Positions 1 to 64,000 of a stretch of DNA of 64,000 nt are shown here, piece by piece. Numbering within the stretch: position 1 is the first letter of the stretch; each line of letters starts with the position of its first letter. Source of the DNA: Guillardia theta CCMP2712 (Eukaryota > Protista > Cryptophyta). The translations under genes and the position numbers were made by a program. The notes below the pieces were generated by a model that was given only the letters and a program-made list of their open reading frames with translations, was not told the origin of the DNA and ran no database searches. Where the stretch lies: the NCBI RefSeq assembly GCF_000315625.1, contig NW_005434578.1:87501-151500 (forward strand), given 5' to 3'.

Positions 1-810
1 GACTTCACGGAGGTAGAGGAGCATGGCAGCGGCTCTCATGCACCCATGAGACATGCTGCAGATGCTGCTGCTCGATGCTAGCGACCCTCTCAAGCTCAAA
101 GTTTCTCCTCTCACGCTGCCTCTGCCTGGCATCCCCTGGGAGGTCTGTTCTCCTCTGTTCAAACATGCCCTCCTTCCTTGCCCCCTGCTGAACTTCGTAA
201 CTTCTTCCCTCTGTGTTGATGTGCTTTGAGGTCTATCAGTGACTGATCATGTTGAAAGAACGTCAGGCTCTCAGTGTTTGAAGAGAAACTCCTTGCAACC
301 TCCTCTTCGAGCAAATTCAGAAGGTGGCGAATTTCTCTATCCTTCCATCCACTCCCTTCCCCTCCCCTCCCCCTTTTTCTCTTCGTCCCTTCTATCTCCT
401 TCCCTCCTCTCGCCTCCCCTCCCCTCCTCTCCCCTCCCCTCCTCTCCCCTCCCCTCCTGTCCTGTGTCCTGTCCTGTCCTCTCCCGTCCCCTCCTCACTT
501 CTCGCTGATCTCAATCAGGCTGGTCGGTGTGATCTCTCCCTTGCAAAACGTCGTCAAGATGTTCTGCCTGGACGTGAGGAACCCGGTGAGGTCGGTGGGC
601 GATGGCAGGACGTGCTGACGTGGCGCTGGCAGAACGTCTCCTTCGACGTTGCCAGTCAAGACAAGTACCTGGTCGTGCTCCCCCGGGACTCCAACGGGAA
701 ACTGTGAGAGAGGTGACATGGAGGGAGAGATCTGACGTACGGTTAGGATTGTTGGAGATGTTTCTATCATCGACATGAAACAAGTCTTTGACACCAACTC
801 GACTTCTTGA
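1..810 (+). CDS. 3' part of an intron-containing hypothetical protein
   Basis: Exons joined by short GT-AG introns read ...MLLLDASDPLKLKVSPLTLPLPGIPWE...RLVGVISPLQNVVKMFCLDVRNP / NVSFDVASQDKYLVVLPRDSNGKL / IVGDVSIIDMKQVFDTNSTS*, with TGA at 808-810. No family recognised. Confidence 0.55.
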
Positions 811-848
811 GATCGTCTTCAATAAAGTGAGATGCGAAGAGGGAATAT

Positions 849-2514
849 TTACATTATGGACACTGATGGCGGGAAAAACTTGATTCTATCATGCTGCATC
901 AAACGGTCTTGGGGTCGACCTGCCCGTTGGAAGCTTCTCTCGCATGTCCTGAGGTCAGTCAGAGGGCAGGAGCAGGAGGTCACACGTCCTCCTCGTTCAC
1001 CTTGAGACTGACTGTCCCGGTCATGGAGGAGGCGGCCTTGTCTGCCAGCACCGGTCAGTCTGAGGAGGAACATCGACTTTCTCTCGTACGTCTCGTCCTC
1101 TCCCGCTGGGTCCTCGGAGTTGATCATCTGCGCATGTAAAGAGTGAGCAGTCTGAGCCCGAGGGCCAGCAAGCGGCGAGCTCACCGTCTCGCTCCTCTCG
1201 CTCATCCCCTCCCCCTCTTCGAGATCGAAGGACTCCAGACTCTCCTCGTCCTCTTCGTGCACCTGCCGAGCTGCTTCAGGGGGCAGAGACAGAGGAGAAG
1301 AAACAACTTCCTGTCCTCGGTCATCACCGCTGCGCTCTGCAGCTTGAGGAAGAGAGTTCGGCTCTCAGCCTCCCCGCCCGGTCCCTCCTCCTCAACTACT
1401 ACCGGAGGGTCCAGGCGCACGTGCGCGTAGCTGCCAGGGGAGGTCAAAGAGCGCACAGGAGGGACAAGAGACAATCTCACGCGACATCATCGTCATCCAA
1501 TACAAATTTCAGCGCTGCTTCCTCTGTCTCCCCTTGAGAAAATTGTCAGTAACTCCCTGCCCTCCTCTCTCCTCCACATACCTGGCCAGTTGGAGGTAGA
1601 AGCGAAGACAGTAGGCAGGACCCCATGGCTGTACCAGGAGGTCACCAACAGCCACCTCCTCTCCTCACAACCTCCCGGACAATCTTCTCAGTCCCACTTT
1701 CAACGCTTCATCGTCGGCCGGCGCCTTTCACGACATTTCATGGTGGCGCGCAGCTTTCGGGGAACGAACCTTGATGAGGTAGCAGTTGGTCCGATGGAGG
1801 AAGACGTCGTCTCTAAGTCCGTATGATCTTCTCGTCCCCGTCAGCTGACAGCACAGCATGCGTCACCCACCGACAAGACCCTCCTCCTGCCACCTACCCG
1901 GATAACCATTGTCCGACTGCACCCCCCCTCCTTGCCAGCTGCGCCGCCCTCGTCTCCGAAGCCTGGCAGGCCTTCGGTTCCTGGCTGAGCTCAGCGAGAG
2001 GAGGAGGAAGCGAGTGTATCGCACCGAAAGGGAAGTTGAAGAAGCTGGGATGGATGAGGGGTGACTGAGCCAGGGGTGACTGAGCCTTTGATGACGTGGA
2101 GCCGTCACAAGGAGGCGAAGGGCAGACGCGTCCTTCGCCCTCGCAGCATCTCGCCGTGTATGTCCCGTGACCTGTGGCAGTCTTGTCAATGTCTGCTCCT
2201 CCTCAGCTCGTCAAGCATCGGAGAGCAGCAAAGACGCAAAGGCGAGACAGCCAATCTCGTATCCCACTCAACATCAAAGGGCATGCGTCCCATGAACGAG
2301 CTTTCTCAAATGGCAGGATCTCACATGGCAGGATCAGAAGGCGAGAGAGGTTTTCTGCTCACCATTGGATGTGGAGCAATGGCTCTCGTGCTCAAATGGA
2401 GAAGATCCCTGGACTTGCATGCAGACGTGCTCACAGCTGGCAACGTCGGGGCAACGCCCTGCTCCCGCCGCTGCTCTCAAAGTGACCAGCATCTGGAGTG
2501 AGAGGAGGAGCCAT
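849..2514 (-). CDS. multi-exon hypothetical protein
   Basis: ATG near 2514 (MAPPLTPDAGHF...) followed by several coding-like minus-strand segments bounded by GT/AG, ending in the 849..1262 frame. Exact exon structure unresolved. Confidence 0.4.
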
Positions 2515-2749
2515 GGGAGCATGCTAGTCTTGTGCATGATATATGCTCGTCGCGTCCTCTTTTTCTCGCTCTTGCCTCCCCCCGCCCCTCCTCCTCCTGT
2601 ACGTCCTTCCTCAAGCATCTTTGTTTGGCCTGGATAGTTCGGAGAAGGCGGAGGAAGGTGGTAGGGTACTCTTAGTGAATGGAGGGAATAAAGAGGGTGA
2701 ATAGAAATGGAATAAGGGGTAGGGGGTACACCAGCAGGGAGGTGGGGTT

Positions 2750-3200
2750 TAGGACGGCACGGTGGCACTGCCGCAGGTTCGGCGCCCGGCGTCCGGCCGG
2801 CCGGGCCCCGGCGGCCCAAGGCGGCAAGCCGACTCCCGACTCGGTCCGGCCGGGCGAAGTTTCGAGCCGCGCCGTCGGAGGCCGGGCTCGGAGCTTGGGC
2901 CCGCCGTTGGACTGAGGCTCAGTGATGATGCGTCCCAGCCGGCCCCGTACTCACCGTGGCACTGCAGGCTGACTCGCCGTCAGGCTCGGGCCGTGACCCG
3001 GCGGCGCCGCACTGCTGAGCCCGCGGCCCCGGCCGGGGCCGGCGGAACTTGGAACTCGAACTTCATACTCCGGATTCTCGGACTCCCGGGGGCCGCCGCC
3101 GCGGCCGCCCGGGGGCCGGCGTGTAAGCGCCGGGCCCGGGCGGTCGCACGGGCCCCGCCGGGCCGGCCGCGGCGCCGGGTGGCGAGATCGGATCAGTAGT
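2750..3200. repeat. GC-rich palindromic-word island 1
   Basis: Very GC-rich and dense in CCGG, GGCC, CGGCCG and GACTC/GAGTC; preceded by a G-rich GGGGT arm at about 2640-2750. Confidence 0.7.
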
Positions 3201-3499
3201 GCCGCTACTAGGCTAATGATGCATACTGACTCGATGATTTACAGAGACATGCGGACTCCCGAGTCTGGCAAAGGACATTCGGGCCGCACTGCACAACTTG
3301 GCAACAATCATTTGAATACTGAAAGTGAAAATGCTTGACTTCGTCATACAGTATGTCTAGATCGGTGATCCAACCCCGGGCATTGAGATTTCAGCCAAGT
3401 TCAAAGTATGACTGCAACCTGGTCGATGGTACGAAACGAGGCGATCAATGGCATTCAGTTTACAGTGACTGATGATTCGTGAAATGGGCACTCGTCCGA

Positions 3500-4734
3500 T
3501 CCATTGAGAGGAGATCTGCGCGCTAGACGGTGCAGGCAGTGGCTTCAAGCGCTGGATTGCTGACACCGATGTAGAAAGGGTGGAAACTGAGCAAGGAGAC
3601 GGTCATTGAATTCCTGAGATTGCCCAAGTTGACGATCCAGCTTGCGTTCAAGGTCTTCCTGACGCTGCTGGGCATCCTTGCGGGCATCTGCATTCTGTTG
3701 CAGGAGTAAAGCAAAAAGTCAACGAAGAGATGCTTCTTTGTCGCTGGTGGTAGGAGAGTTTCGACCCGAAGACATCGCAGAGATGGGCTCTGCGACAGGG
3801 GTGCGCGAAGCAAATGCACCAGAGGCTGAATCACGTGAAGCATGTGGAGCTGGAGACTCCTTAGCGAAGACAGACGGTGCTGGTACAGGCGCAAAACAAC
3901 ATGGGCGAGCACAAGAAGCTGAATGGGAATCCTGCTGTGGTCGATCTTGCATGCCATGATTGTATCATCATCTCTCGTTACGGAAAAAGGACGGGGAAAT
4001 TGGAATTGTTCAGCTCCAACATTTCATTGGATTGAAGTTGGAACAGAAATTTGTTCCGTAGATCTCGAAATCCTTCTTTCACTGGTCAGAGCCTTACACA
4101 ATCTGTATACAAGAGGTTGAGACTATCGAAAGGTAGCGCGACATTGCTAGTTTTAAATCATTCTGATGTGCAATGACAGGCCCGGGCGAATGATTGAAAC
4201 ACAGAGGGTTACAACACATTACAACGATGGTTTCCTGTAGGGAAGTGGTCAAACTACGAGCGAATATTCATCCCAGTCCATATTTGGGGTACCTGAACAA
4301 GGACAGCACGGGAAAGATTGAAGGCATGCCGCAGTGCCGCGAGTTTGATGCGGTTGTAGAACCATGTATCAAGGTGATCAAGGAGAGACACGACAGAAAA
4401 CAAAGTCGGCGACCTATCCTGATCGGTGAAAAAGATTTCTTGCGATATGAATGGCAGCAAAAGGGATTACAAGGAGGAAAGATCTGGCAGCAGGAATACG
4501 TTGCTTCCAACAAGATCAGTAGAGAAAATCCACATCCCTGATGATATTCACCAAGCTCCCTGGATACAGACCCCCCAACAAACTGATTCCGTGTCATGTG
4601 GCATATTTCTGTGCGCTATAGCTGACTGCTTGTCTGGTAACATGGGAGTGAATTCATTTGGCCAAGGAGACATCGACGAGATCCACAAGGCTATAGAAAC
4701 TTTATTGAGAATCTTGTATTTATGTAAGAAGTGA
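3500..4734 (+). CDS. Ulp1/peptidase C48-like cysteine protease (SUMO/NEDD8 protease-like), spliced
   Basis: Ordered motifs across exons: RWIADTDVER (like WLND), DCIII...FHWIE (His), YLNKDS (Asp), TPQQTDSVSCGIFLCAIADCL (oxyanion Gln and catalytic Cys, like PQQxNxxDCG). 5' end uncertain. Confidence 0.6.
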
Positions 4735-5059
4735 ACGCATGCGCAGTGTAGGCGACTGATACATTCAATATGAGCTCACATGGCAAAGGAGTGTTACAAT
4801 GTGGATGGATGGACAATGACATTACAATGTCTATCGTGGCATTGCCTGTGACAGATACATCGAAGTTGCCATCACTACGTTTGCCATCGATTGCTGGAAG
4901 TTGACCCCATAACCTGCAATAGGAAAAATACTGCAGAAGATGATCTCATAAGGAGTAGTAGCACTGATCGGTAAAAGATGATGTCACAATGTAGACAACT
5001 GCAGAATGTCCCCCGGATTGTACACCCTTACACAAGTTTGCAACATTGCTGTCCATGGC

Positions 5060-6800
5060 GCCCCGATATGGGGGGATAGAGGGAGGGACAGGCATTCCCA
5101 CAAAGTGATCAAGTACCCCTACAGGATGTGGTATTTAAGGCTTCCAGAAGGGGGTACTGTAGTCTGTCACCCGCCGCTAGAACGGGGTACGACGACCACC
5201 CCCATATACAACTCAATTTGTTACATACTAGAAGCACGAGGTGGGGGGTGGGCGTGGGGGTGGAATGAGAAGTGGTGGAGTCAATGCAGGGGGTAGTGCT
5301 AGGGAAGCTGTGGGGTCGAATACAAGAATACTTTTCTTTTAAAAATGTTGTTAAACATTATTGAGTCGTACCAGAAAGTACCCACCCTCTGTAGACAAAA
5401 TATTGTTGTTTTGACCCGTTGTGATAGAGAGGAATATGCTTTAAAATTTATTGATTAGAAAACCTCTAACTTTATTAAAACTACCAGAAAAATAGTTATA
5501 ACTGTTCTTGTAAGCTACAATAATTTTTTAAGTCCAGGACAGCAAGTATAAAAAGTAGTAGCCGTATAACCTTTTTTTAATTGTTACTCCTACAGCCCGA
5601 CCCACTCTACACCTACTAAAGCTACCCCCACCCCCATCACTGTTCTAGACAGAAGCTCACCCCTTTAATCAACCCCCCCTGTCTCCTCCTCCACCACCCT
5701 ACCTGCCACTACCCCTACCTCCTCAATTTCTCTATGCCTAATCTTGAGACTGCCACGTACCTCTATTCGCCACCCCTGACCCCTTACACTATCAAACTCA
5801 CATTCCTTAATGCCACCGGTGTTTTCCCCTTGAAGTACCCTTGTTATCAAGAGCTGAAAACCCTCAGGTATCTTCTCCACCCCTGGCTCTCAATCCCAGT
5901 TCAGTGACTCATTGATTGTGAAACAACCCCTACCCACAAATACCACCCTTCCTGGATCTGTACCCCTCGATTCATATATGAATACCCCCTTGTTTCAGCC
6001 TATCACTCACCCTGTGAGCTAGGGTTTGAACTGATGCTTCTATAACCTGCCAACTAATTTATAAAGAACTCTGATAGTTCGGAGTGAATCAAACCTATAA
6101 AGATTTTATATGACCGTTTCTATTATTTCTGGCATGCTTCACCTGCCTGCTGCTGATGTGAATCAAAATGACCAAATCAGTTGGCGATGGACGCATTTCT
6201 TGTATATAAAACACTTTTATTGAGTTTAATTATATTGTTAATTGACAAACATCGATGCTTGTTTCACACATCGATACAACTCCTACTGTAAAAGTACTTA
6301 TAAATTCTGAACTGCTACAGTTCTCGAGCGATTTCGGTACAAAATATATTTTGAGATCTGTACAGAGATTAGATATGTTGTTGTTATAATACCAATCTAT
6401 TTTTGAAAATATATTTAAAACTTCATCGGATCCGAAAAGACAAGATTTCATCTTGCAATGTCTATGGACCCCCATGTTCTGCCTTCAAAGCGCATTCTTG
6501 GATGCTACCCTACCTGCCCCTCACCAAAATGTATACCCACCCTCATAATCAACTAGTTGTCATCCCCCTTGGGATGGTACCCCCAAATTAAACAATGAAC
6601 CCCTCAATGAAGGATTAGACCGGACTTTTACCCTCAATACTCCACAGGAATTTGGGGTCATCATTACCCAATGTCATTTTATACCGGTACGTTCAGTCCA
6701 GTACCCACCATCTCATAATCCTGTTTATAACTCACCGGTCATAGCAACGATTTTGACCCACCCTTCTACGCAACCACTCTACCCCACCCCCACCCATTAG
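5060..6800. promoter_or_regulatory. strand-skewed intergenic region: G-rich arm, AT-rich core, C-rich arms
   Basis: GGGGT/GGGTA runs at 5060-5310, AT-rich 5320-5580, ACCCC/TACCC runs at 5590-6000 and 6460-6800, upstream of the 678-aa ORF. Confidence 0.5.
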
Positions 6801-7251
6801 GGACCTACCTCTGAAGCATCCTCTCCTCCATGCAGGCGTGATCTCGTCGGCATCCAGCAGCTCCAACCCCCCCTCGTGCTCGCGCCCGGACACCTTCCGC
6901 TCCTCCCAGGCTGCTGGTCGGTCTTATCTTCACCAGCCCCTCTAGATCAATCGCCTTCTGATCTCTGAGGCCGTCAGGGTGCTTGCCGCGGAACTGCAGA
7001 GGATATTTCTTACACCTGCTCTGCAAAAGGGGATCCGTTGAAGTTCATTCCTTGTTTCCAATCGGCGACTTTGAGAAGGGATTTCAAGTCTTTGGGTGCT
7101 TGTATTGACACTGGCTGTTGCATGGTTTGCATTTGAGACAAATCTTCCTCCAGCATTCCCCCAAAGAATCAGAAATCGTCGAAGGCAGACAACTTGAACC
7201 TGGAATATATCACGTGAAGACATTGGATGAACTGATCTGGAAGTTGTTACA

Positions 7252-9288
7252 ATGATGCAAGGATTAGAAACGGCTGGATACGACGATCATATGAACCTTC
7301 CTTGGGACTCCCTTCGGGAGCAAGATTGGGCCTCATTAGGGTGTGATCCTGGTGAGACGGATTTTGATGTTCTCACAAACCACGACATTTTTGGAAACCA
7401 ATCATCTGCACCAATCGAAATTGATGGCGTTGACGGTGATATGAATTGCTCTGCGCTTCTGGGTTTTCAATGTAGTCCTGTTGCGGTTGATTCGTCTGTG
7501 GACTTCCTCTGGGAAAGTCTTGGAAATTCCAAGCAGGGTGCGCAGAATGCTTCTGCTCAGACTTCCAGTTCGAACACAAATGATCACCAAGCAAGCAACC
7601 AGGAGGGGTGGTTGTCCTTTGATCAGGACAACAATGGCGATCTCAAGGTGCATGAGGATCACAAGCACATTCTTCCTGCTTTGCCGTCTTCGCCCCTTAC
7701 CTATGCACACTTCTCACATGGAATCGACGGTATGAGGGATGAATCTACAGCCAAAGATGGATTCTGTACAGGACATTTCTGCTGTGTAGCAATTGGTGAT
7801 GGACGAGTGTCTCCACATACCAGTGATCAGGCTCGTTTCCTCTTGGAAAATTTGAAACGATCTGCCGGTAGGGATGAGCATGCGATTGTTCGTCTCAAGA
7901 ACGAAGCGTCGATGGACTTGAAGATCTTGGTGTTCCCTTATGCGTCACCCGAATCCCTTGCATTGCGAGAATACATAGCATCCAACGTCAGCCAAATACC
8001 GGCTCCTTTCGTGCTCCTCTGCGGTGACTTGTCAACAGGAATGAAATCTTCATTCACTGATCATGTCTCCACCAATGTGAAGTCATACATCATCAAAGGG
8101 CTGGCAGAGTGCATGAGTGACAAGCGATGCAATGTCACCGCTTCAAAGTTGAAGGGTAACGAAGGTCCGAGGGCAGCTGTGAATCTCGTGGAGCCATTCG
8201 CTTCTACGTTTTTCAAAGACGTGATCGATGTTGACAGTCTACCTAATCATCAACCCACGGATGCTGAGGCTTCGACATCACACTTTGCCCCTAAGGTCTC
8301 CCCTCGTGCTGGGTTGCCTTACAACATGGGCTCTTCTACTCCGAGGAATTCGTCACCGGACGAGTCGGTTCCTTCGACCCCTCGAGCTGACGATGAGGTG
8401 CACGTCGAGGGTAAAGCAACAGCACACTTTCCGGTCAATCTGTTTGTGACAGCGATTGCGGATGGTTCGATTGAATCGGACACTCCTCAAAAAATCCGGG
8501 AGCGGCTTGCGCAAATTGTACGAAAAGTCCCAAAAGAGCAGAACACAAATGTGGAAGTTTGTGACGGCGGAACAATTGATTTGAAGATGCGAGTTTTTGT
8601 TGTCAACAGTGAAGATGCAAAGGCTGTAGGGGAATACATCAACAGTCATCTGAAACAGAACCCAGCTCCATTCGTTGTCCTTGCAAGACACCTTCCGATG
8701 GCGGTACTCTATGACCCAACTTTGCTTGATCTTTCCGATGCAAGCGTAGCTGATCGTTTGAGGAAGCAAGCAAAGACTCGAGCAGTGAAGGTTCTAAGGG
8801 AGGCAATCGCCAACAAATCCTTGGGGATAACGATGTCAATGATGCGAGGCCATGAGGGTGCTTTGATTCCTGCCGACAGATTGTATGATGCTCTGGGAAC
8901 TCTGACGAAACCTGTGCAAGATGGTGACAACCCAGGCAAGTACATTATCTTCGAAGCCAGGAACAAGGCGGGAAGCGTACCGTGCTCTCCGAGAAAGAGA
9001 CTGGCGAGTGAGGCTCTGGACAAACAACCCCTGTCAGGTGGGAGCATGCATCTTGGGATGCCTGGCAGTACGGCAGGCACGATGGGGCCTGAGAGTCGAA
9101 TAGCAAACGACATGGTGTACAAACCTGTGAATCACCCGAAAATCATGTCCAATGGGAATAGGAAAGCCTCGATGGCCTCTGCTTCAGCAAGCTTCCTGCA
9201 CCGCGACATGATTGTGAAAACTTTCAACAAGCGGGCAAGAAAGGAGGAATTCCCTTTTGACGGTGTATACGATCACGAATTTGTATGA
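7252..9288 (+). CDS. 678-aa intronless hypothetical protein with two tandem copies of an unrecognised ~150-aa domain
   Basis: Long uninterrupted ORF. The internal repeat AI(G/A)DG...DLKxxVF...EYIxS...PAPFV(L/V)L...G(N/H)EG occurs twice. Acidic N-terminus and basic PRKR and KRARK motifs. Confidence 0.85.
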   Translation: MMQGLETAGYDDHMNLPWDSLREQDWASLGCDPGETDFDVLTNHDIFGNQSSAPIEIDGVDGDMNCSALLGFQCSPVAVDSSVDFLWESLGNSKQGAQNASAQTSSSNTNDHQASNQEGWLSFDQDNNGDLKVHEDHKHILPALPSSPLTYAHFSHGIDGMRDESTAKDGFCTGHFCCVAIGDGRVSPHTSDQARFLLENLKRSAGRDEHAIVRLKNEASMDLKILVFPYASPESLALREYIASNVSQIPAPFVLLCGDLSTGMKSSFTDHVSTNVKSYIIKGLAECMSDKRCNVTASKLKGNEGPRAAVNLVEPFASTFFKDVIDVDSLPNHQPTDAEASTSHFAPKVSPRAGLPYNMGSSTPRNSSPDESVPSTPRADDEVHVEGKATAHFPVNLFVTAIADGSIESDTPQKIRERLAQIVRKVPKEQNTNVEVCDGGTIDLKMRVFVVNSEDAKAVGEYINSHLKQNPAPFVVLARHLPMAVLYDPTLLDLSDASVADRLRKQAKTRAVKVLREAIANKSLGITMSMMRGHEGALIPADRLYDALGTLTKPVQDGDNPGKYIIFEARNKAGSVPCSPRKRLASEALDKQPLSGGSMHLGMPGSTAGTMGPESRIANDMVYKPVNHPKIMSNGNRKASMASASASFLHRDMIVKTFNKRARKEEFPFDGVYDHEFV

Positions 9289-9557
9289 ACTATGTCAGGG
9301 AAGGAGAAGTAGCTACTTGGGGTAAGGGTCTGCTGATCGCATATCGGACGAGTTGTTCAAATCGACCAATTTGTAAAATCAAGTTTTTTCGAGTGATGTC
9401 CTAAAGTTATCTCTGTTGGCTCTGGTTCACTTATTGCAAGGTTCTGTGATTAAACGCCTGCGAAAGTATCTGCTGAGCAGAGGAATTTGCGCGCAAATCA
9501 ATAAATGAGATGAAAAAGATGACTGCTCGCAAACTCTATCCAAATTCAACTCTCGTC

Positions 9558-11199
9558 TCATGCAGCATTCGCGCGAATATCGTTGATGGAGGTGACAGAA
9601 AACCCGGAGGTCCGTGCGAGGTAGACGGCGTCGAGGTCTTCCATCCTCCCTTCTCCGCTTGTGGGCGCAAGCTCTCCCATGCACGCCACAGTCTCCAGCC
9701 CTGCCGATCTTAAGAGGAGGAGGGAGGCCTGGAACTTGTCCACCTCTTCCACCTACACATGCGTCACTCGCTCTCCTCCGCTGCCTGCTCCTCACCTTCA
9801 AGGTATCCACATCGACTGGAACTGGTAGGATGTGTCCATCCAGCTCGAGAGTCTCAGCTGTCCCGTTGAGCAGGCCGTGAAGGGTTTGCAACCGAGAGTC
9901 AGCCGCCACCCCTTCTCAGCACGTCACCAATGGCAGCACGAGCAAAGAATCAGTACCGGAAGACTGCAGCAGCATGGTCGAGACTGCGTCTGTCAGCTTC
10001 AACTTCACCTGCCTCTCCTTGTCCAGCGGAGCCCAGAGCACCCCTGAGGTGTACCTCGACATGCTGGCAAGAGCGCTAGCGGACACAGTCTGAGCGCTTG
10101 CGAGGAGAAAGGCCCTCTGTTGGTCGATCATCACGATGAGCTTGCCGGCAGCCAAACTTGCTGCAGCCTCCTTGACAGAGGAGCTGCCGAAGGAGAGGCC
10201 GCTAGACGCTTCGCCGTCCTCCGTCAGGTCAAGCTTGAGAGAGTGGGACATCCTGGCCGCCTTTGTCCTGAGATATTTCACGTTGTAGGTGTTGGGCTCC
10301 ACCAGCGAAGGTTTCGTCCTGTCGATCTTCACCCCCACGTCTGTCAGCTGCTGGATCTTGTAGGGGTTGTTGGTCACCAACTGCACTGACAGGATCCCCA
10401 TGTCCTCGAGGATCGCAGGAACACAATCGTAGGACCTTTCATCGTCCTCGAACCCCAGATGCCTGTTAGCGTCCACCGTGTCCAGCCCGTTGTCTTGCAG
10501 CTGGTATGCAGCGATCTTGTTCGCCAGGCCGATGCCCCTCCCCTCCTGAGGCATGTAGATGATGGCTCCAGAGTTCTGGTTGATGTAGTTGAGTGCCATG
10601 TCCAACTGCTCCTTGCAGTCACACCTCTTCGAGCCCAGTACCTCCGACGTGAAGCACTGATCGTGTACCCGCACAACCACTCCCTCCTTCCCCCTCAAGT
10701 CCCCGCTCACCATCACCACCGGCTCCATCTCCGTCCACTCCAGCACCCGCTCGCCGTTCCTTGTAACTATCTTAGCTCCCCTGTACCTGTAGGAGCGCAG
10801 ACGGAACATCCCGCGGTCAGTGGGCATGTGGCACTCAGCGATGAACTCAGTCTTGCCCTCGGGGTAGTACTGGTCCCCGAAGCTCTTCCCCTGGCTCGCG
10901 CGCATCGGCTCGATGGCCATGCGCAGCTTCAGGTGAGCCGCGTTGATCCGCGGGCTGGAGCTGCCGGACATTCCCACGGCAGTTGCGACATGGTCGTGGA
11001 AGGAGGAGCGATGGGGCGCAGGGGCTTGCGGACGAGCTTCCATGTCTACTGCTGGGAACGTGCAGGCGAAGCAAGCCGTGTCCTTGAGCCAGAGGGAGGA
11101 GATGAGGAGGAGCACCATGTAGAGCGACATGTTGAGCCAGCAGTGGGTAGAGAAGGGAGTGCGAGCTTTCTTGCGGCAGGCGCCTGTCTGTTTCCCCAT
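9558..11199 (-). CDS. ribA: GTP cyclohydrolase II with a C-terminal degenerate DHBP synthase (RibB-like) domain; hydrophobic N-terminal segment
   Basis: VRVHDQCFTSEVLGSKRCDCKEQL (three Zn-binding Cys), QEGRGIGLANKIAAYQLQDNGLDTVDAN and LVTNNPYK. Introns 9912-9956 and 9753-9795 extend the frame through RibB-like GVAADSRLQTL...GHILP...LLRSAGL...SINDI to the stop at 9558. Confidence 0.92.
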
Positions 11200-11909
11200 A
11201 ACCTTCCTCGCTTCTCCTCCTAGAGCTCAGGCAAGAAATCTTTGTGCCTGCATGTCATCGGGGGATCCTCGTGTCCTGCCCCCTGTCCGCTACCTGAACA
11301 TCCCACAGTGAGCAACAAGAGCATCCGGTCGCCTCCTCTGACCGCTCTATCCAGGTGTCAATCTTGAGTGGGGAGCGAAGAGGCTGAGGAATCAGAGCGC
11401 AACCAGAGGCCCAAGACTGAACCCTGAAGGAACGGGTTAGCGAAGGAGACGGCAATCTGCGGACGGAGAGTCGATGGAACTTGGAGACATGGGGGAACCA
11501 AAAGGTGACTTAAGGGAGGTGGAGGGCACTGGGGCAGACAATGAAAGCAAGAGAAAAGAGAGAACAGTGATGAGAATGAGAAGGCAGACGAGGAGGAAGT
11601 TGTCGTAATCATCGTAATGTATGAGAAAAGAGATGATGATAACCATTACAACAGGGGGGAACTCATGTGATTTGAGCGAGCAGGATGGAAGATGTACGCA
11701 AGCAGAGAGAAAGACAGATGACCTCAGAAACAAAATATGATGAGGGAAAAAGAGCAAGAATCATGACCGGCAGGTCAAGCGACGAGGAGTTGGAGAGTGT
11801 TCACAAGCAAGAAATCAGAAAATCGTCAAGACAGAACTACGTTTGGTGAAGTAGCAAGCAAGTCCTGAGAGGGAGGATAAAAGGAGGAGCAGAAGCCGGA
11901 GGAGAAGGA

Positions 11910-12245
11910 GATGGTGAGCGAGAGGGAGATGGAGAGCAAGAGCAAGAGGGAGAGCAAGAGCAAGAGCAAGAGCAAGAGGGAGAGCAAGAGCCAAGAGCGA
12001 GAGCGAGAGCGAGAGCGAGAGCGAGAGCAAGAGGGAGAGCAAGAGCAAGAGGGAGAGGGAGAGCAAGAGCAAGAGGGAGAGCAAGAGCAAGAGGGAGAGG
12101 GAGAGCGAGAGCAAGAGGGAGAGCAAGAGCGAGAGCGAGAGCGAGAGCGAGAGCGAGAGCAAGAGCGAGAGCAAGAGCGAGAGCAAGAGCGAGAGCAAGA
12201 GCGAGAGCAAGAGCGAGAGGGAGAGCAAGAGCGAGAGGGAGAGCG
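11910..12245. repeat. compound hexamer microsatellite (GAGCAA/GAGCGA/GAGGGA)n
   Basis: Directly visible tandem hexamer variants. Confidence 0.95.
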
Positions 12246-12504
12246 CTTGCATGCAATGACTCGCAAACATCTAAAGGAGGCCGCACAGCCTGTGATTTAG
12301 CAAGCATGTATAACCATCTATAAACCATACCCGTTATACATGCTGCTAGAGCCTCGGGCTTGCCCGGCTCCCGGCTCCCGGTGCCTTGTAGTCACTCAGT
12401 GCCGGGGGATGAGATCGAGTCCGCCTCGCTATCAATTATTAGGAAAAGATGAGGTCATCTGAATTGTGATACGGAGAAGCAGTCAAGTGGAAAGGCCCGG
12501 GGAC

Positions 12505-14134
12505 ATGGCGCGGCCTTTCGAGGGACGATCAATGGCAGGCAGCGACGAGGAACGAGGGGAGAGGAGGAGACAATGGGAACAGTAGCATGCTGGTGTTGTC
12601 ATGAAGACTGACTGACAGCATCCATAGCTAGATCGCAATCTTCGTCTTCTGACTGCAAAGGGGAGTTCATAGCCTCACAAAGTGGGACCAAAGGAGAGAT
12701 TGAGGAGTTGGAACTCGGCGTGTAGGAGAGGCCACAAAGAGGGGAAGGAGGAACAGCACGATCTACAGGAAGCAGTATCTGTGACATCGATCGGCTCGTA
12801 TCGTTCTTTCCTTCACTGGCTCTTTTCACCATCAATCGTTACTGCGGTGCTGACGTGGGCACTTGAAACCGGCTGACCGCAACAAGAACAGACAGAACAG
12901 TGAGTCTTTCACCTGCATTCCCTGACTGCGTGCTGTTGCTGCATCTCTTCCTCTGACCTCGGGGCAGGAAGGAGATGATTACGAGCCTGTGCGAGTGTCG
13001 CTCCAAGGACTTGGACCCCGAGGTTGTCCTCGCTCTTGACCGCCTTCATGCCTGATGTGCGTCCGCAGCTCCGGTGCATCCTCTGCGGCGAGAACAAGTG
13101 CAGCGGCTGCTCCGCGCTTCTGCAGAAGAGCTACGTCCTCGACAAATCAGAGCAGAGGCAAGCGCGAGGGACCATGAACGGCAAGGGAGAGGAGAACCCT
13201 GGGATCGAGGAGGGGCATCATCAGATAGTGAACGAGATCTCCTACAAGAAAGACTCGTGCTACTACTCTCAGGATTCGGAGATGGCCGGATGGGACAAAG
13301 TAGAGCAAACCAAGGCCTCCAAACCCGCAAAGAACAGGAGGGACCCTCTTCTTCAGGTACAAGCCCAGACCCTCCCAGCTCTGCTCAGCTACCGGTAGCA
13401 GGAGTTTGACTTCTTCTTCCCAGGTTTGGTTCCGGGAGCCTGTGACGCACAGAAGTGCAGACTCGACGCTCCTGGTCCCCAAGGAGTTTACTCTCTACGA
13501 GTTCATGATACAGTGGGGAGATCGTCGGTGGATTGTAAAGAGGAGGTGAGAACAACGCTTCCGTTTCTCGCTACCATGCCTTGACTTGATGCCTTTTAAG
13601 GTTCAGGGAGTTTGTTGCACTAGATGCTGCTCTCGATGCAAGTTTGCCTGAAGAAGTTCAACTCCCACCCTTCCCCGGAAAGAAGGTAACGAGCCGTTGC
13701 GGCGCGTGCTGCTTCTCAATGGCTTTTGAAGGCCTTGGGTCGCATGAGCCCGTCATTGATCCGCACGAGGAGGATGGAGCTAGAAGCTTACTTACGAGTA
13801 CTCTTACACGTTTGTAACGGTCCTTGAGATCACTGAGATATGGTGCTCGAAGGAGGTCTTGTTGAATCGGCACATCAGCGTGAATGTACATGTTCGCAAT
13901 TTCTGTCGACTGGTAGGCGCTTCTTTCGTTCTTGTATAGATGGTAACGAGAATGATAGCCTGAAGGCTGCAACGAAGCAGTCAAGTGGGAGGCTCCATGG
14001 GAAGAATGGAAGGCCACGGATTAAGGTAGATCCAACACTGTATCCAAGGTAACCGATCAAAATGTTAGAGCCGTGCCTCATCATTTGATCTCACGAAGTG
14101 TTACAGCTTTGGGAATCTCACAGATGGTTCATAA
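12505..14134 (+). CDS. PX (phox homology) domain protein, multi-exon
   Basis: Exons read FTLYEFMIQWGDRRWIVKRR / FREFVALDAALDASLPEEVQLPPFPGKK / ...RTRRMELEAYLRVLL, the classic PX pattern RRxxEF...LPPFPxK...RRxxLExYL. An upstream CILCGENKCSGC Cys cluster is present. Confidence 0.75.
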
Positions 14135-14233
14135 ATGATTCTTAAAGGCGGTCTTAAGGAATAGACTGGCCCGTAAGCGTACGAGGCGAACGAACTTGTA
14201 CACACTATTAGATTGAGAATCAATGATGCTCAC

Positions 14234-14872
14234 TTAGGTCTTCTTTTTCTTCTTCTCTTCTGATTCTGTTGCTTCTTCTGTAAATCTATCAAATCCCGAG
14301 AAAACTGAATGAAACATTGCATTACCTGGTTCCTCCGTATCGGGGACTGAGCTGCTTTCAATGCCTACGTCCCCACCTTCGGCTTCATGCGTTTTCGCCT
14401 TGTTTTCCCACACGAGTCGTTCACCCGGAGTTAGTCGCTTCCATGCTGCTCCCAGCTCTCTCATCAGATCTGTCTGCGAGTCGAACTGTCCTGTCTGGCG
14501 CATCCTATCTCCCTCCTCCTTCACAAACAAGTTATAAGCTGACGGCGTCCTTGGTTTACGATCCGCCTTATCCTGCATGAAAATGAGAGGAAGCAAGACT
14601 AGAGAATCGATCAGACATACAAGCTTTCTCTTCTTGTGTGAATGGTCGGCCGCCATTGGCATACTCATCGGCATGGGAACATGGAGCTGAGACACAGGGA
14701 GTCCAGAGACAGGTCCATTTAGAGTGAGCAACATCTTTGCAGAGATGTGAGATGATAGCCAAGAAGGATCCAAGGAGGGTGTTACCTTCCCGAACTCAAT
14801 ATATGCATTGCCAAGATTGTGCAAAGCGGCTTGAAAAGCGTTTGGACCTCCTCCACTGGACATCGCAGGCAC
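14234..14872 (-). CDS. HMG-box protein
   Basis: KPRTPSAYNLFVKEEGDRMRQTGQFDSQTDLMRELGAAWKRLTPGERLVWENKAK is an HMG box, followed by an acidic/basic tail. Short in-frame introns are likely. Confidence 0.88.
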   Translation of the reverse strand: MPAMSSGGGPNAFQAALHNLGNAYIEFGKVTPSLDPSWLSSHISAKMLLTLNGPVSGLPVSQLHVPMPMSMPMAADHSHKKRKLVCLIDSLVLLPLIFMQDKADRKPRTPSAYNLFVKEEGDRMRQTGQFDSQTDLMRELGAAWKRLTPGERLVWENKAKTHEAEGGDVGIESSSVPDTEEPGNAMFHSVFSGFDRFTEEATESEEKKKKKT

Positions 14873-15951
14873 ATTGCTCGGCTGTGGTGGAGGGGGGTAT
14901 GGTTGATTTGGATACCCGCCTGAGGGGTAGTCCCCGGGAAATCGAGCAAGAATTTTGAAATAAAAGCTAAAGAAAGATCCCTCCGGACAATGTAAGGCTC
15001 TGTAAAGCCTTCTTCTTTGTCACAAGCAGCTGCTCGCCTGCGAATTGGATTACGTGATGTCAGATTCTGGTCAAGAAAAGATGGAAAGATGGAAAACCAA
15101 TGCAACAAATAGAATGTGATGTTCGAGAGAAAGATATATTTGAGCAAAATTTCACGTTGACAAACATCCAAAGTACGTGATCATGTCGACGCAACAGATC
15201 TAAACTAATACGACGCCTTGAGCTTTCTGAATCCGCGTTCATCGTTCAAAACGGATAAAGCATTAGATGCATATGGCACGGAACATAAGAATGTAGCGCA
15301 ATCAATGATGTGCATCGTACTCTACATCTTGTGTCGAAACAAGACAATGTTGCTGGATGTGGCCAAACACATATCGATGCGACGGGGGAGACACAAACAC
15401 AATTCAAAATGAACAAACGTGAATCAGACAGCAAACATGAAGATCACTGAGCTGAGTTCCGTCAATCTCTCAATTTCGAGGCATAATGGAAGAAGAGGGA
15501 GGGAGGTAGAAGGACGCAAGATGGGCCTCGAGCCATCGGGTGCGAGCGTTAGTTTGCGAAGGGCTTCATGGTTTGAAAGGAGGAGCGGACGAAGATAACA
15601 AAAACTATTGAATAGGAGAGGGGGTAGGAAGCAGAGGGGGGGTGGTAGGAAAGAAGGGTAGGAGACAAATAGGGCAGTGGTAAGAGAAAGGGTACTGGGG
15701 GTGGTAGGACGGTGGTAGTAGGGAGCAACGAGGGAATAAATAGGAGGGTAGGTGGGACAGGATGGGGAAGGATAGGAGAACGCAATTAGTGGGTATGGGG
15801 TAGCGATCTACAAAAGGTGGGGTCATCAATGGAGTCAAGGTAGGGTAGGGTAGTCCAATTAGGGTAGCAGTTTTATTTGGTACCTAGCTGTATCAGATCC
15901 CAATACAAATATAAATATATTCGGTACCAAGCTTTTTAAAACCTTTCAAAG

Positions 15952-15983
15952 GCCAAACACGGGTGGCTCCACCCGTGTTTGGC
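15952..15983. repeat. perfect 15-bp inverted repeat (hairpin)
   Basis: GCCAAACACGGGTGG-CT-CCACCCGTGTTTGGC. Confidence 0.9.
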
Positions 15984-16169
15984 TCACAACTCCACGACTG
16001 TTTGGGGTATTCGGGTAGGGGTACTTTTATTAGTAAAATATCTTATAAAAGGGTCTTGTAGTTGGGGGTCGTTGCTTGGTTCGACGTAGCAATCTTTAAT
16101 TGCAAACCGTTACTTATATTGTAGTAACTCTATAATCATCGTTCTGGTACTGTTTAAAACTATCACAGG

Positions 16170-17150
16170 CTGAGTCAGCCGGGCCCGCCGGCTCCCGCGG
16201 CGCCGAGTCGCGGCTCACGGTCAGTCCAGTGGCCGGGCCTCTCACTGTACGGTCACGCGGGACGGTCCGACGGTCACGGTCGGACGGTCAAACAAACTAC
16301 AGTGGGCCGGCCATCGAGTCGGCGCCCGACCGTGACTCGCCGGGCACTGCTCCGGGGGCCGCCCCCGGCCGCGTCGGATGGCAGTCTTTCCGAGTTCTCT
16401 ACTACTCACCGTCGGAGGACACTGACAACTGTTTGATCCGACTCGATCCGATCGGATCACTGCGCGGCCAAGCCCGCCGTTCGCTGAGGCGAGCCAGGCT
16501 CGGAGTCGGAGGCTTGACATTCTGGAGTCCGGCCCGGGCGCACCGACAGTGTGCCAGGTGACTCGCCTCCGTCACTGGACTCCAATTCAATCCGATCTGG
16601 CACCGTGGCCCCGCGGGCCCCGAAGTTTGCCAGACTCACAGAGTCACGGTCAGCACTGTGACCGTCGGACGGCGCCGGGCACGGCCCGGGCTGTGACTTC
16701 ACGGACAGTGACGGTGGGGCCGGCACCGTTCAACGCCGGTCAGGTTCACGACTCAGGCTGTCGACCGTCACGGTCAACCTACACGGTCACGTCGACCGTA
16801 CGGTACCGTACCGGCAGTACCGGCGGGCCGGGCCCGGCCGCCCCGGCGGGCCGCGGGACGGTACGGTCAGTGACGGCAACCACCGGCAGTGCCACCGTGG
16901 CACTGGCGGGGGGGCCCGGCCGGACCGTCCCGGGTGACGCCGGGCCGGAGTCACCGCCCCCCCCCCCCGGGCCCCGGCCTCTGAGACGGACGGTCATCGG
17001 ATGATCAGCGGGCGCCGGTCGGTACTATAGGCGGCACGGCACGCCGGGCACGGGCCGGTATGCGGCGGAAGTTGGCTGAGCCCGGCCCGGACCAGTGGGA
17101 CTCCGGAAGTCCGCCCCTCAGGTAGTACCGCCGGTCGTACCGGGCCTTGT
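16170..17150. repeat. GC-rich palindromic-word island 2
   Basis: Dense CCGG, GTAC, GATC, ACGGT/ACCGT, GTCAC/GTGAC and GAGTC/GACTC. Flanked by a G-rich arm (15600-15870), an AT spacer and a C-rich arm (17220-17390). Confidence 0.75.
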
Positions 17151-17417
17151 CTCAGTACTGAAGTTACTGATTTTTAACTTAACTTTGAGTAAAGAAGTTA
17201 CTGTCGGTTTTCAAACTTTTCGGCACCCACCGTGGCAACGTCACTATCATCCTACCTGGCACCCCTCCCCTCCCCACCCCCACCCCCCATCCGCCCCCCC
17301 TTCCCACCCAAGTCATCATATTCAACCCGGGGTCAACTGGTACCCCTAGCTCAAATAGGATCCCCCCTACCAGTACCCTACCCAAGGTCCGACCATTAGC
17401 GGACTGCGAGGACAGCC

Positions 17418-19135
17418 ATGCGGGGGGCGCGGGACTTACACAGGGCACCATCGAGGGAGGATCTTTATTCGAGCCAGAGGAGCATCGACTCTGTTGCTTC
17501 CAGATCCCTTCTGACTGGAAATGGAACGGGCATGAGTGGTGTGGGTATATTTTTCCAGCAAGAGGGCGATGGCAAGGTCTACGTGAGAACCATTGTCAGC
17601 GGAGGTTCTGCAGAGAGAGATGGTGAGTTGGATGGTTGTAGTTCATATCAAAATCGACTTCTCATAGTATACATGTTGTCATGATGAACTACCTCCATGT
17701 ACATTTCTGCTCCTAAGTCTGGTTTCAAACAGGAAGAGTTCGGGTTGGCGACGTAATGTGCGGGGTTGACGGTAGAGATGTCATAGGCGAACCAGTCAGC
17801 GTCCTTAGAAGCCTGTTGCTTGGACATGAAGGAAGCACGGTTTAGTTGCCAAGTTTATGAAATCTCATCTCAAGTATGGTCTCTCTGCAGGTTGTACTTA
17901 CTTTTGCAAGGGCCGTTGAAGCTGGTATGGACGCCGAAACTTCTGACATGAACTCTGGAAACACGGTATGTGAGCAGTCTAAGATCTCGATCACAAACAC
18001 TTTGGTGACTGATAGGCACTTATGCGATTCATCAGGTCATTGCAAAGTTTGACGTGGAGCTTGTGCGGGGCAGTCCAGAATATTTCAACAAAATGGACTC
18101 AGCACGAAAGTAAGATCTTGCTGTTTGAGACGATTCTCTTGGAATGATGCAACGCAGATATGAAATTGAAATGCAAGACCTGAGACATCAACTCAAGCAG
18201 ACGTTGAGTGAGGAGAAAGAAATCTCTGAGGAGGTCGAACGGGTCAGACGTGTGCTTCAACTTGAGAGGGGGGCGTCTGCCAGGCGAGAAAAAGAATTAG
18301 AAGAAATCAGATCTTCCCATGCTCGAGAAGTAGCGTCTTTGTCAGAATCTTTGCGAAGAGCTGAACAATCTCGGCGCGAAGCAAGCGGGCGGCTTGCTCC
18401 TGTGAAATCAAGGGAGCAGGAGCTTTCAGAAGAGCTTGCTCGAATGAAAGAGAAAGACCGGTGCTCATTCTGCGATTCTGCCTGAAATATTTCTCTGAAG
18501 TTCATTGCACCTCAGATTGCGCAAAGAGTACGTAGAAGAACTTCGAAAGAGACATGAGGAAGAGACTTCAAGGTTGGAGGCACAACTTGCCAAAGAACAG
18601 CGAGCCAGGAGAGAAGAGCAGGTGGTTTTGAATTTAACTAAGCAAGGGCGGCTTATGAATTCAACACAGGCTGCCAGAATCGAGGTGGAGCGTGAGCTGG
18701 AAAAGTCCAGAAAGGAGCTAAAGAAGGAGCTAGATATTCAAAGATCAACTGTTGACCAAGACAAATCGTACCGCGAGCAAGTCGAATCGTGAGTCATGTC
18801 TCATTGCTATCATTGCAAACTGAAGAATCATAGATCGAAAAAGAAACTGCGAGACGTGGTTGAGACTATGGAATCTCTGTATGCCATGATGAAAGACTTG
18901 GACGACTGGAACAATCACGTTCAGGACGGACAACTGCATACGAAGCTGGTGAGTAATCGTCACACGATGAGCAATGATTCCAGGTATCGAATTTTTTTCC
19001 AATGGTTTGTGGTTGACGTTTAGCTAAGATGGTGAAGGAAAACTTTGGCCTCTAGTTTTTTGAAATTCCAATGGAACAAACGAGAATGGAGAACAAAGAT
19101 CAAGTATAGAAAGATGAGAGACACATTCTATTGAG
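17418..19135 (+). CDS. PDZ-domain plus coiled-coil protein, multi-exon
   Basis: GVGIFFQQEGDGKVYVRTIVSGGSAERDG / RVRVGDVMCGVDGRDVIGEPVSVLRSLLLGHEGSTV is a PDZ domain. Downstream exons are E/R/K-rich heptads. 3' end approximate. Confidence 0.8.
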
Positions 19136-19185
19136 TATAGCGTACTAAATTCTTGCTTTGATAGCAAGCTCTTCTCGCTGCTGCA

Positions 19186-20520
19186 TCATGTCCTGTATAT
19201 CACAACGTTTCTTCCTTTGAACTCTAGACAATGCCGTCGTAGATCGGGATGCTTAGACTGCAGATACGAAACGAAATCTTCATAAGTCACTACCAAGTCT
19301 TGATCGTTCTGCTGGTTTGTTCTGAAAACTGATTGCTTTGGAAAGACACAGCATGGAATGACTGCAAAAGGCTTGTTCATGGCAATAGCAAAGTCGACAA
19401 TCGGTTCTGTAGCTTGATCTGGATGCATTCCAACAACGCAAGAGCATTTGCTTAGAAGGGGCTCAAAACTTGCATCATTCCACATAGAGCTGTCGAAATT
19501 ATGAAGGATGTGCTTGACTCCTCTATCCCTTCCTTTTCTACAGTCCCGTGGGTCAATGACAGTCGAGCTTATGTTGGCTTCCGCCAACCTCTGCGAAATT
19601 TCTCCCTTGCCACCTGCTACGTCGAGGACTCCAGAACCAGCGGTCAGCACTTCCTTGCCGAAAGTTTCGATCAACCAACGGCAGAAAACCTCAGCTCTTA
19701 GCCTCTTGGGAACTTTCTCTGTCGCAGCCAAGTGATCTCCAACCCTTTCAGCCACCCCCATGGCCTTCTGTAGCTTCTGCGCTGCACGTTCCTCCTGCCA
19801 TGCCTTCTTCGCCAAGACTCGCTCCTCCCCCATCACATGCTTGAGCGTGCAGTTTCTAAGTGGGCAGCTCGCACTGTTGACCCAGAACTTGCAGATCTCG
19901 CCCCTAGGCAGCCGATTGAGTGCAGTCAAACTTACTATCGCTCCCTCCGCAGGTGGGGGCTTAGTGAACTCGATCTCTGTACCTGTACACGAGTCTGCAC
20001 TTGCCTTCTCGATCGTCTGCACTCTATACACTTCCTTCGTCCTTTCTCCCTTGGTGGCATCGAGACTATCGCAGAAGTAGACTACCTCCACCTCGTCGCA
20101 CAACTGAACCTGTTTGCCATGCACCACAACCGAAGCAGCAGTTAGGACGCCCGAGGAATGCTCCCCGCCTCTCCTCAACACAAAAGGCACAACGCTCCCA
20201 GAATCTTCGGCGTTTTTTATGTCAAAGAAGAACATCCTCGTGCTGTACCATCTTGTCCTTGTCACTCGCCCCCGGATCCTCTCAAGCTTCCTGTTGAATG
20301 CATACTCCTCCTTACCATTCCTCACTTGTTCACCATCACCAACGCTCTGCAAGTTTTCCTCCTTTTCTTCCTCCTTGTTGCTCCTTCCATACATATCTTC
20401 CTGCTTCCTGCTTCCTTCAACCTCCTCCTCCTGTCCATTCCCTTGACCGAGTCCATGGTGGCTCCATGTGTTCGGTTCGCACATGCGAGCACCTTGTCTG
20501 AGGGAAACTTTCGGGGTCAC
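19186..20520 (-). CDS. OB-fold plus CCCH zinc finger plus class I SAM methyltransferase-like protein (intronless)
   Basis: IRGRVTRTRWYSTRMFFFDI (OB-fold-like), CKFWVNSASCPLRNCTLKH (CCCH), VLDVAGGKGEIS (motif I), GMHPDQATE and FAVIPCCVFP. Confidence 0.8.
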   Translation of the reverse strand: MTPKVSLRQGARMCEPNTWSHHGLGQGNGQEEEVEGSRKQEDMYGRSNKEEEKEENLQSVGDGEQVRNGKEEYAFNRKLERIRGRVTRTRWYSTRMFFFDIKNAEDSGSVVPFVLRRGGEHSSGVLTAASVVVHGKQVQLCDEVEVVYFCDSLDATKGERTKEVYRVQTIEKASADSCTGTEIEFTKPPPAEGAIVSLTALNRLPRGEICKFWVNSASCPLRNCTLKHVMGEERVLAKKAWQEERAAQKLQKAMGVAERVGDHLAATEKVPKRLRAEVFCRWLIETFGKEVLTAGSGVLDVAGGKGEISQRLAEANISSTVIDPRDCRKGRDRGVKHILHNFDSSMWNDASFEPLLSKCSCVVGMHPDQATEPIVDFAIAMNKPFAVIPCCVFPKQSVFRTNQQNDQDLVVTYEDFVSYLQSKHPDLRRHCLEFKGRNVVIYRT

Positions 20521-20581
20521 AATTTTATTACGAAGTTCAAAGTTTCAAAGTTTGGGCGAAGAGGCGCTGAATTTCACCAGC

Positions 20582-21893
20582 ATGACTACCAACAAGGTAA
20601 CTGAGGAGAGGGGAAGAGGAGGGGAAGAGGAGAAGGAGGGTGAGGGAAGCAGGAAGGAGATAGGGCACGGGGCAAGAAGGGTCAGGGACAAGATGCTCTT
20701 ACAGCAACTTGTTAGCAAACTGTGTTCAAGCCCGTGACTTCTTCCTGTTCGTCGCAGGGGTTTGTGGCCTTGGCTGCCATTTGTTTTACTTTCATGGCCG
20801 CGATCGCATTGGTCTCCTTTGGAACAGTTGAGAATGACAGCCAGCGCAGAACCTTTCTCCTGAGCGCGAAAAACATGGCGTCTAGGAAAGTCACGATCCT
20901 CAAGATAGCGAAGCAGCTTCACGCGAAGAATGTCCCATTGAAAGTTTCGCTAAAAGCTGCGTCGGCACTGGCTACTTTGACCTCGCTGTGCGATGGAGGA
21001 GCAGGCGCTAACCAAGATGCCATGGACAAGTACAGGAGAAAGGTCGACAAGAAGTATGGTCGAGATATACCTGTTCGACTGTGAGTGACTCGATGCTCAG
21101 CTGGTGGTCCGCCATCCGGGCGTTCACTACTGAGGAGGAAGTGAAGAAGATGGTGATGGCAGACACGAGGTGAGGGTTGAGATGTATCACTGTATGCTCT
21201 TGGTGAGGGTTGAGATGTATCACTGTATGCTCTTGTTGAGGGTTGAGATGTATCACTGTATGCTCTTGTTGAGGGTTGAGATATATCACTGTATGCTCTT
21301 GTTGAGGGTTGAGATGTATCACTGTATGCTCTTGTTGCTCTTCCCACCTCGGAGAAGTCTGAGTTTGCTCCAAAGGCATGCCCATCTGTTGATCTTTGTT
21401 GCTCCGGGCTGGTGTCAGTGGTCGCAGAAACAGGTCTGTGTGCAGCAGAGGAGATTGGCGCTGTATCACTGACCCCTGTGTTCGAAGATTGCCGAACTTC
21501 AAAAGAACTTCGATGATCTCGGTGAACAGCTGCGTCGTCACTGAGACGTGGAGCTTTGCTCGTGCTTACAGTGGTTGTAGGGGAAGCACAGGATCGCGTG
21601 CACCTCATAGATGTGGATGATCCTGCAAACAAGGAGCTTGTCCAGTTCGAGCAAGTGAGATCGTTCCCTACCATCATGGTTGTACAGGTCAGTGATGATA
21701 GTGAAGAGGAGGGTTGCTTCGCAACTTGACACGATCCAACAGGGTAACAACATTATCGGACGTGTGAATGGATATAAAGATTTTGAACATGTGAGGACGT
21801 CTTCTATGACTTTTGATATCAACAACATGGGCCGACTGTTGTTTGTTGTAGGTACATGACATGGTGTTTGCGGACAGCCAGGTGATAGTTTGA
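20582..21893 (+). CDS. membrane-anchored thioredoxin-like protein with a CxxS (WCQWS) motif, multi-exon
   Basis: Spliced reading: MTTNK / QTVF...TM segment (FVALAAICFTFMAAIALVSFG)...WWSAIRAFTTEEEVKKMVMADT / ...LLIFVAPGWCQWSQKQ / IAELQKNFDDL / ...VHLIDVDDPANKELVQFEQVRSFPTIMVVQ / GNNIIGRVNGYKDFEH / VHDMVFADSQVIV*. Thioredoxin fold with the cis-Pro SFPT motif. Confidence 0.7.
21171..21335. repeat. 33-bp minisatellite, 5 copies, intronic
   Basis: Unit TGAGGGTTGAGATGTATCACTGTATGCTCTTGT, head-to-tail with no spacers. Confidence 0.95.
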
Positions 21894-22279
21894 TATCTTC
21901 ACGCCTCCAGTGTGTCTTGCTTCAATGCCAACTAGAACCATGAGGGAAGGGTGGAGACTAAGGGAGGGGGAGGGTACGTGGGGGGGGGATGGGGGGGAGG
22001 GCGGCCCCGCAACTCAAATGCACTGAGGCGGGGTACTGTATGTTCGGGTGACAGGGTAGGGATCATGTGGTGTGGAGGCTCATGATAATGTTTCGATTTT
22101 GCAAACTTTTATCCTCCATCGTTGGTGACACATGTGTTTCTAGGGAGTTCCGTTTGAAAGTACATTCCCCGATCATTAAACTTAGTAAACCTGAAACTCA
22201 GTTGAGACCGAACCGTCCTTCTCTGTTTAGTTGTGGTAGTTACCGACGGTAACTTCTCAGAAGACTGATCAGTCAATGG

Positions 22280-22520
22280 CACTGGGCGGTCCCGGATCGG
22301 ACTCGATTGAGTCGGACGGTACCGTCACGTGACGGCTGGCCCGACTCGCCGTGATCGGGGTGACAGCCGTGATCCGTCGGACTGTCCGATCGGACCGTAC
22401 TACGGTACTCCCGGCCCGGCGGCCACCGTGGCACCGTCACGGGAGCGGCTGAGCGGCCGGCGGCCCGGTACGGTACGGTAAACCGTGCTGAACTCCGAAC
22501 CGGGCTAGTAGCCGCTTTGG
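22280..22520. repeat. GC-rich palindromic-word island 3
   Basis: Same word set as the other islands. G-rich arm 21950-22070, AT spacer, C-rich arm 22560-22980. Confidence 0.7.
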
Positions 22521-23026
22521 CCAGTCAAAAGCTGCAGGCTGGTCAAAAGTTCGATGCGACCTACGGGGCTATTGATCCCTCAACAAAGAGAGCAGCCCCG
22601 CTCCTACCCCACCCCTCGCTCCAACTACATGAAGGACCATCCTGTGCTGTGTACCACCCCCTTCATGATATGAGACTACCCACCCTAGGCTAATGCATCA
22701 AATTCAGGTAGTTCCGAGGCCCAAGTCGCCAATGTGCCCTGCCCTCCCGGAGTCCCTACCCACCCTCAACCCCATTTTGCCACCACCCCACGTACTTAAA
22801 TCAGATAGCACCTTGCAAGGTGCGTTGACAACCAAGTATCCGTACTATGTGAAAATTACCTTTACCTCAATTAGATTATCTTGTACCTATACCTCATTCT
22901 TTGTTTCAAGCACGAAGTACCACCTTACCTGTGAAAACACCGTTACCCGACCCTACCGCCTACACCTCATTTTCCCCCTATAAAAGAAGGGACCGAAACT
23001 TCTCTGCCGTACTGCTCTGTGCTGTC

Positions 23027-24034
23027 ATGCCCGAGAATCGTCAACTGCTCCTCCGTCGCCGTCCCTCCGCTGCTCTCAGCCAGAAGGATGTAGAGATCGT
23101 CTCCAACGCCACTCCCAGCCTCAAGGATGGCCAGTTCCTCGTCAAGAACCTCTATGCCTCCGTCGATCCTACTCACAGGATCTGGATGTCTGAAGACGAC
23201 CAGTACCTTGCCCCTGTTGATCTGGATGCTCCCATGAGAGCGATGACGTATGGTGTGGTAGAGGAGAGCAAGAATCCTTCCTTCCCTGTGGGAGCTCATG
23301 TGTTGGGCATGGGCGGCATTCAGCACTACTATGTTGGAGACCCCGCTGCTGACCCTGGCTTGACTGTTGCCAAGGAGATCGAGGGACTTCCAAACACCGC
23401 ATGGCTGTCTGTGTGCTCTGTGATCATCGGGCTTACTGCATGGGTTGGAGTGAATGAGATCTGCAAGCCCAAGCAAGGAGAAACTTTTGTTGTTAGCGCT
23501 GGAGCCGGAGCTGTTGGCTCACTCGCCGGACAGCTTGCTAAGCTGCGTGGCGCACGTGTGATAGGGTTTGTGGGATCTAAGGAGAAGGCCGATTGGATTG
23601 TGAATGAGCTTGGATTTGATGGCGCGATCAATTACAAGACTGATGACATGTTGACGAGGTTGAAGCATCTTGCTCCCAACGGCGTTGACAGCTACTTTGA
23701 TAACACGGGAGGCCCTTCGACCGAGGCTGTTCTCCGCTGCTTCAATAACAATGCTCGCATTGCCCTCTGCGGCATCATCTCGGGCTATAACACGGGAGAC
23801 TTTGCGCTCAAGAATTTCCAGATGCTCCTCCATCGTCGTGTGAACTTGCAGGGCTTCATTTGCCTCGACCACCTCGACAAGTACGAGCAGGCCCTTGCGG
23901 AACTTATCCCTTTGGTAAAGGACAAGAAGATCAAGTACCTGGAAGATATTCAGACTGGCATCGACAACTACCCTGACGTTGTGAACATGTTGTTTGAAGG
24001 ATCCAACAAGGGAAAGCTCATGCTCAAGTTCTAA
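23027..24034 (+). CDS. NADP-dependent oxidoreductase (MDR; prostaglandin reductase/alkenal reductase/CurA family), intronless
   Basis: VKNLYASVDP, GLTAWVG, VVSAGAGAVGSLAGQLAK, GFDGAINYK, GVDSYFDNTGG, RIALCGIISGYN and GSNKGK. ATG at 23027 with TATAAAAG about 45 nt upstream. Confidence 0.93.
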   Translation: MPENRQLLLRRRPSAALSQKDVEIVSNATPSLKDGQFLVKNLYASVDPTHRIWMSEDDQYLAPVDLDAPMRAMTYGVVEESKNPSFPVGAHVLGMGGIQHYYVGDPAADPGLTVAKEIEGLPNTAWLSVCSVIIGLTAWVGVNEICKPKQGETFVVSAGAGAVGSLAGQLAKLRGARVIGFVGSKEKADWIVNELGFDGAINYKTDDMLTRLKHLAPNGVDSYFDNTGGPSTEAVLRCFNNNARIALCGIISGYNTGDFALKNFQMLLHRRVNLQGFICLDHLDKYEQALAELIPLVKDKKIKYLEDIQTGIDNYPDVVNMLFEGSNKGKLMLKF

Positions 24035-24351
24035 GAGTTGTACCTGGATTTGTATCGACGAAATAAAGATTTCCATACACATTTGAGCGATTGCAAGGAC
24101 AGTGTAGAATATGCCTTTGAGAAGGAAAATTCTGATTCGTATTGTGGACGAGTCTACACCTGACACAGGTCAGATCTACCCTGAATTCAAAACATGGCGT
24201 GTATGATATCTGAGAGGAGGCTCGCGAACTTACAGTGTAGGAGGAAATATGTACAAACCTGTTGCAAGGTCTGGGCAGGCTGGAAACACTTGTTGCTGAT
24301 CTTCTCGGTTGGCTTGTGGGTCTGAACGTCATAAACCAGCCGGTCACGACT

Positions 24352-24398
24352 GAGAAACTAGGCCCGGAGTGGAGAAACTAGGCCCGGAGTGGAGAAAC
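24352..24398. repeat. short 20-bp tandem duplication
   Basis: GAGAAACTAGGCCCGGAGTG twice plus a partial third copy. Confidence 0.7.
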
Positions 24399-25329
24399 AA
24401 AGAGAGGTAGAGCTTTTACAGGGAGCAGTCTGAGAAGTGCTGTTATGATACGACGACGATTATCGAAAGACTGGATAGCGGAGACCGATGCGATCTTCTG
24501 AGGAAGGGTGTTTAGTATAGAGATGACAACTACAATCGTACCGCACGTACATGTTCAGCGCTACCCTGCATGACGTCCGATTTCGTACAAAGTTTGAAAC
24601 TTTGAGGCAAGCTTCAGTCTGTTGAGACTGTAGCTTGCCTTCATGAGTTTGACGATGGTTGATAGATACCCTTACTGACTTTTTGGCCTGGCACTGCATG
24701 TGCCACGCGGACCTTCGCCAGAAACTCGCGTGTTTTCAATTTCTTATATGGATTGAGCAAGAAGATTGACCTCTAGTGAGACAGGCTAATGCCTCGAATC
24801 AAGGTACCTTGTTGGTTATGTACAGAGTGTCAGAGTCTAATCCAAGCACTTGTTTCAAACCGATTTTCACTTGTCATGGCATGCCTAAGAGGTTGTTGTC
24901 CATAACAACAAACATCAAGCTCACTAAAAATTGAAGACATGCCTAGTTTAACACAGTAGTCTTAAGCACGGATTTGCCTCTGTTAAGCAAAGGCGCCTGG
25001 AATAGAATGGTGGCACGGAAGGCTCATGCATTACCGAGAGTATTCGATGCTGCAATCAACGAAGTTTTCATTCAATTCACTCCGTCAAGTAAACTCTTAT
25101 TCATTAAGACGCCGAAGAACTTATTTCGATAGAAAAATAACGTATACCATCTCATTTACAGTGATCCGGGAATCAGCCAACTGCAAACTCTGTGGAACAT
25201 GAAATGAACCTGATATCTACAACCACACCATTCTGTTGTTCCTTTTTGTGTTCCTCCGCGCCAAAGATGTCGCTCTCGCATGGGTCGAAACACTCTTTCT
25301 TGCCCTAAATGGACTTGTTCTAGCATCGT

Positions 25330-25797
25330 CTACTGGACCGAGCAAGCATCCTTTTGCTTGGATAAATCGCGCCAAGGAAACTTGTCTCCATAAGGGTCTT
25401 CAAGGATCACCTTGCGGCCCTGCTTCGAGAGGATCTTGCCATCCCGTGGATCGACCAGTACCAACAATGGCATGCTATCATGGCCAATCTCACGCTCTAT
25501 TGCCTCTTTGATGTCCCGCTGACTGAAGGGCAGCGCGAGCCATGGCATCTGGTGAAAGTAGTGCTGGAAGTCCCTTTCGGTCCGATCCCCAGAGATCAAG
25601 ATCACCTCCATCTTCTTGCCCTGTGAGTTCATCCGGGAGTAGACGTCGATCAGCGAGGGCGTGAAGCACTTGCAGGGTGTGCACCATTCAGCAGAGAAGT
25701 AGAGGCCGACCACCTGCTTGTCTTGGAGAGTGTCGAGTGGAACGAGGGATCCTCTGGGGTTCAGGAGACACGTATTTTCGCCGAAGAATCTTTCCAT
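25330..25797 (-). CDS. nucleoredoxin/tryparedoxin-like thioredoxin
   Basis: GLYFSAEWCTPCKCFTPSL...EVILISGDR...MPWLALPF...FPW. A short extra 3' exon below 25330 is possible. Confidence 0.9.
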   Translation of the reverse strand: MERFFGENTCLLNPRGSLVPLDTLQDKQVVGLYFSAEWCTPCKCFTPSLIDVYSRMNSQGKKMEVILISGDRTERDFQHYFHQMPWLALPFSQRDIKEAIEREIGHDSMPLLVLVDPRDGKILSKQGRKVILEDPYGDKFPWRDLSKQKDACSVQ

Positions 25798-26149
25798 CCT
25801 GAGAGTGTAGAGGTAGAAGGCTCTGTCAGACGTCGGAGAGGGTAGTCGGAGGAGCTGGAGAGGGATGGGAGGATGCGTGTAGGTGCTGGAGGGGATGGAA
25901 GGAGCGCGTGGGGTGCAGGCGGAAGAGGCCTTCCGATGTATTTAGAGGGAGTTTGCCTCTTACTGAGAGGGTATTTTTTCAGTCATACGGAGGGGTGGTA
26001 GTGTCGCTGAACGCAACTTTCAGTGCCCCGTAATAATGACCATTGTTGACGCCTCAGACCCACCCCTCCTTTGGTAGAGCTGAAACACTACAACGCAGGG
26101 GTCAGTGCAAGAGGAATTCTGCTCAGGGAAACCGTTGAATAATTGATAA

Positions 26150-26835
26150 TAAAGCCTGTGACTGTCGGTGGCCGGGAGCGGGATCCGCGGCTCAGCTGCC
26201 GCCAGTCACCCGCGGCGGCGGGCGGCGGCCGGGGCCCGGGGCAGCCCGGCCGGCACTCAGCGGCGGCGGCGCCCGCCGTCCGTCTCCGAGTGACCCGCCG
26301 GAGCCCGGGCTACGGTCCCGATCACGCCAGTGACTGACGGACGGTGCAGCCGGCCGGGATGCCGGGTGGCTGGCGGACCGTCTGAAGGCCGCGCAGGCTA
26401 GCACCCGGGGGCCCCCCGGCCCCGGGCCCGGCGCCCGGCCCGGGGGGCCCGGAGTGACGACCGACGGTGCGCCGGCCCTGGCAGGCTGACTCGGAGCCTC
26501 GGAGTGGCACGACCAACGCCGTCACGCCGGTGGGCCCGGGAGTCAACGGCCCCAGTGGAGGGCCCCCGGGCCCGCCTCGTACTCCCGGGTCCGGCCGGGA
26601 CACTCGGAGGCTCCGAGGCTCCGAGTCCTGATTGTCCTCCGGGAGTCCAGGACTCACTAAGTCACTCTGCGGCGGCCCCTTCCGTGAGTCGCAGTGAGCC
26701 GCAGAGCGGCCGGTGCCACGCCGGTGACGGTGAGCCGGCCCGGCCGGGCGGCTGCCGCTGGCCAGCCTCCGTGCCCGAGGCCCGGGGGCCGGGCCCGGCC
26801 GCCCGGGGCCCGGCCAGCCGGGGCTGACCGTACAG
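26150..26835. repeat. GC-rich palindromic-word island 4
   Basis: Same composition as the other islands; lies between divergent nucleoredoxin and PDZ genes. Confidence 0.75.
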
Positions 26836-27030
26836 TGGCGCCTATGACCTGCACCAAATTAAGCCTTCTTTTTGCAAATTGGTAGTACGTTTTGTACCAG
26901 GAGTTCAATTCTATATTTATTTAATTTGAGTGGTTTGTTTGGTAGCGCCTTTCCAACACAGGGGGACATGAAGTCGATGGCGCGATGGTGGGGAGTTGGC
27001 GGCAAGGAGAGAGGGCGACGGAAGGAGGCG

Positions 27031-28378
27031 ATGGCGGAACAAGATAGCCATCATGCAAACTACCATCCCCCTTCATCTGCTCTCCGCTCCTCGTCTTCGT
27101 CTCTTCATGTCCATTCCGCCTCCCATGGACCTGCCCAGCTCGCGGGAGTGGGGCTGGTAATAGGGAAGCGTAAGCAGGGGTACCTTGTGAAGGACATCTT
27201 GCAAGGGACAGGGGCAATGCTAAGCGGGATGCGAAGAGGGGACCTCATCGTGCAGGTACGTATCTCGACCACTTGGTGTCATCGACACTTGCTGGCTCAG
27301 GTTTGCGTTGATTCTCTAGCAGGTCAACGAGAGGGACGTGGGTCCTTTGAGCCTGGAGGAAGTGACTAGTGCGATACTCGGACCCGTTGGGAGCATCGCA
27401 AAGTTCAAAGTTATGAGGAATGCGCATGAACGGAACGTGCTGTTGGAGTTCCTCGTGCTGCGGGAGCTCAGAGCTACTCAGGACCCCCTGTTTCAGATCA
27501 AGTGCGAGGGCAACAAGGTGACGAGGTCACACCTCCACCTCCAGTGCGCGCAAGATGGAAGTACGAGAAGTTCCGACAAGAAGAGAGAGGGAGAGAAGAA
27601 GCCAGAAGAAGAGCTAGAAAAGATGGGAGCAAGAAAGATGAAGACAAGCCTAGGGGCAGGGGAAGATCCAGAGACAGAGATAGAGATACAGATTGAGGAA
27701 GAGACAGAGATAGAGACAGAGATAGAGACAGAGATAGCGGAGGAAGTAGGTGGTAGTCTCTTTGCTTCTGGGGTCGGCGAACTTCCTCCTTCTTCAACTT
27801 GTGGTGAGATCACTCCGGATCCACCCTGGGACGGCCATTGGCCTGTTTCTGGAGCCAGCAGCCTCGTCGACGTCGGTGTGGATGTGCTCGTGCTCGAGGA
27901 GTGCGGAAGCTCGTGGAAGGCCTGCCGGCTGCAGCTGACGCGAGAAGGAAGACTTGTGCTTCCTGGGCACAGTCTAGATGGGAAGCTGGTGGTATGGGCT
28001 CAGCCGCAGCTGGAGATGTACCGCCCCGACATGTCGAGAGAAGACTTCTCGATGATGGGAAGAAGGATGTGCGTGATGGTAGAAGGGGAACACCTCATCG
28101 CACACAGCCGCCATGGTGCGATCAATGCAGTGAAGGCTGAGAGGTTGCATGTGATGGCGTTAGACTCGTCGACACGGGACAGGTACAAGTTTGCTTTCAT
28201 GATTGTTGTCCTGCACTCCTTCATGTTTTATTCCTTCTGTCTTCTGTCGATCAAGTGATGCATCTTCTTATTGGTTTGCTACCTCAGATATGTTGAGGAA
28301 TTCATCGCAGTGGTTCAACGCCGTGAGCTGGGAGCGCAAGGTAGCCGAAAGCACTCAGGATGTTATGCCCCTCTGTAG
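27031..28378 (+). CDS. PDZ-domain protein with a possible PH-like C-terminal domain, multi-exon
   Basis: GVGLVIGKRKQGYLVKDILQGTGAMLSGMRRGDLIVQ / VN...LSLEEVTSAILGPVGSIAKFKVMR is a PDZ domain. SWKACRLQLT...LHVMALDSSTRDR / YVEEFIAVV is PH-like. Termini approximate. Confidence 0.65.
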
Positions 28379-28488
28379 TGAAGGAGCAGCGCAATGGCAA
28401 CCACAGCAGATCAGCAGCGAATGTGAGACGATGCCACAAACAACATGAGAGTGGGTGGCTTTGTGCTTGGGAGTTTCATTGAGATAGT

Positions 28489-31400
28489 CTACTTGCTCGT
28501 CTTTGATACAAGGAGTGAAAGAATACCGTTAGCTGTCAATTGAATGGAGCATGATCGTGATAGAATCATCTGCAGTCAAACGCTCAGTCTGCTTGCCTTC
28601 CCTTCCTCTCTTCGGTCACCTGTAGCACTGCATGGTCGATGTTCTTTACGGCTGAGTTTTGTCCGAGCCTGTGATGAAGCGCCATGCAGACAGCAAGATG
28701 TCTCTGCGCGCTAAGGATCAGGATCGATTCATGCTACAAGACATGCAAGACGGCAATCTTGAAAGAGATGTGCAGTTCGTCAAGTAGACCCGCCCACTCT
28801 TCGTGTAGCTCCACATCTCAATTTGCTCACCTCGGTGAAGAAAGAGAGTCTCCAGTCGCTGTTGTTGGTCCCCGCAAATGAGCTCCATGTATCGCGCCAG
28901 ACCTTAGTGAAGTTTTAGAGACCTGCCGACTGACTCCCCTCCCCCTCGCAGCTTCTTCTGATGTTCCTCTCCCCATATCCTCTCACCTGTGGTTCACACT
29001 TCCTGGCTACGATGGAGCTCAAGGCTGATGTCACACCCTTCCTGCTGCATCGGCGAGTCAGGCAAGACGCCGGTAAACACAGCAACTCACTTCTTGAGAC
29101 CGAACGACAGAGAACCATTATCGACCTGTAACAAGTCAATCTACTGCCAAGTAGATTGCAACTCCTTGATTTACCTCCAGCATTCTGCCGATCAAGATGA
29201 TAGTGAGAGCGACTTCTTCATCGATTCCAACCAGGTTTTGGTGTCGCGTGAGTGGTTGATTTAGCCATCGCTTCAGCAATCTCGTGAAGACTCTGCTGGT
29301 CTCCCTGTGGCTCACCATGTGCTTCCTGCTCACCGTCTCACGGGCCTCAACATCTCTCGCCGCAACTTCACCTGTTGCTGATGTTTGAAGATATTCTTAC
29401 AAGCGGTTTCAAACATTCTCGAACAGCCCAAATCACATCCTGGCCCTGTGACATTGTCAGACGCGATCAAGTGAACAAGCACGCAATTGAGACGAAGCAA
29501 GCAGACAAAGAAAGAAAGGGGGCAAGGTGAAGATTCAGAGCGACAACTCGCTTCAGTCAAAACACTCATCGTCAGCATGCCGTGGACTAACCTCCCCCCT
29601 TCTCCCTTTGACTGCACATCGCACTAGACGCACGACGGTCGTAAGCACAGCTGGGTTCGCCTGTCAAGTATGGGATGAGTGTCGGCAAGGAGACGTCAGG
29701 GCTCGAGACCTCAAGCTCCGATGGATCCTCAGCCAGGTTCGACAGCGCCATGAATGCCTGCAGGTCATCATGAGCACAGGAGCATACTGGCTCACGTCGG
29801 TAACCTCAGCTCTCATCGCATCGTATTCCTTCCCTATCTCATTAGAGTTCAGCATCTTCTCCAGACACTGCACAATCCCTCCCTGACGCTGAGGACAAGG
29901 CAACACAGTCAGTCCCCGACACTCTGGGTCAGCAAGGGCTCACCAGCTTCGGAAGGACTTTCGGATGGTCGCTGAGGCTGATCACTGCAGCAAGTCCCGC
30001 ACTTCTGTCCGCGCTGTCTGTCCAGGTCGACAAGCTCTGCACAAGGAGGTCGCACAAGTTGCGCAGCATCCCAGGAGTCTCGACGATCCTTTCTGCTGCT
30101 TCTGCTCCTCCTCCAGCAGCAAAGTTGTCTGCGCAGTTTGCAATCACCATTGCAGCAGTATCCTGCGTGTCAGGTTGAACGTCTCCAGTAAGCAGATCTC
30201 GGATTGCTCCCAGCATCCCGTCGCATCGCACGATAGCCAACTTGTTGTACTGATTTTGCATAGCAAGATGCACCAGCGCCTGACAAGCCACCTCCCGAAT
30301 CTCCTCTAGACTCTCAGGGGCACTGGGTTGCGATGAAGGCCCAGGAGCGCTCATGGCATTTAGAAGCCCCTCCAGAAGGTTCGGCGTGGTCCCAAGTCTA
30401 GTCGAGTTCTCAACATGATTCTGTGAGAGCCCGGTTATCGCAGCACACGCGGTGATCTTTGCAGCAGCATCCCCACGGTACAGCAGATCGCACAAACCGT
30501 CAGTGATGGCTTTCGACTTCCCCAGTAGATCTCTCCTCCTCCAGGCCTTGGATTTCATCCTCGAGCCACACACTGTGTACTTCTCATGATGGTCATTTCT
30601 TGACGATGGGCCATCTTGAGTATGCGCACACGACATGGTGATGCACTCTTCCGCGACGTTGGGCGATGAAGACGAACTCGATGAGATGGAGGCAGGATGA
30701 TTGTGCGATGTTGAGGTCACCGCTGCTGTTCCATCCGACAATGCATTGTCCTCACCAGTGCTTCGCTGTGAATCAATCTCTCCTAGAAAGGCATTCAAGT
30801 TTGCTTCGCCTTCAGCTATGCTTTCAACGCTGTCTATGCTGTCTGATCGCTGCCGATCGGTGTTGCTACTTTCAGCCCGTTCCCGCTCTTCCTCCCTATC
30901 AATCGCTTCACAGATGGTCACTACTTCCTCAGCAGCCTCGGTGGCATCTTCTAAAGTCCTCAATTGAATCTTGGCCTCGATCTCATGCACTTTATCTTGC
31001 AACCTTTTCATCACTTCGTCGTCCTCCCCAGTCCACAACATGTTTGTTCCAATCCGAACGAATACCCAGTCGCCATCGATAACCCATCCTTCTTCACCCG
31101 CAAGCTCTCCTTCAAGATCATTGTCGTTTACCTCATCATCATACTCGAAGTCGCTCTCACCATCAGTGGTCATTGCTGCTGTGTTGCCCGCGCCTGTGTT
31201 TTGAACAGGGGGGGGATCAGCGTGATGAGAGGCATGTTGCCCCTGGGCTGACCCATAACTTTGATCGTGGCCTCCAGCACTGCCCAGATCATTTGCATGT
31301 GATCGGTCGTGTCTGCTCGTGCTGTTCATCCCCGCATTGGTATGAAAGTTAGTCGCTGCGAGTAGTAGGTCGTCATTCCATGCCCCAACACTCCTCGAGC

Positions 31401-32040
31401 CTGTTGCAAAGAATTCCTCATCCACGAAGCTGTCATCGAAACGCATACTGCTGTAGTCCACCCTGCTTGTGCTAGTGTCAACCCCGTTCCCTGGCGGGTC
31501 TGCGACATCAGCTTGTCAGTACAAAGCAGGCGAGGCCGCTGTGACGTCACCTTGTATCGTGAGGGATGGTGCAACACATCCGTATCGGATTTGGTTTTGC
31601 ATACACTCAGTACTTATGTACTCACTCTGCCAGTCAGTGTTGGGGTAAACGGTGCCATTGCTCTCGTCCTGCGCGCTCAAATGTTCCTTGAGAGCTTTCA
31701 TGATGGGATCATGAAACTCAAATCGATGTCCAGTCTCATTTCTCTCCTGACCATGGCTTCTGCTTCCATTGATCCGACGCGTTGATTCATGGTAGCTTGT
31801 CCAACTCTGCCCCGTATACCCCCGCGGACGGTGTGAACCCTGCTCAACACCAGTCCACGCCCTGCTCGAACCCTCACGTCCTCCAGTGAGCCTCCAGTTT
31901 CCCTCCGTTCTCGCCAGTAAGTCATCATGATCTTCCATCTTTAACTCCATCTCCTCCACCTCCCCTCCTCCTCGTCCTCGTCCTCCTCCCTCCTCCTCCT
32001 CTCCCCCTTGCTTTCCCCGCAGCCCCCCGCGCCACTCCAT
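28489..32040 (-). CDS. armadillo-repeat protein with acidic N-terminus and C-terminal LHxRLG/F-box-like motif, multi-exon
   Basis: ARM-like helices in the 29929..31461 exon (KITACAAITGLS, REVACQALVHLA, QDTAAMVIANCA). Further exons run to HLAVCMALHHRLGQNSAVKNIDHAVLQ / MILSR...* with the stop at 28489-28491. Start uncertain. Confidence 0.7.
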
Positions 32041-33011
32041 GCTGCCTGACGGGTTCGCTTGGACGGGGGTAGGGTAGGCTTTGATGGAGTCTTTGTAGGT
32101 GAGGGTACTTCAAAGGACCCAGTGAATTCCCTTCTTTCAGCTTTCAGAAGGGGGTGGTAGTCCAAGAATGCTGAGAAGGGGTGGGTATGTTGCTGAGTGA
32201 TATTGTATGTCGACTGGCACTACAAATACACGAAAAACTTTAAAATCACGAGTTTTGAAATTGGAAATTCCTCGGTACAGTGAAATAAAATATATTTTGA
32301 AAAATGTACCTGAAAAACTGCACAAAACCCGAGTTGTTGATCTCATGGTCGTAACTTCAGTAGGATTTATCGTATATATCTCTAAAACTCATGAATAAGT
32401 ATTTTATCAAATAAATTCGGTAATGCTGATTGCTTGAATTGGCTCACTTATTTACAGACGAAGGTACATTTAAATATATTGTAAATGATCTACGACTGCC
32501 AAGCATACCGCAATCAAACAATATGTACAAGAATATAAAACTAAGTATATAAATTTAAAAGACAATTTACATGTCACCTTGGATGGGTGACAGAAATTGT
32601 CAGCCCCGATAGAAAGATGTCGCAAACGCTCTATCTATGCGGAGGGGAACATGCATCCAAGATCCTTGCGATAGTTTCTTGCCTTGACCCAGCATGCTGT
32701 GTTGCTCCTTTGCATCCTATCAACAGTCCTTGCACCGATCGTTGTTGTCCGTCCCATTGAACTGTACTTTCCTTTCAGCCTCTTGAAGGGCGCGATGCGT
32801 CCCACACTGATCGATCTGTGCCGAACCCTTCTTACATATCATCTGCTCGAATGCTTCGTCCCATCCCCGTGATCTGCATGATATGCATGGAAGCAGGGTC
32901 TCTGGTTGCAAGTGTTCTCTCACTTGGAAGCGAAAGGAGCCGACGTACCTGCGACGCTTACTCCTTTCGCAGGCTGTAAAATGGTTCGAGGTTGAGGGGA
33001 CTCCAGCTCAC

Positions 33012-33492
33012 ATGGACACAGAGCGTGCAGACACTTCTCTGCATCCAGGTGATGTGGCCTCGGCTGAGGACACCGCAGCATTGCCAGACACTGATGGAGG
33101 TCGGTCGTCCTTCTTTGAGGGTTCCTCCAGTCAACTTCCTGCAGGAGAGCAGCGACGGAATGTCGAGCTGCGAACGCGGATGTTCCATGTGAGAGCTCAA
33201 AGATGAGGAAGAAGCTCGGGTGATATTGTGCAGTTCTTGAAGAACGCGAGGGACTGGGAAGTGCATCTGTCCTGCTATGAAAACAGCAGAGTGCAGGGCA
33301 AGTTTCAATCTATGGATGCCAATCAGGCACTACTTTTACGCGACATGTGGTGGGAATGACTTGATCTGACAGGATCAGATCGTTCTCTGCAGTCTGCAGA
33401 CTCCAATCGGAAAGTATCCCAATGCGATCGTCAGGGCGTCCGATGTTGTTGCGATGGACTTCACTCCATCAACGACCCCAGCTCTCCCTTGA
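33012..33492 (+). CDS. GEMIN7: Gemin7-like SMN-complex Sm-fold protein
   Basis: Spliced: ...EQRRNVELRTRMFH / FLKNARDWEVHLSCYENSRVQGKFQSMDANQ / DQIVLCSLQTPIGKYPNAIVRASDVVAMDF. LQTPIG...A..R.SD is the Gemin7 signature. Introns 33189-33233 (GT-AG) and 33327-33372 (GC-AG). Confidence 0.8.
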
Positions 33493-33723
33493 AAGCATGA
33501 TGTACAATGTAATGTTACCAACTAAAACTCCTCCCCAGCCATGGGGATCAGCGGGAAGTGCAAGTTGAAATCTCATTTGTTCATCATGTTCTCCATATTA
33601 TAGTACAGGCTGAGAGAACACTAGCCGCCTGCAGGTCGTAGGCGGCGCCTCCTCCCTGAATGTTCATCATTACACCATCACGATGGCATCAACAAGAATA
33701 AAGCTCGCCTGAGGGTTGGCATG

Positions 33724-35943
33724 TCAGGAGGGGAAGACTTGCTGCTGCCGCTGCTGCCGCTGCAACGAACTATCAGACAGTTTCCTACAAGGGGCAGGGC
33801 CGAACCTGTTGGAGCTGTCGTAGAGCGCTTTCTGGGCAGAGCGCCTGAGTCCTTCCGTAAGAGCCAGCACGTACTCAACATCGGAGCTCAGATCCTGCAT
33901 GTCCGTAGCATACGCGAGCTTCGGGCCTGATCCTGGTTTCATCTTCTCCACACTGTGCGGGTTGAGACACTTTTCTTTGATCATGCGGCACCTTCCCTGC
34001 AGCTCTTCCCAGGCCTGTGGGGAGTAGGATCGCAAAGGACTGCTGTTGACCCGCTTCCCGCTTGCGCTGTACCTCCTGCACACCGCCTTGGAATCCGTGT
34101 ACAGCAGAGACCTCGCATTGCCTCCTGGGTCTACGTTCTCAATGTCGTCAACGTCCGTCAGCGGCACCCTCTTGGCCGGCCCGAGAGACGTCTGAGGAGT
34201 TCGTGCTCTGGCCCTGATGTATCCTTCAGCAAGGTGCTGGTGGGGCTCAGGGGTTGCGACCGTCCACGCCGGTGCTCTGCTGGTCTTGGGAGTGAATTCC
34301 TGGGAGAGGAAATTTCCTGTCCCTTCGCTGGTGGATGCAGAGGCTTCTTTTGCATCCGTTGCACTCCTTGTAGGGCTCGTGACATTCATCGCTGAGTCAG
34401 CAGAATTTCTCAGGACCAGCATCGGCTGCTTCTGAGTCGGAGTGCTCCCATCGCCCCATGATCGCCGAAAAACTATTCGCCTTCGATCGTTCTTAATCAA
34501 GGGTCTGTGGTGAGAGGCTCCTGAGGGAGACTGCGCGGAAGACCCTGATTCCTCCAAACTTTTCTCTCGCGCGATCGCCGGGCTTACAAAGAGATTGCAT
34601 GGGGTCGGGACTGTGGAGGATCTTCTTGCGGGATATCTTTCCCGAGCTTGGCTTGAGGAGTGATCGCTGGTTGAGTCAAAGAGGACGGCATCTTCTTGCC
34701 CATCATCATCTGCTCCACTCGCAGGCTCAGCGCAAGAAACATGGCCTGAAACTTGTACACGCTGCACAACATTCAGATTGAAAGGAGCTGGGTCGGAGGA
34801 GGGGTACTCCACTTCGCAGGTCTGGACATGGACCGATTGATAGTCTATTTTGTCGGCATCTCCTCGAGCCTTGAGAGTTTCTATCTCTTCCTCTAAATTT
34901 CGAACTCGGTCCTGAAGCCTAAGATTCTCCTTTTGGCAAGCATCAAAATTTCGATTTGCCTGCTTCAGATCTTTTGCAACAGTTTCGGCTTCAACCTGTT
35001 TGGCATCAAAGGCTCTCTTGAGATCGTCCAGCTTCTTGAGGAGTTCCATCTCTTGCTGCTTGAACCGAGCTCGTTCAATACGGATCTGAACTGCCGAGTA
35101 GTTGAGGATCGAGTCAGGCGAGGGTCGCTTCCTTGGGTCCTTGTCGAGCAGTTTGCCAATGATGAATGGGATCTCCCTTGAGTAGTGAGACGGCACGTGC
35201 GCCTCTGGTGGATCGTTCACAATCTTCTTGAGCAGTTGAGGCTGATTTGCTGCTTGGAAAGGTGGTTTGCATGTCACCAGCTCGAACAGCAGGCATCCGA
35301 GCGCCCAGACATCTGACTTGGTGTCGTAGGGCTTACCTTCACAGATCTCAGGTGAGAAGTAGATCGGAGTCCCAACTTGCGAGATCGCACATGTCGTCTT
35401 GCTGGAGAGGACCTTTCCAAGGCCAAGATCACCTATCTTAATGTCTCCGTTCTGGTCTAGGAAGACGTTGGACGCCTTCACGTCCCTGTGGAGTACTCGC
35501 CGGGAGTGCATATGTTGCAGCCCGAGAGTGATCTGAATGAGATAAGACCAGAACTGTTCCTCTGTGATGTACTTGCCAGCAGCTGAGTTCCTCTTGATCA
35601 CGGCCGCAAGATCGCCACCGGAAGCATACTCCATCACGATATGAAGAACGTCGTTCTCAACGAAGGACTCTACGCACGACACGATGTGCCGATGGTCGAG
35701 CTTCTTGATTATCTCGGTCTCGTTGAGGATCTCGTTCTCCTCCTCCTTGGAGACGCCTAGCAACGACACCTCCTTGATCACCAGCACCTTCCCGTCTGAG
35801 TTCCTTGTCACCTTGAACACGTCCCCGTAGCTTCCTCGCCCGATCTTGTTCATCCGCGTGTACGCCGACATGCTGGCCATGGCAGTGCACGCAGGAGAGG
35901 GGGCGAACCGAGACAGGAGTGAGGAGGGAGGGAGCAGGTACAC
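33724..35943 (-). CDS. NimA-related (NEK) Ser/Thr kinase with coiled coil and disordered tail, intronless
   Basis: IGRGSYG, VIKE, HRDVKASNVF, GDLG (the NEK variant of DFG), GTPIYFSPEICEGKPYDTKSDVWALGC. Likely start at MASMSAY near 35880. Confidence 0.93.
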   Translation of the reverse strand: MYLLPPSSLLSRFAPSPACTAMASMSAYTRMNKIGRGSYGDVFKVTRNSDGKVLVIKEVSLLGVSKEEENEILNETEIIKKLDHRHIVSCVESFVENDVLHIVMEYASGGDLAAVIKRNSAAGKYITEEQFWSYLIQITLGLQHMHSRRVLHRDVKASNVFLDQNGDIKIGDLGLGKVLSSKTTCAISQVGTPIYFSPEICEGKPYDTKSDVWALGCLLFELVTCKPPFQAANQPQLLKKIVNDPPEAHVPSHYSREIPFIIGKLLDKDPRKRPSPDSILNYSAVQIRIERARFKQQEMELLKKLDDLKRAFDAKQVEAETVAKDLKQANRNFDACQKENLRLQDRVRNLEEEIETLKARGDADKIDYQSVHVQTCEVEYPSSDPAPFNLNVVQRVQVSGHVSCAEPASGADDDGQEDAVLFDSTSDHSSSQARERYPARRSSTVPTPCNLFVSPAIAREKSLEESGSSAQSPSGASHHRPLIKNDRRRIVFRRSWGDGSTPTQKQPMLVLRNSADSAMNVTSPTRSATDAKEASASTSEGTGNFLSQEFTPKTSRAPAWTVATPEPHQHLAEGYIRARARTPQTSLGPAKRVPLTDVDDIENVDPGGNARSLLYTDSKAVCRRYSASGKRVNSSPLRSYSPQAWEELQGRCRMIKEKCLNPHSVEKMKPGSGPKLAYATDMQDLSSDVEYVLALTEGLRRSAQKALYDSSNRFGPAPCRKLSDSSLQRQQRQQQVFPS

Positions 35944-36257
35944 ACTAGAGAGAGAGAGTCAGTCCTCACTCTCCTCCTCCTCCTCTATCCTTCGCTTCCT
36001 CCATGCGCATGAAATGCCAGCGGAGGGGCTTTCGAGCGCGGAAGGCGATCCCCTAATGTTTGTACCCCTCATCCCCTAACAAAGTTTGCTGCCTTCGAGG
36101 TTCAACCTACAAATAGCCTGAAAGTGTCTATTTTCAAATCAATGCCTTGAAAGATAACTAACATTGCACTTGAGGCGAGCTCGATATCTCGTGCCTTGGC
36201 ATGAAAATGCACTTTTCTCGCGCCTTCCTGCCCTCCCTCTCATAGGCGTTCCCTGCA

Positions 36258-39190
36258 ATGCCTGCCCATCCTCTCCCCTCCCTCTCTTTCCACTTGATCT
36301 GTTTCAGCACCGCTCTAGTCAGGTAGCAAGGCCTGTACTCGTACAACGACATACAGTCGTCGAAGAAGATCGCTATAGGCCAGACTATCCATCCACAACG
36401 ATCCCCTAAGGCATGCAGGTAAGCTTTCCCTTCTCCTCTACAAGACAGGGGCATGACCTAGCCTCCATATAGATAGGGAAGGTTGAGTATCGGATATCCT
36501 TGCTGACGGTGTCTGGAGCTCTGGCATGGTTGGCATACAGCTGCACGCTGGTGTCCAGGGAACATCATACAAACCTTCAAACATTCAGAGACATCATCAG
36601 CAGAGGTCATGCACACTCGCTCCATGCGCAACTGACACACGTTCAGGGTGGATTCCTTTCTCAACAGGCATCGATCTGACGGACTCCCAATGGAGAACCT
36701 GGAGGAGTCAAGCCGTTTATTTGCTTCCGTACATGGTCCCCTTGCCTTTCTTCTGCTAGATGTCGCTCAATCGCCTCTGTAGATCTTGATGGTGCACCTG
36801 CGAAGGTGGCTTTGTGGATCAGGAAGGATGCATCGTGTTTCCTTTACGGCACTTTGGTCTATCATGAATGTGATCATCCTACATGGCAATGGAACTTTCT
36901 ACCTGTTGGCGTTCACGATCGTGAACTATTATGGTGCAAAGCTGTTGGTGAGGACGAGGTACATGAAGGTGTTTACCTGGATCTTTTCTTTTGCTATGCT
37001 GCTGCTTTCGAAGCTGTGGGATGACATGTGAGAGAAGTTCCTTGGATGGTTCTTTCCTCATCGTTGCATAGGGGATCGCTTCCATATCTGCAGGGGTTGT
37101 CAAGCACGATAAGTTTTCTTGAAGAGAGCCTAAGAGCAATTTTTGGTCCGACAATTTTCTCTGTCATTAATAGCTACAGGTAGAAATCGATGATTTTCTT
37201 CTCCGCTTAAAGCTGTCATGGCTAGTGGAGTGTATCGGTGGAACAAACCCTTCAATCTGTTGTTTCTCCGCATCATCAGCTACAATTGCGATGTACGTGA
37301 CCAATCGTTGGTTATTGTTTTCTCACACATTGATGTCTTCTGAAGGTTTGCGACAACGCCAGGAATAGTGCATCTGTGGATGCGAAGGGCGAACAGAAAA
37401 ACCGAACTATCGAGGATGGTTTCTTGTAAGTTTAACCCGTGCTGTGTTTAATTTCGAATCTATCCATCTGAAACTGACTCGCATCGATCTTTCTCTCTAT
37501 ATCTCTCTCACTGAGCGCACCAGGACGTATCTCTGTTTCCTTCTCTATCCTCCACTCTACGCCACAGGACCCCTTATTCACTTTGAAGACTTCTCGTAAG
37601 TGTGATGTCTCGTTTGCTATCTCCTTCTCGTTTCAAGCTTCGATGACGACTGCTGGTGAATTTCAGAGCACAACTACACACACAACGCAACAGTGAGTCG
37701 GCAGCCAAGGACAGGGTCAATGCCAGCTCTGGATGGAGACTGATGTTCAAATGTGCTCTGTATTTTCTTGCCATGGAGTTCATGCTGCATTTCATCCACC
37801 TGCATGCCATCAGCCGAAATCTGCACACTATTTTTCATCTCTACAGCAAGAGCGTGCTCTACCTCCCTCCCTGGGAAGTTATGGCTGTTGGGTTCTACAT
37901 GTTGAACTACACATACATGAAGGTCGGTGATGTCGAGACTCCAATTGTGACGGGAGTTTGACATCTTGCTGCAGTTTCTCATCATTTGGCGGTCTGCAAT
38001 GTCGGTAGCGAAGATGGACGAAATCGAGACTATTGACAACATGAATCGTGATTGATATCAACATATCAACACTGAGAGTGTGTATGACTTTCTTGCTGCA
38101 AGGTTGCGTCTGCAACAACTACACCTTCGTGGGGTTTTGGCGATCGTGGCATCGAAGTCTACACATGTGGGTTCTCAGGTACAACTTCTTGGATCCTTTT
38201 CCTCCTCATCCTCGCAGTCTGCTTGCTGTCCTTGCTATGCCTTTCCCCCTGTCCTTTATGCCTTTCACCCGTTATTGCCTTCCTCCATCCCATGCTCTGC
38301 TCCGCTCGGATCTCTACTTTCTATATCCCCCATTGACATCACCAGCTATCTTCTCTCCGCTGTCTCCTTCTCTGTCAGCCATTCACTGTCTTTGCAGGTA
38401 CATGTATCACCCGATGGGAGGGCACAGCCGTCGCCTCCTCATAGTCTGGCCCATCTTCATCTTCATCGGCCTATGGCACGATCTCGAGTGGACGTGGCTG
38501 GCCTGGGCTCTCTTTAACTGCGCTTTCATGACTTTTGAGGTAACCGACCTCCTTATCTGTTCCTCCTCCTCTTCCTCATTGACTTTCAGATCTCTGTCTC
38601 CAAGGCCTTCAAGGGGAGCAGCCTGCAGAGACGTTGTGAAGATGGGTATGCATGCCTGTCAAGAGCATGTTGGTGGTGGCAGGTTTGATCGGATGCTGAT
38701 AGTGTTGTTGACGACAGTATTGTTGATGGCGGTGTTGTGTTGTATGTTAGCTGTTGTTGCCAATGGCTGCACCCTTGTTTTGTGGTGATGATGGAGAGTG
38801 TGATGGAGATCTCATGATCGCCTTGGCGAACAGTCTCGGAAAGTGGCTGGTATTGTTAGCAATCGTCCTCAACATCTACTTGCTCATCCTCAGCAACCTT
38901 GCTATCCTGTATGGTTTCCAAGGAAGGTACATGCTCTCGTTCGCGTTCGTTTGCCTCCTCTTACATCCTTCAGCTATGACTTCGTCCGCGCCTTTCTCTT
39001 CCCCCCTCCTCCAGGGACACTGATGGATTCACTGGTGTCCAACGTGATTGGGTGGATACAATCGAAACTTGATGTTGGCTGCTGTCGTTCTGATTGTACT
39101 GGCAGGTTATGGTGGGTTGTGTCAGGGATTATCCTCATGCTCTATCGGAGGCAGGAGGAGAAGCTGAGGGGGGACAAGAAGACCTTCTGA
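36258..39190 (+). CDS. MBOAT O-acyltransferase, GUP1/HHAT-like, multi-exon
   Basis: GWIPFSTGIDLTDSQWRTWR, FNLLFLRIISYN, LYPPLYATGP, NMNR / CVCNNYTFVGFWRSWHRSLHMWVLR / YMYHPMGG, and IFIFIGLWHD (catalytic His). Start approximate. Confidence 0.88.
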
Positions 39191-39375
39191 TGTTCACTGG
39201 CATCGATGTAACGACAGGCCTTGAATCGTTGCCATCAACACGCTCCTGCTGGTTAAACTGTGATACCTAAGAATGCTACATCTGAACTGCTGCTGTTGAT
39301 CTCTCCGAGATACTTTCACCTTCCTAGCATCGATCCTGCCCATTCTAGCCTTCACCACTCTCCCTATCCACCCTT

Positions 39376-39485
39376 CTCTCCTCTCCTCTCCTCTCCTCTC
39401 CTCTCCTCTCCTCTCCTCTCCTCTCCTCTCCTCTCCTCTCCTCTCCTCTCCTCTCCTCTCCTCTCCTCTCCTCTCCTCTCCTCTC
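39376..39485. repeat. (CCTCT)n pentamer microsatellite
   Basis: Visible tandem array. Confidence 0.95.
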
Positions 39486-39710
39486 GGCTTCCCTTCCCTC
39501 GCCATTCACGAACATTGCTAGTCCGCCCGACGCCTTTTACGTCCAATCTGTATCACCCTACCCCTGTGTTGCTGTTTTCAATTTTCCCACCGGTCTGTTT
39601 GACTCGATATTGTTGAGGAAAAGAGCCAAGATCGCATCACATTCATAACCCCCACCCCCTCCAATTATCTGGAGGAAAATGCCGGTTTTTGGGGCGATGG
39701 TGCAGGCGAA

Positions 39711-42700
39711 ATGCCGAGCGAGCCGAGAGTTGAAGGGAGGGAGGGAAGAGAGAGGAGAGCGAAGAGAGAGGAGAGCGAAGAGGAAAGATCGGATGAGAAT
39801 GATGATGATAATGACCAGAAGAGCGGAGATGAAGACCAGGAGTACTGCAAACGAGAACCCTTCATGATGAATCCTGTTGAGGGATCGCTATCACAAGTAT
39901 GCTAGACTTGCGCAGGGATGCGGACGGAGGCGTGTGCAATGCCGCAATGATGGTGCGATAACAAGGGAGAATGCTAACGTTGAGAAAAGATGGACTGGAT
40001 TATGGGCAAGAAACTTTGACGAAGCCCCGGGCAACTTGTGCGAGCACGATTGTAGGAGGGAGTGGCATGGGATTTCCTGGGCAACTGATCGCTGGCCGAC
40101 AGATGTATGCAACTGATCACCATTAAGAGATGAATCATGCCGCTTGGATCCTGACCTTCCTGAAGGTATGCTCCTCCTCCCTCCGCTCCTCTTCAGCTTC
40201 CCCTCCTCTCCTTCCCTCACTTTCCGTTTCGTGTCGGCTCTCTCCCCCTCCTCCTTCCTTTTCTCCTCCCCCTCCCCTTTCGTTCACGTTGATGGTAATA
40301 ATCAGGTCGCCAGCATTGCCCAAGGCTTCACATCCCTCAAGCTCTGTCGCAGCATCGAGCTGAGGTCCTCCACTGTTGCTGATACCCCGTCAGATAACAT
40401 CTTGCCTGGGTAGCCCCGAGCGAAGTGTTAAGCTGCACACGTATCAAGACAGAGCTAGGAGCGTGGAGAACGACAGTGACGTGTGTTTGTTTGTCAGATC
40501 TACTCCGATAATGCGAGGAGGAGGTCAAGACAACAGTGACGTGGGAACTTCTAGCGCCAGGTTCGCGAATACTTGGTGTTGAGTTTGCTTCTTTGAGTTT
40601 CCTGTTGGCTCATAATACTATGGATATGATGCTGATATTTGTTGCTGGGCTGCCCTTCGACTGAACTCATGTCCTATTTCAATCAGGTTGATCAGCGACG
40701 GCAACTCGCTGTCTTTCAAAGACCATGTCTTTCTGCAAGGTTTCTCTGATCAATTGAAAGTCAAACAACTGGTATGACCTGATTGTCCTCTGATGCCTCG
40801 GCCCAACAACCTCTTGCATTTTCTTGTGCTCTTTGTGATCCTCTCCCCTAATAGGACGAAGATTCTGCCTTCATCTCCATAGCTGCCAACAAACAGTCTG
40901 ACGAGCATCTGGTCAGCCTGGGAAACATTCACTGCGAACAGTTCCTCGCCTGTTCGCGCCAGAAGCTGTGGTGAGGAGACGAAGGACGGGATGGAGAGAG
41001 GAGAGATGGAGGAGGAAGAAGAGAGAACGATCTGGAAGATGAGTGGGTGTGGGGGGGGTGAGGAGAAAGGGGTTGTAAGCATGGAGGGAAGGTCGGAGGT
41101 GGACAAAAGATGGAAGCAGGAGGGACGTGGAAGGAGCGGAGCAAGAGAGGAGGAGGGGAGGGGAGGGGAGGGAGGGGAGGGGAGGAAGAAGAGAAGAGGA
41201 GGAACAGAGGGAGGAGGAGTTTTTGGCACTTAGCCAGCATCTTTGCAGGTGGACTCTACCGCACTGGGGACGTTGGGCGCATGAGATCCCGGCGGAGACT
41301 CAGTTTCTGCTGATGAAGTTGGACCAGGACAGCAGCTCGGCATCTGCTCGCTATGCTGCGATCCTCCCTGTGCTCAGTGGAGGGTTCAGATCCTGCCTGA
41401 CTGCTCGGAAAGACCATGTGAGACCCCAGAAGCGCTCGACGCCTCCTCTTCCCCTTGCAAACTCTCCTCCTGCACCTCCTGCACCTCCTGCACCAGTACC
41501 GTTTTTGCCTGCTCCTCCTCCTCCTGCACTCGTCCATTCGTACCTCCTCCTCACGTAACCCCGCCCCCCCCCCCCCCTTCCTGTACCTCCTCTGCTATCT
41601 CCTCATCTGTTATTGATCGGTCTGCCTTTCTTGCTCGCAGGACGAGATGTTTGCAAGGGTGGAGAGCGGAGACTCGGGGGTGCAGGAGAGGAAGATAGAA
41701 GACATCCTCTATGTCCGCTGCGGACACGATCCCTTCCTCCTCCTCCGCGAGAGTTTCCGCAGGCTATCGGAGAAGATGGGCACGTTCCGTGTTCGAGAGG
41801 ACAAGGTGAGGAAAGAGGGAGGAAGAGGGAGGGAGGAGGGAGGGAGGAGGAGGAGGAGGAGGAGGAAGAGGAGGAAGAGGACAGAGAAGGCAGAAGCTGG
41901 AGAGAAAGTTCCTTTCAGGGTACCTCTATCCTCCCTCCTCTACCACAGCCACCGTGAGGAGAGCCTGTAATGTAACACGTACCTCCTAGTCTCTTCCCCC
42001 TTCCATCGAGCTGTTTGGCTGGTGCACATGGAACGCGTTCTACTCGGAGGTAGAGGGGAAGGGGATCATGCAGGGGCTCGCCTCCCTGGCAGCAGGAGGG
42101 ACTCCCGCTCGGTTCCTCATCATCGACGACGGCTGGCAAGACACGAGCAACGACGAGGTGGTGGAGGCGACGGAGGAGAGGTGAAGAAGAGAAGAGGAAG
42201 AGGAAGAGAGAAGCTGCGCGTGACGCTCGGGATCTCAGGACTCCCTGGAACCTTGCCAAGAGGATCGTGAGGGTTTGAAGCTCCTCGTGTCAAAGTGCGT
42301 GGGGTGACGGCAGTGCTGCAGCAAGTCTGTGCTGGGGCTGTTGAGCTCGCTCTCTGTGTTGGGTTGAAATATTTCGAGACTTTTGTCAAACGAGCCCATC
42401 ATGACTCGATCCATGTCAAGGTTGTCCATCAAACTCACATGACAATGCGATCTGATGGAATGCCATGCGTGTTGTGCCTAAGACATTTACTCTTTCTGTC
42501 AGTGATGGCTTAAGTTGTCTTGTCTTGTCTTGTCTTGTCTTGTCTTGTCTTGTCTTGTCCTGTCTTGTCTTGTCTTGTCCTGTCTTGTCTTGTCTTGTCT
42601 TGTCTTGTCTTGTCTTGTCTTGTCTTGTCTTGTCCTGTCTTGTCTTGTCTTGTCTTGTCTTGTCTTGTCTTGTCTTGTCTTGTCTTGTCTTGTCTTGTCT

Positions 42701-43057
42701 TGTCTTGTCTTGTCTTGTCTTGTCTTGTCTTGTCTTGTCTTGTCTTGTCTTGTCTTGTCTTGTCTTGACCGCTCTCACGGATCGCTCTCTAGTTGTGGAG
42801 ATCGCTCACCTCCTCCTTTCTCTCTATCCCGCTTCTCCAGCACTTCCGCCGGACTACTGACTATGGCAAGAGACTTGTTTCCCCGCATGCGAACCTAAGG
42901 TGATCGTCATGATCTTTGTTTCGAGCTTCTCTTGCCTCCTCTTCATCCTGATTCTCACTCTCTTCTCCATTCCCGCTCTGATTCCCCACCTTCGTTCTAT
43001 TCTTCTCCTGCTATTCTGCGTGTCCTCCTCCTCTTCCTCCTCCTCTTTCTCCTCCTC

Positions 43058-43088
<31 letters not shown>

Positions 43089-43125
43089 ATCATCATCATC
43101 ATCATCTTCTTCATCTTCATCGACA

Positions 43126-43167
<42 letters not shown>

Positions 43168-45737
43168 GTCGCTGACACCCCTTTGAAGGTTCCTGCAGTC
43201 CCTTCCTGGAGGCGACCTGGGAGAGTTTGTCAACACCCTCAAAACTCAGATGGGCGTACAGCAAGTCTTGTGCTGGCATGCGCTCGCTGGGTACTGGTCC
43301 GGGCTGCGACCCTCCTCCCCCTCCTTCCAGTCCCTCTCCCCCTCCATCAACCGCCCCTCCCCGATGGAAGGAATTCTTGAGGTGGAGCGAGATAGGAGCT
43401 TGCTTTCATCTTTTTCTTTAACGTTTTTTCGTTCTTCTTCCTCCTCCCCTTTTCTTCCTCCTCCTTCTGTCCTTTTCTTCTTCCTCCTCCTTCTGCTGCC
43501 CTGTTCTTGTTTCTCCTTTCCTTCTCTCCTTCTCATTTCTGCCCTTCACCTTCTTCTTCCTTGTATCTCTCTTCTCTCCCTTTCCCACAATCTCTTTCCG
43601 TCCCTGTCCCCTTTTCCTCCTCCTTCTTTCCCCCCCTCCCTCCCCTTTCCCCTGCCTTCCTCCCCCCTCCCTCTCCCTTCCTCCCCCTCCCTCTCCCTTT
43701 CTCTCTTTCTCTCTGCTCTGTCCTCCAGGTCGAGCCTCAGCTCTCCTGGGACCCTCTCACCCTCGGGGGCATCGGGTTGCCACGGGGGGATCGAACCCTC
43801 GAGTTCTACCATCAACTTCACTCCTACCTGCGGTATCAGCGCGCTCCTCCTCCTCTGCGTGCACGTTTCTTCCTCCCTCCTGCCTCGCTGGTAGACTCGT
43901 CGACTCTCTGTTCTCCTCGTCGTCCACTCATGCTCATGTTCTATCGCGCTGACGACATTTCAGGAGCAACAATGTTGACGGCCTGAAAGTTGACGCGCAG
44001 GTGAGGACGGAGGTGGAGGAAGCAAGAGCTCGTGGGTGGAGGGCGGAGGGAGGAGGGAGGAGGGAGGAGGGCGGAGGGAGGAGGGAGGAGGGAGGAGGGA
44101 GGAGAGGAAGAGAGAAGGGAGGAGGGAAGTGCTCACAGGAGGTCAGGCAGCATTCACAATGCTGGGGGAGGGAAACGGAGGGACCGTAAAAGTCACACAG
44201 AAGCACATACATGTGAGAACATCCCTCCCAGTGCTCTTAGCTCCGTTGGTTTTAACCTCGTCCTCTTTGTTTCTGTACTTCGTTTCCTGCTCCTCCTTCG
44301 CTTCGTTCCTGTCATTCTCCTCGTCCTCGTCCTCGTCCTCGTCCTCCTTTTCCTCCTCTCCTTGCCCTGTCCTGCAAGCTCCTTCGTTTCCATTTGTCTC
44401 GTTTTTCCCCTCTTCCTTATTTCTACCTTCTCCTCTCCTTTCCTCAGTCTCCTTCTCTCGCTGACTCTAAGTGGGTAGATGATGGAGGAGTCTGTCAGCC
44501 GGCACTTCGGCTCCAGCAACTGCATCAACTGCATGTGCCACCCGACCGAGTGTCTCTACTCGTACAAGGAAAGACAAGAGGAAGTCAGAGGACAGAGGAG
44601 AGGAGAGGAGAGGAGAGGAGAGGAGAGGAGAGGAGAGGAGAGGAGAGGAGAGGAGAGGGCAGGAGAGGAGTTGAGAAGGGAAAGTGAGTGAGGGAGGAGA
44701 GGAGTTGAGAAGGGAAAGTGAGTGAGGGGGGAAAGTCAAGGATGGAGAAAACGAAGGGAGAGAGAAGGCAGGGAGGCAGGGAGAGAGAAGCGAAGCGTAA
44801 GGACAGAAGAGACTGAATGATGTTTGATGAGCAGACAACTTCTATCGTACGCGCCTCTGACGATTTCTGGCCGGACGACCCTGCGTCGCACACAACACAC
44901 GTGAGAAACTCGAGGAAGGAGGGGGAGGGGTAGGAAGAGAGCGGAAGGATGGAAGAAGGGAGGGAAGGGAGGGAGGGAGGGCTGGCAAGTGCAGGTGGAG
45001 TGGGTAGAGTAGCCTAAGTTGTGATGTCCTTACAGCTTGTCAACGTCGCTTACAACAGCTTGTTCCTCGGGGAGATCGCACAGGTAGAAATGATTTCTTT
45101 CTTTCTTGTCTTGCACGTTGGTGAAGAGATTTGCTGCAGCCTGATTGGGACATGTTTCAAAGCGACCACCCCACCTCTCACATCCATGCCATCGCCCGGG
45201 CTGTTGGAGGCTGTTCGGTCTATGTCTCAGACAAGCCGGAGAGACACAACTTCGACCTGTTGAGGAGGTACAGGCAGCAGTTGCTCCTGTCCTGCTGCAT
45301 GCTTGCATGCTTCCCTTCCCTTCTCCTCCACCCTTTGTTGTCCTCCCTCATGGCTATTTGTTGAGCTTGCTGTGTTCAGGTTGGTCCTGGCAGATGGATC
45401 AATCCTCCGAGCAAGACAACCAGGTTTCTTCCTCCTCCTTTTCCTCTCCCTCCTTCGCTCTAACTCCTCCTCCTGCCCTCCTGCTTCTGCCCGCTTGTCT
45501 GACGCTCAGCAGGACGTCCAACAAGAGACTGCATCTTTGTCAACGTCATGCTGGACGAGCGAAGTGCGCTCAAGGTGCGAGAGAGGAGAGGAGAGTTGAT
45601 AGTGTAAGCTTCTCCAGGTTTGGAACGTGAACCAATGCAACTCAGTGCTTGCAGCTTTCAATCTCCAGGTGAGGCCGTGCGAGGAGAGGAAGAGAGGGAG
45701 GCAGGGGGGGTAAGAAGCGAGGAGCAGGAAGGGGAAG

Positions 45738-45783
<46 letters not shown>

Positions 45784-47040
45784 AGCATGCTAAGGAGCTG
45801 GATGGCAGGGAGCGAACTGGTGCAAGAAGAGCAGGCAGCATGTGGTTCACAGCGAGAGCGTCTCGAGCGTGAACGTCCTCATGCGAGCAAGTGACATCGA
45901 GGACAACCTGAGCTGCGACAAGTCGACCTGGTAAGAGCATGCGGACGAGGTGTTCCTGATGCTTGAGAAGTTCAAAGCTTCTCCCTCCCGGTCCTCCCTC
46001 CCTCCAAGTGCTCTTTTCATTTTGCTCCCCCTCTTCCTCCCCCTCCTCCCTTCCTCTCATAACCCTTCTCTCTCCTTTCTCCCATCTCCCACAAGAAAAG
46101 TTGTCACCGGGCATGCAGGTTTGTATGGACGACCAAGTGGTCAAGAGGAGGAGCGCTGGAGGAGGTGTGCCTTGGGAAGGAAGGGAGGGAGGGAGGGCAA
46201 GGAGTGACGCTCGCGTGCAGGCAAGTCAGCAGCTCGTTTCCTTGCAGGACGAGATCTCCGTCCAGCTGGAGGAGAAGCAGTGCTGCATCTGCACATGTAC
46301 TCCTCGTCTCCTTCCTCCTTGTCCTCCCTCTCGTCCTCGTCCTCCTCGTCCTTCTCCTCATCTTCCCCCTTCCTTCGCTACCACTACCTCATCCTCTTCC
46401 TCCTTCTCGCACTCGTCCTTGTTCGCCGCCTTCTCTTCCTCGTTCCTACCTGACCGCACACTTGAAGTCGCTCAGGTCCACCAGCTCAAGGACGGGGGTC
46501 GTGAAATTTCAGCAGCTGCAGTGGGACTGGAGGAAATGTTCAACGCTGGTCAGCAGCAGCAGTGGAGCCTGAAGTTTCTGACATCAGCGCAGGAGGGGCT
46601 GTCCTCGCCGTCCATGCGGAGCAGAGCAGCATGCGGGTCGAGTCGCGCGGACCTGGTGAGAGGGAGGAGAGGAGCATGCGAGCTGATGGGCAGCAGGGAC
46701 GCTGCTCCTGTTCTCCTCGGTGAAGCCGCTGGAAGTCAGATACGGGCAAGAGGTGAGAAGCGGGCAGGGGATCGGACCGAGGGAGGAGGGGGAGGAGGAA
46801 GTGGACAAGGACGACGAGGAGGGCGAGACAGGAGGGCGAGGAGGGCGAAGAGTAGGAGGAGGAGGAGGAGGAGGAAGCATGAAGCAGTGGTGTCCGACTC
46901 TGTTGCGCAGACTCTCGAATTTCAGTGGAGCGAGGAGGAGAAGACTGTGCGAGTGCCGGTGAATGTCTTGATGGATGTGGGCGAGGAGGAGGTAACGGTA
47001 GTTGAAGTTGACCTTCGCACGCGGAGAGATCAGCGTGAGG
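39711..47040 (+). CDS. raffinose synthase / seed-imbibition alkaline alpha-galactosidase (GH36), many repeat-filled introns
   Basis: [91 protein letters not shown]...[14 protein letters not shown] and PTRDCIF. 3' end unresolved. Confidence 0.92.
42515..42767. repeat. (TCTTG)n pentamer microsatellite
   Basis: About 50 copies; intronic. Confidence 0.97.
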
Positions 47041-47433
47041 TACTGAGTCAAGAGCCTCGTCTTGCTCCGCAGCTTTACTGGTACAAGCTCTCAGAGCTTG
47101 ACGGAAGTGAACTAGCACTTAAGATCCTCGACCTGTCTCTATCGCTCTCACTCTCCTCCTCACATCCTTGTTGTCCTTCTCCCTCCATTCCTTCTCCCTC
47201 AATCGCCCCATCGCTCCAGGTTCCTCCTCCCTCCTCCCTCCTCCCTCCTCCCTCCTCCCTCCTCCCTCCCCCCTTCTCTCTTTCTTCGCTCTACTTTTCC
47301 CCTACCGACACCTCGGGTGCAATTCGGGACTTTTTGACTGTCCCAAGGGTCGCAACTTGCTGGTAGCAACTGCGTAGGAGAGCATGGCGGAGGGAAGGAG
47401 GAGCGAGAGGAAAGAGCAAGAGGCAGAGACGTC

Positions 47434-49695
47434 ATGACAAACCGCTCGAGCACGCAGCATGCCTTCAGGAGTCGGTCTTACCCTCTCTCAGTCAGCGTAT
47501 GGCGCCATACACGTACGACAAACTTCGCCTGCTGCTCTCCTCTCACCTCCCACCAGGTAGCGCACATCTCGCAAGACTCCAGCATGGCCAACAGTCCCAT
47601 GCGAGTCGGCGATCAGCTCGTGCATGTCAACGGCATCTCTGTACGAGCATCTGCATGCTCCAGGTGTCGCCGCTGAAGCTGCCGCAGGTCTTCGGCATGT
47701 CGTCCTCCTCCTTCAGAGCCCTGCTGGATCAGTCTCCGACCGACTGCTGCTTCACCTTCTACCGAACAAGGTGATGCTCCTGGTGTCCTCGCTGCTGGCT
47801 GCTGCCTTACTGTCTCATGGCAGTCCGGAAGAGGGAGGGAGGGAAGGGCGTGAGGAGGAAGGAGGGGGCGAGGGGGACGTAGGGAACCCCTCACTCTCAA
47901 GATTCTTCGAGGTGCATATCGTTGGTGGCTCGCAGCTGGTATCGGAGGTGAAAGAGGAGCCCAGCACAAACGAGGAGGAGGAGGAGGAGGAGGAGGAGGA
48001 GGAAGAGGAGGAGAGCTGGCAAATAGAGAAGTGATTGACATGCGTTGAGGGATTCGTTTGACGAGGAGGCAGGATCGAGGTGGCGTCAGCAACGACAGGG
48101 CCTTGCGAGTTTCGGCAACGTAGCGAGTCGCCGGTATGTAGCAGGGGCGAGAGAGAAAGACGCGATCTGACGGGTTGAAGGAGGAGGAAGCGGAGGAAGC
48201 GGAGGAAGCGGAGGAAGCGGAGGAAGCGGAGGAAGCGGAGGAAGCGGAGGAAGCGGAGGAAGCGGAGGAAGCGGAGGAAGCGGACCCACAGCAGGCGCAT
48301 GTTGATATTGGAGCCCCTCCCTCGTCTCATGCGTCGCTCTCGGAAGTCGTTTGCTCTCAACAGTCTGCATGTGCACAGGAAAGCTCTCCGTCGCATCGAC
48401 CTCCTCACCTGGTCTTGAGGAAGAGAATCTCGCCCGAGGTGCTCGCGCTGGCCATCAGGATCAGCGACATGCGGGAGATGGCGAGGAGCTCTCTGAGTGA
48501 CTCCTTCCTCACCTGGATCACCCACCTCCTCTGCCTCGCCTCCGCCTACGAGCTTTTCATGCTGACAGGCATCATCCCACTCAGAGGAGAAGGTGGGGTC
48601 GGTCGTCAGGACGCCCTTGCCGCTCTGTGCCCAGCCTGGGCCATCTGCAGTATGAACTTGATCGCGCTGCTGCTGCTATGGCGGTGGGGCCGCAAGGTTG
48701 GTCGCTTCAAGCTCTTGTATGCGATCGCGCGCAGGAGCGGGCTGTTCTTCCTCCTGCTCGCCGGCAACGTCTTCATGGCCGCCATCGAGGTCGTCGTCTA
48801 CCTCCGTCTGGCACAGGAGGGAGGAAGCGAGTGGCTGCAGGAGGACAGGAACTTTCTCCTCTGCCTGCTCTCCATCGTCGCCGCGGCCCTCTTCTGCTAC
48901 TGGACCTGTCGCTCAGCATGCGCTTTCCTTGACCAGCAGGACGGAGTGGCCACCAAACTTCGAAGGGAGCTCTACTCGCTCACATACAACATGCTAGACG
49001 TGCTGACGTCAGTGGGAGTGCTGGTGCAAGGCTTCCTGCTCTACCTCAAGGTCTCCAACTTCATCCACACTGCCTGGTCCCTCGTCTTTCTCCCTCTTCA
49101 CGTCATTCTCGCCATCAACTTTCTCTTGGTGTTCAGCAACCTCTGGCAGGGAGTCTTCAAGCTCGGGGAGGGTGTGCGGCTCTGGCTGGTGGCCTCTATC
49201 GACATCCCCTTCCTCCACATGGAGCTTATTCTCCTCCTCCTCCACGTCGACTACAGCAGCGGAGGCTTCTGGCGCTTCGACGTCACTCTCGTTCTTTCCC
49301 TGCATGCCCTCGCGCTTACGGCCCTGCTCGTCTTTGACATCATCGCCCATCGCCATGCCCCCCCTACCGCTCCTCCAGCTCTTCACTGGCTGCAGCCCCA
49401 GCTCAAGTCTTTGCGGGTCGTGGCGTCGTCCAGCTTCCTGCAGGCCAAGGTCTGCTGGGCCTCGCCGACCTCGTGGGATGGCATGAAGCCCTTCGATCAC
49501 TTCCGGCTCGAGAGACAGACAGCCAGCGCCCACGGGGCCTTCTGGTCCCTCGTGTATGAGGGCGATGAGCAGGCCGCCGTTGTTCCTTCGCTTCCTTCCG
49601 GTTCCTCCTGCAGCCTTAGGGTCTGGGCTGCGCGGAGCTCGAAGTCAGATTGGGTTTGCGGGCCCAAGACCTCCTTCACAGTGCCGATGTTATAG
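47434..49695 (+). CDS. PDZ plus acidic repeat plus multi-pass membrane region (TMEM185-like) plus fibronectin type III protein
   Basis: VAHISQDSSMANSPMRVGDQLVHVNGIS is PDZ-like. It is followed by (EEA)n, about 8 hydrophobic helices including WSLVFLPLHVIL, and an FN3-like C-terminus (VCWASP...FRLE...WSLVYEG...LPSGSSCSLRVWA). Linkage of the PDZ exons to the 48175 ORF is inferred. Confidence 0.6.
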
Positions 49696-49863
49696 AGGAG
49701 AGGAGAGGAGAGGAGAGGAGAGGAGAGGAGAGGAGAGGAGAGGAGAGGAGAGGAGAGGAGAGGAGAGGAGAGGAGAGGAGAGGAGAGGAGAGGAGAGGAG
49801 AGGAGAGGAGAGGAGAGGAGAGGAGAGGAGAGGAGAGGAGAGGAGAGGAGAGGAGAGGAGAGG
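49695..49863. repeat. (AGAGG)n pentamer microsatellite directly after the stop codon
   Basis: Visible tandem array. Confidence 0.95.
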
Positions 49864-50067
49864 CAGGCGCGAGGAGGAGGAGAGAAGCAGGAACTTCAGT
49901 TGTTTACTGCCCCTTGCTGTCATCATGAATGAATGAATAATCATGAATGAATGAATGAATGAATAAAAACCAACACAACCCCTGCGGCGTCAACTTTTGC
50001 TTTTCGGAGCCTCCGGCCACTCCACTTTCTCCCGTCCTGCATCTACCCCGTCAGCCCCTGCTCCCCC

Positions 50068-52810
50068 TTACCGCCTCCCCCTACTTGAGTTCGACTTGGA
50101 CGCATTCTTCGAACTTTGTACCCCCTGCGGCATCTTCAACATACTTGAGCAGGGCATCACGAGGGGACCTGTTCTTTCGGAGCCCCGTCGCCTTCCTCCT
50201 GCTCTAAGACGACACAGCTCTCTCCCCATGGGCGTTCCCGTCCCTGCAACTTTCGTCACCCTCCAAAGCCGGATTGACATCGCCTGGCCTTGTTGCGCGT
50301 GCTGTCATGGTCGTGTCTCCTTCTAGAAGCATCGTTCCAGGAGGTCTCTTCCCGTGCTGCATCGTGTCAAAGGCACCATGCAGCACGTTCATGACTGTCA
50401 CCTCCTCCGGAGATCTTCCTCGACAACGGGGTGGGCGTGGCTGATGCTGCTGCATAGTCTTGCCATGTCATCCCAGGATCCAGAGAATCTCCTGGCAGCT
50501 TCAAGGAGACGTTGGGAGACGCTTCGCTGTATGCCGGGGCGACTGTGTCCGGCATGGAAGGAGCTGGAGGGTTTGTGACGCCCAACGATTTCTCCAGCAA
50601 CATCAATTGATGAATGAAAGCTGCAAACACAGCAACGTCACGCAGGCATCGGGTTCTTGGGTCGAGCATCACCGCAGTTGGGCGCAGCTGCGGGATGCTT
50701 GTCGCGAATAGCTTGCAAGGTAGCGGATAGAGACCAATGGTTTGCTCGCATGATGTACGAGGCAACGATTGCGGTCGATCTGCTCTCAGTGTCAGCGAGA
50801 ACCAAGAGAAACATGCACAGAGCAGTCTACACACCGGCTGACACCGCCAGCACAATGTACGAGCACGTTGTTTCCAGGCTTGTCGAGAGCTTCTGAAATG
50901 AAAGAATAGGCACTGTCGAAGAACTAAAACGAAGCATGAGTTCAATTAAGTTTCAAAGAAATCTAAAGAAAGTGACCTGTGATACGTCGCTGGTCACCGA
51001 GTCTGCGACGAAGCAGTTGAAATATACAATCTGGTTCTCAAAGAGACGCGAGTCATCTCTTGAGACGTTTAGTATGTGAGTGATGCCAGTCCTCTGTAAA
51101 GTTTCTAAGTTTGCAGCATGCGTTTTGTTTCCTATGTACAATCCCTGAATCACCTGCACGAAGGTCTAAGGTGAGGGCAGAAGCAAAGTAAACGAACAAG
51201 GAGCAATCAAGAAAGATAAGGAAATCAAGAATCGCAAGAATGCAGAGGAAAGCACAAAGAAAGATTGCGCGTGAAGACAAGTCTACCATGGCTGGCGGGA
51301 CTTCTTGTGGCGTGTCTATGGTAACCTTCCATCTTGGCGTGGATCTTCGTTTGGTTTCAGGAAAGGCTTGTGGAAGCGATGCACCCTTGGGTGTCATAGC
51401 CCCGCTGAGTCTCGAGCCCAGCGACTCCATTGAGTCCGGTCGATCCGAATTGGAGCCGGTCGCGTCTATTACCAAACATGTCTTGAGCTCCTGGAATGCT
51501 TTAATGCCCCCAGCTATCCTTCCAACCTGTGATGGGTTTTGTCAGCAGCTCGCCTTCATGCCAGTACAGTCAAGACCTCAGGTACAAGACTGTTGTCTAC
51601 CAACTTCTGGGCAAACAAAGTCGCTGGTCCAAGGCTATCTACCATATCCCCCCTCGAGTCGTACACGACTAGACAGCTCCCAACCTGGAGTGACGATTCA
51701 GAAGAGCACAGAAAGATTCAGATGCTGAATCTTTACATGCACAGTGAGTTTCCCAGATGAAAATGCTTTTGACAACGCTCCGGGTGTGATCGCAGTCTAC
51801 CAAACACATATTACTCTGGTACAAAATTTGCGACGAAACACCGTACCAGCATAGCATCTAGAGGTTTGTTGTCGACTCCTTCAAGATCATCACCTTCTCC
51901 CCATGGAAATGAAAGTGCGCCTTCTATATGCATTCCCTGATACGATTCAAACCCTCTTACATCTACTAGCACAACCTGCAGGAGCACGGGTTCAGTCGTG
52001 ATACGTCTTCGCGTGGTGACAACAAAGACAAACGAGAGCATTGATACTAACATGCACGTAAGGAGATCGTATGGCATGCAAGACATCCGACGATGCGAGA
52101 AGGAGGACGGCGCCCTTGTCCTTCCCTGCATTCGGTCGTGCGCATGAATCCGACTGCCTTCTCGGTTCGCTGCAGCAGTTAAATATTTGACATGTCATGC
52201 CTTCAACAGGCTTGAATGAAGAAAGAATCCTTCCTCTGCACCCTGCAAACACGAAGTCCAGTCAGTCCAGAACAACATCAACTTGTCAACAGAAATATTG
52301 CTCCTGAGAACTTATGGTTGAAGTCATGGGGTTACACTACATCTCAGATCGGCCAAACAACCCACGAGATTGAAAATGAGATTGAACAAAGACCCTCGAC
52401 CATGATAGATAGATCAATGAAACACACTCGGGATTATCCATAGATAGAAGCCGGACTGCGTTCGCAAAGACAAGGGCATCAAGATCGCGATCGAATAAGC
52501 CAGGCATCGTCGAAGTTTCGACAAGCAAAGGCATTATGCAGGTACACAAAGCACTTTTTAGGATACAACTCGAGGACTATTGGATGTAGGAGAGCAGCAT
52601 GGGCCTCAGCGGCAACAGCAGCTACAAATCACACTGTGTTGCATGTCACGATAACAAGAGGGAGCAAAGAAAAGAAGGGACTAGAGTTGCGGGGGGGCTG
52701 TCTCAGATCAAACACTGGGTCAGCAGCGATGAATAGTTAACTTTTTGACGCAGAAGGAGTCAAACAGGGAGGAGGAGGAGGAGGAGGCAGGAGCTCTGGC
52801 AAGGGGCCAT
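50068..52810 (-). CDS. rhodanese plus dual-specificity phosphatase (MAP kinase phosphatase-like), multi-exon
   Basis: VVLVDVRGFESYQGMHIEGALSFP (rhodanese); VIQGLYIGNKTHAANLETLQRTGITHILNVS; VLVHCAGGVSR / STAIVASYIM (HCxxGxSRS loop); FIHQLMLLE. Start uncertain. Confidence 0.85.
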
Positions 52811-54149
52811 CGGGATCCAAGCATTCGCGCCCGAAATGGCCAGAGTCCGCATTTAGGGGTAGGGATTAAGGTGGGGTGGTGATGATTGGGGTCAGAAGGT
52901 GGGGTTGTTTATCCAGAAAGAAGGGTACATTCTTAGAGTAGAAAGTGGGGTGGTCGGATTTTTTATAGGGGTGTTCAAGAGATCAGTGATCAACTATGGT
53001 GGGGTGGCCAAAAGGCATTCCACATATGGGGTGGGTACAAAATTGAAGCTATCCGTGAGGAGATAAGGTAGGGTGGTGACTTAGTGGGGGTAGTACGGGT
53101 CTTGCAGATAGTCAGCTGGTTATAGAAAGCCATGGGGGTAGGGTTTGTGAAGCACAATGTGTGGGGTGGTGGTTCAAAAAAAACAATCAGTACCACGGGT
53201 AGTGACCCCCAAAGTGTATACCCATGAGGGGTGGGGGTGACGAACGGGATCAGTACCATACCCACGGAAACCACCGAAAAAATGAGGACAAAAATAGGCA
53301 AGTACCGGTCCTTTTCTGTCTCAACAACCTTGGGGTTCACTTGTCACTGTACAAGGGGGGCGAGAACTGGGGTGGCGTGTAGGTGCCTGCTAGAGGGTGG
53401 GGTCTCAATTTCCGGAGACAGGGGTCCATGAAAAGGGGGCAGGGGTGGAAGGTAATCTCAGCCGTCGGTTGGTTCTGGAGATTAAAGGGGTAGTTGGTTG
53501 GTAGGGTGGGTCCTTTACTATTAATATAATGAAAAAAAGTTTATCCTTGGGACCCACCCTGATGCACTACCATTCATCCCTCCGAACAGACTACCTACCC
53601 CGAGTCGATGACACACAACAATTTGACCCATGGGGTAGAGGTAACATCCGAATGAAATTTGTTCCCGGTGGGCGGGAAATGGGGGTGGGGTGGTGAGACA
53701 GGAAACTATTTTGGTTGCTGTGTGACTGCAAATAGGAAAGGAAAAATCAAAAATAGACATTTTTGTAAATTCAGATCGAAAAAGTGTACTTTCGATCTTT
53801 CCAATGCCCCCTCGTGGTTGAAAGGCAAGGAACCCCTTTTTTTTTTTGAATGCACATCTTCGTTGCGAGAAGTACCCCTACCTGGTCTGTTCCGGTTTAA
53901 AACACCGGTGTTTCCAGCCTTAAAATTTTTGAGCTGATTTTTTCTTGAAGCCTATGTTTATTGAAACTTTGGATCCATTTGTTAAATTTTGTTGGAAACT
54001 TTGGGAGGTTCACTTGAAAGTTGTGCAAATACCCTCAATGTGAGATTACTGCACAATTCGGACTTCGGAGTCTCGTGATTACTGCGGCCGTGACTCGAGA
54101 GCAAAAACAAACATTGCCAAGAAAATTTTCCGAGAAAACAAGCCGTGAC

Positions 54150-54790
54150 TCAGAGTGGCTCCACCGGCCCATTCAGACCGGCGGACCGTGACTCAGTGCG
54201 GGCCGTAGCCTCCTGGGCGGGACGGCGGGACTGGGCAACCATCCGCGGCGGCTCGGAATCGGCGCCAGTACCGTGACGGTGGGCCAGTACGGTCCGACGG
54301 TCCGATCCGATGGCATCGAGTCGGGCCCAATGGGATCATGCCGCATGGGGGACTCGGGGTCCGATCGCTGCCCGCCAGCCGCGGCGCGGCTCCCGGGGAG
54401 CGCGGCCGCCTGCCGGGGCCCGGCGCCCGGCCGCCAGGTCACTGGGGAGTCTCCCGTGCGGTGAGGGGCCCGGCGGACCGGACGGTCGGAGTACGCCCCG
54501 CGGGGGGCGGCAGTCACTGCCGTGATGGTCAGTGCGCCCCGCGCCGCGCGGCCCGGCCCCCGCGCACTGGCCGCAAGTCCGATCCGACCGGGTGAGCGGC
54601 ACTGCACCCGGCGAGCCGGGGGCCCGGCCGGGCGGCCCCGCCACCGGTCACGGCCGCCGCAGTCCGGCCCCCCTCCCGACCGTGATCGGATCGGACTCAC
54701 TGACAGTGAGGAGGCCGGGCTCCGAGTCAGGCGGCCGGCGGGCCCACGCGGCGGCGACCCGGTGTGAGTCAGCTGCGGCCACTGAGTTCA
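54150..54790. repeat. GC-rich palindromic-word island 5
   Basis: Same word set as the other islands; preceded by a G-rich arm (52850-53520) and an AT-rich spacer. Confidence 0.75.
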
Positions 54791-54908
54791 GTGCATCCTG
54801 GCAAGTCAAGACCTGCTAGAGAAGGGTTTAAATGTGAGCTTCTGCCTCTCATTTATCGCTTAATGATGTGACTGAGGTGAACTTGCTTTTACTGGCGATG
54901 CTCCAGGC

Positions 54909-56967
54909 ATGGCAGACGCCGGCGCAGCTCCAGGTTCGGGTGTTATTGCAGCCGTAATGGCTCATCGAGTAGGACAGGATATGAACAGATGCTTGTGCAT
55001 GCTGCTGCTGCACTGAGCCTGCCTGGGTCTACCTGACCTCTCAAGAGGAGGAGACGCTTCATCCCAGTTGCGCCCTTGCACGACGCATTGACATAAGTGG
55101 ATTGCCGCTTTTCCTGCCTGCCAAGAGAGCACCTTCAACGCTGTCTTGAGGACTGCGCAACCTCTGCTACAAAACAGGAACGATGTTCTCTGCTCGCTCC
55201 GTTGCTTGCACTTGCCTGTTGTTGCAGCTCGGGTCTGGAGTGATCCTCCCGGGGTTCAAACCCACGGGCACCAAGTTTGACATTGGGACCGGTGACCTTG
55301 GAGATGAGAAGTTCAGAGACAAGGAGACGCTACATAGAGTCTCGAATGGTGAGTAGAGCAACATGCCCCTGCCCTCTCTGTACTTCTATGCGCCTGAAAC
55401 ATGTACAGTGCCTGGCGACTTCGACGACCTGGATGAAGCAGTAGATCACATCCGGCTCATGGTTCGCAACTCGGTCACATCACAGCGAACATTGATCAAT
55501 CTTGGACCCGGGAGCCATCTGATCAAGAAGAAGGTCAGGGATTCACCCCTGCAAATTCTTGCAGTGTTTTGATTTTCCCCGCACAGTACAAGGAGGTGGC
55601 GATTCAAAACAAGATCTGGCCGTATTTCAGGGTCCACACCCCAATCTTTCTGGATGGAAAGAGAACAAGGTCCACTGCAAGCTGTCGATGCCTCCAACTT
55701 TACCCTTCACAGCTTGCTCTGAGATTTTCCTTGACCAATCTATGTTTCACAATCTATGTTTCAACTCATCGTCTGTATTATTGCTGAATAGCATTCAGCT
55801 CCACCACCAATATCTTCATAGTCAACTCTATCATCATTATCTGTATCATCTCTAAGCATTGAAACGTTGCTCACAATCACTGTATCTCTTCATCTTCACT
55901 CTGATACCATCCCGCCTTGTGGTGCCCTCACGATCATCACAGGGCCCTGGTGCCAGACGATGGAGCAGAACCTGTTCAAAGCAGTGAGAAGCCGGTGGCG
56001 TACCTTCCCAAACGAGATCCGCGATTCGTCAACATTACAAACTCACTCCAGGTCCGTTGAAGACGATTAGAGCGCTACTTAGAGTGGCAGTGTAAGATGG
56101 GCAGAGGAGGGGAAGTAGAGGTTGATTAAAGCAGCTGATTCAGAATGAAAGTGCACGGGAGGGAGGGAGCAGGAGACGAGAAGTTAGTAGGGAAGAACGA
56201 TATGGAAGATGACATGTCCTTGGTTCAGGTCATCGGCAGTGAAGGCATGAGAACGCGGGTGTGTGGAACATGGAGGTTTCATGCTCCCGGCTGCACTGGA
56301 TGGATTCGAGAGGTGAAGAGGAGAATGTGTTGAAGGAGAAGGAAGAGAGGCGAGGAGTGCAGGAGAGAAGTAGAGGAGGGTAAATGATGAAGACGATAAG
56401 GAGGGAAAGGGGGAGGGAGATAGTGGCAAGTAGGGAGCAGGGATTCGTGGCAGGAAAGCAATGAACAAGGTCTGCAGTTGGTCCTTGTCAACCAGGAGGA
56501 CATGGTCATCAGCATCAAGGTACGGGAATGGGGCTCATATAGTAGCGAGCAATGACGAGATCGCAGGATGGAGATTGGAAATTCGAAGGATGCATGTTTG
56601 CTGCTGCAGGTACCCTGCCTTGCTTCAATGTCATGTATCTGCCTGCCTTCTTCTACTTGCTTCTTCTCCTTGTTTGCCTTGTCTGTCACTGATATCCCCG
56701 GCTCCTGTTTGGACTTGTGTCCTGCTGGTTACTACTTTGCCCTTGCTCTTTTAAGATTTTCCCCTCCTCTCTCTTGTTTATTAGCTCGTTCGTCTCATAG
56801 TGCGCTTTCTTCTTGGTGATCTGCCCCTTCTATCCGCTTCTCATTGTGTTCAGGCCGGGAAATTCTTGCAGTAAATGTCTTGGAGCTGAGCGGAAGGTAG
56901 GGAATATCTTCCTCCTCCTCGACCTCCTCGACCTCCTTTTCCCCCCTCGTCCTTCTCCTCGTTCTTG

Positions 56968-56999
<32 letters not shown>

Positions 57000-57324
57000 G
57001 TCGTTCTCCTCGTCCTCGTCCTCGCCCTCTTCCAACCCCCCCCCCGGCCCTCCTTCTCCCTGTCTTCGAATGCTTTACTCCACATGCGTTTGCTGTTTCT
57101 TGCTCTCCTGTATGTCATCACGTGTCTTAAACTCACTCTTTCCTTTAGCACCATGGTATACCTGGACCAGTGTATCATCCAGACTTTGTTTCCCGGCACC
57201 CCCGACTCAACTTGGGCAGTGGTAACTTCACCATCCGCTTCCTCCTCCTTCCATCGATCCTCCCCGCTCCCTTTCTCTGTTTCGACCCTTCCCATTCCCC
57301 GCTCTTTGTCGCATAGCTGAAGGA

Positions 57325-57366
<42 letters not shown>

Positions 57367-58020
57367 CTCCTGATCCTTCTTCTAAACCATCTCTTCACTT
57401 CACTCTCTTCTCTTACACGCTCCTTGTCTTGCTCTCCTCTGCTTGCTCTCCAGTGGCCTCCCGGGTTTGCAACGCAAGGAGAACCTATGTATCCTTCTGC
57501 CTACAACCCATGCCCGCAGGTGCGAGAAGGAAGGGGAGGAGGAGTGCGAGGGTAGAGATGTTGAGAGGAGACTGCGGCCTCGGAACTTGGAACAGGAGCA
57601 TGGATTACGAGGGGAAGAGAGGCGGCCAAAGGAGTTGCGGACTGGAAGTAGAAATCAATCAGGAGGAGGGGTAAAGGGAAGGAGGAGAGGAGGATTGCTA
57701 GCAGGGAATAATCGGGAGGTGGAGGAGGAGAATGTGAAAGATTAACGAGGGGGCAGGACGGGTATGCCAACTTCGGCCTATATATTCGTGGCCCGTGCAA
57801 GTGCAACTTATTCCGCTGCAGCATGCAGGGGCTGCTGATAGGGGCAGGTGAGCGAGAGGAACGGAAGGGGGACGAGGGAGGGAGCAGAGAAGTTGAAGAG
57901 AACGACCGGGGGAGGAGAGGACAGGAAGAGTGGGGGAAGGGGAAGAGGAGGAGAAGAACAGGAGAAGGAGGTAGAGGAGGGAAGTATGAACAAAATTGCA
58001 GGCGTAAAGGATGTGAGTGA
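54909..58020 (+). CDS. multi-exon hypothetical protein, possibly pectin-lyase/parallel beta-helix type; runs into a gap
   Basis: TVPGDFDDLDEAVDHI...INLGPGSH resembles the VPxDyxTIqeAi...I.l.pG N-cap of beta-helix proteins. Later exons include VYLDQCIIQ and GLYIRGPCKCNLFRCSMQ. Confidence 0.45.
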
Positions 58021-58187
58021 AGTCACGTTTGACGAATGCGTGATTCGATGGAATCAATACGGTGAGAAAGGAGGGGAGAAGAGGGAGGGAGAAAAGGAGG
58101 AGGAGGGGGAGAGAGGAGAGAGGGGGAGGAGGGAGGATGGAGGGCGAATAGAGAGGGGGGAGGGGAAGAGGGAGGGGAGGAGGGAGC

Positions 58188-59123
58188 NNNNNNNNNNNNN
58201 NNNNNNNNNNNNNNNNNNNNNNNNNNNNNNNNNNNNNNNNNNNNNNNNNNNNNNNNNNNNNNNNNNNNNNNNNNNNNNNNNNNNNNNNNNNNNNNNNNNN
58301 NNNNNNNNNNNNNNNNNNNNNNNNNNNNNNNNNNNNNNNNNNNNNNNNNNNNNNNNNNNNNNNNNNNNNNNNNNNNNNNNNNNNNNNNNNNNNNNNNNNN
58401 NNNNNNNNNNNNNNNNNNNNNNNNNNNNNNNNNNNNNNNNNNNNNNNNNNNNNNNNNNNNNNNNNNNNNNNNNNNNNNNNNNNNNNNNNNNNNNNNNNNN
58501 NNNNNNNNNNNNNNNNNNNNNNNNNNNNNNNNNNNNNNNNNNNNNNNNNNNNNNNNNNNNNNNNNNNNNNNNNNNNNNNNNNNNNNNNNNNNNNNNNNNN
58601 NNNNNNNNNNNNNNNNNNNNNNNNNNNNNNNNNNNNNNNNNNNNNNNNNNNNNNNNNNNNNNNNNNNNNNNNNNNNNNNNNNNNNNNNNNNNNNNNNNNN
58701 NNNNNNNNNNNNNNNNNNNNNNNNNNNNNNNNNNNNNNNNNNNNNNNNNNNNNNNNNNNNNNNNNNNNNNNNNNNNNNNNNNNNNNNNNNNNNNNNNNNN
58801 NNNNNNNNNNNNNNNNNNNNNNNNNNNNNNNNNNNNNNNNNNNNNNNNNNNNNNNNNNNNNNNNNNNNNNNNNNNNNNNNNNNNNNNNNNNNNNNNNNNN
58901 NNNNNNNNNNNNNNNNNNNNNNNNNNNNNNNNNNNNNNNNNNNNNNNNNNNNNNNNNNNNNNNNNNNNNNNNNNNNNNNNNNNNNNNNNNNNNNNNNNNN
59001 NNNNNNNNNNNNNNNNNNNNNNNNNNNNNNNNNNNNNNNNNNNNNNNNNNNNNNNNNNNNNNNNNNNNNNNNNNNNNNNNNNNNNNNNNNNNNNNNNNNN
59101 NNNNNNNNNNNNNNNNNNNNNNN
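58188..59123. other. assembly gap (N run)
   Basis: Run of Ns. Further gaps of about 100 N lie near 59547-59647 and 60744-60843. Confidence 0.99.
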
Positions 59124-59162
59124 GGGAAAGTTGGTTGATGGGCATTTTGAAGAAGCATGAGT

Positions 59163-59203
<41 letters not shown>

Positions 59204-59279
59204 AGAGGACGAGGACGAGGAAGAGGACGAAAGGGATGTTCGCTAGGAAGGAGGGGATGCTATTAGCAGCTTCTATGTA

Positions 59280-63189
<3,910 letters not shown>

Positions 63190-63619
63190 GGCTGAGTATG
63201 ATCACGAAAGTTCCTGCCCAACGTGTGTCAAGTACGATAAGAGGTCGGCATGCGGTGTAATCAAAATATCAAGAAATCATGTGATTCCAACACGATGAAG
63301 AGCAGGGAGCCAGCTCACTTGCTCTGTTACATATCTACCAATCAGCTGACATCACAAAATTCGCTCTATGTGCATGTCTTTTGATGTCATGGTCCTCTCT
63401 TTCGTTTCCCATCCCATTTGCTCCCTGTGTTGAATTCCAGGTTTTGTTGTCCATTGACTCCTCCTCCTCCTCGTCATCATCATCCTCTCCCCCCTTCTCC
63501 TCCCCCCCCCCTGCTCCTGCTCCTCCTCGCCTCCTGCTCCTCCTCCTGCTCCTCCTGCTTCGGCAATGCTGCACCTCCTCATCATCCTCGTCATCCTCCT
63601 CGTAATCCTCGTCATCCAC

Positions 63620-64000
63620 CTGCTCTTCCACTTGTACCTCGATTGCATGCCAGTTGACAATCTTCCGTCAATCCCGGGGGAGCAGATGAATCGCATCGTA
63701 ACCAGGTCCATATCAACCAAGAAGATGAAGGTGGGAGAAGGCTCAGCGTCGGGCAGCAACTTTGCTGTGGTGTCATTGGGGAAAAGTTCAATCACTCTGG
63801 TAGATGAAATCAACCTAGAGTTCTCGCGGGCCATGAATCGATGTATCCTGGACAAGGCGTACTCAGACAACCTGAAGCTTCCTCTGGCTTCTCAAAACTC
63901 CATCTTGAAGAGCATGCAGCCTACTCCCCTGCTCAAGTTCACCTCGCAGACCTTCGATCGTCCCGAAGGGTACAAGTTCGAAGATGCTCGCTATCACTTC
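63620..64000 (+). CDS. N-terminal part of an axonemal dynein heavy chain (DNAH1-like), running off the window
   Basis: The open frame LLFHLYLDCMPVDNLPSIPGEQMNRIV...KKMK...LVDEINLEFSRAMNRCILDK resembles, from recall, the DNAH1/inner-arm dynein N-terminal motif YxDCMP...EvnldyaRtMNkiifD. Confidence 0.6.
   Translation, partial: MLFHLYLDCMPVDNLPSIPGEQMNRIVTRSISTKKMKVGEGSASGSNFAVVSLGKSSITLVDEINLEFSRAMNRCILDKAYSDNLKLPLASQNSILKSMQPTPLLKFTSQTFDRPEGYKFEDARYHF

Follow-up and report, generated by a model that had tools for sequence, protein, structure and literature searches.

The minus-strand gene at 11199..9558 in the window, a 64,000-nt stretch of contig NW_005434578.1 from Guillardia theta CCMP2712, probably encodes a plastid-targeted, monofunctional GTP cyclohydrolase II (GCHII) that carries a pseudo-RibB domain as a structural or dimerising module and descends from a fusion of the two enzymes in swapped order, with GCHII in front of RibB. 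Neither the swapped order nor a dead RibB domain beside a live GCHII is new by itself, but their combination in cryptophytes appears to be undescribed; we find the two features together in two old paralogous lineages, comprising both Guillardia genes, Hanusia and many environmental sequences. A swapped riboflavin fusion that has so far been dated to the ochrophyte ancestor is also present in the cryptophytes with its second enzyme apparently dead, which bears on the movement of genes among the algae with red plastids.

The gene is made up of three exons (Table 1). The removal of two short introns in the original prediction was well founded, since exons 2 and 3 are conserved and both introns have GT..AG ends; splicing is predicted from this conservation and from the form of the splice sites. 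Exon 3 would be reached only if both introns are spliced, because intron 1 contains an in-frame stop codon and intron 2 a frameshift. In a tblastn search with the Hanusia protein P0002, identity to Hanusia phi was about 70% for exon 2 and 79% for exon 3, including 41 consecutive identical residues in exon 3, whose conservation was seen in the shifted frame only, whereas the intron stretches and the 5' leader had no alignable conservation with Hanusia phi. The environmental contig L015, which is about 96% identical, retains the introns, the in-frame stop and the position of the final stop codon, and differs at 6 of the 45 positions of intron 1, which is above the exon divergence. No frameshift or stop was found in the exons. 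The intron sizes agree with the public model of the paralog in this genome, in which seven of the nine introns are 44-60 nt long, sizes of 44-50 nt being typical of the genome; no public protein model of the window's own gene was found in the protein search. A second possible acceptor for intron 1 lies 3 nt upstream in the window and is lost in the near-identical L015. Translation probably starts from the second ATG, at 11130 (MSLYMV...), rather than from that at 11199, since the alignment with Hanusia begins at the second Met. The exons were analysed singly, with P0008 and Hanusia P0002 representing the joined three-exon protein.

Table 1. Features of the GCHII and pseudo-RibB gene, with positions in the window.
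Feature	Position	Strand	Basis
Exon 1	9957..11199	(-)	Longest ORF start 11199; phase 1 end before GT donor at 9956
Putative bipartite plastid-targeting sequence (N-terminal leader)	10864..11130	(-)	Hydropathy, related proteins
GTP cyclohydrolase II domain, apparently catalytically intact	10318..10839	(-)	PF00925 and 2bz0 alignment
First part of DHBP-synthase-like domain	9982..10170	(-)	PF00926 27.7 bits; phmmer; residue table
Intron 1	9912..9956	(-)	45 nt, GT..AG, in-frame TGA at 9916-9918
Exon 2, middle of pseudo-RibB domain	9796..9911	(-)	tblastn with Hanusia P0002; hmmalign
Intron 2	9753..9795	(-)	43 nt, GTGAGG...TGTAG; removal brings exon 3 in frame
Exon 3 and stop (TGA 9558-9560), C-terminal third of pseudo-RibB	9558..9752	(-)	

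We also considered the possibility that translation ends with the TGA at 9916, giving a protein of 427 aa, and that exons 2 and 3 are untranslated. The open frame does end at this position, automatic gene calling on a near-identical contig gave a protein of 427 aa, and the Hanusia transcriptome ORF runs through the equivalent stretch, where any intron is putative. Such a truncated product is nevertheless highly improbable, given that exons 2 and 3 are conserved at the protein level with Hanusia in the right frames and have a pN/pS of 0.29 (p 0.027) when they alone are compared with L015, and that the splice-site ends and the sizes of 45 and 43 nt fit the introns of this genome. Furthermore, conservation is lowest in the intron stretches, which are also disordered in the model of the protein from Hanusia, the closest relative (86% identical); its RibB-like domain has a pLDDT above 90 except in the two stretches that are introns here, with values below 50 in the stretch equivalent to intron 1.

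The N-terminal half had been predicted to be an intact GCHII, and this holds. The Pfam profile PF00925 matches aa 121-294 in exon 1 with 174.4 bits (profile positions 4-162 of 165; Pfam cut-off 23.3), and the domain aligns with E. coli RibA (PDB 2bz0) at an E-value of 3e-35; the zinc site (Cys-x10-Cys-x-Cys), EGRGIG and the active-site Tyr and Arg are all present. The E. coli residues Cys54, Cys65, Cys67, Tyr105 and Arg128 are matched in the motifs HDQC..KRCDC, AAY and DER, and the columns of the zinc cysteines and of the active-site Tyr and Arg are invariant across 61 relatives. Compared with L015, the GCHII half has no nonsynonymous and 12 synonymous changes.

The leader in front of this domain consists of a hydrophobic segment resembling a signal peptide (MSLYMVLLLISSLW...), with Phe residues right behind it, and then a stretch rich in Ser, Ala, Pro and Arg. 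The hydrophobic N-terminal segment of the original prediction is thus present (Kyte-Doolittle maximum of 2.05 at aa 24), an aromatic residue lies close to the probable cleavage site, and the leaders of the relatives likewise have a hydrophobic segment with AAF or AYL motifs behind it. These features are compatible with import into a complex plastid, which we take as the predicted location of the protein.

A full-length region resembling DHBP synthase (DHBPS) had been proposed to follow GCHII, and this order of domains is confirmed by the Pfam domain positions. The profile PF00926 matches aa 344-406 in exon 1 with 27.7 bits against a cut-off of 26.4 (profile positions 2-68), positions 139-189 of the profile are matched by exon 3, and a six-frame scan of the genome gave 45.4 bits for positions 2-133 over exon 1, intron 1 and exon 2. 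The tail in exon 1 also matches the M. tuberculosis DHBPS 3mk5 in a phmmer search against the PDB (E 4e-5), with a four-residue gap at RENE. The reported loss of the acidic loop and of GHTE is borne out by the 3mk5 alignment, by hmmalign and by a residue table in V. cholerae numbering. The loop is shortened by three to four residues and reads DQQ-R where the canonical enzymes have DDEDRENEGD; the deletion takes away Glu39, Asn40 and Glu41, and Phe is found in place of Asp43 and Trp in place of the loop Cys. Exon 2 has Ser instead of Asp114, and at the junction of exons 2 and 3 GHTE is absent, with His154 and Thr155 missing and Gln in place of Glu156. The Guillardia/Hanusia type lacks about 15 residues, among them loop 2 and a strand lining the active site. 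The whole GHTE was found in none of the degenerate relatives that were aligned, the His being kept by one clade-II protein and the Thr-Glu by two clade-I proteins. One clade-II relative has an EF-hand pair inserted within the dead RibB domain.

The substitutions Glu39Ala, Glu41Ala and His154Ala (V. cholerae numbering) are each reported to abolish DHBPS activity (PMC5228156, citing mutant assays). Since residues that bind metal and substrate are gone, we infer that the RibB half is no longer active as a DHBPS, a catalytic death predicted from the residues. That the tail would still be an enzyme, with DHBPS or a related sugar-phosphate activity in a rebuilt active site, is extremely improbable. 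Arg115, His137 (in the GHI(L/F)P motif of exon 2) and Glu175 (in exon 3) are indeed retained, and clade II has kept the R-x-N-E-G of the acidic loop, but both glutamates of the loop and the metal-binding His154 and Thr155 are gone, loop 2 and the site-lining strand are lost in the Guillardia/Hanusia type, and a separate canonical RibB is kept in the genome. The search for such an intact gene, as had been proposed, located it on contig C13, where ten exons cover 210 of the 216 profile positions and both the acidic loop and GHTE are intact. Exon by exon, this gene shares 62-69% identity with RibB domains of all architectures and showed no affinity that would indicate its origin; a public protein for it was absent among the matches of the protein search. 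A GCHII relic, which would point to gene fission, was looked for in the 8.5 kb upstream and was not present.

Although catalytic residues have been lost, the tail is under purifying selection: the comparison with L015 yielded 11 nonsynonymous and 18 synonymous changes, corresponding to a pN/pS of 0.20 (p 2.5e-5, from only 29 substitutions). The fold similarity anticipated for the C-terminal region was also found, in that the tail of the clade-I homolog P0008 is modelled with a pLDDT of 91.9 and has the M. tuberculosis DHBPS 3mio as its best PDB match (E 8e-18, TM 0.78), where the evidence comes from models of homologs and the structure alignments contained canonical DHBPS sequences, which favours a DHBPS fold. 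One could argue that the tail is a functionless relic, either decaying or tolerated as a passenger, considering its very long branches, the loss of all catalytic motifs and a pN/pS above that of the GCHII half. This is very unlikely, however, because the pN/pS is significantly below the neutral expectation and the identical run shared with Hanusia in exon 3 stands out against the unalignable introns and 5' leader. Moreover, the exons are free of frameshifts and stops, and a confidently folded domain has been kept in two old paralog lineages and in dozens of environmental sequences.

To place the gene in its family, 246 proteins were fetched, 96 of which have the swapped order with a canonical RibB half and 45 the swapped order with a degenerate half. 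The named proteins of the former group are ochrophytes, such as Ectocarpus, Tribonema, Thalassiosira and Nannochloropsis, and the RibB half scored approximately 250-270 bits in the five that were scanned against Pfam. The suggested survey of algal proteins thus revealed that the swapped order is common in ochrophytes, in which the GCHII-RibB fusion has already been published and dated to the ochrophyte ancestor (Dorrell et al., 2017, eLife, PMC5462543). In the tree of the GCHII domains, the degenerate group falls inside the swapped family (SH-aLRT 91), with a support of 98 for the subclade of the window's gene. The proteins of the usual order in the fetched set were bacterial, red-algal, from the Pavlovales and from one pelagophyte, the set contained no plant RIBA protein, and those from bacteria are the only ones with a place in the GCHII tree, where a very long branch separates them from the rest. 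Nine of the eleven degenerate domains form one clade in the RibB tree (95), which lies within the eukaryote group and apart from the sequences of bacteria and red algae. The degenerate domains are on branches of 2.4-4.9 changes per site, with P0008 and P0009 pulled to the root, and their placement in this tree could be a long-branch artefact.

The original prediction also held that the fusion is independent, but this part did not stand, since 96 swapped canonical proteins exist and the cryptophyte genes nest in the eukaryote family in both trees. It is distinctly unlikely that a swapped fusion of GCHII and RibB arose in the cryptophytes separately from that of the ochrophytes. The insecure place of such divergent domains in the RibB tree and the dating of the fusion to the ochrophyte ancestor would allow for it, yet the domain order is identical in both groups, the cryptophyte GCHII is nested among swapped ochrophyte proteins and the eukaryote RibB group that holds the degenerate clade also contains the swapped ochrophyte proteins. 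A single fusion, spread by descent or by gene transfer among red-plastid lineages, would require fewer events. Because of the nested GCHII domains and the position of the degenerate RibB clade within the eukaryote group, it is most economical to assume a single swapped fusion, after which the RibB half decayed. The cryptophyte sample consisted of Guillardia, Hanusia, Baffinella and two Cryptomonas sequences, among which the tail was seen in Guillardia and Hanusia only, while the entries from Baffinella and Cryptomonas stop early or in low-complexity sequence. A W-x-F-G-K/R-x-SV motif in front of RibB was tried as a marker of the swapped fusion and rejected, as the usual-order RIBA of Porphyridium has it too.

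We hypothesize that a nucleus-encoded and probably plastid-imported GCHII would perform the first committed step in the GTP branch of riboflavin synthesis, while DHBP would be supplied by the separate canonical RibB on C13. The C-terminal domain is a true homolog of DHBPS and would be derived from a swapped bifunctional enzyme that is still active in the ochrophytes. We infer a structural role for this tail, as suggested from the outset (in dimerisation, sensing or as a scaffold); most likely, the dead domain would be kept for holding or stabilising the GCHII dimer through the DHBPS fold, or else for docking partners. The DHBPS domain may stabilise GCHII in the M. tuberculosis RibA2, a possibility that is not counted as evidence here. 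Another, unlikely explanation is that the dead domain is a regulatory module in the cryptophyte plastid, where a ligand sensor or a docking surface sets the flux through GCHII. The ligand could be ribulose-5-phosphate or a pathway intermediate, and the docking partner could be the separate RibB or lumazine synthase. The EF-hand pair in one clade-II relative hints at regulatory control and, if regulation is indeed the function, this lineage would have gained a calcium input.

The swapped GCHII/DHBPS proteins of the ochrophytes share the domain order and the same complex-plastid type of leader, and their GCHII halves are 40-60% identical to that of the Guillardia gene. However, both of their halves have full motifs, the canonical RibB half scoring 250-270 bits with the acidic loop and GHTE, whereas here the scores are 28-54 bits, the motifs are gone and DHBPS is encoded by a separate gene. 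The plant RIBA3 is likewise bipartite, with an active GCHII and an inactive DHBPS that has been conserved since early vascular plants (Hiltunen et al., 2012, PMC3509567). The two have in common a live GCHII fused to a DHBPS domain that is devoid of essential residues, its long retention, the plastid location (predicted here) and the presence of another DHBPS source. RIBA3 differs in that DHBPS comes first, in its evolutionary origin, in having point substitutions where the Guillardia gene has loop deletions, and in that the loss of activity was assayed, whereas it is predicted for the Guillardia gene.

The proteobacterial RibBX (PDB 6mnz, A. baumannii), which was among the structural matches, resembles the Guillardia protein in that one of its two domains is related to the partner enzyme but is not catalytic. 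As the mirror case, this bacterial protein joins, in the usual order, an active DHBPS to a GCHII-like domain that is degenerate. The canonical RibBA/RibA2 proteins of bacteria, red algae and plants (for example M. tuberculosis Rv1415, PDB 4i14) ranked with the best matches of both halves in structure and in sequence; they also have both folds in one chain, but with DHBPS before GCHII and both halves active.

Our findings add a second independent case, after the plant RIBA3, in which a dead DHBPS domain has stayed with GCHII over a very long time. Since two such partners have been retained independently, we argue that the DHBPS fold may serve GCHII beyond catalysis. Domain-based annotation pipelines will label proteins of this kind as bifunctional, which they probably are not. 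The second Guillardia GCHII gene, on contig C30, probably has the same kind of tail: collinear degenerate RibB-like exons are located downstream of its GCHII, and the public gene model, which cuts off this tail, looks truncated.

The tail that follows the GTP cyclohydrolase II (GCHII) domain is securely homologous to DHBP synthase (DHBPS, or RibB). The gene was tested through its single exons, or with spliced or contiguous homologs as stand-ins. The exon-1 part of the tail alone matched the M. tuberculosis DHBPS in the PDB (E 4e-5), and the full-length relative P0008 matched eleven DHBPS entries. Furthermore, the 195-residue tail of P0008, read from its contig, gave a predicted fold with a pLDDT of 91.9 from an input alignment that included canonical DHBPS sequences. 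The top structural matches to this model were DHBPS chains (3mio, E 8e-18, TM 0.78), and unrelated folds were matched only at E > 0.01. The DHBPS-like region of the original prediction is upheld by the exon-1 match and the P0008 fold.

In the V. cholerae DHBPS, after which we number the tail residues, the acidic loop spans residues 34-41, the lid loop holds Thr108 and Asp114, and alanine mutants of Glu39, Glu41 and His154 are inactive (PMC5228156). Glu39, Asn40 and Glu41 are deleted in the tail, Asp43 is replaced by Phe, the loop Cys by Trp and Asp114 by Ser. Likewise, His154 and Thr155 are missing at the exon 2/3 junction, Glu156 is Gln, and loop 2 and a strand (~15 residues) have been lost, while Arg115, His137 and Glu175 are retained. 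The altered acidic loop and absent GHTE motif noted earlier are thereby confirmed. From these changes, we strongly predict that the tail has lost DHBPS activity.

The GCHII half, by comparison of its residues, is predicted to be intact. It aligned to E. coli RibA (2bz0) at E 3e-35. All three cysteines of the zinc site are present, as are the EGRGIG motif and the active-site Tyr and Arg, and the columns concerned are invariant across 61 relatives; this alignment bears out the zinc cysteines and glycine-rich motif first read from the DNA. The reading of a live GCHII followed by a dead RibB is well supported as a prediction, by the lost DHBPS residues and the kept GCHII site. Import into complex red plastids follows an ASAFAP-type motif, with a +1 Phe rule in cryptophytes. 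The 15-residue window of highest hydrophobicity begins at aa 24, the second Met, with Phe residues behind the hydrophobic segment; in the relatives, AAF, AYL or a similar motif comes after such a segment. From this leader pattern we infer that the protein may be imported into the plastid.

Features of the fusion gene and its surroundings, and of the two related Guillardia genes
Feature	Position	Strand	Remarks
Longest open frame	11199-9916	minus	ATG to TGA, 427 aa (ORF list)
GTP_cyclohydro2	aa 121-294 of the 427-aa frame	minus	Pfam, 174.4 bits
DHBP_synthase, first third of profile	aa 344-406	minus	Pfam, 27.7 bits (cut-off 26.4)
Intron 1	9956-9912	minus	45 nt; GT start, AG end; in-frame TGA inside
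Intron 2	9795-9753	minus	43 nt; GT start, AG end; shifts the frame into the conserved one of exon 3
DHBP_synthase, last quarter of profile	9561-9752		Pfam, separate frame
Palindrome ATTTGCGCGCAAAT	9485-9498		perfect, 14 bp; in the spacer (270 bp) that separates the 3' end of the gene from that of the convergent ORF
Convergent ORF	7252-9288		678 aa
Low-complexity tract	11815-12328	both	upstream of the gene; long open frames, overlapping one another, made of SL, AL, CS and ER/EQ repeats
Second GCHII gene (GUITHDRAFT_86681)	C30 ~138548-141947 (L016 4548-7700)	minus	model of 350 aa
Stand-alone RibB	C13 838572-839966 and beyond (L017 8572-9966)	plus	~ten exons, 17-35 codons each

When the whole assembly (87.1 Mb, 669 contigs) was scanned in six frames, positions 2-133 of the DHBP_synthase profile scored 45.4 bits at this gene. 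The GT..AG ends, the TGA in intron 1 and the shift of frame at intron 2 into a conserved exon 3 substantiate the two-intron model originally proposed. Introns of 45 and 43 nt are ordinary for this genome, because they match those mapped from the NCBI protein GUITHDRAFT_86681, all 350 of whose residues are exact exon matches on contig C30 (44, 60, 50, 116, 45, 114, 48, 50 and 48 nt; AG end in all but one and GT start in eight of nine, the first boundary being ambiguous by a few bases). The exact exon matches also identify the genome as that of G. theta CCMP2712, or of one that does not differ from it at this gene. P0002, a 601-aa protein from the Hanusia phi transcriptome, shares 86% identity with exon 1, ~70% with exon 2 and ~79% with exon 3, the last with 41 consecutive identical residues in the shifted frame; neither intron stretch could be aligned to it, nor could the 5' leader ahead of the second Met. 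The environmental contig L015, ~96% identical in DNA, has the two introns and the in-frame stop as well and ends at the same position (TAA instead of TGA), with a single 3-nt indel in exon 2. An alternative intron-1 acceptor 3 nt upstream is destroyed in L015, which favors the 45-nt form. The 3' flank is also 96% conserved in L015, equal to the coding sequence.

The P0002 open frame runs on through both intron-equivalent stretches (residues 454-465 and 508-535), which are unconserved and which alone in the C-terminal domain were modeled with pLDDT < 50, the remainder being > 90. This fits two introns that were retained and by chance contain no stop, or else disordered lineage-specific inserts. 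Since keeping the first stretch gives the P0002 domain its canonical length, intron 1 in Guillardia could be former coding sequence turned intron.

Substitutions were counted against the single contig L015. The GCHII domain had no nonsynonymous and 12 synonymous changes (pN/pS 0), and the RibB-like parts had 11 and 18 (pN/pS 0.20, p against neutrality 2.5e-5, with statistics summed over three pieces). For exons 2 and 3 alone the counts were six and seven (pN/pS 0.29, p against neutrality 0.027).

A word-based search among proteins yielded thousands of relatives, of which 246 were fetched for the architecture counts. GCHII came first with a fully canonical RibB second in 96 proteins and with a degenerate RibB in 45, and the usual RibB-first order was found in 57, with named examples from actinobacteria, red algae, Pavlovales and one pelagophyte. 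Pfam confirmed domain order and scores for ten of the proteins; DHBP_synthase behind GCHII scored 250-270 bits in Ectocarpus, Tribonema, Thalassiosira and others, and 27-52 bits in Hanusia and environmental relatives. The original suggestion of an independent, order-swapped fusion is not supported, since the swapped GCHII-RibB fusion was already reported from ochrophytes (Dorrell et al., 2017; PMC5462543). One sentence of that paper interchanges the terminal positions of the two domains, in ochrophytes as well as in bacteria and plants; contrary to it, Pfam coordinates put GCHII at the N-terminus of the ochrophyte proteins. The paper mentions neither a cryptophyte form nor a dead half of the swapped fusion, and the ochrophyte RibB half is canonical, whereas the one here is degenerate. 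In plant RIBA3, conserved since early vascular plants, assays and complementation showed that the GCHII is live and the DHBPS fused to it dead (Hiltunen et al., 2012; PMC3509567). Our gene resembles it in combining both states in one chain, the dead one here being predicted from sequence, but RIBA3 has the usual domain order.

In a quick IQ-TREE analysis of GCHII (124 rows), all eukaryote sequences were distant from the bacterial ones, and the degenerate-tail proteins formed one 43-row group (SH-aLRT 91) that lies within the swapped-order proteins of ochrophytes. One subclade (support 98) holds our gene, Hanusia, Baffinella and P0003-P0009, and another (support 86) holds the C30 gene, P0010-P0021, P0029 and P0040. 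The RibB tree had 84 rows, including eleven degenerate domains, nine of which formed a single clade (support 95) apart from red algae and bacteria, inside a eukaryote group with swapped ochrophyte proteins and haptophyte RibBs. This placement is only suggestive because the degenerate branches are long (2.4-4.9 changes per site versus a median of 0.23), and two of the eleven domains ended up at the root. Overall, the trees make a single swapped fusion followed by catalytic loss a more economical account than a second fusion.

GUITHDRAFT_86681 stops 29 residues past its GCHII domain, and directly downstream, on the same strand, a profile built from degenerate tails found four pieces in collinear order, the best two at 14.5 and 9.1 bits. 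One piece (LDRESKEGVLVAAAAAV...) aligns to the acidic-loop region, a C-terminal one has a stop at its end, and tblastn with P0029 backs the set at E 0.005. After KYLRAK, the contig continues in another frame with RMSHAIEFDQ, like the relatives. These pieces and this continuation indicate that the model is probably truncated, having missed a splice donor and read into the intron after KYLRAK; both Guillardia GCHII genes would then probably carry a dead RibB tail.

A search for a separate active ribB found a canonical DHBPS gene on contig C13, covering 210 of the 216 positions of the canonical-domain profile with VVDDEDRENEGD and GHTEAS intact. No GCHII lies within 8.5 kb upstream, and no public protein for it was among the protein-search hits retrieved. 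This set of features in cryptophytes, a swapped domain order with a dead second half, two paralogs, and a live RibB encoded apart from them, seems to be undescribed.

We propose that the fusion protein acts as a plastid GCHII, that DHBP would be supplied by the C13 enzyme, and that selection has kept the dead domain in two old lineages of paralogs. Live and dead RibB domains share core positions (the FG..SV start, several Gly/Ala and Arg115) and no active-site residues, which suggests that the fold itself has a role. The simplest proposal is that the dead domain dimerises or stabilises the attached GCHII, since DHBPS is a homodimer with loops crossing between subunits (PMC5228156). Docking to pathway partners and ligand sensing are putative alternative roles.

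In the environmental proteins P0017 and P0141 of clade II, one of the two degenerate-tail paralog lineages, an EF-hand pair (PF13499, PF00036) lies between the halves of the degenerate domain, and further members have an insert of ~100 residues at that place. The pair hints at possible regulation in the lineage of P0017. In clade I, the other lineage, P0122 is an uninterrupted 547-codon ORF on a 22-kb ENA metagenome contig (L019), where the called genes are tightly packed and all contiguous ORFs, in contrast to the intron-rich genes of Guillardia.
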